A stretch of DNA of 64,000 nucleotides from Campylobacterales bacterium (GTDB lineage Bacteria > Campylobacterota > Campylobacteria > Campylobacterales > QNZT01). The stretch spans positions 19,101-83,100 of the forward strand of contig JAJRSK010000064.1 in assembly GCA_024278835.1 (NCBI GenBank). Direction: 5' to 3'. The notes below the pieces were generated by a model that saw nothing but the letters and a program-made list of their open reading frames with translations, had not been told where the DNA came from and made no database searches. Position numbers and translations under genes: made by a program. This document shows, in pieces, positions 1 through 64,000 of the stretch (within the stretch, counting starts at the first letter, position 1; each line of letters begins with the position of its first letter).

Positions 1-2
1 CA

Positions 3-269
3 GCAGTGCAGGTGAAAGAAGACAAACAACTAGAAAATACTTCTCTTTCTTCTTTTGAAATTCCCGCAGGTGTCTATGCGAGATTTGATGTGAAAGGTGC
101 CTATGGTGATATCCTCAAACTCATCCAATGGGCGTATCATTCGTGGCTACCTGAGAGTGGTTATGAGACGACTACCGCACCCTCTTATACGGTGTTTGTA
201 AAAAACCATTTTTTAGCAGAGGATGCGCAGTTTGATGTGCAGTACTTTTTACCTGTTAGGTTAGTCTAA
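3..269 (+). CDS. GyrI-like (AraC-effector-binding fold) small-molecule-binding protein, C-terminal fragment; the 5' end lies outside the window
   Basis: The ORF is open to the window edge. The C-terminal pattern FEIPAGVYARFDVKG...WLPESGYE...YFLPV is typical of GyrI-like/SbmC-type domains. Confidence 0.5.
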   Translation, partial: AVQVKEDKQLENTSLSSFEIPAGVYARFDVKGAYGDILKLIQWAYHSWLPESGYETTTAPSYTVFVKNHFLAEDAQFDVQYFLPVRLV

Positions 270-349
270 GTAAAACAACACTGAGCAATGTTAAGCACTA
301 ATATTATAGTATACTAAAATATTTTATATCTATAAACTTTTAGGATGCT

Positions 350-973
350 ATGATGTCACAGACAAAACTTTCTCTTAGAGAGAAAAAGTACGCCACTCTC
401 AAACTAAAAATCCTAGATACCTTCAAAGAGAAACTAAAAAAGAAATCTCTAGCAGATATAGCTGTTAAAGAAATAGCCCATGAACTAGAGATTTCTGAGA
501 TGACATTTTTTAATTACTTTAGGAGTAAAAAAGAAGTATTGATTTATTTTATAGAGCTTTGGAATCTAGAGATGCAATGCAATATCGACCAAGCCACGCC
601 AAAAGAATCGCTCTATATCATCTTTGAAGCGACAGCTATCATGATAGAAGACAATCCCAATCTTTTTTTAGAGATAGTTGCTTCTCTCGCCTTGCATGGT
701 GTTTCTAAAAAAGATATATCCATCAGTAAAGCTGAGAGAATCTTGCATTTTGGTAGTGATATAAAGTACAAAGTGGGCGGCTTTAGAGAGTTACTCATGC
801 CACTACTTGAGAAGATAAATATAAAAGAAGAGAAACAACTTTTAGTCTATATGCTACTACACAACATCTGTTTTTCAACACCTCTTTTGATGAATTCTGA
901 AGGGTTTGGAAGTTTGAAAGAGCGTTATTTTGAGCAGATAGATTATATTTTAAAAAGGACTGGTGATGAATAA
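350..973 (+). CDS. TetR/AcrR family transcriptional regulator
   Basis: N-terminal HTH (IAVKEIAHELEISEMTFFNYFRSKKEVL). About 200 aa and all-helical. It overlaps the downstream thioesterase gene by 11 nt. Confidence 0.75.
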   Translation: MMSQTKLSLREKKYATLKLKILDTFKEKLKKKSLADIAVKEIAHELEISEMTFFNYFRSKKEVLIYFIELWNLEMQCNIDQATPKESLYIIFEATAIMIEDNPNLFLEIVASLALHGVSKKDISISKAERILHFGSDIKYKVGGFRELLMPLLEKINIKEEKQLLVYMLLHNICFSTPLLMNSEGFGSLKERYFEQIDYILKRTGDE

Positions 974-1733
974 TTATTTTGAGCAAGAATTTGATCTAAG
1001 ATACTATGAGATGGACAATGTAGCACATGCTACACCTGTCACTATCTTGACACTACTTCAAGAGACTGCAGCAGATCACTGTTTATCTGCGGGGCATAGT
1101 TTGTTTGACCTTGTAGATAACAATCTTGGGTGGGTACTTCTCTCAGGCATGATGCAGATGGAGAGATATCCATCCTATAAAGAGAAGATAACGATAAGAA
1201 CATGGATTTCAAAATATCACTCCATTAGAGGAATACGAGAAAATCTTATCTATGATGAAGAGGGTACTATCATCGGCCGAGCCAAAGGTCTATGGCTTTT
1301 TTATGATATAGAAAGACGAAGACCCACAAAGATTCTTAGTGATTTTAAAGAGACTTGGTCTTGGGATGAAACACAATCTATCAGTTGCGATATCATGAAA
1401 AAACTTGAATCGATAGAATGTGCCGCAGATGCTAAAGAGTTCAAAGTAAATATGTATGATACTGACACAAATAAGCATGTCAACAATATCCGTTATTTAC
1501 AATGGGTTATGGAGTCAGTTCCTGAGGAGATTTTAGAGAACTACTATTTGCATACTATCGATGGTCGATTTATCTCTGAAGCACAGTATGGTGATACCAT
1601 CGTATCTTCTATAAAACAAGGAATCGAGGAAAACAGTTTTTTGCATGCCATACATTTAAAAGGAACTGACAAGTTGTGTGCTTTAGCAGAAACAATATGG
1701 AGAAAAAAGAAAAATGATCTCTTCTGCCAATAG
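963..1733 (+). CDS. acyl-ACP thioesterase family protein
   Basis: 256 aa. A double hot-dog layout: YYEMDNVAHATPVTILTLLQETAADH at the N-terminus and a second half with MYDTDTNKHVNNIRYLQW. Confidence 0.7.
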   Translation: MMNNYFEQEFDLRYYEMDNVAHATPVTILTLLQETAADHCLSAGHSLFDLVDNNLGWVLLSGMMQMERYPSYKEKITIRTWISKYHSIRGIRENLIYDEEGTIIGRAKGLWLFYDIERRRPTKILSDFKETWSWDETQSISCDIMKKLESIECAADAKEFKVNMYDTDTNKHVNNIRYLQWVMESVPEEILENYYLHTIDGRFISEAQYGDTIVSSIKQGIEENSFLHAIHLKGTDKLCALAETIWRKKKNDLFCQ

Positions 1734-1766
1734 AAAAAGTTCTATAAAGAATAAAGAGAGAAAAGT

Positions 1767-2156
1767 ATGATTTTAATCCTTCTGTTAATGGTACTTGCAC
1801 TGCTACACTTTTATTGGGCGCTGGGTGGGAAACATGGCCTTGATAAAGCGTTGCCTGCAGATGAAAATAGCAATAGATTACTCAATCCTAGTCCACTGCT
1901 GAGCCTCATCGTTGGTTTAGTTTTACTAAGTTTTACATATATAGCTTATAAGCTTCATATTGGGGAAACATTGTCAATTATTGTAAATGCAGGATATGGA
2001 CTCTCAGCACTTTTTTTCTTACGCGTAATCGGAGATTTTAGAACTGTAGGATTATTTAAAAAAGTGAAAAATACAGAGTTTGCAACATATGATACTTGGC
2101 TATATATACCTCTGTGTCTATTTATTGCGATTAATTTTTTACAATTAGTACTTTAG
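1767..2156 (+). CDS. DUF3995-like small integral membrane protein
   Basis: About four predicted TM helices. The N-terminal LHFYWALGG motif is characteristic of DUF3995. Confidence 0.55.
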   Translation: MILILLLMVLALLHFYWALGGKHGLDKALPADENSNRLLNPSPLLSLIVGLVLLSFTYIAYKLHIGETLSIIVNAGYGLSALFFLRVIGDFRTVGLFKKVKNTEFATYDTWLYIPLCLFIAINFLQLVL

Positions 2157-2193
2157 TCTATATAGTTATCATATCAAAAAAAGTAGGAATATA

Positions 2194-2871
2194 ATGAAAA
2201 GAGTACTTATCACAGGTGGCAACAAAGGTATAGGCTTAGCATTGACTAAAATGTTTGTAGATTTAGAGTATGAAGTCGTTGTTATCGCGCGTGATTTTGC
2301 AGGATTTGTCTATGCGGAGAAAGTCACCTGTATCGAGTATGATTTAACAGATGTAGCAAATATCCCAAAACTTATCTCTTCTATTGGTCAAGTGGATATT
2401 CTTATCAATAATGCAGGGGTGATGTACTCCTTGCCTTTTGATAGTTACCCATCCGAAAAAGTGCAAACTATACTCAACCTCAACCTCGAAGCACCGATAA
2501 AACTGATAGAAGAGTGTTGCAAACTTGGTACAACGCGTGTGGTGAACAATGCTTCTATCGCTGGTGAGATAGGACATCCAGATATCTGGTATGGTGTGAC
2601 AAAAGCAGGAATCATCAATGCCACAAAAAGTTTTTCTAAGGTATTTCAAGGAAAGGTTATTATCAATGCTATAGCAGCAAGTCCTGTGGAGACAGATATG
2701 TTAGAGACGATACCATTAGAGAGAAGAGAAGCATTTTTAAAGACAGTCATCTCCGGGCGTTTTGCCACAGCTGAAGAAGTTGCAAAAACGATGCTTTGGT
2801 TAGCCACAGAATCACCCGAATATATCAATGGCACGACGATAGATATCAATAATGGCTCATATCCTAGATAA
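2194..2871 (+). CDS. SDR family NAD(P)-dependent oxidoreductase
   Basis: TGGNKGIG glycine-rich dinucleotide motif, NNAG motif and Y-x3-K (YGVTK) catalytic motif. Confidence 0.85.
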   Translation: MKRVLITGGNKGIGLALTKMFVDLEYEVVVIARDFAGFVYAEKVTCIEYDLTDVANIPKLISSIGQVDILINNAGVMYSLPFDSYPSEKVQTILNLNLEAPIKLIEECCKLGTTRVVNNASIAGEIGHPDIWYGVTKAGIINATKSFSKVFQGKVIINAIAASPVETDMLETIPLERREAFLKTVISGRFATAEEVAKTMLWLATESPEYINGTTIDINNGSYPR

Positions 2872-4243
2872 TAAGAGCCTTCTTCCAAACCACCGAAAAT
2901 ACTTCCACAGCCTCCGCAATCCCCTCTTCACTAAACCCACCAAATCCCATCCGTATCGCTTCAAACTCTCCACCACAACGCTCTTTTGCAAAGTAGAGTT
3001 TGATGCTTTTTTCTTTTGCTAAAGTTTTGAATTTTTCCCAGTCAAACGCTAGGGTAGGATTTATGAGTATCGCCAGTCCACCACCTTGTGAAACTATCTC
3101 CATTGTATCGCCTAAGAGTCTTTTGAGTTCATTCCTCATGAGATTATGTTTTTTCTTGTTTAGTATTCGAATTTTACGCACATGTCTATCCCAGTGTCCC
3201 TGTGCCATAAAGTGTTCTAGTGTCTTCTGTGTAATCAGTGAGACTTTGGGAAAATAGAAATCAAAACTATCATGATAGCCTGCTAAGAGATGCTTGGGTA
3301 AGACCATATAACTCACTCTTATCGCAGGTGAGAGAGACTTGGAAAATGTTCCCATGTAGATAACGCTATCATACTTATCTAAGCCTTGAAGTGCGGGAAT
3401 AGGGCGGTTTTCATAAGAGAGTTCGCTGTCATAGTCATCTTCTATGATGAGTCCATTGATGCTTTGGATATGCTCTAATAAAGAGAGACGATTTGCTATG
3501 GGCATGGCTACGCCTGTAGGGTATTGGTGGGAGGGAGTGATATAGACGATTTGGGCAGGTGAATCTTTGAGTGCATCTATCACGATACCTTTCTCATTGA
3601 CCTCTATCTTTTCTATCTCATATCCATACTCTTCAAAAGCTCTTCTTGCGACATGGTATCCTGGGCTTTCCATGCCTAGTATTTGATACTTATCTTTAAC
3701 AAGTTTTGCTAAAAGCCCCATTGACTCTCCGAAGCCACTTGTGATAACTATCTGTTTTGCATGACATCTTACCCCTCGTGAATCGATGAGATAAGAGGCA
3801 ATCTGCTCTCTTAACCCCTCTTCTCCTTGTCCATCATGATAAGCCCCAAAGTCCAGTGACTCGTCTATCACTTTTGTATAGATTCTTTTCCAAAGCTTGA
3901 GAGGAAAAGAGTCTTTAGAGAGTTGAGCTGGAAAAAAATCATAGCGATATATCTTTTTCTCTTCTTTGGATGTTTGAGAAAGTTTTTCACCTGCTTTAAA
4001 CCCATCAAAGTACATATCTGTGACAAAGTATCCTCTCTTTGGACGACTCTCGATATAGCCCTCTGCATAAAGTTGGTTGTAGCTGGACGCAACGGTATTT
4101 TTACTGAGGTTGTAAAGTGTGGCTATCTTTCGTATAGAGGGGAGTTTTTGCCCTACGGAAAAGTTGCTAATGATATCTTCTTTGAGGGCTTGGTAAAGTT
4201 GGATATGTAGTGGTGTGCTACTTTTTTCATCGATTAGATACAA
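2864..4243 (-). CDS. MocR/PdxR-like regulator (GntR-type wHTH fused to a PLP-dependent aminotransferase-fold domain)
   Basis: 459 aa. N-terminal GntR HTH (LPSIRKIATLYNLSKNTVASSYNQLYAEGYIESRPKRGYFV). The C-terminal fold-type-I aminotransferase region contains the FSKSLSPAIRVSY lysine motif. Confidence 0.8.
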   Translation of the reverse strand: MYLIDEKSSTPLHIQLYQALKEDIISNFSVGQKLPSIRKIATLYNLSKNTVASSYNQLYAEGYIESRPKRGYFVTDMYFDGFKAGEKLSQTSKEEKKIYRYDFFPAQLSKDSFPLKLWKRIYTKVIDESLDFGAYHDGQGEEGLREQIASYLIDSRGVRCHAKQIVITSGFGESMGLLAKLVKDKYQILGMESPGYHVARRAFEEYGYEIEKIEVNEKGIVIDALKDSPAQIVYITPSHQYPTGVAMPIANRLSLLEHIQSINGLIIEDDYDSELSYENRPIPALQGLDKYDSVIYMGTFSKSLSPAIRVSYMVLPKHLLAGYHDSFDFYFPKVSLITQKTLEHFMAQGHWDRHVRKIRILNKKKHNLMRNELKRLLGDTMEIVSQGGGLAILINPTLAFDWEKFKTLAKEKSIKLYFAKERCGGEFEAIRMGFGGFSEEGIAEAVEVFSVVWKKALII

Positions 4244-4272
4244 ACTGTCCCCTTTATATTTAAATATTTTGG

Positions 4273-4294
4273 CACTTTACAGAAGTACACTTTA
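4273..4294. promoter_or_regulatory. candidate MocR/PdxR operator: direct repeat CACTTTA-N8-CACTTTA (reverse complement TAAAGTG) in the divergent promoter region
   Basis: Exact 7-mer copies lie at 4273-4279 and 4288-4294. The site sits between the divergent MocR-like and PNPOx-like genes. A TATAAT box follows at 4299-4304. Confidence 0.35.
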
Positions 4295-4329
4295 GGCGTA
4301 TAATAGCAGAAAATGTAAAAAGGAAAACC

Positions 4330-4923
4330 ATGAAACAGATTTTTGAGATAAGAGACAAAGAACAAATTGATGCACTTTTAGACTCCATCGAGTATGGCAC
4401 ACTCGCCATCTGTTTAGATAACAAGCCTTATAGTTTACCACTCAACTTTGTACGAGTTGGCGAAGAGATTTATTTTCATGGCTCAAAGTCCGGACGAAAG
4501 ATAAAGATACTTCAACAAAACAGCCAAACTTCTTTTTCAGTCGTAGAGGCTCACGCGATGATACAATCCTACTTTAGCACGACCGAGGGGCTTGCCTGCC
4601 CTGCGACACAGTTTTTCAAATCTATCATGATAGAGGGAGAGATAGCCTTTGTGGAGGCATATGAGGAGAAGGTAAAAGCCCTTAGCGCTTTGATGGAGAA
4701 ACTTCAACCAGAAGGAAAGTATAGACCTTTAAGTGAGCAAGCGTATCAAAAAGCTATCAACGCGACTACGGTCTATAAACTTATCCCAACAGAGGTGAGA
4801 GCCAAGTATAAGTTTGGACAACATATCAGCGATGAACGCTTTGAGATGATACTTACGCATTTAGAGCAAAGAGCTAGCAAGATTGATAAAGAGACTGCCA
4901 TGCAGATGAAGGAGTTAAGATGA
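4330..4923 (+). CDS. pyridoxamine 5'-phosphate oxidase family (FMN-binding split-barrel) protein
   Basis: 197 aa. The pattern GTLAICLDNKPYSLPLNFVRVGEEIYFHGSKSGRK is typical of Pyridox_ox_2/NimA-like proteins. It is transcribed divergently from the MocR-like regulator. Confidence 0.65.
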   Translation: MKQIFEIRDKEQIDALLDSIEYGTLAICLDNKPYSLPLNFVRVGEEIYFHGSKSGRKIKILQQNSQTSFSVVEAHAMIQSYFSTTEGLACPATQFFKSIMIEGEIAFVEAYEEKVKALSALMEKLQPEGKYRPLSEQAYQKAINATTVYKLIPTEVRAKYKFGQHISDERFEMILTHLEQRASKIDKETAMQMKELR

Positions 4924-5483
4924 GACTAAAAATAGCTGAGCTTTCAGACATAGAAGCCACGCTAAAACTACACGCCAAGTACCAAATAGACAGCATAAAA
5001 GAAGAGGATAAAAAAGATGGCTTTGTTACCACACCCTTTACTAAAGAGGAGCTAACCGCACTCATCGAAAAAGAACAGGGGCTTTTTATTGCAAAGGATG
5101 GGGATGAAGTAGTGGCGTATGTGATGGCTGCTTCTTGGGAGTTTTGGTCAAAGTGGGTGATGTTTGCTCATATGATAAAAGATTTGCCAAACTTGGAGTA
5201 TCTAGGAGAGAGACTAAGTGTGCAAAACTCATATCAGTATGGACCTATCTGCATCGACAAACGATATCGGGGAGGGAAGCTTTTAAAAGAGATATTTGAC
5301 TTTTCTAGGGAGCATATGCATAAGCGTTTCCCTGTCTTGGTAACCTTTGTCAACAAGATAAATCCACGTTCGTTTGAAGCACACAAGCGAAAACTAGGAT
5401 TAAAAGTGATACAGGAGTTTGAGTTTAATAACAACCACTATTATGAGATGGTGTATGATGCCTCCATGCCATTATCATTATAG
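4920..5483 (+). CDS. GNAT family N-acetyltransferase
   Basis: 187 aa with the acetyl-CoA-binding-type segment ICIDKRYRGGKLLKEIF. Its start overlaps the upstream stop by 4 nt (ATGA). Confidence 0.6.
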   Translation: MRLKIAELSDIEATLKLHAKYQIDSIKEEDKKDGFVTTPFTKEELTALIEKEQGLFIAKDGDEVVAYVMAASWEFWSKWVMFAHMIKDLPNLEYLGERLSVQNSYQYGPICIDKRYRGGKLLKEIFDFSREHMHKRFPVLVTFVNKINPRSFEAHKRKLGLKVIQEFEFNNNHYYEMVYDASMPLSL

Positions 5484-5505
5484 AATCCTTTAGTAAGTAT
5501 AACAT

Positions 5506-5721
5506 ATGCAGATGAGGCAAGAGCATTGGGTGTCGACACCAGTACTCATTACCCCTGTTTCAAGACAGTATACAAATGATAATTCATATGCGGGGTACCA
5601 AGAAACAGTCATATCTTTAGTAGAAGATGAAAATGTTCTTTTACTAGACTTTCGTTTGAAAAGCTATACAGTTTTTCACTCTTATGAAAGCCATACAGCA
5701 GTACAGGAAGCGTTCGGATAG
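5506..5721 (+). CDS. hypothetical ORF, doubtful
   Basis: I recognise no motif. The frame continues after an in-frame TAG to a TAA at 5836-5838, so this may be a gene remnant. Confidence 0.15.
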   Translation: MQMRQEHWVSTPVLITPVSRQYTNDNSYAGYQETVISLVEDENVLLLDFRLKSYTVFHSYESHTAVQEAFG

Positions 5722-5894
5722 GATGACTATACACACTTCAACCTAGAAGATGCCTATACTATGGCAAGTTGGGCAAAGGAACTCATTTGTCGTTCATCAG
5801 ATCAAGGACTTTGTAATCAATTTCAGCCATATAAATAACAATAAGAGGTTATGATTCCTCCTATTGTTATAAAATATTTACCTTCTGTTGTTAT

Positions 5895-6524
5895 TTAGTC
5901 TATAAACTCCACTACTTCATCAAATAACACTCTAAGTTGAGAGGACTGTTCGTTGAGTCGATATCCAAATGGCACGATGACGGAAACTTGCCATTTGGAT
6001 CTATCTAGTCCTAAGGTCTCTTCAACTTTTTCTTTCTCAAAACCTTCTATCGGGCAGGAGTCTATACCTATATAGGCAGCGGCTGTCATCATGTTTGCTA
6101 GGGCAATGTAAGTCTGTTTGCTTGTCCAATGGTAGATATTTTCATCTGTACTTAGTGTTTTTGAGAGGTGGTTTGTGTAGAGTTCTATATACGCTACTTT
6201 TTGTTCATCAGAGAGGGGGCGTCTAGCAAATCTTTTAAGTGGTACACCAGAGCTTGGCTTGACATTTTCTATCGCAGCTAAGATAACGACTAGATGAGAG
6301 CAGGACGTTATTTGCACTTGATTCCAGCAGTCTGGACGGAGTTTTACCTTTAAGGCTTCATTGGTGATGACTAAAAACTTCCAGCCCTCCATCCCAAAAA
6401 AAGAGGGAGATTGCCGCCCTGCTTCTAGGATAAAATGCATCTGTTCATCAGATATGGTTTTATCCTCGTCAAATACTTTACATGCATGTCTAAATGCCAT
6501 AGCTTTGCTAAAATCGTTATTCAT
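5895..6524 (-). CDS. NAD(P)H-dependent nitroreductase family protein
   Basis: 209 aa. RHACKVFDEDKTISDEQMHFILEAGRQSPSFFGMEGWKF matches the nitroreductase-fold N-terminal signature. Confidence 0.8.
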   Translation of the reverse strand: MNNDFSKAMAFRHACKVFDEDKTISDEQMHFILEAGRQSPSFFGMEGWKFLVITNEALKVKLRPDCWNQVQITSCSHLVVILAAIENVKPSSGVPLKRFARRPLSDEQKVAYIELYTNHLSKTLSTDENIYHWTSKQTYIALANMMTAAAYIGIDSCPIEGFEKEKVEETLGLDRSKWQVSVIVPFGYRLNEQSSQLRVLFDEVVEFID

Positions 6525-6628
6525 AAGAGTCCTTTATAGGGTTTAATGTTGATACTTTATCATTTACCTGCTTGACAAATCAAGATAAATCTACTACACT
6601 TCCAGCAAATAAAAATAGGAGAGCAAAA

Positions 6629-6706
6629 ATGAAAACATCATTTACTACATATTTCAACACAAGAAATACTGCACTCCTTCTCTTCTTTCTACTGCTTAGT
6701 CTCTAA
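6629..6706 (+). CDS. candidate 25-aa hydrophobic small protein (MKTSFTTYFNTRNTALLLFFLLLSL)
   Basis: A strong SD (TAGGAGAG) lies 6-7 nt upstream of the ATG. The ORF is intergenic and below the ORF-track size cut-off. Confidence 0.25.
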   Translation: MKTSFTTYFNTRNTALLLFFLLLSL

Positions 6707-6813
6707 GCAAAAAATCATAATTTTATAGATTCCTTGATTGGATGACCACACATAAGCTGGCTGTTAGGATAGTTCTATCCTTTTTCAACAGAAAAATAAT
6801 AAAGAAGATAAAA

Positions 6814-7572
6814 ATGAAAACAGAAGAGACAAACAAATGGAATGCAGAAGAATATAACAAACATACAGGATTTGTATCAGCATTGGCATTGCCTGTTGTG
6901 GATTTGTTGGCACCAAAACATGGTGAGAAGATATTGGATGCAGGCTGTGGTGATGGTACGCTTGGGGTAGAGATAGAAAAGAGTGGGGCAAAAGTTATTG
7001 GTGTAGATTTAAGTCCTGAAATGATAAGCGCTTGTAAAATAAAGGGGATAGAAGCTTATGTTGGTTCTGTGAGTGAGTTACCCTATCATGATAGCTTCGA
7101 TGCTGTTTTTTCAAACGCGACATTACATTGGGTCAAAGATGCCAACAGTGCTGTAAAAAGTATTGCAACTTCACTAAAAAGTGGAGCTAGATTTGTCTGT
7201 GAATTTGGTGGTGAAGGAAATGTTCAAGCAGTAGTAAGTGCGATGCAACAAGTGTATGACAAACATGAAGATTTTGGTACATTTAACAATCCTTGGTATT
7301 TTCCAAGTGTCAGGGAGTATAAAACACTTTTAGTATCCCACGGATTTACAGTAGCGTATATAGAACTAATCCCAAGACCAACACCTATGGATGATATAAA
7401 AAACTGGCTTGAGATTTTTGCTAATGGTATTACAAAAGAATTAACGCACAAACAAAGAAAAATTTTTATCTCTGAGTGCGAAGAGATACTTCGACCAAGC
7501 TTGTATACAGATAAAGAAGGGTGGGTTATAGATTATGTTCGCTTGCGAGTAAAAGCGATAGTGCATAAATAA
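6814..7572 (+). CDS. class I SAM-dependent methyltransferase (trans-aconitate methyltransferase-like)
   Basis: Motif I is ILDAGCGDGTLG. The family-typical N-terminus is WNAEEYNKHTGFV. I prefer the internal ATG at 6814 over the track start at 6742. Confidence 0.75.
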   Translation: MKTEETNKWNAEEYNKHTGFVSALALPVVDLLAPKHGEKILDAGCGDGTLGVEIEKSGAKVIGVDLSPEMISACKIKGIEAYVGSVSELPYHDSFDAVFSNATLHWVKDANSAVKSIATSLKSGARFVCEFGGEGNVQAVVSAMQQVYDKHEDFGTFNNPWYFPSVREYKTLLVSHGFTVAYIELIPRPTPMDDIKNWLEIFANGITKELTHKQRKIFISECEEILRPSLYTDKEGWVIDYVRLRVKAIVHK

Positions 7573-7645
7573 TTTTATCTTCATGCAATCTTGACAAATT
7601 CTTCATATACTCCATTTTGAAAATAAAACAAGATGGAGAAACAAT

Positions 7646-7940
7646 ATGAAACAACTAACAAAAATAGCAATCGCAGGTGCAGCATGTATGGTATTGAAGC
7701 ATAGAGGCAGGTAAAACTAGATTTGCTGGGTGTGCCACTTGTCATGGGGTGGATGGACTGACGAAAGCATTTGGTATCAGTATCAAGATTGGTGAGTTAG
7801 ATGATGCTACAAACGTTGAAACACTGCTAAACTTTATGAAAAATGATGGCACAGGTAAAAACTCTACAATGGTTGGTATCGCAAAAAATTTATCCGAAGA
7901 TGAGATAAAGAATTTGAGTGCCTATATCGGAACGTTGTAA
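7646..7940 (+). pseudogene. monoheme class I cytochrome c (c553-like), apparently frameshifted near 7693-7700
   Basis: A signal-peptide-like start (MKQLTKIAIAGAACMVL) in one frame ends at a TAA. The heme motif CATCH (7731-7745) and a distal Met segment (STMVGIA) continue in another frame to 7940. Confidence 0.6.
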
Positions 7941-7950
7941 GGAGCCTATC

Positions 7951-8706
7951 ATGATAAGAGTATTTCAACTTGGATTGGCGACACTACTTTTAAGCACGAG
8001 TGCGATAGCGTATGAAGCAGGACAGTTAAGCTTGGATGTTCCCAATGTTTTAAACAAAGGTGAGGGATCATTTACGATTCGTCACCGATTTTTTGGAAAA
8101 GCAGATGATACAGAAAAGTTTTTGGGGACGGATGATGGAGGCAATATTCACTTTATCCTCAAATATACCATGCTGGATAATCTACTTGTGAGCGTTGATC
8201 ATACGAGAGACCAGAGTGGCTATGGTGTGGGTATAGAGTATGGAGAGGATTTAAAAGCGTTTGGTAGTGTTGGGGTTCGTTTCAATAGTTTTAGTATTGA
8301 TGATGTGAGTTTTGATGCGCGACAACAAAGTTATTTTTTTAACACTTCTTATCAGACACCCAATATCAATGAACATGTACGACTGACTGCCAATGTCGGC
8401 TATGATGCTTACTATGAACATACCACTGCAGGAGTGGGGATAGATATCAATATGAAAAATACTCTTTCCTGGTTGACATTTACAGAGAATCTTTCACTTT
8501 TAGGGGAGTATTATCCTCAGATAGATAAAGTAGATGGTATCAGTGGCAAAAATGATGCTTATGCAATGGGTGTCAAGTTTCAAACATTTGGACATCACTT
8601 TGAAGTTTTACTCAGCAATAGCACCAATATGGATGCAAGGATGATGGCACTAGGTACAAATAGCGACGACCTGCATTTTGGGTTCAATATCAATAGAAAA
8701 TTTTAA
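7951..8706 (+). CDS. exported beta-barrel-like protein of unknown function
   Basis: Signal peptide MIRVFQLGLATLLLSTSAIA after an AAGGAG SD. Alternating beta-strand pattern with a C-terminal ...INRKF. The ATG lies inside a palindrome copy. Confidence 0.5.
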   Translation: MIRVFQLGLATLLLSTSAIAYEAGQLSLDVPNVLNKGEGSFTIRHRFFGKADDTEKFLGTDDGGNIHFILKYTMLDNLLVSVDHTRDQSGYGVGIEYGEDLKAFGSVGVRFNSFSIDDVSFDARQQSYFFNTSYQTPNINEHVRLTANVGYDAYYEHTTAGVGIDINMKNTLSWLTFTENLSLLGEYYPQIDKVDGISGKNDAYAMGVKFQTFGHHFEVLLSNSTNMDARMMALGTNSDDLHFGFNINRKF

Positions 8707-8720
8707 AAGGGACTATCTTG

Positions 8721-9233
8721 ATGAAAAAAATTACAACTATTTCCTTGCTTTGTGTAAACTTAGCTTTTGCAGGAAATATCACAACATTACCGCATTTAAC
8801 CATGCCAGACAACAACTTGACATTTGAGATGATAAAAGGGTATCAAGACTACAAGATAGTCGCCACACACTTTAGAACTGATAAAAATGAGTTACGATAC
8901 ATATTGGCAAATGAGATAGGATATAATGCTTTAAAAGAAAAAGAAAAAGTGATGCCTGGGGGCTCTAAAATAGTAAAGATAGGTTGGTCAGTCAAAAAGA
9001 TGCCTTCCTTTCCTACGGCACTTGAAGCAGATAAAATTCAAAGAGTGGAATATATGATAAAAGATTCTAAAAAATTTGATGCCGATGGGGATCACTGGGG
9101 ATATGCTAGATTTATCAAAAAGAACGGTAAGTTTGAGAGTTGGGATAAAGGGGTGCAAAGTTGTATCAGCTGTCATAGTGGTGTAAAGAAAAGTGATTAT
9201 CTCTTTACAAAGATGCAGGCAACATTTGAATAG
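8721..9233 (+). CDS. cytochrome P460 family protein
   Basis: About 170 aa, with a signal peptide and a single CXXCH (CISCH) close to the C-terminus, as in cytochrome P460. Confidence 0.6.
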   Translation: MKKITTISLLCVNLAFAGNITTLPHLTMPDNNLTFEMIKGYQDYKIVATHFRTDKNELRYILANEIGYNALKEKEKVMPGGSKIVKIGWSVKKMPSFPTALEADKIQRVEYMIKDSKKFDADGDHWGYARFIKKNGKFESWDKGVQSCISCHSGVKKSDYLFTKMQATFE

Positions 9234-9917
9234 ATGAAGTACAAAATCCTTATTGTAGAAGATGAAATCGAGATAGTCAATCTCATACGAAAACGCTTAG
9301 ATGAGCAAAAGTACGATGTTACGGTTGCCTATAGTGGTGATGAGGGGTTAAGACTGATTCAGAGGGAGTATTTTGATTTGCTCTCTTTGGATTTGATGTT
9401 GCCATCAGTTGATGGTCTGACCCTTTGTAAAGCGGTGCGAGAGAAAAATAAAAACTCTCTTATTGTTATCATCTCAGCTTTGGATTTGGAAGAGGAAAAA
9501 GAGAAGGCATATCGCTTAGGAGCAGACGACTATATTCCTAAGCCTTTTTCACCTAAATTTGTAGCACTAAAGATTAATTCACTCCTGCAAAGACGTTCTG
9601 AGATTAAGAGTGATGCGATGTATCTCTCACAAGATATCTATCAGGATTGTGACTTGAAGCGTTTTTATATCAAAAGCAATCCTCTTACTTTGACACCTAG
9701 TGAATATACTATCTTAGAGTGTTTATATGAGACACCCAAAAAAGTCTTCTCAAAAGAGGAATTATCACAAATACTATATAATGAAGATATAGGAAATATC
9801 GATAGAGATGGTATAGGGACGCATATCTATCAGTTGCGTAAAAAGATAGCAATGCTCACAGAACAAGAGATGATAAAAACAGTCAGAGGGATAGGGTATA
9901 CACTGTATGAAGATTAA
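9234..9917 (+). CDS. OmpR/PhoB-family response regulator
   Basis: REC domain (ILIVEDE..., DLLSLDLMLP, KPF) plus a winged-helix output domain (TVRGIGYTL). Confidence 0.9.
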   Translation: MKYKILIVEDEIEIVNLIRKRLDEQKYDVTVAYSGDEGLRLIQREYFDLLSLDLMLPSVDGLTLCKAVREKNKNSLIVIISALDLEEEKEKAYRLGADDYIPKPFSPKFVALKINSLLQRRSEIKSDAMYLSQDIYQDCDLKRFYIKSNPLTLTPSEYTILECLYETPKKVFSKEELSQILYNEDIGNIDRDGIGTHIYQLRKKIAMLTEQEMIKTVRGIGYTLYED

Positions 9918-10908
9918 ATCGTTTTTAATACTTATCTATATGGTTGCGGGGCTTAGTATCGCCCTGTTTACGGCGGTGATGACTTATATCATCATCGATG
10001 AACCTATCGGGATGAAGATGCTCTCTAAAATAGCGCTTACGATAGTGGCGACGTTGCCTATCATCGGCTTATTTAGTTACTATATCGGGTTGTATCTTTC
10101 CAAAAAGTTTGACTATATAGCCACTAGGCTTGATGCCATCCATGAAAATAAATTTGTCAAAGACACCCATCATGATAAGATAGTAGATATCACAAAAATC
10201 CACCACTCTATCGATGATCTCTCCTCTCGTCTGCAAAAAAGTATAGCGGCACTTCAAAGTAATAATACGAACCTAAGTTCTATCATCAAGTCACTCTCTC
10301 ATGATATAAAAACACCACTTACTATCATAGATGGATACTTAGAAGAGTGTGAAGATGGTATCGTTACAAACGAGCAGATGCCACAAGTCATCCAAATCCT
10401 CAAAAAAGAGACAACTTACCTCAATGAACTAAGCTCTGAAGCCATCAGTTATATCCAGTCACAGGAACTAAGAGGGGAAAAAGAGACGATACATTTAAAA
10501 GAGTTTTTACATGCTGAGGTTTGTCCACTTTTACGGGTTGAAGAAGGGGTAGAGCTAAAGTGTGAAATCGATGAAAAAGATACGGTGGAGTTTACGCCTA
10601 TCGCCCTTAAAAAGATACTAATAAATCTTTTACACAATGCTAGTAAATATACAAAAAAAGGGAGTATCACTACAAAAGTTGAAAATGGAACTATCATGAT
10701 AGAAGATACAGGGATAGGCATTGATGCTAAAGATAAAGCACGGATATTTGAGCCATTTATTTCCTTAGATGAGAGTAAAAACAGAGAAAATAATGGTTTT
10801 GGTTTAGGCTTGTCTATCGCCAGAAATTTAGCACAAAACAATGATTATGACCTCTTGTTTGATGAGGGGCATAAAGATGGTGCTAGGTTTATATTGAAAA
10901 AACTATAA
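9907..10908 (+). CDS. sensor histidine kinase
   Basis: Two N-terminal TM helices, an H-box (SHDIKTPLT), an N-box (LLHNASKYT), and G1/G2 boxes (EDTGIGI, GFGLGLSIA). It overlaps the response regulator gene by 11 nt. Confidence 0.9.
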   Translation: MKIKSFLILIYMVAGLSIALFTAVMTYIIIDEPIGMKMLSKIALTIVATLPIIGLFSYYIGLYLSKKFDYIATRLDAIHENKFVKDTHHDKIVDITKIHHSIDDLSSRLQKSIAALQSNNTNLSSIIKSLSHDIKTPLTIIDGYLEECEDGIVTNEQMPQVIQILKKETTYLNELSSEAISYIQSQELRGEKETIHLKEFLHAEVCPLLRVEEGVELKCEIDEKDTVEFTPIALKKILINLLHNASKYTKKGSITTKVENGTIMIEDTGIGIDAKDKARIFEPFISLDESKNRENNGFGLGLSIARNLAQNNDYDLLFDEGHKDGARFILKKL

Positions 10909-10920
10909 ACCCAGTCATAG

Positions 10921-11850
10921 TCATTTAAGCGGTAGATATATCTCCGTTGTTAACTCTTCTTGGGGCGTATTGTCAGGGTCATTGGGATAGAACTCAATGC
11001 CCATTAAGGTTTTGGTCGTTTTTATCTTTTTGACACGCGCGTAAGTCATCGCGGCTATCCATGCATTGCCTAGATGTTTATATGAACCGGTATGAATCGT
11101 CTTGATAGCTTTTTGTGCGGCTATCTCGCCAGAGATAAAACCTTCAGGTATCGGAGCATCTCCTTCGTAGGGGATACAGGAGATAAACGCTGTTTTATCG
11201 TTAGGGATGTCAAAAGTATTGTAGATGGAAAATGGCATTTTTTCAAGCGTGATAGCATTGTCTGCGATAAAGTCAAAGAGCCTCTCATAATCTTTTTTCA
11301 TCACTTCACCTACATCCTCAATAGCACAAGTATTTGGGACTCCCACATACTTTTCACCCTGCATCTGGACGATTCCTTCTATCATGATAGATGTGTCAAC
11401 CTTGTCTGTTTCGATATACTCTTTTAGCATACCAAGCCCTCTCTCATAATCCATACTGATAAAATGTTCCATCTTTTTACGCATAAAAAACATAAACCAA
11501 GGTAGCTTACTTTGCATATGCCAAATCACTTCTGTTTGGCCATCATGTTCCTCAAGGGTGAAAATCGACTTTGCTGTAGATTTAAAAGGCTTTATAAAGT
11601 GTAGCTTCATCTCGATATCTTTTTCATCTGCGTGGACAAGTTTCATCTGCCCAATCCCGACAAGTTCCCCATCCCAAGAGAAGCCAGACCCTACTTTTCC
11701 CTGATTTTCACTAAAAGCGACCTTAGCTTCGGGTTCTATAATAAGCCATGGTGACCAGTTTATGCTCTCTTGAAAGTTCATTAGTACGAGATGTATCTTC
11801 TCTTTTGGCGCGTCTATCAGACAAGAACGACTGACATGGATAGTGGGCAT
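10921..11850 (-). CDS. SRPBCC (START-like) domain fused to a GyrI-like effector-binding domain
   Basis: 309 aa. The N-terminal roughly 150 aa follow an SRPBCC-like pattern. The C-terminal half is GyrI-like (HTGSYKHLGNAW...GIEFYPNDP). Confidence 0.5.
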   Translation of the reverse strand: MPTIHVSRSCLIDAPKEKIHLVLMNFQESINWSPWLIIEPEAKVAFSENQGKVGSGFSWDGELVGIGQMKLVHADEKDIEMKLHFIKPFKSTAKSIFTLEEHDGQTEVIWHMQSKLPWFMFFMRKKMEHFISMDYERGLGMLKEYIETDKVDTSIMIEGIVQMQGEKYVGVPNTCAIEDVGEVMKKDYERLFDFIADNAITLEKMPFSIYNTFDIPNDKTAFISCIPYEGDAPIPEGFISGEIAAQKAIKTIHTGSYKHLGNAWIAAMTYARVKKIKTTKTLMGIEFYPNDPDNTPQEELTTEIYLPLK

Positions 11851-11885
11851 GGAAGTCCTTTTCCTAAAATGATAGCATATTGTTA

Positions 11886-13253
11886 TTAATCTGCTGTTAA
11901 CTCTAAGATATCAAACATTTCTGAGGGACCTTGATAACCATAAAAACTATCTTCTTTAAGTTCCTCTCCATGCGTATCAAAAAAGACAAACCCTGGTGGA
12001 CCAAATATGCCAAATCTTTTTTTGATGCTTTGGATAGTTTCATCACTTTTATCAGTCATATTGACAGCAAGGGCAAGGTACTTTTCATGTAAAATTTCTT
12101 TTACAGCAGAGTCTTTCCATGTTGTCTCTTTTAAGTGTTTACAGAAAGGACAAACGTCAGTATAAAAGTAAATCATTACCATTTTATGATTCTCTTTCGC
12201 CTCTAGTAGTTGTCTATCTAGTGCTTGCATTGTATGGATGTTAGTAAAGATTTTTTTAGACATTACTGTTTTATCATCAGTTTGGTTTTGGATATAGGTG
12301 ATAGGTGTTTTAGCCAAAGGTTTGGTGAGATCATGTCCGCCATAAGCGGCACCGACCAAGAGTAAAATCCCCCATACGCCTATAATAACACCTATTGCTT
12401 TTTCAAGTTTTTCAAGTTTTTTCCCAGACTCTACATGATCTAATGCACCCATAAAGACACTTAAGCCTATGAGATAGACACCCCAAAGGATAAGTGGAGA
12501 AACAAGGCTGAGAGTAGCAAAAAGATAGAGTGATACACCTAGTAAAAGTGCACCAAAAACATATTTTATCTTTTCCATCCAGATGCCAGCTTTGGGCAAT
12601 AGTTTCCCTGCACCTAACCCTAAAAGCAATAAAGGCACACCCATACCAAGTGCCATGGCAAACATCATCACAGCACCCAAAACAGCGTCACCTTTACTGA
12701 TAGCTACTCCCAAAAATGAGATGAGTACAGGTGAGACACAAGCCCCTAGGATAAGTGCCGAAACCATCCCTAAGACAAAAACCATGGGGATAGAGCCACC
12801 TTTGATATCGTCAGAACTTTTGTTGAGAGTTGATTGGATAAATGAAGGCATTTGGATAGTGAATACACCAAACATCGAAAGTGCCATCAAGGCAAAGATG
12901 AGACTCATCGTCCCAATCGCCCAAATATTTTGAAAATAGGACTGTAGTTGATCGCCCGTTGCTCCAGCAAGCGCTCCCATAATGGCATAGGTTATAGCCG
13001 TTCCTAATACATAAGAGAGTGAAAGGATGAGTGATTTTTGGGTTGAGATATCTTTTCCTTGCCCTATGATGATACTAGAGAGTATAGGAACCATCGGTAA
13101 AACACAAGGGGTAAATGTTAGGAGCAACCCCGCGACAAATGAACCCAAAGCAAGGCTAAACATCCCTTGCGTTATATTTTCTGGGTTGGCATAGAGCATC
13201 GATGTTCCAAAAAGTAAAAGAAAGAAAAAGTATTTTTGAGACCACGCTATCAT
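11886..13253 (-). CDS. dsbD: thiol:disulfide interchange protein, DsbD/ScsB-type (membrane core plus C-terminal thioredoxin domain)
   Basis: FTPCVLPMVP motif in the TM core, multiple TM helices, and a C-terminal thioredoxin-like CPFC motif. Confidence 0.75.
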   Translation of the reverse strand: MIAWSQKYFFFLLLFGTSMLYANPENITQGMFSLALGSFVAGLLLTFTPCVLPMVPILSSIIIGQGKDISTQKSLILSLSYVLGTAITYAIMGALAGATGDQLQSYFQNIWAIGTMSLIFALMALSMFGVFTIQMPSFIQSTLNKSSDDIKGGSIPMVFVLGMVSALILGACVSPVLISFLGVAISKGDAVLGAVMMFAMALGMGVPLLLLGLGAGKLLPKAGIWMEKIKYVFGALLLGVSLYLFATLSLVSPLILWGVYLIGLSVFMGALDHVESGKKLEKLEKAIGVIIGVWGILLLVGAAYGGHDLTKPLAKTPITYIQNQTDDKTVMSKKIFTNIHTMQALDRQLLEAKENHKMVMIYFYTDVCPFCKHLKETTWKDSAVKEILHEKYLALAVNMTDKSDETIQSIKKRFGIFGPPGFVFFDTHGEELKEDSFYGYQGPSEMFDILELTAD

Positions 13254-13311
13254 GATAGACCTTTTGTATTTGATAGTGTATTAAAGCACAGTTGTGTGTA
13301 AGATATGTGTA

Positions 13312-14523
13312 TTAGGATATCATTTTTAAAAGTCGCCTTGTGAAAAATAATCCCACTGAGAGTATCATGATAGTCAAAAGATAGAGTGCATCATACCCAA
13401 ATACCTCAAGTAAAAATCCCCCAGGTATAGCAAAAAAGAAACCGACGGAAGTTAAACTTGATTGGATAGCCACATAAACGGGGCGTTTTTCTTCTGGTGC
13501 TATCTCCAAGATAAGGTTCATATCGGCATTTCTAAAGCCATCCCGTGCGATTCCAAATAGTAAAAATATGATAACATAGTGCGCAGGTGAAGAAGCGAAA
13601 AATGCAAGGGTAAAGAGGCTTATCATGATAGCAAAAGCTACTTGCATCATATGCACATAATTGTCCGTCATTCTCTTCCATAAAAATAGATTCCCTAGTA
13701 TACTTCCTAGCATCTGTATCGTGATAAATCCTCCCACAAGCCAGCCTGTCAGTTCAAAACTATCTTTAGCTTTGAGGATGATAAAAGGCATGGCTAGTAA
13801 AAAGGCGTATCCAAAAAGAGTGATGAGGATTTGTAGGCGTAAGCGTTCGTCGGATTTGAAAGTATTTGTCGCATTTTTGATAAATTTAAAAAAGCTATCT
13901 TCTCTTTGGGTGATATTTTCTTTTATCGGTTCTTCTATCGAGGCAAAGGCTACCAAACCTACCCCCATCAAGAGGGCACTTATCATGAAGAGATACGCAT
14001 AACTATCAGGTGCTTGGAAGTTCTCTAGTACCCAGCCAGCCACGCCACCGCTGAGAAGAGAACCGATGGAGGCGAAAAGTTGTTTGTTGGACATCGTTTT
14101 GCCACGCTCTTTTTTATCAAAGACTTTGGCTATGATTTCTTTGAAGTATATCCCACCAAAGCCTGCTGAAAAAGAGAAGAAAAAGAGCCCGATACCGATG
14201 AGCCAAAGTGTAAGTGTTTTGTCGCTATCACCTACAAAAAAGATAGCTGCACCTATCAAAAACCACGATAAAAAGCGAAAGAAAAAGACGATACGAAGAT
14301 AAGGCATCACCTCTTTATAGCCTTGGGCATAGAAAGCAGCGATGAGTTGCACGATGATAGCACCACCACGAAGCAAGGAAGTGAAAATCCCTACTATGAT
14401 AAGGTTTGAAGAAAAGTGGTGGATGATGAGAGGGAGGATTGTGTTTGGCTCTGCAACGGTTGTAGCTATGCCTAAGCTAAACCCGTGCAGAGCATTTTTT
14501 TCGTTGTTCTTTTTGTAGGACAC
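13312..14523 (-). CDS. MFS transporter
   Basis: 403 aa with about 12 TM segments in two halves separated by a charged central loop. Confidence 0.7.
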   Translation of the reverse strand: MSYKKNNEKNALHGFSLGIATTVAEPNTILPLIIHHFSSNLIIVGIFTSLLRGGAIIVQLIAAFYAQGYKEVMPYLRIVFFFRFLSWFLIGAAIFFVGDSDKTLTLWLIGIGLFFFSFSAGFGGIYFKEIIAKVFDKKERGKTMSNKQLFASIGSLLSGGVAGWVLENFQAPDSYAYLFMISALLMGVGLVAFASIEEPIKENITQREDSFFKFIKNATNTFKSDERLRLQILITLFGYAFLLAMPFIILKAKDSFELTGWLVGGFITIQMLGSILGNLFLWKRMTDNYVHMMQVAFAIMISLFTLAFFASSPAHYVIIFLLFGIARDGFRNADMNLILEIAPEEKRPVYVAIQSSLTSVGFFFAIPGGFLLEVFGYDALYLLTIMILSVGLFFTRRLLKMIS

Positions 14524-15044
14524 TATTTTAAAAGTGCTTTTAGTGCCTCTGCATCATCTATAAACTTGATAGAAGTAATCTTTTTATTCTCAAGTGAGAC
14601 TATCATGATAGCATCTTTTTGTGCATCATCTCTAAATTTAGCTGCGATAGCACCATCATAGATAAGGATAACTGGGTAGTTACTTTTTTTAAGATCAGGC
14701 ATGGCAAAAGCGTTTCTGATGACAGTTGGCATAGGGCTGATATCAGCGACATAAAAAGCATTTCTTGATGAGAGATAATCATCAGCTTGCGTCTGTAAAA
14801 AATCTCTAACGATATGAGAAGTTGGTTTGGCAAATGTAAAGATGAGTGTCTTTGTATCGCTACTCAACGTATGGGCTTTGTCAAACTGATCTGGAAGTGT
14901 GAAGTCAATACTTTCACCTTCTGACATAGTGGCAGTCGCTGCGTATTTACTAGCATCATAGTTATCTTTTGAATTTATGAAGTAAAATGCTCCTCCAGCG
15001 ATGATAAGTAACAGTAGTAGCGTCAATAGTATTTTTTTAATCAT
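14523..15044 (-). CDS. exported or membrane-anchored hypothetical protein
   Basis: N-terminal signal anchor MIKKILLTLLLLLIIAGGAF. Its stop overlaps the MFS start by 1 nt. Confidence 0.4.
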   Translation of the reverse strand: MIKKILLTLLLLLIIAGGAFYFINSKDNYDASKYAATATMSEGESIDFTLPDQFDKAHTLSSDTKTLIFTFAKPTSHIVRDFLQTQADDYLSSRNAFYVADISPMPTVIRNAFAMPDLKKSNYPVILIYDGAIAAKFRDDAQKDAIMIVSLENKKITSIKFIDDAEALKALLK

Positions 15045-15061
15045 AATTTTTTTCCTTTATT

Positions 15062-16846
15062 TTAAAGTGAGATTGTAGCATAGTTTTGTAAAGATGCAAG
15101 GCTTTTTTGAATGAGTTGTAAAAATTGTGATTTTACTACAGGCATATCGTGGTTGTCTTGTTGTTTTATCCAAACAAGTAGCTTGTATCGTGTGATTTTT
15201 CTATTGATATCTATGATGATGACTTGGGTGCGATGAAGTGCGGTTTGTAAATGAGAAACATCGCTCTCTTTCAATGTCCTTAAGATGGACTCTTCTATCT
15301 TTTCATGCGTGTGATTTTTATCAGCACTGAAAGGAATATGAAGACGACGGATATTGTCTTCTAGGGAGTGGTTGATGAACTCCCCTGCGATAAAGCGTGA
15401 ATTTGGGATGATGTAGCGTACTTGATCACCTGTTTGGATAGTGATGGAACGAAAGTCCATATCATCTACAGAACCAACTATCTGGTCATTTAATTCGACA
15501 TGGTCACCTATCCTGATAGAACGGTCTATCTTGATGAGGATACCCATGGCGTAGTTGGAGATAAATCCCTGAAGTCCTAGTGCCAACCACAAAAGTATCG
15601 CACCTACCACTACAAATATCGTGTGCATATCCAGCCCGATGGTCGCAAGGGCAGTAAAAAAGGTGATGAGTATGATGAGGTAGTAGCCAGAATTCGCGAT
15701 GAGTCTTGCCGCTGAAAGGCTTTTTATCCGTTTTTTCTTTCGGTATTTGTCCACGATATTTTTATAGAGTTTGGCGATGATGAAGCCTATCATGATAATG
15801 AACACAAAGGTCATAATTGTCTTGATAGAAAAGGCTTTATCTTCGTAGACAAATAGAGTTTTATTGACTAGCAATAGTGCGCTATTTTTGATGTAGTTAA
15901 ATCCAACTTGTGTAGAAGCTAGTGCGACGGAAGCATCATCAAATCTCTTATCTCCAAAGCGTAAAATCAACTCAAGCAACGTCGTATAATACTCTTTTTG
16001 CTCTTTGCTTAACGCTTCAAAATCATCCTCTATACTCTCCGTTACTTCTAAAAACCCTGTTTGATTTTTCTTTTTTAAGTATTTGAGTGAGAGGAGAATC
16101 TGTGCTTTTGTTTTTTTGATGAGTGCCACATCTGTCTCTTTTTGGATGCTCTTTTCTTTGGTGACTATCTCTCTTTGTGCTTTTGTGTCTCTTTGTGCTT
16201 CACTATCCTTATCTATGGTCAAAAGAAGATTTTTATTTTTAATAGCATCTATCTTTTTATCAGTATGCTTGATAATTTTTTTGGCAATTTTTTCTTTGAA
16301 AGTGACGCGAGAAAGTGCCTGTTGAAATTTTTTAAACTCTTGGGTGAAAAGTTGGGTATAAAGTGTTAATGATTTGAGTATCTTCTCTTGAGAAATTTTG
16401 TAAAAGGCATATTGGAGTTGGTTGTTTAAAAGAGATTTATTGTCATCTTTGGGAAGGGTTTTTTCTATGTTTCCTTTGAGTTCAAAAAGTTTTTGCTGGA
16501 TATCTTTTTCTTTGCTTTCTAGCCTTGTTATCTCGTTTTGAAGCGAGGTGAGCATAAAAAGAGCTTTGAGATATCTTTTTTGTTTGATATCTGTTTCATC
16601 GAGGGAAATAGTCTCAAAGGGCTTTATCTCATCCTTGATAGCATAGAGTTGTTTGAGTTTGTTGAGGGTGGATTTTTCGAGTGTGATGGTTTCTGGTTTT
16701 TTGAGTTTTTGTGCCATCTGTGAGTTGATGCGTTTTTCAATCTTTTGAAAGTATTGGGTGATATTTTCGCCTTTATAAAGGGCGCTGTCTATCTTGGCAG
16801 AAAAAGAAGCGGTTATGATAAGTATCAGTAAGAGTAATTTTTTCAT
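15062..16846 (-). CDS. mechanosensitive ion channel family protein (MscS/MscK-like with a long periplasmic coiled-coil N-terminal domain)
   Basis: Signal peptide, a roughly 300-aa Lys/Glu-rich helical region, TM helices, then the MscS beta-domain signature IRIGDHVELNDQIVGSVDDMDFRSITIQTGD. I prefer the ATG at 16846 over the TTG at 16861. Confidence 0.8.
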   Translation of the reverse strand: MKKLLLLILIITASFSAKIDSALYKGENITQYFQKIEKRINSQMAQKLKKPETITLEKSTLNKLKQLYAIKDEIKPFETISLDETDIKQKRYLKALFMLTSLQNEITRLESKEKDIQQKLFELKGNIEKTLPKDDNKSLLNNQLQYAFYKISQEKILKSLTLYTQLFTQEFKKFQQALSRVTFKEKIAKKIIKHTDKKIDAIKNKNLLLTIDKDSEAQRDTKAQREIVTKEKSIQKETDVALIKKTKAQILLSLKYLKKKNQTGFLEVTESIEDDFEALSKEQKEYYTTLLELILRFGDKRFDDASVALASTQVGFNYIKNSALLLVNKTLFVYEDKAFSIKTIMTFVFIIMIGFIIAKLYKNIVDKYRKKKRIKSLSAARLIANSGYYLIILITFFTALATIGLDMHTIFVVVGAILLWLALGLQGFISNYAMGILIKIDRSIRIGDHVELNDQIVGSVDDMDFRSITIQTGDQVRYIIPNSRFIAGEFINHSLEDNIRRLHIPFSADKNHTHEKIEESILRTLKESDVSHLQTALHRTQVIIIDINRKITRYKLLVWIKQQDNHDMPVVKSQFLQLIQKSLASLQNYATISL

Positions 16847-16944
16847 CAAAAATTCTAACAACCAAGTGTTAATAAAAAGAAAATTAAAAAGGCTTTTTTG
16901 TTTACTTTATATGCTTTTAAATACTATTTAGTCATAATTTTACT

Positions 16945-18348
16945 ATGAAAAATATGGAGATTGAGCGTAAATTTTTAGTCGATAAAAAGCTGTTAACTTA
17001 TCTTAAAAGTGCGTCCGTACCCTATCAAAAAAAATCACTAAAACAGTACTATACCAAGATAAGTGCCCAAGAGACTAGACGCTTTAGAAAGTCAGATAAA
17101 CGCTATTTTCTTACCATCAAGTCTGGACGTGGGCATAAAAGAGTTGAGAAAGAAAAAGAGATTTCAAAGAAAGTTTTTAAGGCCAATCTCCCTTTGATAA
17201 AAGGCTTTTTAGTAGAGAAAAAACGCTATGTATTTAGGCTCAATGGTATATTGTATGAGTTTGATATCTTTGTGTCACCTATCGATAACTTGGCACTTTT
17301 GGAGATAGAGTTTGAGAGTGAAAAGGCTTATCAAGATTATAAAGTAGCTAAGGCACTAAAGCCCTATATCATCAAGTACGTGAGTGATGATTTTAGGTAT
17401 ACCAATGCTTCTATCGCACTTTTTACATTACCAAAAAAGAGTAAAAAAGTAGAAAAAATAAAGCCTCATTTTAAGAGTGTGGATGCGATAAGCACTATTT
17501 TGCATCAGAACTTACAAAATATCAAGATGTACAAAGAGAAGATACTAAAAACTTATGATGATGAAGATTTACATCAGTTTCGTGTCAACATACGAAAGTC
17601 CCGCGCTATTTTAGGGATGATGGGCGCTGTGTTTGCGACTGAACATCTATCCTATCATGATAAGCAACTCTCCTCCATCGCAAAACTCACCAACAAAAAG
17701 AGAGATTTGGATGTCTTTATCGCGGCATTTGAGGAGTATTTTTCAGATGAGATACATGATGAACTTCGGTATTTCTATCATGATATATCTAGGCAGAGAG
17801 AAGTCGAAGAGGAACATGTCAAAAAGTTTTTACAAGAAGAGGCATTGACAAGTTACCTGAAAGCGTTAGAATCATTTTTAACAGATGAACAAGCCCATGG
17901 CAAGATGGCAAAGGAGCCTATCGCCCTTTTTTTAGAAGAGCGTGTAGCATTCATACTGCAACATATCGTGAAAAAAATTAAAAGATATGAAGGTGAGAGA
18001 AAAGAAGAACACCTGCATAAAGTGAGGATTAGTTTTAAGAAGCTACGTTATATCTTGGAGAGTTTTGAGTCTCTTTTTTATAAGAAAAATGTCAAAGCTT
18101 TGCTCAAGCGTGTTAAAAAACTACAAAATGATTTAGGACTTTTCAATGACTTGTGTATGCAGCATCAATTTTTAGAAAACTACCTCAAAGAACACCGGCT
18201 TGAGAGAAGCAAAGAGTCCGCTTTTGAGAATCTTTTAAGCAAGATAGAGAGAGATAAAGTGTCAATGCAAGAAAATATAGAAAAAGACCTTAACACGACT
18301 ATGGATATAGACGCGTTAAGAGAAGGTGTCAAAGTAAGATTTGTCTAA
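16945..18348 (+). CDS. CYTH plus CHAD domain protein (triphosphate tunnel metalloenzyme fused to a CHAD domain)
   Basis: The N-terminal EIERKFLV is the CYTH ExExK signature. The C-terminal roughly 280 aa are helical and His/Arg/Lys-rich, consistent with CHAD. Confidence 0.7.
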   Translation: MKNMEIERKFLVDKKLLTYLKSASVPYQKKSLKQYYTKISAQETRRFRKSDKRYFLTIKSGRGHKRVEKEKEISKKVFKANLPLIKGFLVEKKRYVFRLNGILYEFDIFVSPIDNLALLEIEFESEKAYQDYKVAKALKPYIIKYVSDDFRYTNASIALFTLPKKSKKVEKIKPHFKSVDAISTILHQNLQNIKMYKEKILKTYDDEDLHQFRVNIRKSRAILGMMGAVFATEHLSYHDKQLSSIAKLTNKKRDLDVFIAAFEEYFSDEIHDELRYFYHDISRQREVEEEHVKKFLQEEALTSYLKALESFLTDEQAHGKMAKEPIALFLEERVAFILQHIVKKIKRYEGERKEEHLHKVRISFKKLRYILESFESLFYKKNVKALLKRVKKLQNDLGLFNDLCMQHQFLENYLKEHRLERSKESAFENLLSKIERDKVSMQENIEKDLNTTMDIDALREGVKVRFV

Positions 18349-18827
18349 AAAACAAATCCCATGCTCACTTGAGGATAGCCATCATCGCTACTCTCATCGC
18401 CTTTGGTGCGGTGCTCTTGTACCCAGCCGATAGTCATATAGGTGTTGCTTCCCATAGTCATCGCGATACCGATACGCCCAGCGATGACATCATAATCCTC
18501 ATAAGGCTCTTCGATAAAAGTATGACTATAAGTCGCTCCGATATAAGGATGATACTGTGCATTTAGGGGATGATAGTATGTAACAGGTATGCTGATTTGG
18601 TTGATTTTTGGATCGCCGCCAAACCATCCTTGATAGCCTACACCCATTGAGATATTGTTTTGTACAAAGTAGTTGATACTTGCATTGACTACTGTGTAGT
18701 CTGTACCATATCCAGAGCTAGAGCCTATACCAAAACCGAAGTTTTTCTGCCCTTGTGAAAAGAGTCCAGAAATGCCCTCTGCATTGAGTGAGCCTATCAT
18801 GATAGCGGTCAATAATAGTTTTTTCAT
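18345..18827 (-). CDS. small outer-membrane beta-barrel protein
   Basis: Signal peptide MKKLLLTAIMIGSLNA, Gly/Tyr-rich alternating strands and a C-terminal ...MGFVF. Confidence 0.55.
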   Translation of the reverse strand: MKKLLLTAIMIGSLNAEGISGLFSQGQKNFGFGIGSSSGYGTDYTVVNASINYFVQNNISMGVGYQGWFGGDPKINQISIPVTYYHPLNAQYHPYIGATYSHTFIEEPYEDYDVIAGRIGIAMTMGSNTYMTIGWVQEHRTKGDESSDDGYPQVSMGFVF

Positions 18828-18842
18828 AATGTATCCTTTAAA

Positions 18843-20183
18843 CTATTGTATCATCCACGCCTTAAACTTCTTGCCTTTTATCTTTTCATTTTTTAGTAAG
18901 TCAAGTGCGCGTTTTGCCACACCTTTCTCTACGGCGACATAAGTATAAAAAGGAAAACTATCAATCTTCCCGATGGCTGCAGCCTCTATCGTTTTCTTTG
19001 CTGTGAGTGCCCCGAGGATATCCCCTGCGCGAAGTTTGTTCTTTTTGCCACCATGGATGCAGATAGTTTTCATCTTGGAAGCTATCATGATAGAGGTATC
19101 AACATCCAAGTCTCGTACAGCAATCGAAGTGGTATTTGCTATCTTTTGGTGGGTCAATGAGAGGGCTTTTCCACTCTTTCCTGCCCGTCCTGTTCGTCCG
19201 ATACGATGGGTGTAAGTCTCATCATTTCTAGGCAAGTCATAGTTTACGACGATATCCACATCAGGGATATCTAATCCTCTAGCTGCAACATCAGTAGCTA
19301 CCAAAATAGCACAAGATTTATTGGCAAATTGCAAAAGTGTCTCATCCCTATCCACTTGCTCTAAATCTCCATGCAGTCCCAACGCCGAAAACCCAGCCGC
19401 TTGTAAATCCGCCGCCACATCATCCACATCTAACTTCATGTTACAAAAGACGATAGCAGAAGCGGGGTTGTGGTACTGAAGCACCTTGATAAAACTCTCA
19501 AACTTATAGCCCTTCTCTACTTCATAATAAATCTCTTCTATGTTGGAGCTATCATGATAGGTATCGACCTTGACCTCTTGGGCCTCATGGGTAACAGAGT
19601 GACAGAGTGCTTTGATATCGTCTGTGAAGGTTGCTGAAAAGAGCAGTGTTTGACGCTTTTTAGGTGTATCTGCAAGTATCTTGTCTATCTCCTCAGAAAA
19701 CCCCATATCGAGCATTCTATCCGCTTCATCAAGCACGACGGTATGGATATGACGAAGCTCAAGTGTGGACTTTGAGAGGTGATCACGAATCCGCCCAGGT
19801 GTGCCTACGACGATATGCGCACCATGTTCTAGTGAGTTGATTTGATGGCGCATCGGTGTACCACCATAGAGGGTAAGTATCTTGATGTTATGTTTGAAAC
19901 GGGCGAGTTTTCGTAGCTCTTTGGCAACTTGTTCTGCTAATTCACGCGTTGGGGCGATGATGAGTGCTTGGGGGTGAAACTTGGAGATATTTATCTTTAG
20001 GAGTAGCCCTATCCCAAACGCTGCTGTTTTACCTGAACCCGTCTTGGCTTGGGCGATGATATCTTTTCCCTCTAGGATAAAAGGAAGGGCTTTTTCTTGG
20101 ATGGCGGTCATATCATGATAGCCGAGTTGTTCTAGGTTGGATAGCATCTCATCAGGGAGTGGAAGTGTGTTAAATGGGGGCAT
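18843..20183 (-). CDS. dbpA: DEAD-box ATP-dependent RNA helicase, DbpA-like
   Basis: Q-motif, AQAKTGSGKTAAF, PTRELA, DEAD (VLDEADRM), SAT and HRIGRTGRAG motifs. The C-terminal DbpA-type RNA-binding domain carries IHGGKKNKLRAGDILGAL. Confidence 0.85.
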   Translation of the reverse strand: MPPFNTLPLPDEMLSNLEQLGYHDMTAIQEKALPFILEGKDIIAQAKTGSGKTAAFGIGLLLKINISKFHPQALIIAPTRELAEQVAKELRKLARFKHNIKILTLYGGTPMRHQINSLEHGAHIVVGTPGRIRDHLSKSTLELRHIHTVVLDEADRMLDMGFSEEIDKILADTPKKRQTLLFSATFTDDIKALCHSVTHEAQEVKVDTYHDSSNIEEIYYEVEKGYKFESFIKVLQYHNPASAIVFCNMKLDVDDVAADLQAAGFSALGLHGDLEQVDRDETLLQFANKSCAILVATDVAARGLDIPDVDIVVNYDLPRNDETYTHRIGRTGRAGKSGKALSLTHQKIANTTSIAVRDLDVDTSIMIASKMKTICIHGGKKNKLRAGDILGALTAKKTIEAAAIGKIDSFPFYTYVAVEKGVAKRALDLLKNEKIKGKKFKAWMIQ

Positions 20184-20216
20184 GGTGTCTCGCTTTTTGT
20201 TTGCATATTACTCCAG

Positions 20217-20468
20217 CAAGTAAATAGATTAAATTTTGATGCTGTGATTTTACTCATAGACAAGGCAGATTTTCGTAGGACTAGCTGTAGCTAATTCTAA
20301 AAAATCTAACGAAGTTCTATGGGTAAAAGCACGGCACTCTTCGAGGAGAATAAGAAGAGGCAATCTGCAAGTAGACAAATATTTGAATTCCCTACGGGGA
20401 GTCCTTCATATTTGTCTACTCACATCTCACCTCTTCTTATTCTCTCAAAAATTAATCTATTTACTTGA
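20217..20468 (+). ncRNA. candidate structured ncRNA of unidentified family: a closing stem plus two long hairpins
   Basis: A 23-bp closing stem (20217-20239 with 20446-20468, one mismatch). Hairpin A (20242-20261 with 20315-20335) has two U-G wobbles that are valid only on the + strand, and contains an inner hairpin (20267-20307). Hairpin B pairs 20346-20360 with 20430-20444 (15 bp perfect) and 20371-20382 with 20408-20419 (12 bp perfect), and is capped by a C(UACG)G tetraloop at 20392-20397. Confidence 0.45.
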
Positions 20469-20497
20469 TGGGGTAATTAATCATAGCAAAAATTGGT

Positions 20498-20503
20498 TAT
20501 AAT
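20498..20503 (+). promoter_or_regulatory. candidate -10 box (TATAAT) for the methyltransferase/endonuclease operon
   Basis: A perfect TATAAT lies about 110 nt upstream of the ATG at 20614. No other evidence. Confidence 0.25.
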
Positions 20504-20613
20504 CGCGAATATAAAGCAATAGAAAAGTAAAAACATTTCAAAATGAAATAAAATTTTACTTTCAGTTGTCATTTTGTCATAATTCTTTCTATATTAGAAC
20601 ATGAGGAGAGAAG

Positions 20614-21924
20614 ATGACAGCAGCAAATCTTTTTTATAACACAGGAGTGGAAAAATCTTTGAATCAGCAGATGAGTAGTCGGATAAAAACTTTAAAAACT
20701 GTAGAGTTATTTGCAGGTGTGGGTGGATTTCGTATAGGGTTAGAGCGTGCAAGTCAAGGTGAAAAAGGATTTGATATTGCTTGGAGTAATCAGTGGGAAC
20801 CCTCCACAAAAACGCAACATGCTTCTGATATCTATGTCGCACGGTTTGGATTTGAGAATCACTGTAATGAAGATATCGCTAAAGTAAATGCCGAGGATAT
20901 TCCTCATCATGATTTTCTTGTTGGTGGTTTTCCTTGTCAGGATTATTCCGTAGCAAGCACACTGAAAAATTCTCATGGTATAGTCGGTAAAAAGGGGGTG
21001 CTCTGGTGGGAGATTTATCGTATATTGGTCGATAAAAAAGAGCATGCACCAAAGTATCTCTTGCTGGAGAATGTAGATAGACTTTTAAAATCTCCTGCCA
21101 GTCAACGAGGACGGGATTTTGCCATCATACTCTCTTCTTTAAATGCACTTGGTTACGCTGTAGAGTGGCGTGTGATAGATGCAAGTCTGTATGGTATGCC
21201 TCAGCGACGAAAACGGGTATTTATCTTTGCCTACAAAAAAGGGACAAAGCTTTATAAGAAACTTGACAAATCAGAGCCACTAGACGTCTTTAATGCCTAT
21301 TCTCTCTTTGAAAAAACGTTTCCAACAAAAGAAGTGCAAAATGATGCTATCATGATAAAAGAATTGAGTGCTGATTTGGTAGATATCACAGAAAACTTCA
21401 ATAAAAAAACACCTAAACAAAATGCATTTTTAGATGCGGGGTATATGGTGGATGGTGTTTATTATAGCGTGAAGGTAGAAGCAGACTATCAAGGTAAGAG
21501 AGCAACACTAGGTGAGTTTTTACAAGATGAAAAAGAGATACCTAAGGAATTTTTTATCACTCCAGATGAACTAAAAAAATGGCAGTACCAAAAAGGTGCA
21601 AAGTCTATTCAGCGAGTCAATAAAACAACGGGGCATGAGTACACTTACTCAGAAGGAAAGATGGGTTTTCCTGATGCACTAGATAAGCCTTCAAGAACGA
21701 TTATCACTGGTGAGGGTGGGACGAGTGCTTCACGATTTAAGCATGTAGTCTGTGTCAATGGTAAATATCGTCGTCTAACACCAATTGAGTTGGAACGGTT
21801 AAATATGTTTCCTGATAACCATACAGCAGGTGTAACAGATAGCAAAAGAGCATTTTTGATGGGGAACGCTTTGGTTGTAGGGATAGTTGAGAAGTTGGGA
21901 AAGAGGTTATTGGATGAGGTATAA
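20614..21924 (+). CDS. DNA (cytosine-5)-methyltransferase (type II R-M modification subunit)
   Basis: Motif I ELFAGVGGF, motif IV GGFPCQDYS, motif VI ENV, motif VIII QRRKRVFI, motifs IX/X RRLTPIELERLNMFP and GNALVVG. An AGGAGA SD precedes the start. Confidence 0.9.
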   Translation: MTAANLFYNTGVEKSLNQQMSSRIKTLKTVELFAGVGGFRIGLERASQGEKGFDIAWSNQWEPSTKTQHASDIYVARFGFENHCNEDIAKVNAEDIPHHDFLVGGFPCQDYSVASTLKNSHGIVGKKGVLWWEIYRILVDKKEHAPKYLLLENVDRLLKSPASQRGRDFAIILSSLNALGYAVEWRVIDASLYGMPQRRKRVFIFAYKKGTKLYKKLDKSEPLDVFNAYSLFEKTFPTKEVQNDAIMIKELSADLVDITENFNKKTPKQNAFLDAGYMVDGVYYSVKVEADYQGKRATLGEFLQDEKEIPKEFFITPDELKKWQYQKGAKSIQRVNKTTGHEYTYSEGKMGFPDALDKPSRTIITGEGGTSASRFKHVVCVNGKYRRLTPIELERLNMFPDNHTAGVTDSKRAFLMGNALVVGIVEKLGKRLLDEV

Positions 21925-21926
21925 GT

Positions 21927-22574
21927 GTGCAAATAAAAACATTTTCTTATAGATATGCTGAGGAAATTTTAGAACATCCTCACTATCATGATGTGTACAA
22001 TGAGATTTTAGAGGTTTGCAAAGCATGTCCATTGCCTGTGTACAAAGATAAATCTAAGTCACAACCACGCTTGGATATAGTTCAGCAGATTATAAACAGT
22101 TATTTTAAAATCGCTTTTGCAGACAAAGCGTGGGAAGAAGAACCACTTGTGACACCAGATAGTTTAGATGATTCACTTCGGGGAGATTTTCGAAAAAATT
22201 TTTCGAAAAATGGTCATGCCATTACTATTCAAATAGAAGTTGAGATGGGAAACATCGCAAGTTCTTATAGAAACTATTTTAAGTTTCAATTGTCGTATGC
22301 TTATAAGTTAGCAGATATAGCCATATTGATACTTCCTTGTGATAAATTAAGTAAAAGAATAGATAGTGGTGTGGCATCATATGAAAAAACAGTTAGAGAG
22401 ATACCTTCAGCAGATTTGTCGATTACTGTACCTATCTTAGTTATAGGCTTAGATGACGATGGGGTAGAGGAGATAGATATTAAGACTGTAGAAGAAGATT
22501 TAGAAGTTGTTAAAGGGCAAAAAAATAGATATAAAGAGGCTCATATAAAATTAGTGAGAGATTTATTATCATGA
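21927..22574 (+). CDS. type II restriction endonuclease, BamHI/BglII-like fold
   Basis: A GTG start 2 nt after the methyltransferase stop. The segment ITIQIEVEMGNIASSYRNYFKF...ILILPCDKLSKRIDSGVASYEKTV...VPILVIGLD parallels my recollection of the BamHI catalytic and C-terminal region. This is from memory, not from an alignment. Confidence 0.55.
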   Translation: MQIKTFSYRYAEEILEHPHYHDVYNEILEVCKACPLPVYKDKSKSQPRLDIVQQIINSYFKIAFADKAWEEEPLVTPDSLDDSLRGDFRKNFSKNGHAITIQIEVEMGNIASSYRNYFKFQLSYAYKLADIAILILPCDKLSKRIDSGVASYEKTVREIPSADLSITVPILVIGLDDDGVEEIDIKTVEEDLEVVKGQKNRYKEAHIKLVRDLLS

Positions 22575-22590
22575 TACCTAAGGAACCCGT

Positions 22591-23232
22591 GTGCTTTTTG
22601 GCAAGATAGACTACATCAACCTTCTCCCTTTTTATACTTTTGCCAAACAAAAGATGAAATCCTCTCAACTCAAACAATCCATCGCCTACAAAAAGGACTT
22701 TCCTTCTGCGATAAATGCCAAGTTCAAAAGACGCAAGATTGACGCGGCTTTTATCTCTAGTGTGGAGAGTAAACGGGGGAATTTTCACTGTTTGGATGTA
22801 GGTATCGTGGCAAAACGAGAGATAAAAAGTGTTTTGCTTAGGGTTGGAGAGTTCACGCCAGATAGCCACTCTGCGACTTCCAATGCCCTTGCGAAACTCT
22901 TAGGTTTGGAGGGTGAAGTTATCATCGGAGATAAAGCACTAAGGGCGTATCTCAAAGACCCATCTCTTTACCTTGACTTGGCTAAAGTCTGGTATGAGAA
23001 ACACCATCTTCCCTTTGTCTTTGCCCGTCTTTGTGTGCATGAAAACCATCGATACTATAAAAAACTCTCAAAAAACTTCATCAAAACAAGGGTGAAAATC
23101 CCCCAATATATCCTTAAAAAGTATGCACTTTCTAGAGCCATATCGGTAGCCGATATCAACGATTATCTGGAGTTGGTGAGTTATGAGATAGATACAAAAG
23201 CAAAAAGAAGTTTAAAGAAGTTTTTACGCTAA
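22591..23232 (+). CDS. mqnA: chorismate dehydratase (futalosine-pathway menaquinone biosynthesis), MqnA-like
   Basis: The N-terminal FGKIDYINLLPFY is typical of MqnA/MqnD-family periplasmic-binding-fold enzymes. GTG start. Confidence 0.6.
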   Translation: MLFGKIDYINLLPFYTFAKQKMKSSQLKQSIAYKKDFPSAINAKFKRRKIDAAFISSVESKRGNFHCLDVGIVAKREIKSVLLRVGEFTPDSHSATSNALAKLLGLEGEVIIGDKALRAYLKDPSLYLDLAKVWYEKHHLPFVFARLCVHENHRYYKKLSKNFIKTRVKIPQYILKKYALSRAISVADINDYLELVSYEIDTKAKRSLKKFLR

Positions 23233-23286
23233 TAGTAATTTTAGTATAATCTTTTTAGAAATTTCCCATACTTTGAAAGGTTGCCT

Positions 23287-24189
23287 ATGCTTACCAATGA
23301 AATAGTCGAGTTTGAAAATGTCCGTGCTAAAGTGCGTGCATATATGTGCCTGTTGCTAAATAGAAGCATACCCAACTACCTGCCTGAGCCTAGTTTAGAT
23401 GTCATCATCAAAAGCCTAAAGAGCATTAAAAAAGAGAGTATCAACATAGAAGCGCTTTATGTCCTAGATGGAAAAGGTGTGCAAGTCATCGATACGATTT
23501 CAAATAATCCAGCATTTAGAAGAGGAAAGGGTGATAATCAAAGTGTGAGAGCTTACTACCACAAGGCAGCACGCAGTAAAAAGTGCGTCATGACCAATCC
23601 CTACCCGTCGCTTTTGACCAACGATTTGACAGTAACGGCTTCTTATCCAGTCTATGATGCCAATAAAAAATTGACTTATGTCGTGTGTATCGATATATCT
23701 TTGCATGATATCCTCAAGTTCGCACACCCGACCACATTTGATACGGTTTTTAATTGGGTGACTATGGGAACATATGTCATATTTTCAGGGGCTTTGGCAA
23801 TCGTCTCTTTTTTACTCTTTTTTCATGGTATGCAAACTATCGCATCCTTTGGGCTGTCGATAGAAAAACTAGAGATAAAGCAGATGTTTGAAGCGACGAT
23901 ACTTTTAACCTTGGCTTTGGCGATATTTGATTTGGTCAAAACCATCTTCGAAGAAGAAGTGTTACATCATCGTGATAACAAACAAAAAGATATCCATCGT
24001 ACGATGATAAAGTTTTTGGGTTCTATCATCATCGCTCTTGCTATTGAAGCCCTGATGCTTGTCTTTAAGTTTGCCTTGATGGGACCTGAAAAGATTATCT
24101 ATGCTGTTTATCTACTGGGTGGGATAGCGTTATTGTTGTTTGGGTTGGCATTTTATCTTAAATCCACAGAAAATAGAAAAGAGGATTAG
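23287..24189 (+). CDS. membrane protein with an N-terminal PDC/Cache-like sensor domain and four C-terminal TM helices
   Basis: YVLDGKGVQVIDT...RAYYHKA...TNPYPSLLTNDLTVTASYPVY is Cache-like. The C-terminal half is hydrophobic. I prefer the ATG at 23287 (AAAGG SD) over the TTG at 23281. Confidence 0.5.
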   Translation: MLTNEIVEFENVRAKVRAYMCLLLNRSIPNYLPEPSLDVIIKSLKSIKKESINIEALYVLDGKGVQVIDTISNNPAFRRGKGDNQSVRAYYHKAARSKKCVMTNPYPSLLTNDLTVTASYPVYDANKKLTYVVCIDISLHDILKFAHPTTFDTVFNWVTMGTYVIFSGALAIVSFLLFFHGMQTIASFGLSIEKLEIKQMFEATILLTLALAIFDLVKTIFEEEVLHHRDNKQKDIHRTMIKFLGSIIIALAIEALMLVFKFALMGPEKIIYAVYLLGGIALLLFGLAFYLKSTENRKED

Positions 24190-24195
24190 TCTATC

Positions 24196-24375
24196 ATGAT
24201 AGAGCATTTTTTTACTTGCCCCTACTGCTGGGAGACTATCTCCATGTTATTGGATCCTGATATGAGTGAGGAGACTTATGTAGAGGATTGTCAAGTCTGT
24301 TGCAATCCTATCGAGATAAGTTTTATCATGATAGAAGGCAACCTACGTTCATTTCAAGCACTAAAGTTACAATAA
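24196..24375 (+). CDS. CPXCG-type cysteine-rich zinc-ribbon small protein (59 aa), absent from the ORF track
   Basis: MIEHFFTCPYCWETISMLLDPDMSEETYVEDCQVCCNPIEISF... carries the CPxC...CxxCC pattern of the CPXCG family. The ATG lies inside a palindrome copy. Confidence 0.6.
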   Translation: MIEHFFTCPYCWETISMLLDPDMSEETYVEDCQVCCNPIEISFIMIEGNLRSFQALKLQ

Positions 24376-25086
24376 TTAATCATCTAGATAATAAGAGACA
24401 TTGGTCACAACCCTCACCTTTTTGATATAAGGGGTGCTAGGATCTCTATCATTGATCGAGAAGTATCCCTGACTGGCATGCTTGATTTTGCCTAGTTTTG
24501 AGTGGGAGTCTTTGGCAAATTTACTAGCGGCTGCGCGAGCATTTTTTGTGGCTACTTCTATCATCTGTGGTTTTATCTTGTTAAGTCCTGTGAAGATATA
24601 ACGGGTTTCGTACTGGTCATTTCGCGCAAAGACACCTTGTTCTGTTAAGAGATAAAGTTCACGTTGTAGTTTCACAACAGTATCTACTTTTTTAGAATAT
24701 ACTGTGATGAGTGAGTCTGCAGAAAATCGTACTTTTGGATTGTAGTTATTGTAATTTTGTGAGAGGCGGTCGTTAAACTGTGGCGGTGCTATCGTAATCT
24801 CAGTATTGTCAAAACCCAAGGCGTGCAAAAACTCCATGATTTTTGCCAAGTCAATTTTTAAATTTTGACCAAGTGCATCCATGGTAGGAGCGACATTTTG
24901 AAAGCGGATAGGAAATATAGCCGTGTCTGCTTTGACATTTTTTTGTGCCAAGCCTTTTACCGCGACGCTTCTCTCCATGCTTTTGACTTTGAGTACAGCT
25001 TCAGATATAAAAAAACTCATTCCTATCAATCCTGCGGCGATTAGTACGCCTAGGACAAAAGAACTACTTACACTTCTCTCTCCCAT
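24376..25086 (-). CDS. SIMPL domain-containing protein (DUF541/YggE-like periplasmic protein)
   Basis: N-terminal anchor, then ERSVAVKGLAQKNVKADTAIFPIRF and a C-terminal VRVVTNVSYYL, following the SIMPL pattern. Confidence 0.55.
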   Translation of the reverse strand: MGERSVSSSFVLGVLIAAGLIGMSFFISEAVLKVKSMERSVAVKGLAQKNVKADTAIFPIRFQNVAPTMDALGQNLKIDLAKIMEFLHALGFDNTEITIAPPQFNDRLSQNYNNYNPKVRFSADSLITVYSKKVDTVVKLQRELYLLTEQGVFARNDQYETRYIFTGLNKIKPQMIEVATKNARAAASKFAKDSHSKLGKIKHASQGYFSINDRDPSTPYIKKVRVVTNVSYYLDD

Positions 25087-25131
25087 GACGGCTCCTTGAA
25101 GTTTCGTTGTTATTATAGCATTTTTATAAGG

Positions 25132-25620
25132 TTATCGTTTGCATTTTCTGTCTAGTTGTTTTCTGACAGAGTTAATCCAGCACCAATTTATAGTGATATA
25201 GGCTATTGTAGAGACGATGATAGAGTAGGGAATCGTGCCAACATAAAGCGGCAGTATGATGCAGTCCCAATGTGATTGAAACCATTCAAGGGTGAGTTCT
25301 ATATCAGGAAGAGGGGGATTGTCCAAGAGAAAATTCCCCGTTTGATACTCCATATAGTACATAAATGGCATGGTAAAAGGATTGCTTAGCCAGACCATGG
25401 AGATAGCGATAGGGACGTTAAACTTAGTAAATGGGGTGAGCGCAAGGACAGCGAGCATTTGAAAAGGCATCGGGATAAAGCCTATCAAAAGACCCCAAAA
25501 AACAGCTCTAGAGACAGATTTTCTGTTTATAGAGAGGTATTCTTTTGGAAGTTTATATTTTTTGATAAATTGATCTAGTTTGCTACCATCTTGTGGCTTT
25601 TTAAACATTTTTCTTATCAT
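25132..25620 (-). CDS. DUF2062 domain-containing membrane protein
   Basis: SVSRAVFWGLLIGFIPMPFQMLAVLALTPFTKFNVPIAISMVWLSNPFTMPFMYY matches the DUF2062 pattern. Confidence 0.6.
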   Translation of the reverse strand: MIRKMFKKPQDGSKLDQFIKKYKLPKEYLSINRKSVSRAVFWGLLIGFIPMPFQMLAVLALTPFTKFNVPIAISMVWLSNPFTMPFMYYMEYQTGNFLLDNPPLPDIELTLEWFQSHWDCIILPLYVGTIPYSIIVSTIAYITINWCWINSVRKQLDRKCKR

Positions 25621-25658
25621 GATAGTATTTTAGTCAATTTAACGTTTTTTATCAAGTA

Positions 25659-26087
25659 TTATGAGATAAATCTTTCAATCCAAGCCAAAAGTTGTGTTTC
25701 TGGTAACGCACCACTCACCCTATCGACCTCTTTGCCATCTTTAAAGGCAACAAGTGTCGGGATACTTCTGATGCTATATTGTTGTCCCAAGTCACCCGCC
25801 TCTTCGGTATTGACTTTCAAGAGTCTAGCTTTAAGTGGTAGTTTCGCTGCTACGGCTTCAAATGTTGGTGCCATCATCTTGCAAGGGCCACACCACTGGG
25901 CCCAAAAGTCTACGATAACTGGTATGTCATTGCTCTGTACATGGCGAGAGAAAGCGATACTGGTGACATTTTGAGGTGTAGTATCTAGGAGGGACTTTTT
26001 ACAGTTTCCACAATTTGCTTTTTTGTAAGATTCTTTTTTTGGGATGCGATTGACTTGTAGACAGTGAGGACAAACGACGTTTATCAT
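25659..26087 (-). CDS. trxC: thioredoxin 2 (TrxC-type, with an N-terminal zinc finger)
   Basis: N-terminal CPHC...CGNC zinc-binding pairs and the WCGPC active site. Confidence 0.85.
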   Translation of the reverse strand: MINVVCPHCLQVNRIPKKESYKKANCGNCKKSLLDTTPQNVTSIAFSRHVQSNDIPVIVDFWAQWCGPCKMMAPTFEAVAAKLPLKARLLKVNTEEAGDLGQQYSIRSIPTLVAFKDGKEVDRVSGALPETQLLAWIERFIS

Positions 26088-26100
26088 GATGAAACTCCTA

Positions 26101-26131
26101 TGCTAGAATTTATAGTTTCCAAATTCTAGCA
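26101..26131. terminator. perfect 11-bp inverted repeat (TGCTAGAATTT-N9-AAATTCTAGCA) between the lipoprotein gene stop and the trxC start
   Basis: Read directly from the sequence. There is no clear U-tract, so it may be a terminator, an attenuator or an operator. Confidence 0.35.
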
Positions 26132-26148
26132 TAAGAAGGGTAAATAGG

Positions 26149-27687
26149 TTATTTGAAATAGTCAGATGCAGCTCTAAAACCAATTCTTGTTGAATCACCC
26201 CAAGAGATACCAAATCTTATATCTTCACCATCATTACGTATGATTGCTAAAGCATAAGGCTCATTGGCTCCAGTTTGACCACTCGTAGCAGAACCTGCAA
26301 TAGCACCTTCATCTGCAGGAGGGCTTAGCAGTGTTCCTGTCCACGAAGCTGGTTTTACGAAACCATCAAGTTTGACCAATGTTTTTGAGAACTCATGGGT
26401 ACTATTTTTAAGGTCATAAACAGAAGTGGTATAAGTCTCCTCTACCTGACCATCAACATAAAGGATGCCATTTGTCACACTTTCATTATTGGCATTCATA
26501 AGTTTGAGTACATGGAGGTACTGTTTCATCTGAGGTAGATTAGTCGCCCAGCCACCTTCCACTTGAGAATTATCTAAAATCGCCGCTGCTTCAAACCCAT
26601 AGATACCTTTATAGACGGGATTTATGTTGTTAAAGATAGCTTGATTGAGTGCTATACCTGATGAATTGGCTGTTGTAAAACCAACGGCAGTCTCGTCATT
26701 TAAAACACTAAAGTGAGTATTGACAAATGCTCCAAAGTCATTGATATCTAAAACAACTGGTATATCTGTGTTTCTTGCTTCATATTGTGTCATCCAGAAA
26801 CCACCTTCATCATCGATAGCAGGGATATAGGTATATCCTTTTTCAATCATTTTTTTGCCTTCTGGTGTCTCATAAATCCAAGGGTAAAAACTTTTTTGAT
26901 CGAGTGGGTCTGTTCCTTTTTGTGTTTCTGTGATATTTGGACGCTTATCATAGTCACTATCATTGGTAGGATCAAGTGCATCTATGGTGTTTTCAAACTT
27001 GCCTTGGTGGATATTGGCTGCTGTTTTACCATCAAAATCAGCGATAGAAATTGGTGTTGTCACATCAAGTGTACGGTTTTTGATAGGCGTACCATTGGCT
27101 GAAACTACTTTACCATCACTAGCGATATCACTCTCATACGTTCCTAGTACCTCGATACCATCTGTCACGCCATCACCATCGGTATCGGCAAAGTCTGCTT
27201 GTGGTTTGGTGCCGATTTGTATTTCTAGTCCATCATTGAGTCCATCGCCATCTGTATCTGGCTTGAGTGGATCTGTACTGATTTCAACTTCTTTTCCATC
27301 TTCTAGACCATCACCATCTGTATCTTTTACAAGTGGGTTTGTTTTATAGTCAAACACTTCACCCTTTTCATTGTCTGTACCACCATCGATAAGACCATCA
27401 CCGTCTGTGTCTCTTTTAAGTGGATCAGTTTTTGTTGTGTTTACTTCAGCACCATCATTGAGTCCATCACCATCTGTATCTGGATTTTTAGGGTCGGTAC
27501 CTATCTCTCTCTCTTGATCGTCAGTTAGACCATCACCATCACTATCATCACCTGTTGGTGTTAAGCCATCTGTACTTAAACCGCTTATACCTGGGAAATT
27601 CGTTCTATCATCCAAACAACCAGTTGTGGCTGTTAGTAAATAGGTGCACGCTAGTAGTGATATTAAACTTTTTTGTAATATTTTCAT
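26149..27687 (-). CDS. lipoprotein with thrombospondin type-3 (calcium-binding DxDxDGxxDxxE) repeats and a roughly 300-aa C-terminal domain of unknown function
   Basis: Lipobox LTATTGC. At least 7 repeats such as DSDGDGLTDDQE, DTDGDGLNDGAE, DTDGDGLIDG and DTDGDGLEDGKE. Confidence 0.65.
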   Translation of the reverse strand: MKILQKSLISLLACTYLLTATTGCLDDRTNFPGISGLSTDGLTPTGDDSDGDGLTDDQEREIGTDPKNPDTDGDGLNDGAEVNTTKTDPLKRDTDGDGLIDGGTDNEKGEVFDYKTNPLVKDTDGDGLEDGKEVEISTDPLKPDTDGDGLNDGLEIQIGTKPQADFADTDGDGVTDGIEVLGTYESDIASDGKVVSANGTPIKNRTLDVTTPISIADFDGKTAANIHQGKFENTIDALDPTNDSDYDKRPNITETQKGTDPLDQKSFYPWIYETPEGKKMIEKGYTYIPAIDDEGGFWMTQYEARNTDIPVVLDINDFGAFVNTHFSVLNDETAVGFTTANSSGIALNQAIFNNINPVYKGIYGFEAAAILDNSQVEGGWATNLPQMKQYLHVLKLMNANNESVTNGILYVDGQVEETYTTSVYDLKNSTHEFSKTLVKLDGFVKPASWTGTLLSPPADEGAIAGSATSGQTGANEPYALAIIRNDGEDIRFGISWGDSTRIGFRAASDYFK

Positions 27688-27689
27688 GA

Positions 27690-28901
27690 TTAATTTTCCC
27701 CTCTTTTTAATTCATTTGGATAGGTTAAGTGCACTTCAATTCTTCTATTTTGTGCCATACCATTTTCTGTTTTGTTGCTTGCTACTGGTTCTTTTTCACC
27801 TTTTCCGACAGCTGTTAGTCTCGATGGGCTTACACCATCTTCAACCAATGCTTTGAGAATGCTATTGGCACGTTTTTTAGAGAGTATCATGTTGTAGTTA
27901 TCAGACCCTCTCCAATCGGTATGCCCTTCAATTCTCACTAGTGAACCCTTATTTTGCATCAAGAATGCCGCAAATTTATCTACTTTTGGACGAGATTCTG
28001 GTCTGATGTCTGCCTTGTCTGTATCAAAGTGAATTCTTAAAATCGCTTTGACAGGACATCCTTTTTTATCTACTGAGAAATCACAAGGTGTGTTTGGACA
28101 CTGATCTATTGCATCTTCTACACCATCACGATCACGATCTGGCAGGTCTGTTTTGACTGGACATTCATTGTTGTCAAATGACATAGGCGCTGGTTCGATT
28201 ATTTGTTTTATGATAGTTTTTGCGACTGGCTCAGGGAGCTTACAGCCAGAACCATCTACTTTTGTGCCTTTTGGCGTGTTTGGACATTTGTCAAGTTGAT
28301 CCATAACACCATCACCATCTGTATCAATGATATCAGGTTTAGGTTCTGCGTATGTACCAAATGGGATACTAAAACCAAATAGTGTGCTGATTTCATTTTT
28401 CTCTACTTTATCACCACCGACTATTTGCAATACTTTAGCTTCAAATCGTAAAGCCCATGCATTGTTTACCAAGTATTTAAATCCTGCACCACCCTGAATG
28501 AAGGGGTTTGAATCAAATCTAGTTGTACCATGTCCTACGCGTTCATACCCAGCTCCAGCAAGGACATAAGGGAGAAATTCATGTTCACCATCATCTAAAA
28601 ATTCATAAATACCATTAACGGAACCTCTCAAGAGAGAGTCGATTTCTTTTCTTTCATCACTTGATGATTTGAAAAAAGTTTCAAGATCGGTAAGTGATGT
28701 ATACTCGACGTCAAATCTTGGCTTGATAGCTGAGTGTTGTGGATTTATCTGTAAACTTAAACCAAATGTTGCATTTTCTAACTTTATGCTATCTTCGTTT
28801 TTGATGGAAGTAACACCTGCACTAGCGCCAAATTCGTATGGTTTGTCTGCTGCTATTAACACAGAGGTTGCTAAAAACGAGACAAGTAAAAACCTTTTCA
28901 T
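27690..28901 (-). CDS. OmpA family outer-membrane protein with TSP3 repeats
   Basis: Signal peptide, an N-terminal beta-barrel region, DTDGDGVMDQLDKCPNTP and DRDRDGVEDAIDQCPNTP repeats, and a C-terminal OmpA domain (RIEGHTDWRGSDNYNMILSKKRA...NRRIEV). Confidence 0.85.
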   Translation of the reverse strand: MKRFLLVSFLATSVLIAADKPYEFGASAGVTSIKNEDSIKLENATFGLSLQINPQHSAIKPRFDVEYTSLTDLETFFKSSSDERKEIDSLLRGSVNGIYEFLDDGEHEFLPYVLAGAGYERVGHGTTRFDSNPFIQGGAGFKYLVNNAWALRFEAKVLQIVGGDKVEKNEISTLFGFSIPFGTYAEPKPDIIDTDGDGVMDQLDKCPNTPKGTKVDGSGCKLPEPVAKTIIKQIIEPAPMSFDNNECPVKTDLPDRDRDGVEDAIDQCPNTPCDFSVDKKGCPVKAILRIHFDTDKADIRPESRPKVDKFAAFLMQNKGSLVRIEGHTDWRGSDNYNMILSKKRANSILKALVEDGVSPSRLTAVGKGEKEPVASNKTENGMAQNRRIEVHLTYPNELKRGEN

Positions 28902-29015
28902 ATAATTTCCTTTTAACGATATGTTACAAATATTAGCATTATAAATCTTAAAAGTTAAAATATTGTTTAATTTTATTAATAAATATTAAATTAATTTTAC
29001 TAAACTGAGTTTAGG

Positions 29016-29912
29016 TTAAAAGTTGGATAGTAGTTTTTCTTTTAAGTATTTTTTAAGTAATTTTACAACATTGGGAAATTGTGATTTGTTAAAAGTCTCT
29101 TGGCGTTTAGCGAGTTGAGCGGTATGGATAGAGATGAGATTGTGTAACTCTTTTTTATCTATTTTCCCATCAAGATAGGAGAGGCACTCTACGATGCCTA
29201 TCGCTTTCATGGGCTTGGGAAGGCGGGTGTACTTTTTTTCCAGCCTAAAGACTTCATCGATAGCCCCTTGTTCTATCATGATAGCGCTACGTTGAGAGAT
29301 ACGCTCTCTTAATAGGTCTCTCTCTATCAAAATATCATAGATAGGGATATCTTTTAAAATAGCTTCTTTTTGATTTTTTGCAAAGTAGGCACTAGCAACT
29401 TCTGCACTTTCAAGATATATCTCATACCACTTAGCGATGCGATAACTATCATGATAAGATATTTTTTTTGCATATATTGGGTCACTTTTTTCTATGAAAG
29501 TATAGGCATCTTTTAGATTTTTTATGCGTTGTTCTACCTCTTCTAGGGTCTCTTTTGAAGGGGTGAGTTTGGGAGAGAGCCCTTCTATCATGGACTTTAG
29601 ATAAAAGCTTGTACCACCGACAATGATGAGATGTTTTCCCTCTTTTTTTGAACTTTCTTTGGCGTTTTTATAAAGTTCAAAAAATGTCGCTGCCGAGAAA
29701 TATTCATCAACATGGAGTGCGTCGATACCAAAATGTTTGATGCCTTCACGCTCCTCTAAAGTCGGTTTTGCTGAGACGATATCTGTATCATGATAGATGG
29801 CAAGGGAGTCTAGTGAGAGTATGTTCGCCCCTACCTCTTTGGCAACTTCTATGGCTAGGGCTGATTTTCCCGACGCTGTTGCGCCGAGTAGTGCTATCTC
29901 TTTGTAGTTCAT
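29016..29912 (-). CDS. miaA: tRNA dimethylallyltransferase
   Basis: P-loop GATASGKSALAIEVA, and DSLAIYHDTDIVSAKP typical of MiaA. Confidence 0.85.
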   Translation of the reverse strand: MNYKEIALLGATASGKSALAIEVAKEVGANILSLDSLAIYHDTDIVSAKPTLEEREGIKHFGIDALHVDEYFSAATFFELYKNAKESSKKEGKHLIIVGGTSFYLKSMIEGLSPKLTPSKETLEEVEQRIKNLKDAYTFIEKSDPIYAKKISYHDSYRIAKWYEIYLESAEVASAYFAKNQKEAILKDIPIYDILIERDLLRERISQRSAIMIEQGAIDEVFRLEKKYTRLPKPMKAIGIVECLSYLDGKIDKKELHNLISIHTAQLAKRQETFNKSQFPNVVKLLKKYLKEKLLSNF

Positions 29913-29957
29913 AAAGAGATTATAACACTATTTTGTAAAGAGATAAATCCCTAGAGC

Positions 29958-30647
29958 TTAAAGTGGTTTCCCTTTGAGCCCTGCGCAGAGATTATTGTCA
30001 CGTACATATGCTTTTGCACTAGCGACTGAGTCAAACTTTGGTAAGGTAGTCTGTTTACATTTCATCTTGTAAATCTTTGCTCCCTTGTTTGTCATCATCA
30101 TCTTTTTGGCTTTCATTTTGGCTTTGACCTCTGGTGAAAAATCTTTTTTAGCCATCTCTAATGCTGCATTAAAATCTCCCACCGTACCACCATTGGCTTT
30201 GGCAAAATCTTCTGCCTCTTTTTGTGTAGAAAAAGCATACTTACTTTTGCCACTCATCGTTCCTTTTTTAGTGCTCTCTAGCACATAAAAGGCTTTTGTT
30301 GCATCGATGAACTTGAGAGAGTTGGTATCCACCACTTTGATATCTTTTGGATTTTTCCCCATTATGATATCTTGTGCAAGGCAGTGAATTGAGCAATATT
30401 GTTTTACAGTATTATCTACTGTGGCTGCATGGTTTGTTTTGTAAAACATGGGTAAAGTCATCCCACAATTGACACAAAATTCCTTCTCTTTTCCCTCTTG
30501 TAAAAGGGTGGCTTTGTCGGCTGGGACAGATTGAAACATCATCATCTTTGACTTTGTCTGTTTTGGCATGACTACTGCCTCTTCCTTTGCGCTACATCCC
30601 GTTGATAGTGCTATCATGATAGCTGTTGTTAAAATTGTTTTGAACAT
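29958..30647 (-). CDS. NosL-like lipoprotein (putative copper-binding accessory protein) with an extra C-terminal extension
   Basis: Lipobox ALSTGC, plus a CVNCGM...FYKTNHAA...YCSIHC pattern resembling NosL. It sits next to a TonB-dependent receptor gene. Confidence 0.4.
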   Translation of the reverse strand: MFKTILTTAIMIALSTGCSAKEEAVVMPKQTKSKMMMFQSVPADKATLLQEGKEKEFCVNCGMTLPMFYKTNHAATVDNTVKQYCSIHCLAQDIIMGKNPKDIKVVDTNSLKFIDATKAFYVLESTKKGTMSGKSKYAFSTQKEAEDFAKANGGTVGDFNAALEMAKKDFSPEVKAKMKAKKMMMTNKGAKIYKMKCKQTTLPKFDSVASAKAYVRDNNLCAGLKGKPL

Positions 30648-30656
30648 TTTTTCTCC

Positions 30657-32732
30657 TTAAAATTTGTATGAAGCATTGATATAAAAATATCTGCCAGGCT
30701 CATTGAGTAACATCACATTATCCACTGCTGTATCGGTAGAAGTGGTGATGAGTGTTAAATCTTTGTATGTGTTTGTCGTAGTATAAGTCTCATCAAGGAT
30801 ATTGTCTATCCCTAGCGTGAGAGAGATACCATTGGAAAACTCTTTGTTAAGCTTTGCATTGAGTACCATATACCCATCAAGTGCTTGTTCGCCATTGTCA
30901 CTATCATAGGTATCCCAATCACCGACGGCAATTATATCTAGTTTTCCACTAAGTGTTTCATCATAGTCATATCCGATACCGATATTGGCTTTGAGTGGTG
31001 ATATCTCTGCCAAGTCGGTATCTGTTTGTCCCGCGAGTGGCGCATCTTTTTCACCCTTTTTGTAAGCGATACCATAGTCCATATAGATGCTATCAGTGGC
31101 TAAGTAAGCGCCAGAAACTTCGATACCGTAGATAGTAGCATCGATGTTTTCAAAGACATTTTGTTTTTTGGTGCCATTAAGATAGATATAATCTTCTAAC
31201 ATAGAGTAGAAGAGTTTGGTTTTCACGCTGAAGCTCTCATAGATCTTTTCAAATCCTAAATCTATCTCATAGTTTGTCGTCTGATTAAGAGTAGGCGTTC
31301 CGATAAGTTGCGTCGCTGAAGGTGACATTGAGGACATAAAGTATAATTCTCTTGCATCAGGCACCCGAGAAGATTTCCCCACACCTGCAAAATATCTAAG
31401 TGCATTACCCATGTTAAAAGTAGCAAAGATATTGGCAGAGAGTGCACTATAATCATTGTTTTGTGCTCTGCCACCATTTTCGACAGAGGTATCATCATAA
31501 CGAACTCCTGCATCGATATCGATATTTTTGTAACTGCTGCTTGTTTTCACAAAGATGGCTTTGTTGATAGTTTCCCCATCATTGATACTTCTTTTGATTT
31601 GACCAGCCGTTGGACTACTCGCTGGAAATCTTAGATAATCACCTTTGACATCTTTGTAGTATTGACCATCCCAGTTTCTAGTACTTGTATCGAGCCCTAC
31701 GGTGATGGCATGGTTCATAAAATCAAATGAATTTTTGAGTTTAAACCCTTGCATTTGGGTAGTAAGGTGGTTGGTGATGTTTCCTTTTGGTTTGCCGTTT
31801 GGCATCAAAGCAAGGGCGGATTTTCTATACTTGATAGTCATAGGATGGTCAACCTGAGAGTCATAAAATTGAAAATCAACTGCTTTAGAGTACAGACCAA
31901 GGTTGCGTATCTGGTACTCAAAGTTATAGATATCGGAATCATCCCAGATAGCATCCATCTTTGAGGAGGGGTAGAGGACATCTTCGCTTCTGTTGCCTGT
32001 GTAGGAGAACTTGATATCTTGATTGTCACTTAGGTGGGCAAATATCTTTGCCATAAAGACACTTTTTTCATAGGCATCCATATCGGCATATTTGGGTTGG
32101 TATTGTGTGCCTGCACTTGTTGTTCCTGTGGTGGCTTTGATGATTTGCTCTGCAAAATCATCACCATTTCCATCTTCGTACTGCCCACTTGTTTCGTTGG
32201 ATATCGTAAAGAGTGCTTTGACTTTTTCGTTACCACCATGCAGCGTGACTGAGCCTTTTTGGTAGCCAAAACTTCCTGCATTGAGATTAATCTCTCCACC
32301 AAAACCCTCTTGGGGTTCTCTGGTACTGATGTTAACAAGTCCAGAGAGTGTGCCAAAGTGTTCTACATCAAAAGGTCCCTCTTTTATTTCGACATTTTCC
32401 ACGATATGGGTGGCTACATGAGAAGTAGGGGGATCCATACGGTTGACGCAGGCGCCACAAACTTTTGTACCATCGATGATGATATTGATATTATCTCTTT
32501 TTTGCCCTCTTAAGATGATATCGTTGGCGATACCAGATCTTCTAACGAGTGAAACGCTGGGTACATTTTTAGCCAATGCTTCTGCTAAATCCGCAGACTT
32601 CAACTCCTCATGGCTAACATTTTTGACACTGAGGGTATTTATCTTTTCCTCTAGCACAATTTTTTCTACATCCACACTCTGTGCATATGTAACAGCACAG
32701 ACGCTCATAACCAATAAACCTTTTTTCATCAA
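30657..32732 (-). CDS. TonB-dependent outer-membrane receptor (possibly copper, NosA/OprC-like)
   Basis: 691 aa with a signal peptide, a plug domain (DIILRGQKRDNINIIIDG), a long beta-barrel and a terminal aromatic ...YKF. The copper assignment rests only on the NosL-like neighbour. Confidence 0.8.
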   Translation of the reverse strand: MMKKGLLVMSVCAVTYAQSVDVEKIVLEEKINTLSVKNVSHEELKSADLAEALAKNVPSVSLVRRSGIANDIILRGQKRDNINIIIDGTKVCGACVNRMDPPTSHVATHIVENVEIKEGPFDVEHFGTLSGLVNISTREPQEGFGGEINLNAGSFGYQKGSVTLHGGNEKVKALFTISNETSGQYEDGNGDDFAEQIIKATTGTTSAGTQYQPKYADMDAYEKSVFMAKIFAHLSDNQDIKFSYTGNRSEDVLYPSSKMDAIWDDSDIYNFEYQIRNLGLYSKAVDFQFYDSQVDHPMTIKYRKSALALMPNGKPKGNITNHLTTQMQGFKLKNSFDFMNHAITVGLDTSTRNWDGQYYKDVKGDYLRFPASSPTAGQIKRSINDGETINKAIFVKTSSSYKNIDIDAGVRYDDTSVENGGRAQNNDYSALSANIFATFNMGNALRYFAGVGKSSRVPDARELYFMSSMSPSATQLIGTPTLNQTTNYEIDLGFEKIYESFSVKTKLFYSMLEDYIYLNGTKKQNVFENIDATIYGIEVSGAYLATDSIYMDYGIAYKKGEKDAPLAGQTDTDLAEISPLKANIGIGYDYDETLSGKLDIIAVGDWDTYDSDNGEQALDGYMVLNAKLNKEFSNGISLTLGIDNILDETYTTTNTYKDLTLITTSTDTAVDNVMLLNEPGRYFYINASYKF

Positions 32733-32910
32733 AACGCTCCTTTTTTAACTGCCCAATTATAGAAAGTTGGTGTTAATTATTTGTTAATTTTTACCTAAGT
32801 AAGTAAATAATATATTAAGTATTTTATTTAAATATCTTTTAAGTATAAAATAATTTACTTTTTATATAGACTTATGTAAAATGATTAAAATTTATCTTAA
32901 AGGAATTTTG

Positions 32911-34131
32911 ATGTTGAAAAAGCTTTCACTTTTTTTAGTATCTGTCTTGGCAACTACAAGCTTGTCAGCGCAGGGTGATTATGATGTGTCATTAAAATAC
33001 GGTCTTACAAGTATAGACAATGACGATGGAATGGAATTTAAAAACCATACTTTGGCAGGAGATATCTCTTTTGATCTTGGATATGCGTTAAAGCCTAGGT
33101 TGGATTTGGCGTATGTCATGATAGATGATGAAGATAAGTGGGGTGGGGTTAGTTCCTTGCTTCAAACTGCACTTAGTGCACAGTATTCAAAAGAGTTTGG
33201 TATGGGTGGTTTACCTCATGAACTTTATATCTTTGGAGGTCTTGGGTATGAGTATGTCGTAGATGGGCATGATACTTTTGATTCTCTTCCCTATTTTCAA
33301 GGTGGTGTGGGTGCCAAGTATGCTTTAACAGAAAGTGTCAAGCTTTTGGGAGAATTCAAAGCGATGCAAGTCTTTGACTCAAACAATGACTCAGATGATG
33401 AAGACAATGAATTTACTATCATGATAGGGTTAAACTTTCCATTTGGTGGAGCTGTTGCACCTGCGCCAAAAATAGAAGTTAAGTCACTAGATAGTGATAA
33501 AGACGGCGTGCTTGACAATGTTGATTTGTGCGCCAATACCCCAGCAGGTGCAAAAGTAGATGCGAGTGGTTGTGCCTTGCAAACTGTTGTTGTCCTAGAT
33601 AGTGATAAAGATGGTGTACCTGATGACATCGATCAGTGTCCAAATACAAAACTCACTGAAAACATGACAATTAGCGAAAAAGGATGTCCTATTATCACAC
33701 TTCTTGATAGTGACAATGATGGTATCACAGATGATATAGACAAGTGTCCAAACACGGTAGCTGAAACAAAAGTAGATGAGAGTGGATGTACACCAACGAT
33801 GAATTTAGGTATCAATTTTGAGACAAATTCAGCGGTCATCAAAAAATAGTCTATGCCAAAAATAAAAGCCTTTGCCGCACATATCAAAAATATGCCAGAT
33901 GGTACGATAGCCTCTATCTATGGATATACGGATAGTAGTGGAAATGCGCAGAAAAACAGAGAACTCTCTTCTAAAAGAGCCTTTGCGGTACGTAAAGCAT
34001 TGATAGCAGAAGGATTAGAAAAAAGATTTGTCAGAGCCTATGGAAAAGGTTCAACAAATCCAATAGCTGATAATGAAACAAAAGAAGGGCGCGCTAAAAA
34101 TCGTAGAATCGAAGCCGTCATCACACACTAA
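32911..34131 (+). pseudogene. OmpA family protein with TSP3 repeats, interrupted by an in-frame TAG at 33847-33849
   Basis: ORFs 32881-33849 and 33853-34131 share one frame. The OmpA domain begins before the stop (INFETNSAVIKK) and continues after it (SMPKIKAFAAHIKN...IYGYTDSSGNAQKNRELSSKRA...NRRIEAV). It is a paralog of 27690-28901. Confidence 0.7.
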
Positions 34132-34141
34132 GGAGCGTATC

Positions 34142-34645
34142 ATGATAAAAAAACAAATACTATTAACAGCCGTAGCAGCACTTTTAACTTTTTGGGGATG
34201 TGGTGAGGATAGATCTCATCCAAAGGGTGTTGATGCAGATGGGAATCCAATTGTCTTCAAAAATCCAACAGCAGTGATAGAATTAAATGCAACAACACAT
34301 ATATATGTAGCTGCATCAGATACATACACCGTCGGTGGAGGTGCTAGAGACACAGTAGGGAATCCATTTATATTTGATGGGTTAAAAAGCCAAGATAATG
34401 ATGAAAATAATCAAAGTATTACTAATTATCAATGGAGTATTAGTCATACCTTCATTCCAGAATGTGTGGATATTAATACTACAGAAAGTCAAACAGTATT
34501 TAAATTTATTAATGTAGATGCAAATGAAACAAATAGAACTTGTTACAATTTAGCAGTTGGTGATGGTGAAATCAATGCTACCTTGGTAGTAACAGATGAT
34601 GAAGGTAAAACGGCATCAACGACAAAAGCAATTATAACCAATTAG
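34142..34645 (+). CDS. lipoprotein with a PKD/Ig-like domain
   Basis: An AAGGAG SD, then MIKKQILLTAVAALLTFWGCG (lipobox FWGC). The C-terminal NATLVVTDDEGKTASTTKAIIT is PKD-like. The ATG lies in a palindrome copy. Confidence 0.55.
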   Translation: MIKKQILLTAVAALLTFWGCGEDRSHPKGVDADGNPIVFKNPTAVIELNATTHIYVAASDTYTVGGGARDTVGNPFIFDGLKSQDNDENNQSITNYQWSISHTFIPECVDINTTESQTVFKFINVDANETNRTCYNLAVGDGEINATLVVTDDEGKTASTTKAIITN

Positions 34646-34652
34646 ACCTACT

Positions 34653-34682
34653 ACTTTTGGTAAATATATTTTTACCAAAAGT
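34653..34682 (+). terminator. rho-independent-terminator-like hairpin (12-bp perfect stem)
   Basis: ACTTTTGGTAAA-TATATT-TTTACCAAAAGT lies directly after the stop at 34645. Confidence 0.5.
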
Positions 34683-34744
34683 ATGTTACTTTTCAACTCA
34701 CTTTTAGTACAATACATAATTATTTAAATATTCAAGGGAAAAAA

Positions 34745-35602
34745 TTGCAAAAATTTCTGAAGCTTCTTCGTGACTTGAATGAACTAGTGATGTTCAAACA
34801 CTCTATCTTTTCTCTCCCCTTTATATTTATCGCGATGATTGTCGCGGCACATGGTTGGTTTGGATGGAAACTTTTCTTTTTAGGTATCGCGGCGGCGGTG
34901 AGTGCTAGAAACTTTGCCATGGGTTTTAACCGTTATGTAGATATCGATATCGATGCCCAAAATCCCCGCACGGCTTCGCGCCCTTCCGTCGATGGACGAC
35001 TCAATAAAAAGTCTATTTTTCTCTTTACGGCAATCAATGCATTTCTTTTTATCTTTATAGCCTATATCATCAACGATTTGGCCTTTTGGCTCTCTTTCCC
35101 TATCCTCATGATACTAGGAGGATATTCACTTTTTAAACGTTTCTCTTCTTTGGCGCATCTTGTTCTTGGCTTATCCTTGGGGCTAGCACCTATTGCAGGA
35201 GTTGTGGCAGTTAAAGGAGAGATTACACTTTGGTCGGTACTTTTAGCCGTTGGTGTGATGTTTTGGGTGGCTGGATTTGATTTGCTTTATTCGCTTCAAG
35301 ATATAGAGTTTGATAAAGCAAAAAAACTTCACTCCATCCCTTCCAAGTTTGGTGCTGAGAAAACCATGCTTATCTCACGTGCGTTTCATGCCTTAGCGAT
35401 ACTATTTTGGGCTGGTTTTGCTTATACAAGTGAGAGTGGATTTTTTATCTACACGGCGGTAGTGGTTTCGGCAGTTATTTTGGCCTTTGAACACCGTATC
35501 GTTTCGCAAGATTTCACCAAGATTGATAAGGCATTTTTTACCCTTAATGGTTACCTTGGTATAATATTTTTAATTTTTGTGATATTAGAGGTGGTATTTT
35601 AA
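34745..35602 (+). CDS. UbiA-family aromatic prenyltransferase (MqnP-like)
   Basis: About 8-9 TM helices and the Asp-rich motif NRYVDIDIDAQNPRTASRP. TTG start. Confidence 0.7.
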   Translation: MQKFLKLLRDLNELVMFKHSIFSLPFIFIAMIVAAHGWFGWKLFFLGIAAAVSARNFAMGFNRYVDIDIDAQNPRTASRPSVDGRLNKKSIFLFTAINAFLFIFIAYIINDLAFWLSFPILMILGGYSLFKRFSSLAHLVLGLSLGLAPIAGVVAVKGEITLWSVLLAVGVMFWVAGFDLLYSLQDIEFDKAKKLHSIPSKFGAEKTMLISRAFHALAILFWAGFAYTSESGFFIYTAVVVSAVILAFEHRIVSQDFTKIDKAFFTLNGYLGIIFLIFVILEVVF

Positions 35603-36130
35603 ATGGATGATATAAGATTTGTCGTAGCCCCTCTCGTCGTGCATTTTGAAAAAGTGGGTGAAAAACAAGAGATTTTTTCCAAAGAGTATAACGCACTTTC
35701 TGAGTTTGAAGAGGACTCCGTAGGGCAATGGCTCAAGATAGCCAAAGCAAGAGGGGAAACTGGGGATAGTGACCAAGTGTTGCTAACCTTACTTGTGGAG
35801 TTACACAAAAAGGTAGACATGCTGACTAATATCATCAAAAATGAAGAGAAAATGTTACTACAACTTGTCCATAAAAGCATGATAAGCCACATCGGTTTTG
35901 AGCATATCATGATAGAAGACAATCCCCTTGAAGTGGGTGAAAAGTATTATGTGCGTGTTGAGATGCCAGTTTTTCCAAAGCGCGAAATACCACTATTTGT
36001 CAAAGCACTCTCAGAAAATGTTGCTGAAATCTCCCATATCCATGATAAAGATGAGAGAGATTGGGCGACATATATGACAGCAAGAGAGCGTGTCATGATA
36101 CGAGAAGCAAAAGCGGCGGCATCATCATGA
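35603..36130 (+). CDS. hypothetical cytoplasmic protein (possibly PilZ-like)
   Basis: 175 aa. The start directly abuts the upstream stop. I recognise no firm motif. Confidence 0.3.
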   Translation: MDDIRFVVAPLVVHFEKVGEKQEIFSKEYNALSEFEEDSVGQWLKIAKARGETGDSDQVLLTLLVELHKKVDMLTNIIKNEEKMLLQLVHKSMISHIGFEHIMIEDNPLEVGEKYYVRVEMPVFPKREIPLFVKALSENVAEISHIHDKDERDWATYMTARERVMIREAKAAASS

Positions 36131-36630
36131 TAATGGATTTAATCGTTTTTATCGCTTTTGCTTTGGTGATGTTACTGCTTATCGCCTTTTTTTACTTTCG
36201 CGATAAGAGCGTGTATCAAAAATTAACAGCCTATGAGTATGCTATCGATGATTTAAATAGTAGATTATATGCGTTGGAGTCAGGTATGGGTGAAGAGAAG
36301 AGTCAAGATTTTACTAAGGCATTGGAGGAGGTTGAGGAGCGACTGGATGCTAAATTGAATGAACTAGGGGACCCTCTGCTTCGTACTATACGCGCGATAA
36401 AAGCGATGGAGAGTAACTTTGCCAAGCTAGAGAAGAGAGTAGATGAACGCATCGCCAAGATAGAAGAGAGCACGAAGCTTACCACGATGACAAATAATAG
36501 CATCAATGTCAATGAACAGCGTATCATAGAACTTTTCAAAGAGGGAAAAAGCATCGAAAAAATCGCCAAAAAAGAGCGCGTCTCTCAAGGTGAAGTAGAA
36601 CTCATCCTTCGCATAGCTAACCTACGATGA
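36127..36630 (+). CDS. membrane-anchored coiled-coil protein with a C-terminal HTH-like segment
   Basis: N-terminal TM helix MIMDLIVFIAFALVMLLLIAFFYF, a coiled-coil middle region, and a C-terminal EGKSIEKIAKKERVSQGEVELILRIA. The start forms an ATGA overlap with the upstream stop, inside ATCATGATA. Confidence 0.45.
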   Translation: MIMDLIVFIAFALVMLLLIAFFYFRDKSVYQKLTAYEYAIDDLNSRLYALESGMGEEKSQDFTKALEEVEERLDAKLNELGDPLLRTIRAIKAMESNFAKLEKRVDERIAKIEESTKLTTMTNNSINVNEQRIIELFKEGKSIEKIAKKERVSQGEVELILRIANLR

Positions 36631-37331
36631 TAGAAAAAACCCACCCTTCGTGGCATAAGATATTAGAAAAGTCGTTTGCGTCATTACCAGAGGAGTATCA
36701 AGAGTTTATTTTATCAGATAAAGGCTATTTCCCTGATATTAACAACCTTTTCAATGCTTTTACGCTTCCCCTAGAACAAACCAAATATATACTTTTTGGA
36801 CAAGACCCTTATCCGAGAGAGGAGTCTGCTATAGGCTACGCCTTTATCGATGGCAAGGTCAAAAATCTTTATGGGGCAAATGGACTCTCCACAGAAGTAA
36901 ATCGTGCGACGAGCCTAAGAAACTTCATGAAGATGGCATTTGTCTGTGAGGGTGAGTTAAGGGATGATTTCACTAAAGAAGCCGTTATCATGATAGATAA
37001 AAGTCCGTACATTGATTCTATCATGACACTCAAAGATAATTTTGAGAAAAATGGTGTGATGTTACTCAATATGGCATTGATTTTTACCACTAAAGAAGAG
37101 AGTAAAAAACATGTCAAGATATGGAACGCTTTTGTCAAGACCTTGCTGAGTGAATTGAAAAATGAGAAGATAGAGTTGATTTTATTTGGTAAGATGGCAG
37201 AAGTGCTGGAGAAATTTGATGAGGCAGAAGGTTTTAAAAAACACACCATGCCTCACCCTTATAATATCTCATTTATCACAGATGAAAGAGCACATAGGCT
37301 TTTTAAATCTATGCGATTACTGCGTCCTTAG
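36627..37331 (+). CDS. uracil-DNA glycosylase superfamily protein (divergent UNG-like)
   Basis: The [11 protein letters not shown] motif resembles the family-1 GQDPYH water-activating loop, and the N-terminal W-x-K-I-L pattern fits. Confidence 0.5.
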
Positions 37332-38608
37332 TTTTTTTCTCCTAGCTTATCAAGCATGGCAAAGAGTGTGTCACTTGAATGTTCCATATCTTTGAAGTTT
37401 TCAACTATTTTTGGAATAATTGAGTCACTCATACTTTGGTTGGTCAAGGTGATATTTTTATTGGCTGCTGCGTGGATTGCTTTATGCGGGGCTAAAATCT
37501 CTTTGAAGTGTGCCAACTTTCCAAACTCTGCTTTTCCTTCACCCTCATACCATTTACCAAAACGACAAGCGTGATGGTCAACTTGTTCGCTGACATTGCC
37601 ATCATCATGTAAAACTGTATGGTAGACATTGGCTTTGTAGAGGATATGGTCGGCTTTGACCAAGGTAGCATAATTTTGTGTTTTTACCTGCTTTGAGAGT
37701 GTGGCTGTTTCGTTGGCATTGTGGTTAAATGTCGTGAGCGTCTCTTGGAAAGTATCGACTGTTTCACCAGAAGTGGTAGCTATCTCATTGACCTCTTGTG
37801 CATTTTCTTGAATAGCGTTTGTCTCTTGTTGTAGTGTTTGGATGGTGATGGATATTTCTGAAGTTGCTTTTTGTGTACGTTCTGCTAGTTTTCTCACTTC
37901 ATCCGCTACCACGGCAAATCCCCGACCATGTTCTCCTGCCCTTGCAGCTTCGATGGCGGCATTGAGTGCGAGAAGATTGGTTTGGTCTGCTATGTCTTTG
38001 ATGAGTTCTACCACAGAAGAGATTTCTCCGGTTCTCTCACTAAGTGAAGAGATAGCCTCTGTTACATTGTTGATGAGATCGATGAGATGATTGAGTTTCT
38101 CTGAAAGTTCTATGGTTGAGTTGAGTGAATCATCAGACTGTTGGGCTGTTTGGGCAGAAAGATTGACGATGTTGTCCATCGTTGTGATGGCATTTTGTAA
38201 ATCTTGTTGCAAGACAGTGATACCTGCCTGTACACCACCACTAGCTTCATCAAGTTTGAGTGAAAGAGTGGCTTTGAGTTGACTAGTTTTACTCTCTATC
38301 ACAGAATCTGTTGCGACGGAAGTGAGGTTACAAGTTTTTGAAAAACTTCCTTTTAATCCTTCACAAAAAGTCTTTCTATAAGTGATTCCTTTGGTTGCCT
38401 GTTCGATAGCCGTTGTGGTGTTTCGCATCATCGCTTCCATCTGATCTAGCAAGTTATTGAGATTCCAAGCGGCTTTTGATAGTGGATCTTTTGGGTTGAT
38501 TCCTGTGACTCGTAACTCTAAGTTACCATTAGCTGCTTCTGCAGTTACTTTTTCTATTTTCTCAGCAAGCGGACTAAGAAGCTTGGAGCGTGATAATAAA
38601 TTCATCAT
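37328..38608 (-). CDS. soluble methyl-accepting chemotaxis protein with a C-terminal CZB (chemoreceptor zinc-binding) domain
   Basis: The conserved signalling hairpin [34 protein letters not shown], no TM helix, and the C-terminal H-x3-C CZB motif ([10 protein letters not shown]...H...H). Confidence 0.85.
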
Positions 38609-39086
38609 AGCTAATTCCTTTTTCTGTTAATAAATTATTTAAGTGTGCTTCTGAAGCTTGTATACCAGCAGATGACTCTAGTGCTAATAGTTTTGTATAA
38701 AGTGGTTTTATCACTTCAAGGGCTTTTGTGTTTGGCTTGATTCTCACTGAATAAAAACCAATGATATTGTTTTGGTTATCATATGAGGGAGTTACATTGG
38801 CAAAAACCCAATAAAAGCTACCATCTTTAGAGAGGTTTTTTACATAAGCAAAGATTTCTTTGCCGCTGTTGATCTTGCTCCAAAGTAGCTTAAAAATCAA
38901 TTTTGGCATATCTGGATGTCTGATGATACTATGAGGTTTTCCTAGTAATTCATTCTCAGTCATCATAGACATATCCATAAATATTTCATTGCAATAGGTA
39001 AGTTTTCCTGTTTTATCTGTTTTTGAGATGATAAAATCATTTTTTTTTATCACCCTTTCTTGTGTGCTAGGAGGAATGGTACTCAT
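38574..39086 (-). CDS. stand-alone PAS domain protein (CetB/Aer-N-terminal-like energy-taxis sensor)
   Basis: [21 protein letters not shown]...[16 protein letters not shown]...[10 protein letters not shown] is the Aer-type PAS signature. Its 3' end overlaps the MCP start by 35 nt. Confidence 0.75.
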
Positions 39087-39158
39087 GGGTATCCTTTTGA
39101 TATTGATATAGTATGCTATAATATCGGTATATGGGAATTTTATTTTAGAGGGAGTGGG

Positions 39159-40124
39159 ATGTTAATAGATGGGCATGGTAGAAAAGTAGATTATTTGAGA
39201 GTATCAGTGACGGAGCGGTGTAACTTTCGTTGCCAATATTGTATGCCTGATAAGCCATTTTCGTGGGTACCACGAGAAAATCTTCTCTCGTTTGAGGAGT
39301 TGTTTTTGTTTATCAAAGCAGCTATGGATGAAGGCATCACAAAGGTACGTATCACAGGTGGTGAGCCACTACTGCGTGAAGGCTTGGATAAGTTTGTAGG
39401 GATGATATATAAGCATAACAATGATGTTGACTTGGCTCTTACGACCAATGGTTACCTTTTGAAACAAACAGCGCAGAAGCTTAAAGATGCAGGACTTAAA
39501 CGACTCAATATTTCACTTGATTCTTTAAAGCCAGAAATTGCACAAAAAATTGCACAAAAAAATGTTTTAAAAGATGTGTTAGAAGGGATTGAAACTGCTT
39601 TAAAAGTGGGATTAAAAGTCAAAATAAACATGGTGCCTTTAAAAGGTATCAATGATGATGAAATAGTCGATATCTTGGATTTTTGTAAAGCGCGTGGTAT
39701 AGAAGTACGTTATATCGAATATATGGAAAATGCTCTGGCTAGTACGGAGATAAAAGGGCTTTTAGGCAAAGAAATCCTTGATAAAGTCAAAGAAAAATAT
39801 GTCATAAATAAAGTAGGCCGAGAGGGTGCAAGTCCATCATTTTCCTATCTTACTGATGATGGTTATAAGTTTGGTTTGATTGACCCACACAAACATGACT
39901 TTTGTGAAGATTGTAACCGTATCCGACTTACTGCAGAGGGTAATCTCATCCCTTGTCTTTACTTTGATGAAGCGATGAGTATCAAAGAAGCAGTGAAAGA
40001 GGGTGATGTCCCAAAAGCCGTAGAAGTACTACGCCAAGTACTCAAAGATAAACCAGAGAAAAATAGATGGGATGAAGATGATAACGAAAGTTCTGCTAGG
40101 GCGTTTTATGAAACGGGCGGATGA
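39159..40124 (+). CDS. moaA: GTP 3',8-cyclase (molybdenum cofactor biosynthesis)
   Basis: [21 protein letters not shown] radical-SAM cluster motif, ITGGEPLLR, and a C-terminal CxxCNRxRLTAEG second cluster. I prefer the internal ATG at 39159, which has a GGGAG SD. Confidence 0.9.
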
Positions 40125-40127
40125 TTT

Positions 40128-40877
40128 TTGATTCCTATTGTTGAACACTTTTACTCTTTTCAGGGTGAGGGGAGATATGCGGGGAGACCTTCTGTATTTG
40201 TGCGTTTGGGTGGGTGTAATCTAGGTTGCAAGGGCTTTGGCGTACAAACCCCTTCTGCCAAAGATACCTCTATCATGATAGTTGGTTGTGATTCGATAAA
40301 AGCCGTACATAACGAACATTTTGCCCATCTGTGGGAGAAAGTAGAGGATATAAAACCTCTTATCATGATACACCTAGCAGGGCTTGATTTTAAACCCGAT
40401 ATCGTTTTTACTGGTGGAGAGCCACTACTACACTATGAAAATCCTATCATGATAGAGGCACTGGAGCATTTTATAGGCTTAGGATATCGTATCACTTTTG
40501 AGAGCAATGCTACTATCATGATAGATTTTATCAAGTATCCAATTTATAAAGATGTGACATTTGCGATGAGTGTAAAGCTAGAAAACTCTGGTGAAGAGAA
40601 GAAAAAACGACTCAACAAAGAAGCCATCAAAGCCATAGTAGAGAACACCAATGCGTCATTTTTTAAGTTTGTCCTCTCTAAAGATGCTCTCTGCAAAGAG
40701 GAGATAAAAGAGATAAGTCAAGGGACAAGCATCCCAATTTACTGTATGCCCATGGGAAGTACCGCCAAGGAGTTAGCACTCAATGACAAAGCAGTAGCCA
40801 ACTTTTGCATACAAAATGGCTATAATTATGTAGATAGAATGCATATTCGTTTATGGGATAATGAGGAGGGGCGATGA
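40128..40877 (+). CDS. queE: 7-carboxy-7-deazaguanine synthase (radical SAM)
   Basis: The FYSFQGEGRYAGRPSVFVRLGGCNLGCKGFG signature. TTG start. The gene contains four palindrome copies. Confidence 0.8.
   Translation: MIPIVEHFYSFQGEGRYAGRPSVFVRLGGCNLGCKGFGVQTPSAKDTSIMIVGCDSIKAVHNEHFAHLWEKVEDIKPLIMIHLAGLDFKPDIVFTGGEPLLHYENPIMIEALEHFIGLGYRITFESNATIMIDFIKYPIYKDVTFAMSVKLENSGEEKKKRLNKEAIKAIVENTNASFFKFVLSKDALCKEEIKEISQGTSIPIYCMPMGSTAKELALNDKAVANFCIQNGYNYVDRMHIRLWDNEEGR
40271..40523. repeat. local cluster of four exact TATCATGATA palindromes (40271, 40361, 40445, 40514)
   Basis: Read directly from the sequence. All four are in the same codon phase inside queE, and each encodes Ile-Met-Ile. Confidence 0.95.
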
Positions 40878-41455
40878 TTATTCGGAAATTATTTAAATTT
40901 GAAAACGCACATATAGTACGCGGTTGTTCTAGTGAGCGTTGCAAATACTCTATCCACGGGCACTCCTATAAGATAGAAGTATTGTTTGAGTCAAATTATC
41001 TAGATCAGGGGCAGATGGTCTATGATTTTGGCTTAACCAAGGGGATGATAAAGGAGCTTATCGACTCTTTTGACCATGCGACGGCGATTTGGTCGGGTGA
41101 TGATAAAGCGTATATTGATGCTATCAAAACACACTCACTTCGTTGGGTAGAACTTCCTGTCTCTCCTTCTGCTGAACAATTTTCACGGGTGATATTTTTA
41201 ATGGTAGATAAAATCATCCAACAAACCAAGATGGTCAATGGAGAAAAAAATGTCTCAGTACACTCTATCATCGTGCATGAGACAGAAACAGGATATGCGC
41301 AAGGATTTCGTGAAGATGCCTATAGTGCATTGATGGGGAAGATAGATTTAAAAGATATTGTATTTTCTCAGCAAGTGAAAGAAGAGTGGAGTGACCCACA
41401 AATGTGGGATAAACTCTTAAAGAACAAAGTGTTTGAAAATCCAAAACCAATATAA
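40874..41455 (+). CDS. queD: 6-carboxy-5,6,7,8-tetrahydropterin synthase
   Basis: FKFENAHIVRGCSSERCKYSIHGHSYKIEV (PTPS/QueD Cys-His motifs). 4-nt overlap with queE. Confidence 0.75.
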   Translation: MIIRKLFKFENAHIVRGCSSERCKYSIHGHSYKIEVLFESNYLDQGQMVYDFGLTKGMIKELIDSFDHATAIWSGDDKAYIDAIKTHSLRWVELPVSPSAEQFSRVIFLMVDKIIQQTKMVNGEKNVSVHSIIVHETETGYAQGFREDAYSALMGKIDLKDIVFSQQVKEEWSDPQMWDKLLKNKVFENPKPI

Positions 41456-41515
41456 CAGCTTGTTTTAATGATTAAGGTGTAAAATAGATGCACAAAATCA
41501 TTAGGAGAACAAAGT

Positions 41516-42184
41516 ATGAAAAAAACATTTTTATATTCATTAGTAGTAGCAGCATTTTTAGTAGGTTGTGGTGACGATGGTAAGAGCGTAACAGATAGCG
41601 TAAAAAGTGCAGCGGCAGGTGCTGTTGATAGTGCAAAAGAAGTTGCAAGTGATGCAGCGCACTCAGCTGTAGAAGGTGCAAAAGATGCGGCTTCTGGTGC
41701 AGTTGACGCAGCTAAAGAAGGTGCAAAAGATGCTGTTGAAGCAACTAAAGATGCAGCGACTAGTGCAGTTGACGCAGCAAAAGATGCAGCGCATGGTGCT
41801 GTTGAAGCGACTAAAGAGGCTGCATCTAGCGCAGTTGACGCAGCAAAAGATACAGCGGCTTCAGCAGTTGAAAGCACAAAAGAAGCGGCAGCAGGCGCAG
41901 CAGCAGCGGCAACGGGTGCAGTAGCAGCAGTAACTGGTGATGTAGATGGTAAAGCGAAGTTCACAAAATGTGTGGCGTGTCATGGTGCAAACGGTGAGAA
42001 AAAAGCACTTGGTGCTTCTCAAGTGATTGCTGGTTGGGACGCGGCTAAAACAGAAGCAGCACTTAAAGGATACAAAGATGGTTCTTATGGTGGTGCGATG
42101 AAAGGTGTGATGAAAGGTCAAGTAGCTTCTTACTCTGATGCAGATATCGCAGCAGTAGCAGCTTATATCTCTACACTTAAGTAG
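41516..42184 (+). CDS. lipoprotein monoheme cytochrome c with a repetitive Ala/Lys/Asp/Glu-rich linker
   Basis: Lipobox FLVGC, three to four 22-aa repeats, a C-terminal class I domain with CVACH, and a Met-rich distal segment (GGAMKGVMKG). Confidence 0.8.
   Translation: MKKTFLYSLVVAAFLVGCGDDGKSVTDSVKSAAAGAVDSAKEVASDAAHSAVEGAKDAASGAVDAAKEGAKDAVEATKDAATSAVDAAKDAAHGAVEATKEAASSAVDAAKDTAASAVESTKEAAAGAAAAATGAVAAVTGDVDGKAKFTKCVACHGANGEKKALGASQVIAGWDAAKTEAALKGYKDGSYGGAMKGVMKGQVASYSDADIAAVAAYISTLK
41699..41896 (+). repeat. three imperfect tandem 66-bp (22-codon) repeats inside the cytochrome c lipoprotein gene
   Basis: The units start with GCAGTTGACGCAGC at 41699, 41765 and 41831. A more diverged copy lies upstream. 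Confidence 0.85.
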
Positions 42185-42192
42185 TTTTATAT

Positions 42193-42219
42193 AGTGACAG
42201 GGAGTTTCTCCTTGTCACT
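42193..42219. terminator. hairpin between convergent genes (cytochrome c and moeA)
   Basis: AGTGACAGGGA-GTTTC-TCCTTGTCACT: an 11-bp stem with one wobble or mismatch. Confidence 0.45.
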
Positions 42220-42221
42220 GA

Positions 42222-43430
42222 TTATGAAGTAAAATCCTCAAAGTTCTCCCTTAAAAATTCCCACCTTATTGGTAAAAATTTCACAATATCATTTTCTTTT
42301 AACGCTTTTGTCTCTTTGTCTATAATGATCATACCATTACAGTGATTTAAGACATTGACATTACCAGGGGCAAATTTATCGGCTGGGGTAAATGCCACGC
42401 CATCAAAAAAACCAGGCAGTACCGTATCGACGGGACGGTTCATCTCGAAGGATTGGCTTATTTTTGTGTTGATAAAACCGTGATGTGTTGTTTTTAAACC
42501 TCTTAGTTTCATGAGTAGAAGTTTCCCAAATATCTCAAAATTGAGCGAAGAAGCGAGAGGGTTTCCAGGAAGATTGAGGACAAGGGTATCACCTATCTTT
42601 CCAAATGTTGTGGGCTTACCCGGTTTTATCTGTACTTTAGAAAAGATGCTCTCGCACCCTAGCCCTTCAAAGGCTGCCTTTGTAAAGTCAGCTTCCCCCA
42701 CACTCACGCCACCACTAGTAACGATAAAATCACAATCAAGAGAATCTTTGATAAGAGCTTGTAAAGCTTCGACACTATCTTCAGCTTTGCCTACAAAAAG
42801 TGTTTCACAGCCTAACTCTTCGCTTCGTGCCATGAGATAGGGAGTATTGGAATTGTAAACTTGAGATTTTTCTAGTTTTTCAAAGTGTAATTTTAGCTCA
42901 GAACCACTGGCAAAAACTGCTACACGAGGAATACGGTGTACTTTTATATGGGTGATACCTTGACTAGCAAGTAGGGAAATATGTGCAGAGGTGATTTTTT
43001 CACCTTTTTCTAGTATCATTTCTCCGACCTTGATATCTTCGCCTTTGAGACGGATATTGGCTTTCTCTTTAACCGCTTTGTTTATCACGATAGTCGTATC
43101 AGTGATGTTGGTGTTTTCTTGCGGAATAACGCTATCTACACTTGAAGGTACTTCAGCCCCTGTCATGATAGTGACACATTCTCCTTCTTTTAAATCATAA
43201 CTATGGGCATCTCCTGCCAATATCTTTCCTACTATAGTATAGTTATCATGCCTACCTTTCAGTCCAAATCCATCCATCGCAGAATTGTTAAAAGTAGGAA
43301 GAGAAATCGTGGCATTTAAGGTTTGGTAAGAGACACGGGTAAGAGCATTTTCGAGCGAGATAAGTTCACTTTTGGTGCTTTTGGTAGTGCTAAGAATGAG
43401 CTCAATAGCCTCTATGATAGTTACTGCCAC
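42222..43430 (-). CDS. moeA: molybdopterin molybdotransferase
   Basis: 402 aa with the PTFNNSAMDGF motif, a TSGGVSVGEADF MoCF-binding motif, and the MoeA domain order. Confidence 0.85.
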   Translation of the reverse strand: MAVTIIEAIELILSTTKSTKSELISLENALTRVSYQTLNATISLPTFNNSAMDGFGLKGRHDNYTIVGKILAGDAHSYDLKEGECVTIMTGAEVPSSVDSVIPQENTNITDTTIVINKAVKEKANIRLKGEDIKVGEMILEKGEKITSAHISLLASQGITHIKVHRIPRVAVFASGSELKLHFEKLEKSQVYNSNTPYLMARSEELGCETLFVGKAEDSVEALQALIKDSLDCDFIVTSGGVSVGEADFTKAAFEGLGCESIFSKVQIKPGKPTTFGKIGDTLVLNLPGNPLASSLNFEIFGKLLLMKLRGLKTTHHGFINTKISQSFEMNRPVDTVLPGFFDGVAFTPADKFAPGNVNVLNHCNGMIIIDKETKALKENDIVKFLPIRWEFLRENFEDFTS

Positions 43431-43550
43431 GAATAATCCTTTTTAATTTAGAGGTGCCCTTATTGTATCAAAAAGTAAAGAAATTTCTCATGGTGCCGAT
43501 ATAGTGGTATCAAAACTACGATATTTGGTTAAAAAATGTAAGGATGAAGT

Positions 43551-44198
43551 ATGAGAAGAAGTGGTTTTACAATGGTTGAGTTGATATTTGTGATTATTAT
43601 CATAGGGATATTATCAGCAGCGGCAATTCCTAAGTTTGGGGATATTAAAGATAGATCAAAGATAAATAGCGAATATGCAGCGTTGTCTTCATTGGATGGT
43701 GCGATTACTGCAGCGATTGAGTTTCAGCAGGAAGATTATGACAATATGGCAGTTTTATGGCATGATGAAGCAGATCCAAGTACTGCAACATATGCCAGTA
43801 TTAATACAAATAAAGATGTATTAGCTAAAGTCTTGAAAAAAGGTGAAACTTTAAAGATTGTTGCTTATGCTGATTTGGATAATAATGGTACAGCAACAGA
43901 TAGTAGTACTGCCTATGATATGTTATTTATAGAAGGTACCGCTTCTAGTCATACAAATGGTGTAAAAAAAGAGATAGATGTTTCTGGTAAACCTGATAAG
44001 AATGATTTTTGGGTTTTCAATACATCAGCAGTTGATATAAATATTTCCGACTCAACATCAAATACTTTTTCACCAACAATGATTGAGAGTGGTGAATTAA
44101 AATTAATTGATTCAAATAGTTCGGTTACGTATAGTACTAACATTTCATTAGTACAAGAAGATGGTACAACCATTACTTCAACAGTAGTAGCACCTTAG
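43551..44198 (+). CDS. type IV pilin (MshA-like), paralog 1
   Basis: Class III signal and N-methylation motif MRRSGFTMVELIFVIIIIGILSAAAIPKF (G/F cleavage site, Glu5). It shares the C-terminal motif GKPDKNDFWVFN with the other paralogs. Confidence 0.85.
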   Translation: MRRSGFTMVELIFVIIIIGILSAAAIPKFGDIKDRSKINSEYAALSSLDGAITAAIEFQQEDYDNMAVLWHDEADPSTATYASINTNKDVLAKVLKKGETLKIVAYADLDNNGTATDSSTAYDMLFIEGTASSHTNGVKKEIDVSGKPDKNDFWVFNTSAVDINISDSTSNTFSPTMIESGELKLIDSNSSVTYSTNISLVQEDGTTITSTVVAP

Positions 44199-44210
44199 TA
44201 TTACCATAAA

Positions 44211-44240
44211 AGTAAGTACTTAAGAGTTTAAGTACTTACT
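44211..44240 (+). terminator. perfect 13-bp stem hairpin after pilin paralog 1
   Basis: AGTAAGTACTTAA-GAGT-TTAAGTACTTACT. No U-tract follows, so it may be an attenuator or an mRNA-stabilising hairpin. Confidence 0.45.
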
Positions 44241-44271
44241 CCCCTCATTACTCTTTCTAAAAAGGACTATT

Positions 44272-44979
44272 ATGAAAAGATCTGCATTTACTATGGTTGA
44301 ACTTATTTTTGTTATCGTTATCATCGGTATTTTGGTGGCAACTGCTATTCCCAATTTTAATGATAGTGAAAACCGTGCCAAAATCAGTAGTGAACTTGCT
44401 AGTTTTTCTAGCTTGGATAGTGCTGTTTTTGCAGCATCAAAGTTTCAGCAAGAAGATTATGGTGATATAAAAGTCAATTGGCATCAGTATGCTGATATGA
44501 ATGATACAACAACCAATTCTACTGAACTTAGAACACATTATCAAAATATCAATAAACAAAAATTAGTACTTTCATCCGTTGTCAAAAAGGCTGAAGTGTT
44601 AAAAATCGTTGGTTTTTATCCTATCATTGACTGTACAGGACGACGTAGCTGGAATGATGCGCTGTATTGTGACACTTTGATTCTTGAATCTTCTGCTACG
44701 GACGCAATCGTTGGGGTATCATATCCTACCAAAGCAATCAACAATGATTTAGCAGGTAAACCAGATATGAATGATTTTTGGGTATTCAATCCTAGTGCCA
44801 GAGATATCAATATCTCTAGTTCAAATGCAGATACACCAATCAATACGACAGTCGTCAAAGCGGGAGAATTAAAACTTGTAGATGTCAATGGTACTGACCC
44901 TATTGTTTCCATATCACGTATCCGTATTTCTGGTTTTGCAGGAAATAGTAGTGCTTACTCATTTTATACTGTGCAATAA
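44272..44979 (+). CDS. type IV pilin (MshA-like), paralog 2
   Basis: MKRSAFTMVELIFVIVIIGILVATAIPNF. C-terminal GKPDMNDFWVFN. Confidence 0.85.
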   Translation: MKRSAFTMVELIFVIVIIGILVATAIPNFNDSENRAKISSELASFSSLDSAVFAASKFQQEDYGDIKVNWHQYADMNDTTTNSTELRTHYQNINKQKLVLSSVVKKAEVLKIVGFYPIIDCTGRRSWNDALYCDTLILESSATDAIVGVSYPTKAINNDLAGKPDMNDFWVFNPSARDINISSSNADTPINTTVVKAGELKLVDVNGTDPIVSISRIRISGFAGNSSAYSFYTVQ

Positions 44980-44988
44980 AGGAATTAC

Positions 44989-45630
44989 ATGAAAAGATCC
45001 GCATTCACTATGGTTGAACTTATCTTTGTTATCGTGATTATCGGGATATTGGCTGGGATGGCTGTTCCTAAATTTATGGGTGTCAAAGACCAAGCAAAAA
45101 AAGCAACGGAACTCTCCTCTGCTTCTGCTGTCTCTGTTGCTTTAGAAGCGATTCATAGTACTTGGAGCACAAGTGATGAGGATTTTGATTGGAACAATGA
45201 TGGTGTGGATGACAATATCTCTAAAGAGCTCTCTTATCATGGATATCCTTACGATTTATCGCGTAACAATAACCCTATAGGTGCGCTTATGCGAGGAAAT
45301 AAAAAGAGTACTTTTAAAAACCATGGTGAATTATTAACAGGATTTACAGATGTCGCTTATAGGATATATACAGCCAATGCTTCAGACCCTAGTATGGGTG
45401 TGAAGTTCCCTCTCTCAAAATCTGGTAAGGATACAGAAGGAAAACCAGACAAGAATGATTTCTGGCTTTATGTCGTGGATGCAAATGGTTCGTGTCAAGT
45501 CAAAAGCGATAGAAGCCAAACATGGGATATCATGTCTGGGGATTTTATCCTCATCGATGTCAATGAAACAACACCACTTGACTTTACGAATGATAACCTA
45601 GGGATAGGATTTCGTATCGATTGCAGCTAA
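44989..45630 (+). CDS. type IV pilin (MshA-like), paralog 3
   Basis: MKRSAFTMVELIFVIVIIGILAGMAVPKF. C-terminal GKPDKNDFWLY and a terminal Cys pair (GSCQ...IDCS). Confidence 0.85.
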   Translation: MKRSAFTMVELIFVIVIIGILAGMAVPKFMGVKDQAKKATELSSASAVSVALEAIHSTWSTSDEDFDWNNDGVDDNISKELSYHGYPYDLSRNNNPIGALMRGNKKSTFKNHGELLTGFTDVAYRIYTANASDPSMGVKFPLSKSGKDTEGKPDKNDFWLYVVDANGSCQVKSDRSQTWDIMSGDFILIDVNETTPLDFTNDNLGIGFRIDCS

Positions 45631-45632
45631 TC

Positions 45633-46874
45633 CTACTCGATAGCATCTGCCATCGACCACATCGGTAAAAAGATACCAAGGGCAAGTAGGGTCAAAAAGG
45701 CAGCGATGAGGGCTATCATGATAGGCTCGATGTAGGTGGAGATATTGTCTACCAAGTCGTTGTATTTACTGCTATAGTACTTGTTTACTTTTTCGAGCAT
45801 TTTGTTGAGTGAACCTGAACTTTCTCCCGCTTTTATCATCTGTATGGTGATGTTTTCAAACTGTCCACTCTCTGTAAATCCATCTGTCAAACTTCGTCCC
45901 TCTTCGATAGCCTCTTGCATCACTCCAAATCGCTCTCTCATGTAGTCATTTTCTACGATATTTTTAGAGATATCCAAGGCTTTGATGATAGGCACACCGG
46001 AGTTGGTAAGCTTGTCAAAGACAAAGAGAAATCTTCCCGTCATGGAGAGGTGTGTGATACGCCCAAAGAGATAAAGTTTGAGGGAGTATTTATCGATAGT
46101 ATATTTATACTTTTTGTTTTTGTTGTAAAGGGTTTTGTGGATAAATATCATACTTGCGATAGCGATGACAATCACTAGCCCATACTCTTTGACAAATGAT
46201 TCTATACTTAATAGAACTTGCGTAGGATAAGGCAGTTGACTATCATATTCCTCAAACATCTGTTTAAACTGGGGTACAATCATCTTGATGACAGCGACAA
46301 AGGCAGCTATCATGATAGTGATGACGATGAGAGGATAACGCATGGCTTTTTTGAGTTTTTTTCTATTTTCGTGAATTTCATCTAAGATATTGGCAAGTTT
46401 CTCTACGGCTTCTGAGAGTTGTCCCGTCTGCTCACCTAGAGAGATGATAGCAGGAGAGACATTGCCAAGTTCATAAGAAAAATCTTCAAATGACTCTGTG
46501 ATTCCAGAACCAGACTCTATCTTTAGCGCGATTTGTTGGAAAATCTCTTTTGTCTGTTTATGCGTGGTCATCGAGACTATCTCTGTAAAACAATGGTTGA
46601 TAGGGATACCCGCGTCAAGCATGACAGAGAGTTGTCTCAGTGATGCGATGTAAGGTTCTAAAGGGATTTTTCTCTTTAGTGATGAACTAGCAAAAGAGGC
46701 TTTGAGTTTTTCTATCTTTTTAGAAAAAGGTTCGTTGATTTCATCGATAGAGAGCAGAGCACCAAGAGGTTTTTCTTGGAATTTTTTCACCGCTTCTAGC
46801 TTGTGAGAAGATTCTAAAACGATACTGTTTTGTTTCCCCCCCCCAAGTGTGTAGACGATTTCAAAATACTTCAT
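45633..46874 (-). CDS. mshG: type IV pilus / T2SS platform protein (GspF/PilC family, MshG-like)
   Basis: 413 aa with two GspF-type repeats and three TM helices. Its start forms an ATGA overlap with the upstream ATPase gene. Confidence 0.85.
   Translation of the reverse strand: MKYFEIVYTLGGGKQNSIVLESSHKLEAVKKFQEKPLGALLSIDEINEPFSKKIEKLKASFASSSLKRKIPLEPYIASLRQLSVMLDAGIPINHCFTEIVSMTTHKQTKEIFQQIALKIESGSGITESFEDFSYELGNVSPAIISLGEQTGQLSEAVEKLANILDEIHENRKKLKKAMRYPLIVITIMIAAFVAVIKMIVPQFKQMFEEYDSQLPYPTQVLLSIESFVKEYGLVIVIAIASMIFIHKTLYNKNKKYKYTIDKYSLKLYLFGRITHLSMTGRFLFVFDKLTNSGVPIIKALDISKNIVENDYMRERFGVMQEAIEEGRSLTDGFTESGQFENITIQMIKAGESSGSLNKMLEKVNKYYSSKYNDLVDNISTYIEPIMIALIAAFLTLLALGIFLPMWSMADAIE
46836..46844 (-). 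repeat. homopolymeric G9 tract (C9 on the + strand) in codons 11-13 of the platform gene
   Basis: Read directly: ...TTTCCCCCCCCCAAG... encodes Gly-Gly-Gly as GGG GGG GGG in an AT-rich genome. Confidence 0.95.
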
Positions 46875-48541
46875 ATCTTGACGACTCTTAGAACCTCTTC
46901 TAGGGAGGTTGTGCCTTCTAAAGCCTTGGTGATACCATCAATGAGCATCGGTTCGTAGCCATTTTTGACAGCGGCTTCTTTGAGTTCATATCTGTTTTTT
47001 CCTAGGGATATTTGACTAGAGAGAGCATCATCTATCATGAGGATTTCACATATCATGATACGACCATCATAGCCAGAAAAAGCACATTTTGAACACCCTT
47101 CACCACTATAAAAGGTACTGTTTTCTGGGATATATGCCTTGACTTTTGCGATATCGCTGCGTTGGGGTTTGTGCTCTTTTTTACAAAAGGTACATACTTT
47201 TCTGACCAATCTCTGTGTGACGACACCTACGAGTGAATCAGCGATGAGATAAGAAGGCAATCCCATCTGTACCATGCGTGTGATAGCACTTGGTGCGTCG
47301 TTGGTGTGTAAGGTGGAAAAGACCAAGTGACCTGTTAGGGAGGCACCAACCGCAGTAGAGAGTGTCTCTTCATCTCGTGTTTCCCCGACCATGATGATAT
47401 CGGGATCTTGTCGTAAGACGGACCGCAATACATCAGCAAAACCATACCCTATCTTGTCATTTGTCTGCATCTGTTGTACTAGGGGGAGTTGATACTCGAT
47501 AGGGTCTTCGATGGTGATGATTTTGTTTTTGATATCTTTGATGTCGTTGAGTGCGGCGTAAAGCGTGGTGGTTTTTCCGCTTCCTGTAGGCCCTGTGACA
47601 AAGACGATACCATAAGGAGATTTGAGTAAGTCTTGAAATTTTCCCAAGTTTTTTTCACTCATGCCTAGTTGGTCGAGTGTTAAAAGTATCTTTTCTTGAT
47701 CAAGGATACGCATGACGATGGATTCACCATGTAAGGTTGGGGCAGTAGAGAGCCTAAAGTCAAAGTTTCTTCCCATGACATTCATCGAAAATCTTCCATC
47801 TTGAGATTTTCTTTTTTCGGAGATATCAAGATTTCCAAGGATTTTTATCCTAGAGGCTAGGGCATTGTAAACTTCTATATCTAGGACAAATATCTCCCGA
47901 AGTACACCATCCACACGGTTTCTAACAGAGACGTCATATTCATTTGGCTCGATATGCACATCGCTAGCTCCATTGATGATAGAACTTTTTAAGATTTGCA
48001 TGATGAGAAGCATGATAGAACTCTGCTCATTATCTAGTTTGAACTCTTTTGAAGCTATCTCTTGCTTGACTTGGTTCATCAAGACTTGCGCTGTTTCGAT
48101 GATTTCGAGTCTTTCAAAGACGTGTTTGATGTCATGTTTAAGAGAGATGTAAAACTTGATAGGTTTTATGATGATGATATTTTCAAGTGATTCCATCGCT
48201 TCGACGTTGAGGGGGTCAGCCACAGCGATATGGATAAAATCTTCATCCTCTTTAAAGATAATGGCATCGGCATTTTTGAGAAGGTTTAGGGAATAATTTT
48301 TCAGTACAGAAAAGTCGATATCAACACTATAGAGATCTAAAAAAGAGTATCCTAGTTGTGAAGCTAAAATAGTGGCTAAATCTTTCTCAGAAACCAAGCC
48401 CTCTTCGATAAAGATTTCACCTAGTTTTTTAGAAAAGTTACTCTGTTTTTGCACACCCAAGGCATGCATCAATTGTTCATGTGTGATTTTCTTTTGTTCT
48501 ACTAAGATATCACCAAGTCGTAGTTTTGGTCCCATACTCAA
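46871..48541 (-). CDS. mshE: GspE/PilB-family pilus assembly ATPase with an MshEN-type N-terminal domain (MshE-like)
   Basis: Walker A GPTGSGKTTT, Asp/His boxes, a tetracysteine motif (CTFC...CSKC), and an N-terminal tandem RLGDILV...Q / KLGEIFIEEGLV...Q motif. Confidence 0.9.
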   Translation of the reverse strand: MSMGPKLRLGDILVEQKKITHEQLMHALGVQKQSNFSKKLGEIFIEEGLVSEKDLATILASQLGYSFLDLYSVDIDFSVLKNYSLNLLKNADAIIFKEDEDFIHIAVADPLNVEAMESLENIIIIKPIKFYISLKHDIKHVFERLEIIETAQVLMNQVKQEIASKEFKLDNEQSSIMLLIMQILKSSIINGASDVHIEPNEYDVSVRNRVDGVLREIFVLDIEVYNALASRIKILGNLDISEKRKSQDGRFSMNVMGRNFDFRLSTAPTLHGESIVMRILDQEKILLTLDQLGMSEKNLGKFQDLLKSPYGIVFVTGPTGSGKTTTLYAALNDIKDIKNKIITIEDPIEYQLPLVQQMQTNDKIGYGFADVLRSVLRQDPDIIMVGETRDEETLSTAVGASLTGHLVFSTLHTNDAPSAITRMVQMGLPSYLIADSLVGVVTQRLVRKVCTFCKKEHKPQRSDIAKVKAYIPENSTFYSGEGCSKCAFSGYDGRIMICEILMIDDALSSQISLGKNRYELKEAAVKNGYEPMLIDGITKALEGTTSLEEVLRVVKI

Positions 48542-48720
48542 ACACCTTTGAAGTCTTCTCAGGTATTAAAGCACAAAGTATGCCATTAAGTTAAGAGTTT
48601 TGAAAAAAATTAAGTGCGGTTCATCTGCACGTGAGCCCTCTGCTGAAGAGAACTCAGCGTTAGCGTAGACAAAAGAATTTACTTCTTTTGTCGTTAACTT
48701 AAGGGTGCCGGAGGTACCCT

Positions 48721-49341
48721 TTATAGGGAGTTTAGCAGTTCCTGAGCTTCTTGGGATGGGTGCCTTTTTAAAAAGAGGGTGAGTGCTTTTTTTGCGATTT
48801 CATCTTTGCCTAAGGCTTTTTTACTTTTGGCATAGACAATCCAAGGTCGTACTTTTGATTTATTTTTTTTACTCGCTTCTATCGCCCATTTTATTGCTTT
48901 TTGATAGGATTTTTTACTATAGTGGTAGTTGGCGACAGCGATGGTAGCAGAGTAGCTTTGGGATTGGGCTTGATGTTCGAGTAGCTGGTAAAGGCTTTTT
49001 TCATTTGTAGTGACTTTTAAGCCACTTCTTTTAGGTGTGGAGACTTTTTTGACTTCTCTTTTAGGTGGTAAATTTTTTGTAATATTTTCTTCTTTTGTCT
49101 CATTTACTTCAGCTTTTGTGATGATGGGTGTTATGCTTGTGTTGCTTTCTTGTGTTGCTTTGGGAGTCTCATTTTTATCTTCTATCATGATAGGCTTGGA
49201 GAAGTTTAGTGTAGAGATATAGTAGGCAAGTGCCCCTATCATGATAAGGAATAAGATACGCCTATTTCTGGATTTTTTCTTTTGTAGTTTATAACGGTCA
49301 TATTTTTTAACCAATTCATTGAAATCATTATTTAACATCAA
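48721..49341 (-). CDS. membrane-anchored TPR-like protein (MshN-like by position)
   Basis: An N-terminal TM anchor, a low-complexity linker, and a C-terminal TPR-like helical region. Confidence 0.45.
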   Translation of the reverse strand: MMLNNDFNELVKKYDRYKLQKKKSRNRRILFLIMIGALAYYISTLNFSKPIMIEDKNETPKATQESNTSITPIITKAEVNETKEENITKNLPPKREVKKVSTPKRSGLKVTTNEKSLYQLLEHQAQSQSYSATIAVANYHYSKKSYQKAIKWAIEASKKNKSKVRPWIVYAKSKKALGKDEIAKKALTLFLKRHPSQEAQELLNSL

Positions 49342-50131
49342 TCAATCCTATATCTATGGCTGCCATAGTCAATGTCGTATCATCTACTTTATTGTACTTC
49401 TCAAGCCCTCCTCTTTGCGCTATCTCTACGATTTCGCAGACAGTTTTTAAAAGCTTTTTAGCTGTTCTGAAGTTGGCATCTGAGTACTTATAGATAAAAT
49501 CAACTTGTTTTTTATCAAAAGCAGAGACTACTTCGGAGAGATTTTTAGAGAGGAGTCGGTTTTGGATGTAACGGGTTATCTCTTCTTTTTTGAGGTGTTC
49601 TAAGATGATGGTTTTTGTGCTACGGGATTTGAAATGGGGCTTGGCAAGGACATATTCTCCCTCTTTTTTGTGCATGGCGAGGACTAGTTGAAACATTTTC
49701 ATATCGCTAAGTACCCGTAAAAATTCTAACTGGTTTTCTGTTAAAAGCTGCGCTTCATCGATAAAAACAGTATATTCTAAGTTTTTATAATGTTGTTTCA
49801 GGGCAAGGATAAGGGCATCGATGGTCTGAGCATTATGCTCGATAAAAACACCTGCAGATTCGAGCAAGACTTCAAGTAATTCACGCTCGTCAAAGTGGGG
49901 ATTTGGAAAAAACTTAGCGAGTTTGACGCTGTCAGCCCGCTCCTGTACAAACTTGAGTAAAAAACTCTTTCCAGAACCAGGATTACCTAGTAAAAAGGTC
50001 ATAGAGACTTCATGGGCATTAAGCGTTTTTAACAACTCTTTTTTTGCCATCTCAAAGGTAAAGCTATCTATATAACCACTTAAGTCAAAGTCATCTTTAA
50101 AGAGTTCTTTGGCCACTGAAAATTGATTCAT
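49328..50131 (-). CDS. mshM: ExeA-like AAA+ ATPase (MshM-like)
   Basis: Walker A LLGNPGSGKSFLL, Walker B FIDEAQ, and about 270 aa, as for ExeA/MshM. Confidence 0.7.
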   Translation of the reverse strand: MNQFSVAKELFKDDFDLSGYIDSFTFEMAKKELLKTLNAHEVSMTFLLGNPGSGKSFLLKFVQERADSVKLAKFFPNPHFDERELLEVLLESAGVFIEHNAQTIDALILALKQHYKNLEYTVFIDEAQLLTENQLEFLRVLSDMKMFQLVLAMHKKEGEYVLAKPHFKSRSTKTIILEHLKKEEITRYIQNRLLSKNLSEVVSAFDKKQVDFIYKYSDANFRTAKKLLKTVCEIVEIAQRGGLEKYNKVDDTTLTMAAIDIGLIDVK

Positions 50132-50149
50132 CCCGCCCCCCGTTTTGTG

Positions 50150-51592
50150 CTATTGTATCGTGTTGTGACCTACGATGCTACTACGCTCCAATTCTCCTAG
50201 TGAAGGAGTGCTCTCTTCACCAGTAATTAGTTTTGGTGTCATAACTATAATCAATTCGCTCTTAGATTTTACTTTTGTCTTTGATTTAAAGGCAAGTCCA
50301 AGGAGAGGAATATCCCCTAAAAGTGGGATTTTTGTGATTTTATCTTCTACACGTTTTTGTATCAATCCACCTATAATCACCCGTTGGTTATTTTTAACCT
50401 TGATGATGGAAGAGAGTTGTTTTATCTTGATATCAGGGGCTAGGTTGGCATTGCCATCTTTGTCGAGGTGGTTTTTAGATATCTCACTAATAATCGGATT
50501 GATTTTGAGGATGATATGCTTGTCTTGTGTGACTTCAGGTACGATGCCAAGTGTGACACCCACAAAGGTCGAACCTACTTCAAACTGTGGGTCAGAGTGT
50601 ACGACGCCATTGGTCGTGGTGGTGGTCGTGCCTAGTGTATACTTGTAGTTTTTCTCTTCACCTACATTGATGATGGCTGGTTGGTTGTTGAGCGTCAAAA
50701 TCTTTGGATTCGAGACGATACTCACATCTCCCTGGGTTTTTAAGAAGTTGATGAGTCCCTCCATATCAAAGTTATAGCCTAGCATAGAAGCTGGATTGCC
50801 TAGGGTATGGATAAGCGTTCTATCTTCTCCTGCGGCACTTCCTTTTAAAGAGGCTTGAAACTTACTCCAATCTATCCCAGTTGTCTGGTCATTGCTATAG
50901 GTGACTTCGATGATTTTTGCATCGATAAAGATTTGTTTGTGTAATCTCTCTGTGATTTTTTCGATATATTTGGCGATACGTTGGGTCTGTTTTTTAGTCC
51001 CTGTGACGGTGATGACGCCTGCTTCTTGGTTGATAACTGTTTTGTTGGCGTTAAAGCTATCACCTTCTCTATTTAATATGGATTCTATCTCTGCTTTAAT
51101 ATTATCCCATAATTTAAATTCGCTGACAAAGTCAAGTGTGGTAGAACCAGAACCATTTCCTCCGCTGCCACTTGTCGCTCCTGTAGATGAACCGGTGGTG
51201 ATAGTTTTGTTGCTGGTGTTACTTGCTTTTGAAAAGTTGACGTAATCTATATAAAAAGATTGTGTTTTTAGATAGGAGACTTTTAGGACGTTGTTGTCTG
51301 TGAGTGTATAGTAGAGGTTGTTTTCTGTGAGTAAAAGGTCAAGCAAGTCTTCAAGTGAGAAGTCTTTGATATTCATATAAGATATTTTTTTCTTCACCAT
51401 CTCTTTTGTCTTTTCATCTTCAAAAACGATACTCATCTTACACTCTTGGGTGAGATTTTCTAATACATCCAAAATACTCCCGGGGGCAGATTTGGTACTG
51501 TTTACCTTAAATGAAAAAAGATTACTTTGGCAAGTTGCTTGTAAGTGCAAAGTGGAAAAAAGTAGTATGCACGCTATCAATATCTTTCTCAT
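50150..51592 (-). CDS. mshL: secretin (GspD/PilQ family, MshL-like)
   Basis: Signal peptide and the C-terminal secretin domain ...KIPLLGDIPLLGLAFKSKTKVKSKSELIIVMTPKLI. Confidence 0.85.
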   Translation of the reverse strand: MRKILIACILLFSTLHLQATCQSNLFSFKVNSTKSAPGSILDVLENLTQECKMSIVFEDEKTKEMVKKKISYMNIKDFSLEDLLDLLLTENNLYYTLTDNNVLKVSYLKTQSFYIDYVNFSKASNTSNKTITTGSSTGATSGSGGNGSGSTTLDFVSEFKLWDNIKAEIESILNREGDSFNANKTVINQEAGVITVTGTKKQTQRIAKYIEKITERLHKQIFIDAKIIEVTYSNDQTTGIDWSKFQASLKGSAAGEDRTLIHTLGNPASMLGYNFDMEGLINFLKTQGDVSIVSNPKILTLNNQPAIINVGEEKNYKYTLGTTTTTTNGVVHSDPQFEVGSTFVGVTLGIVPEVTQDKHIILKINPIISEISKNHLDKDGNANLAPDIKIKQLSSIIKVKNNQRVIIGGLIQKRVEDKITKIPLLGDIPLLGLAFKSKTKVKSKSELIIVMTPKLITGEESTPSLGELERSSIVGHNTIQ

Positions 51593-52008
51593 AGAACCTC
51601 TTTTTTGACTAGTAAATTTTCAGCTGTTTTTAGTTTTAAAACAATAGTTTTATTTTTTCTCTTTAAAACTACACTATCTTGATTTACTTTAGAAAGCACA
51701 TATCGCGCCACTTTTTGATTTTCTCTATACCAAACACCATTGATAAAGGCTTTTTTGTTAAGAATCATAGAAAGAATGAGTGATTTTTTTCTCTTTTTTG
51801 TCACTTTTTCAGCAAGTTGCTTGTGTTGTTTTTTTGTCATTATTTTCTTATCATGATAGAAAGGATCATACTTGATGTCGAGATTTATAGTGGTTTTTTG
51901 GCTCTCTTGCAAGCGTATCTGATCTAGTGTATGGTTGATTTTTTCTATCATTGAAGTATCTGCATGGGCTATCATGATAGTAAAAAGAAGCAGTAGTAAA
52001 GTTCTCAT
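51589..52008 (-). CDS. small exported pilus biogenesis protein (MshK-like by position)
   Basis: A signal peptide, 139 aa, and overlaps with the genes on both sides. Confidence 0.4.
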   Translation of the reverse strand: MRTLLLLLFTIMIAHADTSMIEKINHTLDQIRLQESQKTTINLDIKYDPFYHDKKIMTKKQHKQLAEKVTKKRKKSLILSMILNKKAFINGVWYRENQKVARYVLSKVNQDSVVLKRKNKTIVLKLKTAENLLVKKEVL

Positions 52009-52640
52009 ATATTGACTCCATAGATAGTGAAGTTGATAGAAAATTGAATCATCCCACTTCCCTCTTCATCAATTTTTTCCATTTGGATATTTTTCACATC
52101 TACGATAAACTGTGTATTTTCTATGAAGTGGAGATACTCCAAGGTACTGTTGTAACTCCCTTTTCCTGAAATTTCTATATACTTTTTAGGGACAATTTCA
52201 CTTTGGTGGATGTCGCTTTTAGAGTCACTGTTTTTGATATAGTCGATGCTGATATGTAGAGTAAGTGACTTTTTGAGGATATCATCTAGGGTAAGTGCCC
52301 AGCGTTTTTCATCAAAATCAGAAATCTCAAGATTGCTTAGTTTGGCATAGAGATAGTTGAGTGAATCTCTGTTTTTTTCTACATCTTCTTTTAGCACGAG
52401 TAACTGCTCTTGTGCTTTTTTAATCTTTCTTTTGATGCTGCGAGGTTGTTTTCGATTGATATCACGATGAAGCTGATCTTGTTGGCTGCTGAGTATCTCT
52501 AACTCTTCATCTTGCCAAGGTGTGATAAACATAAATATAACGGCACCCACTATCATGATAGGCATCAAATAGATAAAAATCTTTTGTGAGATTTTTACTT
52601 TTTGTAAATAACTTTCAAATTCGCTCAACATACTTTTCAT
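52005..52640 (-). CDS. PilO/MshJ-like bitopic pilus assembly protein
   Basis: A single TM helix, then a coiled coil and an alpha/beta domain. Assigned by its position in the cluster. Confidence 0.45.
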   Translation of the reverse strand: MKSMLSEFESYLQKVKISQKIFIYLMPIMIVGAVIFMFITPWQDEELEILSSQQDQLHRDINRKQPRSIKRKIKKAQEQLLVLKEDVEKNRDSLNYLYAKLSNLEISDFDEKRWALTLDDILKKSLTLHISIDYIKNSDSKSDIHQSEIVPKKYIEISGKGSYNSTLEYLHFIENTQFIVDVKNIQMEKIDEEGSGMIQFSINFTIYGVNI

Positions 52641-54121
52641 CTCTTCACCGTTATGATACTTTTGTAAACATCGCTGTTAAGTTTTATCTCATTGGATGTG
52701 ACGCTGGTATACCCCTTACTTAAAAGTGCGGACATAAACTTCGCAATTGTATCTCTCTTGTTTTCGATAGAATAAATCTCAAAATCCATTGCACCTTTAT
52801 CTACCTGTCTGACATTGTCTATAGAGAGTTTATACTTCTTCAAAAGGTTATTTACCGTTAAAAACATCGGTGTATATTTTGAGTCTTTTGATTTTAAGGC
52901 GAGTAGAGAAGAGGCGATATTTTGTAACTTATGCAAGTCTGTATCTATCTTTTTTTGCTGTTGTTTTGTACTTTTTAACTCTTTTTCTACCGCTTTTTGC
53001 CTCTTTTTGAGTTTTGAAGTTGCTGACGAAAGGGTGCTTAGTTGTGCTTTTAAAACACTATTTTCTTTCTCTGTGGCTGTCATCTGATACTGTTGATAGA
53101 GTGGGTAGGAAGAGAGTATCATCAGTGAAGCAACACTAGAGAGGGCAAATTTTCCTATTTCACTTTGGTAAAAAGGGGCTTTTTTGTTAAAGATAGTAAA
53201 GTTATGTTGCTGTTTACCTTCTTCTAGTTTGTCTTGGATATACGACGCTGCGATAGTATCAAGTGCGAGGATGTCATCAGAGGCTAAAAAATCTAGCGCT
53301 CTATAGGTGACATCAGGGAAGTAGGCACGTGCGGTCTCTTCAAGATAGGGAATCATTTGATTATCAAGAGAGAAAAATATGCGTTCAACTTGGGTGAAGC
53401 CATAAACATTTCTATTGTGCAGAGCGATATTATTTGTTTTTGAGAAAAAGTTTTCAAAAGTTTTTTGTATATAATCATACAAATCATACTCATGAAGTTC
53501 GTAATTCTCTTTACTTAGACCTTTTTTAAGTAGTATCTCTTTTAACTTCTCTGTATCTGTGAGGATATTTAAGTTTTCTAACTCTTTGACCATGTCCCTA
53601 AGAGAGAGGGTTTTTTTGGATGTGACGTACGCTCCCTCTTTGTAAAAAGTAGAAAAAGATTCATCATCGTCTATGGTAATGAAGAGGTCATTTTTCTTAT
53701 CAAGAATCTCATGTTTATAAAGTGTTTCAAAAACCAAAAAAGGAAGCACTAAAAAGTCTATATGTTTGATGGTAGAAAAGCTTTTTTGATACTTCTCTTC
53801 TATGGCTAGTGTATCGATTGCAAAGGATTCAACAAGCTTTAAATCCCCCACAGATGCCTTTTTTGTCTCATAAGATATCTTGTGGATTTTACTGGCATCA
53901 AGTCCTATCTCATCATACATCTTGAGTTCAGCTGTGACTAAAAGTTCTTGGGGCGTGAGTGGCTTGTCTAGTTTAAAATTGTGTGTGATGATGTCGTTAA
54001 AGTTTAATCGTGCACCGATAGGATTTTTCTTATTTTTTAGTGAAAATTCCCCACATGTTTTATCATGATAGGAAAAGTTTTTACCATGTTGTAAATCTAA
54101 AAAATTTATCTGTTTCGCCAT
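52637..54121 (-). CDS. PilM/PilN-fusion-like (MshI-like) pilus assembly protein
   Basis: 494 aa: a cytoplasmic N-terminal domain, a central TM helix (FALSSVASLMILSSYPLY), a coiled coil and a C-terminal domain. Assigned by its position in the cluster. Confidence 0.45.
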   Translation of the reverse strand: MAKQINFLDLQHGKNFSYHDKTCGEFSLKNKKNPIGARLNFNDIITHNFKLDKPLTPQELLVTAELKMYDEIGLDASKIHKISYETKKASVGDLKLVESFAIDTLAIEEKYQKSFSTIKHIDFLVLPFLVFETLYKHEILDKKNDLFITIDDDESFSTFYKEGAYVTSKKTLSLRDMVKELENLNILTDTEKLKEILLKKGLSKENYELHEYDLYDYIQKTFENFFSKTNNIALHNRNVYGFTQVERIFFSLDNQMIPYLEETARAYFPDVTYRALDFLASDDILALDTIAASYIQDKLEEGKQQHNFTIFNKKAPFYQSEIGKFALSSVASLMILSSYPLYQQYQMTATEKENSVLKAQLSTLSSATSKLKKRQKAVEKELKSTKQQQKKIDTDLHKLQNIASSLLALKSKDSKYTPMFLTVNNLLKKYKLSIDNVRQVDKGAMDFEIYSIENKRDTIAKFMSALLSKGYTSVTSNEIKLNSDVYKSIITVKR

Positions 54122-54124
54122 CTC

Positions 54125-54589
54125 TTATCTCTCTATCATGATACTCCCTGAGTAAGGCATGATTTTTATCTTTCGTTTTGTATTTTTATACTCTATATCA
54201 AGTAATATCGGCGTTTGGATGAGATTATTTAATTTATAGTTATTCAGATAGGGGCGACCCAAGGTATCAAAACAAATCTTTTTAGTGCTGAGGGTGGATT
54301 TCATCTGATATTTTCTAGCAGACTTTGAACTTTTTTCATCAGATTTGATGTTGGCGGTGTCGATACAGGTTTTTTCATAGAAGTTATCACGCCAGCTAAT
54401 ATCGTTAAAATCATAGTTATCGTAGATAAAAGCATCCATCTGTTTTTCTTTTATTTTCATCGTGATAAAGTTGATGTCAGTTAAGAGTCTGTTATCGGGT
54501 ATACTCATCACCGCCGCACCCGATAAAATGCCTAGTATAACGATGACGAAGATAAGTTCGACTAAAGTAAAGGCTTTTTTCATCATCAT
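54125..54589 (-). CDS. minor (pseudo)pilin with a prepilin-type N-terminal methylation domain
   Basis: MMMKKAFTLVELIFVIVILGILSGAAV. Confidence 0.75.
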   Translation of the reverse strand: MMMKKAFTLVELIFVIVILGILSGAAVMSIPDNRLLTDINFITMKIKEKQMDAFIYDNYDFNDISWRDNFYEKTCIDTANIKSDEKSSKSARKYQMKSTLSTKKICFDTLGRPYLNNYKLNNLIQTPILLDIEYKNTKRKIKIMPYSGSIMIER

Positions 54590-55017
54590 GGCCTTTGCAT
54601 CGTGCGTCTAGTGAGCCTGATGGGACGCGTATTTTTAGGATGGGCATCATTACTGCTGACAATGACTTCCATCATCACCATGCCATTTGACTCTTCTGTT
54701 TGGATGATTTTTTCTCTATCACAACCAGCAGTTTTAAAAAGATAGTAGTTAGTGATGTTGATATCTGCAAAAAAACGCTTGTCATCAGAGACGATATGAA
54801 TCTCATTAAGACATCCTCCACTTCTATCATGAGTAGATATGCCAAAAAGGGCTAGTTCTATGGCACTTTGCATAAAGAGTTCTGCACTCTCTTTGAGATA
54901 AAGATCTTCAGTTTGTTTGGTAGTGACGGAGGCGTACTTCATCATGATAGTGAGTATGGTGGATAAAATCACCATAAAAAGTATCACTTGAATCATCCCA
55001 AAACCTTTTCTCATCAA
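54586..55017 (-). CDS. minor pilin-like protein (degenerate prepilin N-terminus lacking Glu5)
   Basis: MMRKGFGMIQVILFMVILSTIL. It overlaps the genes on both sides by 4 nt. Confidence 0.5.
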   Translation of the reverse strand: MMRKGFGMIQVILFMVILSTILTIMMKYASVTTKQTEDLYLKESAELFMQSAIELALFGISTHDRSGGCLNEIHIVSDDKRFFADINITNYYLFKTAGCDREKIIQTEESNGMVMMEVIVSSNDAHPKNTRPIRLTRRTMQRP

Positions 55018-63429: not shown

Positions 63430-64000
63430 ATGGAAAAAGAGAACAAAAAGAACCATGAGAGTGAACAACATCAAGATGTGAGTGGTAAAAAAGATGGTGC
63501 TTCACGTCTAAAAGAGATTGGACTTAAAGAAGTTTCTAACAAAACATTTATCAATCTAGAAAACTTAACTGCATTATTAGAAAAAGATTTTGCCAAGTTA
63601 AATAGAACAAAAGCCTTAGGTTTTATACAAATCTTACAACGAGAGTTTGACGTGGATTTAAATGAACTTAAAACAGAGTACCTTCAGTTTGATAATGCCC
63701 ATGTAAAACCCAAAGAAAATTATCAAAAAATCGTAGAGATTGATGAAGATGAGGAAAAATCAAAAAAACTTTTGGCTTATTTGCTTTTAGGTATGGCTAC
63801 TTTGATAGCTGCTTATTTCTTTCTTTCAAATAGTGCAGAGAGTAAAAATGTCTCTTCTGTTGATTTAAATGTAGTGAAAAATGATGTAGTAACACAAGAG
63901 GCAAAAGAGAGCCTTTTGGTAGCTGATGAAGTGTATGAAAAAGAGACAAATGATAGCGATGAAGTGGACTTAAACAAAGTCGTTCAAGAGATGTTTAAAA
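63430..64000 (+). CDS. hypothetical membrane-anchored protein, 3' end outside the window
   Basis: The frame is open from ATG 63430 to the window edge with no stop. One TM helix (LLAYLLLGMATLIAAYFFL). Absent from the ORF track because it is not terminated. Confidence 0.45.
   Translation, partial: MEKENKKNHESEQHQDVSGKKDGASRLKEIGLKEVSNKTFINLENLTALLEKDFAKLNRTKALGFIQILQREFDVDLNELKTEYLQFDNAHVKPKENYQKIVEIDEDEEKSKKLLAYLLLGMATLIAAYFFLSNSAESKNVSSVDLNVVKNDVVTQEAKESLLVADEVYEKETNDSDEVDLNKVVQEMFK

Follow-up and report, generated by a model that had tools for sequence, protein, structure and literature searches.

The window analysed here, a DNA stretch of 64 kb, carries directly upstream of dbpA a non-coding unit of 269 bp (20208-20476), which exceeds the ~250 nt first described (Table 1). 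An inverted-repeat search returned pairs of arms, among them 20207-20239/20445-20477 at the ends and 20240-20260/20316-20336 and 20346-20382/20408-20444 in two long hairpins, A and B. The first-pass annotation had described a closing helix of 23 bp; this helix exists, but its true length is 32-33 bp (91% complementary), and it reaches terminal tips that read TTAC at 20208 and GTAA at 20476. No second match to the terminal repeats occurs in the window (chance expectation 0), which holds one copy of the element.

When positions 20217-20468 were folded as + strand RNA, the energy was -110.7 kcal/mol, whereas shuffled sequences averaged -48.3 (z -12.9; reached by 0 of 200 shuffles). Together with the inverted repeats, this confirms the nested hairpins and the C(UACG)G loop of hairpin B that had been noticed previously. 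In terms of topology, modelling shows that either strand is predicted to fold into a stacked four-way junction made of the terminal helix, hairpin A, a 3-bp mini-hairpin and hairpin B, and unpaired linker nucleotides at this junction were found in none of the copies of the family described below. Most family copies read CCC-TTC-GGG at the mini-hairpin, and the window copy reads CTC-TTC-GAG. The mini-hairpin was also considered as a UUCG tetraloop, but this compensatory change (C>T and G>A in the window copy, alignment columns 169/175) favours a 3-bp stem with a 3-nt loop.

Table 1. Positions of the element, its parts and the adjacent host features in the window
Feature	Position	Strand	Basis
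Left target dinucleotide TA	20206..20207	n/a	TA..TA flanks of the family and in-silico excision
Left terminal inverted repeat TTACTCCAGCAAGTAAATAGATTAAATTTTGA	20208..20239	+	Pairing with the right arm at 30/33 positions
Hairpin A, 21-bp stem 20240-20260/20316-20336	20240..20336	+	RNA fold and inverted-repeat search
Hairpin A nested sub-hairpin	20261-20315	+	Enclosed by the 21-bp stem
Hairpin A apical module GGACT-stem-loop-stem-AATTC	20278..20297	-	Same module as at the apex of hairpin B, inverted
Mini-hairpin CTC-TTC-GAG at the four-way junction	20337..20345	+	Fold and compensatory pair
Hairpin B, 37-nt arms 20346-20382/20408-20444	20346..20444	+	Inverted-repeat search and fold
Hairpin B "internal loop"	~20361-20369 / 20421-20429	+	Sequence-conserved; holds 4 A.C mismatches
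Hairpin B apical module GAATT-CCC-TACG-GGG-AGTCC	20385..20404	+	Sequence; C(UACG)G loop at 20392-20397
Right terminal inverted repeat TTACCCCATCAAGTAAATAGATTAATTTTTGA (- strand reading)	20445..20476	-	Complementarity to the left arm
Right target dinucleotide, TT here (1 substitution from TA)	20477..20478	n/a	Family flanks and excision
Host dbpA extended -10 box TGCTATGAT	20480..20488	-	Kept in relatives without the element
dbpA, DEAD-box RNA helicase	18843..20183	-	Pfam DEAD, Helicase_C and DbpA domains
Spurious 49-aa ORF within the element	20319..20468	+	Handle for finding the family

Insertion at dbpA and dispersed copies

The element is lacking upstream of dbpA in five relatives with DbpA proteins of 85-95% identity (L001, L002, L003, L006 and L110), one of which, L002, has the same R-M genes as the window. 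In the first four listed apart from L110, the -10 box GCTAT(G/A/C)AT is kept, and the element is absent between this box and the dbpA ribosome-binding site. When we excised the element together with one dinucleotide in silico, the stretch from the -10 box to the ATG aligned gap-free with L002 and L006, with a spacing of 24 nt. Because relatives lack the element and its excision restores a gap-free alignment, comparison of the sequences indicates that it is an insertion in the 24 nt that separate the -10 box of dbpA from its start codon. The comparison with the empty site requires a 2-bp duplication. TA is palindromic, however, and across the family it could instead belong to the inverted repeat as its outermost bases, so that this single empty site is the basis for calling it a duplication.

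The 49-aa ORF provided access to further copies. A phmmer search of it against 1.84 billion proteins gave 16 short homologues, and DNA was recovered for six further copies (seven with the window copy) from Sulfurovum riftiae, Nitratifractor sp. and metagenome bins, at 69-79% identity to the window copy. Word-indexed protein searches with this and a 42-aa ORF returned nothing, so that exhaustive phmmer alone found the family. The ORF itself was rejected as a real protein, since its variable columns are spread over the codon positions without third-position bias (20/23/28 of 49 each), the ATG is missing in copy L112, and the stops of other copies fall outside the element. The element has no coding capacity.

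Terminal inverted repeats were detected in all seven copies of the family alignment, and TA..TA flanks in five; the window copy (TA..TT) and L113 (TA..TG) are each one substitution off. Assembly GCA_027029065.1 contains three copies, of which contig 248 holds two and contig 260 the third. Their identity across 272 aligned positions is 100% and 99.6%, and their similarity stops at the element tips, beyond which the flanks are unrelated. Judged from these sequences, the family is multi-copy and has been recently active in at least one lineage. Copy L111 is without the nested part of hairpin A (~50 nt), and copy L114a has 23 nt more there. The Nitratifractor copy, which stands upstream of a DUF434 gene, recurs in several assemblies (cluster P0132, with 6 members).

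Exact scans with the core of the window's terminal repeat (a 16-mer in viral contigs, a 20-mer in genome contigs, and metagenome contigs) gave only single chance matches, as confirmed by BLAST, with a probe that came from the middle of the repeat and thus from the least conserved part of the family. Because the exact 20-mer scans gave only chance matches, we consider the family to be rare or diverged. The element had no blastn match among plasmids and phages, and the family-invariant patterns had none in viral contigs. Our literature search found nothing relevant on a described MITE in Sulfurovum or Campylobacterota, and this family of Sulfurovaceae-like Campylobacterota is apparently undescribed.

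Covariation and strand symmetry

Paired cells made up 95.4% in the family alignment. Among the seven copies, which represent five independent lineages, changes on both sides were found in 39 of 106 pairs compared with 20.2 +/- 2.6 in shuffles (none of 500 reached 39), and controls with a slid register gave only 4-8 such pairs. The covariation that had been proposed as a check for an ncRNA is accordingly strong, but in a palindromic element it cannot tell RNA from DNA hairpins. By helix, 17 of 34 pairs co-vary in the terminal repeats (helix 1), 7 of 20 are compensatory in the hairpin A stem (helix 2), and helices 6 and 7 of hairpin B together have 11 that are compensatory. At the apex of hairpin B (helix 8), the TACG loop is invariant, and columns 221/230 are occupied by CG in three copies, AU in three and GC in one.

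Within the terminal repeats, the family conserves the tip TTAC and the inner TTTTGA, and the middle varies yet stays complementary. In hairpin B, the family shows almost no variation in the loop strands C-R-ATCTG and ACAT-N-TC-R-C. A bridge-RNA-type guide loop was considered for this internal loop and rejected, since it is near-invariant across lineages and the insertion sites have, by inspection, only TA in common. The interior is conserved to the same degree as the ends, which is an unusual pattern for a MITE, and this conservation looks more like that of a structured nucleic acid than that of a protein-binding repeat. Because compensatory substitutions keep the helices across the family, the alignment argues that hairpin formation itself is under selection, as single-stranded DNA or as RNA.

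The first-pass annotation had held that the wobble pairs and the tetraloop work only if the + strand is transcribed. This did not withstand folding of the other strand, which reaches -114.0 kcal/mol (z -17.5) as RNA. For the whole element, the minimum free energies of the RNA are -122.4 (+) and -122.8 (-) kcal/mol, and the single-stranded DNA folds (z -16.4 for + and -12.8 for -) are as significant as the RNA folds. On the one hand, the terminal repeat and hairpin A contain three mismatches that are G.U-compatible on the + strand. On the other hand, the "9x9 internal loop" in hairpin B is made up of four A.C and two other mismatches, and the A.C mismatches become G.U on the - strand. Across the predicted-pair cells of the five lineages, we counted 25 G.U on the + strand vs 16 A.C, which equal G.U on the - strand; without three conserved positions, the counts are 12 (+) vs 16 (-). 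The module with the UACG loop also sits on one strand in hairpin A and on the other in hairpin B, and across the family the apex of hairpin A reads, on the - strand, GAATT-NNN-(TACG, TCCG, TTTG or TACA)-NNN-AGTCC. With equal energies, wobble-type mismatches on both strands and the UACG module in opposite orientations, a strand preference of the element was tested and not found. A global homology of hairpins A and B was considered as well and is not significant; the apical module alone matches locally (p ~0.06 in the window copy).

Nature of the element

We consider that the feature is probably one copy of a non-autonomous MITE-type element of 269 bp, which ends in terminal inverted repeats of 32 bp and is flanked by a 2-bp TA duplication. 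A MITE with terminal inverted repeats had already been named as the main alternative to an RNA gene, and it is now favoured by the evidence: the element is non-coding and shorter than ~500 bp, it has terminal repeats and a target duplication, it is present or absent among relatives, and its copies are dispersed (GCA_027029065.1). In this case, a transposase acting in trans would recognise the tips (TTAC) and the inner repeat ends (TTTTGA) and would integrate the element at TA dinucleotides. Other bacterial MITEs are mobilised in that manner by TA-specific enzymes of the IS630/Tc1-mariner type. The element shows the TA target duplication characteristic of this group, and this duplication is the one trait that suggests a putative IS630-type assignment. 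The model is RUP of Streptococcus pneumoniae, a MITE that duplicates TA and is moved in trans by the transposase of IS630-Spn1, an IS630-family element whose ends match its own, whereas for the present family, in which such a mechanism is conjectural, no autonomous parent element or transposase with the same ends was found in ~1 Mb of loci, plasmids, phages and viral contigs.

The first-pass annotation had put forward a novel structured ncRNA, made from the + strand by its own promoter, which as a stand-alone gene would give an RNA of ~250-270 nt that acts in trans. Such a gene would explain the very stable fold, the strong covariation, the + strand U.G pairs that are invariant at columns 61/153 and 219/232 and the invariant C(UACG)G of hairpin B, and the recurrence of the Nitratifractor copy by the DUF434 gene across assemblies could be taken in the same sense. 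As had been noted from the start, the element also resembles no known RNA family: Rfam 15 at the gathering threshold gave no match in the window and three homologous loci, and at E <= 10 only chance eukaryotic families appeared, mostly microRNA precursors and far below their thresholds. In size, strong structure and covariation, the element is comparable to Rfam ncRNAs such as 6S, RNase P, tmRNA, HEARO/omega RNA, raiA and OLE, but it differs from them in being mobile and strand-symmetric. The orthologous site is empty in five close relatives, and the three near-identical TA-flanked copies at unrelated loci of one assembly are the dispersed copies that had been named as evidence against an RNA gene. 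The equal folding energy of both strands, the conserved A.C mismatches of hairpin B, which are conserved G.U on the - strand, and the inverted UACG module of hairpin A also speak against it. The proposed -10 box, CATATT at 20204-20209, consists of the duplicated TA and the conserved tip of the element, and the consensus scan called no promoter upstream of the element, where any promoter would lie outside the mobile unit. Neither an internal nor an outward promoter was seen: the scan called none inside the element, the alignment contains by inspection no conserved -10-like motif, and the promoter/terminator scan found only a weak terminator-like match inside the element. Moreover, the co-variation extends to the helix tips, and these would be missing from an RNA that is initiated internally. 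Based on these results, we regard a stand-alone ncRNA gene as very unlikely.

Two further readings start from the shape of the element. Its TTAC tips and strong single-stranded DNA hairpins, in a host belonging to the Campylobacterota, where IS605-family elements are common, recall a PATE of the IS200/IS605 type, for which a Y1 HUH transposase would mobilise a single-stranded DNA form and insert it 3' of TTAC, as in the case of IS608 of Helicobacter. However, IS200/IS605 elements are without terminal inverted repeats or target duplication, while the present element has a 32-bp repeat and a supported 2-bp duplication, and its TTAC lies within the inserted DNA at both ends, the empty sites being without TTAC; we judge this origin to be highly improbable. 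The layout of terminal inverted repeats around internal hairpins also resembles a retron, with the terminal repeats as a1/a2 and the internal hairpins as msr and msd. This resemblance of layout is all that favours an orphan retron, which we hold to be close to negligible: in agreement with the first-pass annotation, no reverse transcriptase was found among 28 ORFs compared with Pfam (~5.9-36 kb of the window), nor is one listed in the gene tables for six further element-bearing loci. In addition, the element is multi-copy with TA flanks, its dispersed copies are near-identical and carry a target duplication, and its closing helix of 32 bp is much longer than the roughly 7-13 bp of retrons.

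The mobile element could also have its four-way fold as the functional unit, either as the target of a structure-specific enzyme that acts on the folded single strand (DNA or RNA) to mobilise it, or as a portable cis-acting RNA module, such as a stabiliser, processing site or insulator, kept near transcription start sites. The helices co-vary whereas the central part of the terminal repeat is not conserved in sequence, the junction is free of unpaired linkers in every copy, and the single-stranded DNA folds match the RNA folds in significance. In terms of location, an extended -10 box of the host (TGCTAT...) lies 3-11 nt upstream of three of the seven copies, and a TATAAT is 11 nt away from a fourth. 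However, only five lineages are independent, the proximity to promoters may reflect AT-rich TA targets or leaders that tolerate insertions, and with three copies antisense and one sense to the adjacent predicted promoter, no RNA strand would be made consistently. We therefore consider this reading unlikely. There is likewise a low but appreciable chance that the family is a mobile nucleic-acid fold that spreads in a structure-dependent manner or serves as a portable 5'-leader module with insertion at transcription start sites. If so, a folded single-stranded DNA or RNA intermediate would be recognised by a junction- or hairpin-specific enzyme or, in the leader version, insertion at start sites would rewire the stability or processing of mRNA; selection would maintain helices rather than sequence, and the family would be more than a decayed IS.

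Consequences for dbpA and for annotation

Returning to the MITE-type element in the window, the extended -10 box of dbpA stands 3 nt from it, and given the usual spacing of 6-8 nt, the start site of dbpA is predicted to fall in the first few bases of the element. The host promoter would then start transcription inside the right end of the element, and because of this, the dbpA mRNA would carry the minus-strand element as a fully base-paired 5' leader of ~290 nt, ending ~23 nt before the ATG. Such a paired 5' end could stabilise the dbpA mRNA, or alternatively, double-strand-specific cleavage, for example by RNase III, could attack it. Both stabilisation and RNase III-type cleavage are documented for the Correia elements of Neisseria and the ERIC elements of enterobacteria.

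These repeats are the closest points of comparison. Like the Correia/NEMIS elements, the present element is small and non-coding, with long terminal inverted repeats, a TA duplication, a position near genes and long hairpin structure. Correia/NEMIS elements are co-transcribed with genes, and their long hairpin can alter mRNA fate. However, Correia elements are single hairpins of 100-155 bp with sequence-conserved 26-bp repeats and hundreds of copies, while the present element has 269 bp, a four-way junction and two independent hairpins of ~100 nt, and shows no evident sequence similarity to them. The ERIC/IRU and YPAL elements of Enterobacteria are likewise imperfect palindromes that are conserved across genera and have size variants from internal indels at fixed sites, comparable to the shorter L111 and longer L114a copies here, and they are transcribed into mRNA in either orientation. 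ERIC differs in having 127 bp and another sequence and in occurring only in Gammaproteobacteria.

In summary, our analysis removes a false "novel ncRNA" annotation and points to a MITE family of deep-sea and sulfidic Campylobacterota that seems not to have been described before. This family has an unusually elaborate, covariation-supported fold and tends to land directly downstream of host -10 boxes. The family also explains spurious hypothetical proteins and false N-terminal extensions in annotations of Sulfurovum and Nitratifractor. KYJ86675.1 of Sulfurovum riftiae is a translated copy of the element, the 255-aa form of the DUF434 protein has a false extension from the element compared with the 200-aa RefSeq form, and a 214-aa FAA_hydrolase call likewise carries a false extension. 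In the organism studied here, an mRNA that encodes an RNA helicase would, owing to the insertion, begin with ~270 nt of double-stranded structure. Accordingly, the dbpA leader offers a natural test case for the effects of such elements on expression in organisms without RNase E.

An insertion between the dbpA promoter and its start codon

We compared the dbpA locus of the window with those of five relatives, whose DbpA proteins are 85-95% identical, and the element was missing at dbpA in all of them (L001, L002, L003, L006 and L110). L001, L002, L003 and L006 share a conserved extended -10-like motif, TTTTAGCTATGATT, about 24 nt ahead of the dbpA ATG, whereas in the window approximately 270 nt are interposed between the two. 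When 20208-20478, which is the element with one flanking dinucleotide, was removed in silico, the stretch running from the -10 box to the ATG aligned without gaps with that of L002 and L006. These comparisons showed that the element is an insertion at TA with a 2-bp duplication, the duplication being read from one empty-site comparison. L002 carries the same methyltransferase and endonuclease pair as the window without the element, and the element is therefore not part of this restriction-modification (R-M) island. The 28 ORFs in about 5.9-36 kb of the window were all ordinary chromosomal genes when compared with Pfam, with no reverse transcriptase, transposase or integrase among them. By its DbpA homologues, the organism belongs to the Campylobacterales.

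Defence genes vary from locus to locus in the slot directly upstream of dbpA, which is a hotspot for them. This slot holds the R-M pair in the window and L002, an AIPR (abortive-infection) gene in L001, and an N6/N4 methyltransferase, a ResIII helicase and a Fic protein in L006; in L003 the slot is empty, and dbpA is next to a menaquinone-biosynthesis gene (Pfam VitK2_biosynth). The window also has a near-perfect palindrome of 18 nt with TCGCGA at its centre, TTATAATCGCGAATATAA, located after the element and before the methyltransferase gene. L002, which has the same R-M pair, shares a related sequence with this centre, ATCGCGATTATAA, whereas L001, L003 and L006 do not. The palindrome may serve as an operator or controller site, or it may mark one boundary of the R-M cassette. 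Immediately downstream of dbpA, a 160-aa ORF with no Pfam match is conserved at the same position in L001, L002, L006 and L110 (160-168 aa there).

A dispersed family and its insertion sites

An Rfam search, as suggested in the first-pass annotation, gave no family for the window element at gathering or permissive thresholds. Exact scans of viral, genome and metagenome collections with the terminal-repeat core of the window copy, a probe taken from the least conserved part of the element, gave only single matches that BLAST showed to be chance; plasmids and phages, also searched by BLAST, gave none. When the 49-aa ORF inside the element was compared exhaustively by phmmer with 1.84 billion representative proteins, 16 short proteins matched along its full length at 50-69% identity; a faster word-indexed protein search missed these homologues. 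The 16 matches are translations of related DNA elements, and their source contigs, together with BLAST and nhmmer, yielded six further full copies. The ORF is non-coding. Its variable columns number 20, 23 and 28 of 49 by codon position, the start codon is missing in the Sulfurovum riftiae copy, and the frame of other copies runs out into the flanks. One family copy appears in public records as a hypothetical protein of S. riftiae (KYJ86675.1). Another has been read as the first 55 aa of a Nitratifractor DUF434 protein, a false N-terminal extension that brings this protein to 255 aa where the RefSeq form has 200. An FAA_hydrolase call of 214 aa has its 5' end in the element and clusters with the element ORFs, which suggests a false N-terminal extension here as well.

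The window copy is 69-76% identical to the others. GCA_027029065.1 contains three copies on two contigs at unrelated loci, which are 100% and 99.6% identical over 272 positions and whose similarity ends exactly at the element tips, showing recent activity of the family in this one lineage. Every copy starts with T(T/C)AC and ends with G(T/C)(A/G)A. TA is present on both sides in five of the seven copies, the window having TA..TT and L113 TA..TG. The gene tables of the loci of the other copies contained no reverse transcriptase or transposase. Copy size varies: L114a, which has an RHH-antitoxin-like gene on one side and a ParE-like gene on the other, is longer by 23 nt within the nested stem of hairpin A, and in L111 the nested sub-hairpin, about 50 nt, is missing altogether.

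Three copies (window, L112 and L115) have a host extended -10 box (TGCTATGAT, TGCTATTGT or TGCTATACT) 3-11 nt beyond their right end, oriented towards the element. L111 has TATAAT, likewise oriented, 11 nt beyond its left end. Considering that four of seven copies (three extended boxes and TATAAT) thus have a host -10 box 3-11 nt upstream, these insertions are essentially at transcription start sites. Extended boxes at three of seven copies are an excess by a rough chance estimate of about 0.05 per copy, in a small sample found via called ORFs. The promoter proximity may come from targeting of AT-rich or melted promoter DNA, or from tolerance of insertions in leaders.

Coordinates of the element, its parts, its neighbours and related loci
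Feature	Locus	Position	Strand	Remark
Element	window	20208-20476		269 bp
Terminal-repeat arms	window	20207-20239 / 20445-20477		repeat finder
Hairpin A	window	20240-20336
Apical module, hairpin A	window	20278-20297	-	inverted recurrence of hairpin B module
Mini-hairpin	window	20337-20345
Hairpin B	window	20346-20444
Apical module, hairpin B	window	20385-20404	+	GAATT-NNN-TACG-NNN-AGTCC
49-aa ORF	window	20319-20468
Left neighbour, dbpA	window		-	Pfam DEAD, Helicase_C, DbpA domains
Right neighbours	window			C5 cytosine methyltransferase, BglII-like endonuclease
160-aa ORF	window	18345-18827	-
TCGCGA palindrome	window	20497-20514
R-M promoter candidates	window	20555-20595		downstream of element
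Defence-gene slot	window	20614-22574
Defence-gene slot	L001	4363-5685
Defence-gene slot	L006	1-5540
Defence-gene slot	L003	5253-6000
Host -10 box	window	20480-20488	-
Host -10 box	L112	about 10215-10223	-
Host -10 box	L115	about 10167-10175	-
Host -10 box	L111	about 2498-2503	+
Family copy	L111	2516-2737		metagenome
Copy annotated as KYJ86675.1	L112	10001-10198		Sulfurovum riftiae
DUF434 protein	L113	6001-6768		Nitratifractor sp., GC-rich
Family copy	L114a	L114 9867-10161		GCA_027029065.1, contig 248
Family copy	L114b			GCA_027029065.1, contig 248
FAA_hydrolase call	L114	19433-20077
Family copy	L115 (= L116)			GCA_027029065.1, contig 260

Fold, strand and identity of the element

All three helices described in the first-pass annotation were recovered by a repeat finder, and the RNA fold of 20217-20468 reached -110.7 kcal/mol against -48.3 +/- 4.8 for dinucleotide shuffles (z -12.9). 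The closing helix is present, and the 23 bp assigned to it were too short, as its arms are 33 nt long and 91% complementary; the arm sequence has no second occurrence in the 64-kb window (chance expectation 0). RNAalifold on the seven-copy alignment, which represents five independent lineages, predicted 106 pairs, and 95.4% of the cells in these are standard pairs. Changes on both sides were found in 39 of the 106 pairs, against 20.2 +/- 2.6 in column shuffles (0/500 reach 39) and only 4-8 pairs when the registers were slid by 1-3 columns. Compensation is present in every helix, including 17 of 34 pairs of the terminal repeat, where sequence conservation is limited to the tips and an inner TTTTGA; in its middle the lineages differ, yet both arms of each copy remain complementary. 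The mini-hairpin resembles C(UUCG)G in most copies, and a compensatory C>T / G>A pair in the window supports a 3-bp stem with a 3-nt loop. Since the four helices abut without an unpaired linker, the alignment predicts a perfectly stacked four-way junction. A textbook MITE keeps its ends while its interior drifts, whereas conservation in this family is more structure-like. As judged from the alignment, the covariation shows that the hairpins matter; it cannot name the molecule, RNA or DNA, because covariation in a palindrome is symmetric by construction.

The proposal that the structure works only on the + strand did not hold. The reverse complement of 20217-20468 folds as RNA at -114.0 kcal/mol (z -17.5), the two strands of the full element at -122.4 and -122.8 kcal/mol, and with DNA parameters both strands lie far below shuffles (z -16.4 and -12.8). 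Three mismatches in the terminal repeat and hairpin A are G.U on the + strand, while four A.C mismatches in the supposed symmetric 9x9 internal loop of hairpin B become G.U pairs on the - strand; these conserved A.C mismatches mirror conserved U.G pairs elsewhere in the element. Across the five lineages, G.U and A.C cells in predicted pairs number 25 and 16, but 13 of the 25 come from three conserved positions, without which the counts are 12 and 16. Hairpin A contains an inverted version of the apical module of hairpin B, which puts a UNCG-type loop on opposite strands in the two arms, + in hairpin B and - in hairpin A. The 3-4-bp stem differs between the modules by compensatory substitutions (AGCT/AGCT and CCC/GGG), and their match, marginal in the window copy alone (p about 0.06), is yet conserved across the family. 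Accordingly, fold energies, G.U/A.C counts and loop-module orientation gave no strand signal.

The element is small and non-coding, has terminal inverted repeats and a 2-bp duplication, is polymorphic for presence or absence among relatives, and belongs to a family with several near-identical copies at dispersed loci; in combination, these features define a MITE. This reading had been the main alternative of the first-pass annotation, and the polymorphism, the TA flanks and the copies in GCA_027029065.1 bear it out. The preferred reading there, a stand-alone ncRNA, is disfavoured by the polymorphism, the multi-copy status, the strand symmetry and the lack of a promoter, and near-identical dispersed copies with target duplication are what that annotation itself had set against it. 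We consider it improbable that what functions or moves is the fold itself. A retron is disfavoured, as no reverse transcriptase was found among the 28 window ORFs or in the gene tables of the other copies' loci. An IS200/IS605 PATE is disfavoured because elements of this type lack inverted repeats and duplications and because the empty sites here do not contain TTAC. Bridge-RNA-like guide loops were rejected because the loop sequence is nearly invariant and the targets have only TA in common. Rfam and full-text searches, which are limited in reach, held no description of the family; the element is a member of an apparently new TA-duplicating bacterial MITE family.

Proposed mobilisation and possible consequences for dbpA

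A DDE transposase of the IS630/Tc1-mariner type, specific for TA, may mobilise the MITE in trans, as has been proposed for RUP, Correia and ERIC-like elements. Searches of about 1 Mb of the loci analysed, and of plasmid, phage and viral collections, revealed no partner IS. The predicted dbpA start site falls in the right repeat, because the end of the host extended -10 box TGCTATGAT is 3 nt away from the element. The whole minus-strand element would thus form the start of the dbpA mRNA, base-paired from the outset, and about 23 nt would separate it from the ATG. Such a paired 5' end could protect the mRNA or create an RNase III site, depending on the host nucleases. The R-M promoter candidates, downstream of the element, should be unaffected by it.

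In summary, our analysis corrects the ncRNA call and explains spurious ORFs in Sulfurovaceae annotations. Additionally, it flags a structurally constrained MITE, with an unusually elaborate and well conserved fold, at transcription start sites.

Follow-up and report, generated by a model that had tools for sequence, protein, structure and literature searches.

The window, by which we mean the whole 64-kb stretch of DNA analyzed here, carries a cluster of type IV pilus genes in which one gene contains an in-frame run of nine G residues. The features of the cluster, by window position, are:

43551 to 45630, plus strand: three tandem prepilin-like genes (215, 235 and 213 aa), convergent with mshG
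45633 to 46874, minus strand: mshG/pilC/gspF-type inner-membrane platform gene (413 aa, two T2SSF domains)
46836 to 46844, minus strand: run of nine G residues within mshG (C9 on the plus strand)
46871 to 48535, minus strand: mshE-type assembly ATPase gene (554 aa as called in contigs L015 and L016; longest open reading frame to 48541), with MshEN c-di-GMP-binding and T2SSE domains
48721 to 49341, minus strand: TPR protein, MshN-like
49328 to 50131, minus strand: AAA_22 ATPase, MshM-like
50150 to 51592, minus strand: MshL-type secretin, a borderline match (TIGR02519, 249.1 bits against a cutoff of 250.2)
51589 to 52008, 52005 to 52640 and 52637 to 54121, minus strand: three further genes, completing the upstream biogenesis block (48721 to 54121)
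54125 to 56572, minus strand: four small genes, three of them with prepilin N-methylation motifs, candidate minor pilins
56569 to 60412, minus strand: large LamG-repeat (MshQ-like) gene, split in the window into open reading frames of 668 and 636 aa
58424 to 58429, minus strand: second variable G-run, in the MshQ-like gene (G6 in the window, G5 in contig L017)

Read along the minus strand, the order is the MshQ-like gene, the four small genes, the three further genes, the secretin, the MshM-like and MshN-like genes, mshE and mshG. An MshEN-type ATPase lies directly beside a platform gene, and the MshL-type secretin (borderline) and MshM- and MshN-like genes are present as well, which identifies the locus as an MSHA-type type IV pilus cluster with a predicted platform protein of the MshG/PilC/GspF family. 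The MshEN domain of the ATPase is readily recognized (PF05157, E = 2.6e-10), as is its c-di-GMP motif (NF053729, 61 bits against a cutoff of 38).

The identification of the platform gene as mshG/pilC-like, made in an earlier note on this DNA, is borne out by the two T2SSF domains of its product (PF00482, E = 3e-48). The protein aligns over its full length with the GspF, HofC and PilC models, scoring under their equivalog cutoffs, and has the features expected of the family, namely two PF00482 domains in a polytopic inner-membrane protein of approximately 400 aa. An AlphaFold2 model (50-sequence alignment; mean pLDDT 83.6, and 73–79 over the first 30 residues) is helical, with long helices that presumably span the membrane, and has a small beta-beta-alpha-beta domain at the N-terminus. 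The ATG of mshG (46874-46872) and the TGA of the mshE-type gene that precedes it share the 4 nt ATGA, an overlap that the earlier note had described. At its other end, the stop codon of mshG faces that of the convergent prepilin-like gene at a distance of 2 nt. As mshG is the last gene of its operon and its neighbor is convergent, a frameshift in mshG would be non-polar, in agreement with the proposal that it would leave the upstream genes unaffected.

The G9 tract occupies nt 31-39 of the mshG reading frame and makes up codons 11-13 (GGG GGG GGG, encoding Gly-Gly-Gly). On the minus strand the gene opens with ATG AAG TAT TTT GAA ATC GTC TAC ACA CTT GGG GGG GGG AAA CAA, which is translated as MKYFEIVYTLGGGKQ; the presence of the tract, in frame and thus in the ON configuration, is confirmed by both sequence and translation. 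It is the sole G/C run longer than 6 nt in the window, where runs of 4, 5, 6, 7, 8 and 9 nt occur 136, 23, 2, 0, 0 and 1 times. A T-run of nine lies at 39040-39048. The GC content is 38%. Independent or first-order Markov models predict approximately 0.04 G/C runs of at least 9 nt per window. G8 matches, of which 2 were observed, averaged 0.15 in dinucleotide shuffles, and a count of 2 was reached in 1 of 100 shuffles. Glycine codons in the long open reading frames of the window are mostly GGT (41%) or GGA (27%), with 17.8% GGG and 15% GGC. The claim that such a run is very unlikely by chance therefore holds for the window, but a genome of a few Mb could contain one or two by chance, and the rarity of the tract is suggestive rather than decisive. 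Contingency loci are characterized by a G/C homopolymer of at least 7-8 nt within an open reading frame or promoter, and the tract is of this kind. A scan of the window against Rfam gave no matches, so that no RNA element accounts for the site.

The N-terminal pattern MKYFEI.Y..GG is conserved among homologues down to 50% identity, and therefore the tract is translated. About half of 118 full-length homologues have Gly-Gly at the tract position, and none of the 118 has Gly-Gly-Gly within its first 25 residues. All 11 of the closest homologues (81–96% identity) have Gly-Gly and measure 412 aa, one residue less than the protein of the window. At the DNA level, the tract site reads as follows:

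Window: CTT GGG GGG GGG AAA
L006 and L007 (96% amino acid identity): CTA GGG GGA AAA (G5)
L008: CTT GGT GGG GAA
L009: CTA GGA GGG GAG
L014: CTA GGT GGG GAG
L001: CTG GGA GGT CAA
More distant relatives: GGC GGC, GGC GGT or GGA GGA

In these orthologues the run is thus at most G5 or is interrupted, whereas established contingency loci keep their tract at one gene across strains or species. No G/C run of at least 7 nt was found in approximately 85 kb of related loci, and scans of genome and metagenome contigs returned species-level or more distant relatives, none with the tract. We see in this no sign of selection for maintenance of the tract. The earlier note had named orthologues with interrupted glycine codons and invariant length as evidence against a switch; the relatives conform to the first part of this description, with short or interrupted runs and no long tract. 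They carry the names Sulfurospirillum sp. or Campylobacterales MAGs, suggesting a Sulfurospirillum-like organism and, probably, a free-living host. In one relative (L014), mshE carries an A7-to-A8 frameshift and mshG a 23-nt deletion, so that the pilus locus appears expendable in a related lineage. Two shorter homologues (P0037 and P0124) were considered as OFF alleles and rejected: one belongs to a different lineage (approximately 84% identity at the DNA level) that has lost 23 nt and is frameshifted in an A-run, changes that have no connection with the G tract, and the other is cut by a contig end.

In the AlphaFold2 model, residues 11-13 form the turn of a hairpin between strands 2-10 and 14-22. 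As the tract encodes this predicted turn, an extra glycine should be tolerated and is plausibly harmless; on this premise G6 and G9, and probably G12, would be ON lengths. A change of one nucleotide, in contrast, shifts the frame and abolishes the product in silico. The predicted truncation products are 19 aa (G8), approximately 20 aa (G11), 43 aa (G7) and 44 aa (G10). The expectation that a 1-nt change truncates the platform protein early is therefore supported, with products of 19 aa (G8) or 44 aa (G10) in place of the approximately 15 codons first suggested. Were the tract G7 or G10, translation might in principle restart from a TTG that lies in frame at +10, yielding a protein of 409 or 410 aa with a scrambled first strand.

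Such a restart product, together with the general knowledge that long homopolymers can make RNA polymerase slip, would be compatible with the three GGG codons acting on the RNA, by slippage during transcription or by frameshifting or pausing of the ribosome, rather than through changes in DNA length. However, mshG is in frame and needs no recoding, the run is absent from all orthologues, and the alternative frames offer no open reading frame of any length; we consider recoding extremely unlikely.

A very close relative of the window was found through an exact match to the 213-aa neighbor of mshG. The matching Logan contig (L015; 4,308 bp, SRR32233993) aligns to window positions 44299-48609 without a mismatch; its one gap, of 3 nt, corresponds to G6 in the contig (CTT GGG GGG AAA) and G9 in the window. 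Outside the tract, the two thus have the same mshG and mshE sequences. A second contig from the same sample (L017; 9,716 bp) differs from window positions 49892-59608 by 7 SNPs, all within 52706-54200 (4 synonymous, 3 conservative), and by one 1-nt indel, and a third (L018; 2,239 bp) is identical to the window. Searches for exact matches to mshE, to the secretin and to a DsbD-like gene pointed to SRR32233993 as the sole sample with same-strain contigs, and one additional search gave no match. As the 7 SNPs also separate the two sources, the sources represent distinct, very close populations. The comparison of tract length across strains that the earlier note had called for thus shows variation on an otherwise identical 4.3-kb background, but it comprises two observations, G6 and G9, that are both ON.

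The 1-nt indel lies in the second G-run of the cluster (58424-58429), which is G6 in the window and G5 in L017. In the window the MshQ-like gene, of approximately 1,280 codons, is frameshifted at this run and reads ...GETISIGGRSNIQ followed by a stop codon, leaving the 668-aa and 636-aa open reading frames; in L017 it is intact, reading through as ...GETISIGGDQTSNN... Over the 16.3 kb that can be compared, these two indels are the only ones. Both fall in G/C runs of at least 6 nt (2 of 3 such runs, the third being an invariant G6 at 50136-50141), while none of the 53 A/T runs of at least 6 nt differs in length (Fisher p = 0.002) and shorter runs are free of indels.

As length differences at homopolymers may arise in assembly or sequencing, the true tract in the window could be other than G9, for instance the G6 of L015. 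Relative to the Logan sample, the window has G's in excess at each of the two indels (+3 and +1); the exact 413-aa MshG (P0122) is recorded from one NCBI contig only, and the lengths compared are those of assembled contigs. On the other hand, the absence of A/T-run differences speaks against an artefact. So does a scan of every homopolymer of at least 5 nt in the window for ±1 frameshifts, which returned one mid-gene frameshift in the whole 64 kb, that of the MshQ-like G6, next to ordinary junctions of adjacent genes; the assembly is thus not generally error-prone at homopolymers, and the scan and the invariant A/T runs together rule out a general error of this type. Moreover, a frame-preserving +3 over-call would be atypical for any platform, and the 7 SNPs indicate distinct populations instead of two assemblies of one set of molecules. 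As a control, two assemblies of the closest relative (L006 from NCBI and L007 from Logan) show 100% identity throughout 5,084 bp, a stretch that takes in their G5 run. We therefore regard an artefact as distinctly unlikely, and take the G9 tract to be real, specific to this strain and the result of a very recent lengthening of the G-rich Gly-Gly codons at the predicted beta-hairpin turn.

Because its length differs (G6 versus G9) in otherwise identical sequence, the poly-G run in mshG behaves as a mutational hot spot for slipped-strand mispairing. Tracts of this type are well characterized in Campylobacter jejuni, in which the modal length of poly-G/C tracts is nine, a G9 tract switches from ON to OFF at 1.2e-3 per division, insertions prevail at G8-G9 and deletions at G11, and nearly all events are 1-nt steps, with few of -2 and none of 3 nt (Bayliss et al., 2012, PMC3401435). 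The 3-nt difference between G6 and G9 argues against a switch when set beside these steps. OFF alleles were also sought through the truncated calls that they are expected to give (385 aa from GTG codon 29; 329 aa from M85), and none is on record, which is a weak negative. The suggestion that the mshG tract is a phase-variation switch thus stands as far as the tract itself, its length variation and the restriction of indels to G/C runs are concerned, but the two alleles observed for the strain are both in frame and the tract is not conserved in relatives.

A simpler reading is that a single slippage or duplication event added one glycine codon in a tolerant loop, with no meaningful switching. 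The in-frame state of G6 and G9, the position in the predicted turn and the orthologues without any tract all agree with a neutral indel. Hypervariable G:C tracts are, furthermore, reported to be lacking in the free-living species Arcobacter butzleri, Sulfurimonas denitrificans and Wolinella succinogenes, in which extra DnaQ-type exonucleases possibly restore repair (Miller et al., 2007, PMC2147049); given this reported absence from the free-living epsilonproteobacteria studied to date, Campylobacter-like behavior cannot be assumed here. Yet a G9 run is physically prone to slippage in all systems studied, the one further indel that separates the two sources likewise sits in a G-run, where it breaks the frame, and a single +3 event would itself be unusual by the C. 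jejuni record. We consider a neutral indel without switching possible but, on the whole, unlikely.

The frameshift of the MshQ-like gene in the window means that the pilus may not be under selection in this strain. If the pilus were already disabled by the MshQ-like G6, the mshG run could have crept from G6 to an equilibrium of approximately G9 under relaxed selection, and be in frame by chance (about 1 in 3). This would fit the MshQ-like gene being intact in L017 but broken in the window, the gain of G's by short tracts in C. jejuni and its modal G9, and the lesions of mshE and mshG in L014. It is at odds with the lack of other damage in mshG and mshE; MshQ may, in addition, be dispensable for assembly, and the G6 of the MshQ-like gene could be a reversible OFF state. 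Drift after loss of the pilus therefore seems quite improbable to us.

Weighing these readings, we judge it probable, if only by a little, that the G9 tract is a nascent, de facto contingency locus, as opposed to a conserved, evolved switch. The relatives suggest a series from GGT GGG or GGA GGG through GGG GGA (G5) and GGG GGG (G6) to GGG GGG GGG (G9), in which synonymous purification of GGT or GGA to GGG would have yielded G5 and then G6. Insertion-biased slippage may then have extended G6 to G9, either in three steps via OFF intermediates or in a rare +3 event. The present G9 allele would be ON, with the extra glycine tolerated in the turn, and would now throw off G8 and G10 variants that are OFF and make no platform protein. 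Such variants would be unable to assemble the pilus, without polar effects on other genes. By analogy with known tracts the switching rate may be high, and the loss of piliation in OFF variants could conceivably have adaptive value. A bolder extension of the nascent-locus reading takes both G-runs of the cluster as poly-G contingency loci in the making (mshG G6 to G9, ON/ON and by now of a length that could switch; MshQ-like gene G5/G6, ON/OFF), which would give combinatorial stochastic control of pilus assembly and composition in a free-living lineage, outside the host-associated Campylobacter and Helicobacter in which such loci were believed to cluster; we put this forward tentatively and think it unlikely to hold in full.

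Poly-G phase variation is textbook knowledge for Campylobacter, Helicobacter and Neisseria and is usually linked to host adaptation. Were the G9 of this environmental Sulfurospirillum relative real and variable in length, it would instead document the birth of a contingency locus, in which a Gly-Gly pair was purified to a G-run and lengthened to the equilibrium of approximately G9 seen in C. jejuni, and it would provide a testable handle on stochastic switching of MSHA-type pilus attachment in environmental populations. Should the tract be stable, the finding reduces to a one-codon polymorphism. The case draws its modest interest from three things: tract lengths of G6 and G9 in sequences that otherwise match exactly, a frameshift at another G-run of the cluster, and a host that is probably free-living. 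A search of the literature for poly-G phase variation in Sulfurospirillum gave no paper.

The closest parallel in mechanism is with the poly-G/C loci of C. jejuni and Helicobacter. These belong to the same phylum, and share with mshG an intragenic G9 in a gene for a surface structure, an early stop upon a 1-nt change and, between near-identical genomes, variation in G/C and not in A/T runs. The lineage is also generally without MutL and MutH, as stated for the epsilonproteobacteria at the level of the class (Miller et al., 2007, PMC2147049). In contrast to these loci, the tract described here occurs in a probably free-living host, is absent from all relatives, has been seen in the in-frame lengths G6 and G9 only, and is the one tract of at least 7 nt in 64 kb.

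In Neisseria, homopolymers in pilC1/pilC2 and pilE (C8) make type IV piliation phase-variable (PMC5610331). There, too, a G/C homopolymer lies inside an open reading frame for type IV pilus biogenesis, and slippage by 1 nt turns piliation off. The details of the pilC G-tract reportedly derive from work by Jonsson and colleagues in 1991. Neisseria PilC is a PilY1-like tip/adhesin protein, and the platform homologue of Neisseria is PilG; despite its name, Neisseria PilC is thus not homologous to the PilC/GspF/MshG platform protein. The Neisseria tracts differ further in that they are conserved across strains and their switching has been shown experimentally.

Another comparison is offered by the 5' poly(A) tract of inlA in Listeria monocytogenes, where a frameshift leaves an 8-aa peptide, OFF alleles have been observed, and the tract was proposed as a means of efficient and reversible inactivation (Orsi et al., 2010, PMC2831843). 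Like the mshG tract, it is a strain-specific homopolymer very close to the 5' end of a gene whose product is exposed on or builds the cell surface, and of that product a tiny peptide would remain (8 aa, versus 19 or 44 aa here). Unlike it, the inlA tract is poly(A), resides in a Gram-positive organism with mismatch repair and has OFF alleles on record.

With respect to the pilus itself, the locus resembles the Vibrio cholerae MSHA cluster (mshIJKLMNEGF/mshBACDOPQ) in gene content and order, sharing the MshL secretin, the MshM- and MshN-like proteins, MshE with its MshEN domain, the MshG platform, a LamG-containing MshQ-like protein and several prepilins. It departs from that cluster in the placement of its pilin-like genes, three of which lie downstream of mshG in convergent orientation, and its MshL match is 1 bit under the curated cutoff. 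We know of no poly-G switch in the V. cholerae MSHA system, which is controlled via binding of c-di-GMP to MshE. In the locus described here, the mechanism is classical, poly-G phase variation being well known, and it is the locus that is strain-specific.

Comparison of the window with L017, a near-identical Logan contig from SRR32233993, identified a second variable G-run in the MSHA-type pilus cluster:

58424-58429 (about 1180-1185 in L017), minus strand, variable G-run, G6 in the window
56569-60412, minus strand, LamG-repeat (MshQ-like) gene of roughly 1,280 codons, split by this G6 in the window

The G6 frameshifts the MshQ-like gene into ORFs of 668 and 636 aa, whereas L017 carries G5 at the corresponding site and the gene is intact. 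It is the sole mid-gene homopolymer frameshift within the 64 kb window. Two other homopolymers lie upstream of start codons:

50136-50141, minus strand, G6, 4 nt 5' of the ATG of the mshM-like gene (...AACGGGGGGCGGGATG)
39040-39048, T9, the longest A/T homopolymer of the window

The former is probably part of the ribosome-binding site of the mshM-like gene, and it is unchanged in the SRR32233993 contig. The T9 run is found about 12 nt upstream of a TTG-start ORF (39060-40124, plus strand), beside an AGGAGG-like motif.

For the pilus platform gene mshG, frameshifted (OFF) alleles with a tract of G7 or G10 were considered. In these alleles the main frame opens 4 nt past the ATG and holds a TTG at +10 (window 46865). 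Initiation at this codon could yield a product of 409 or 410 aa in which the first beta-strand alone is replaced, and such a restart might make one class of OFF alleles leaky. Downstream, mshG faces a convergent unit:

43551-45630, plus strand, tandem array of three prepilin-like paralogues (215, 235 and 213 aa), convergent on mshG (45633, minus strand)

As the facing stop codons of the last prepilin-like gene and mshG are only 2 nt apart, there is no space for terminators between the two units. A search of the whole window (1-64000) against Rfam returned no family at the gathering threshold, and hence no tRNA, rRNA or riboswitch match.

Over the 16.3 kb compared, the window differs from the SRR32233993 contigs by 7 SNPs, all within 1.5 kb (52706-54200). 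Six are located in an unassigned 494-aa pilus gene and one in the adjoining prepilin-like gene; four of the seven are synonymous, and the remaining three are conservative. The clustering suggests either a small recombined segment or a gene that is locally diverse. In a relative at about 84% DNA identity (L014, Logan contig from SRR26701687, positions 1128-3939), both mshE and mshG are disrupted, the former by one A too many in an A7 run and the latter by the loss of 23 nt at roughly codons 62-69, which may reflect pseudogenisation of the pilus operon, or else an assembly error.
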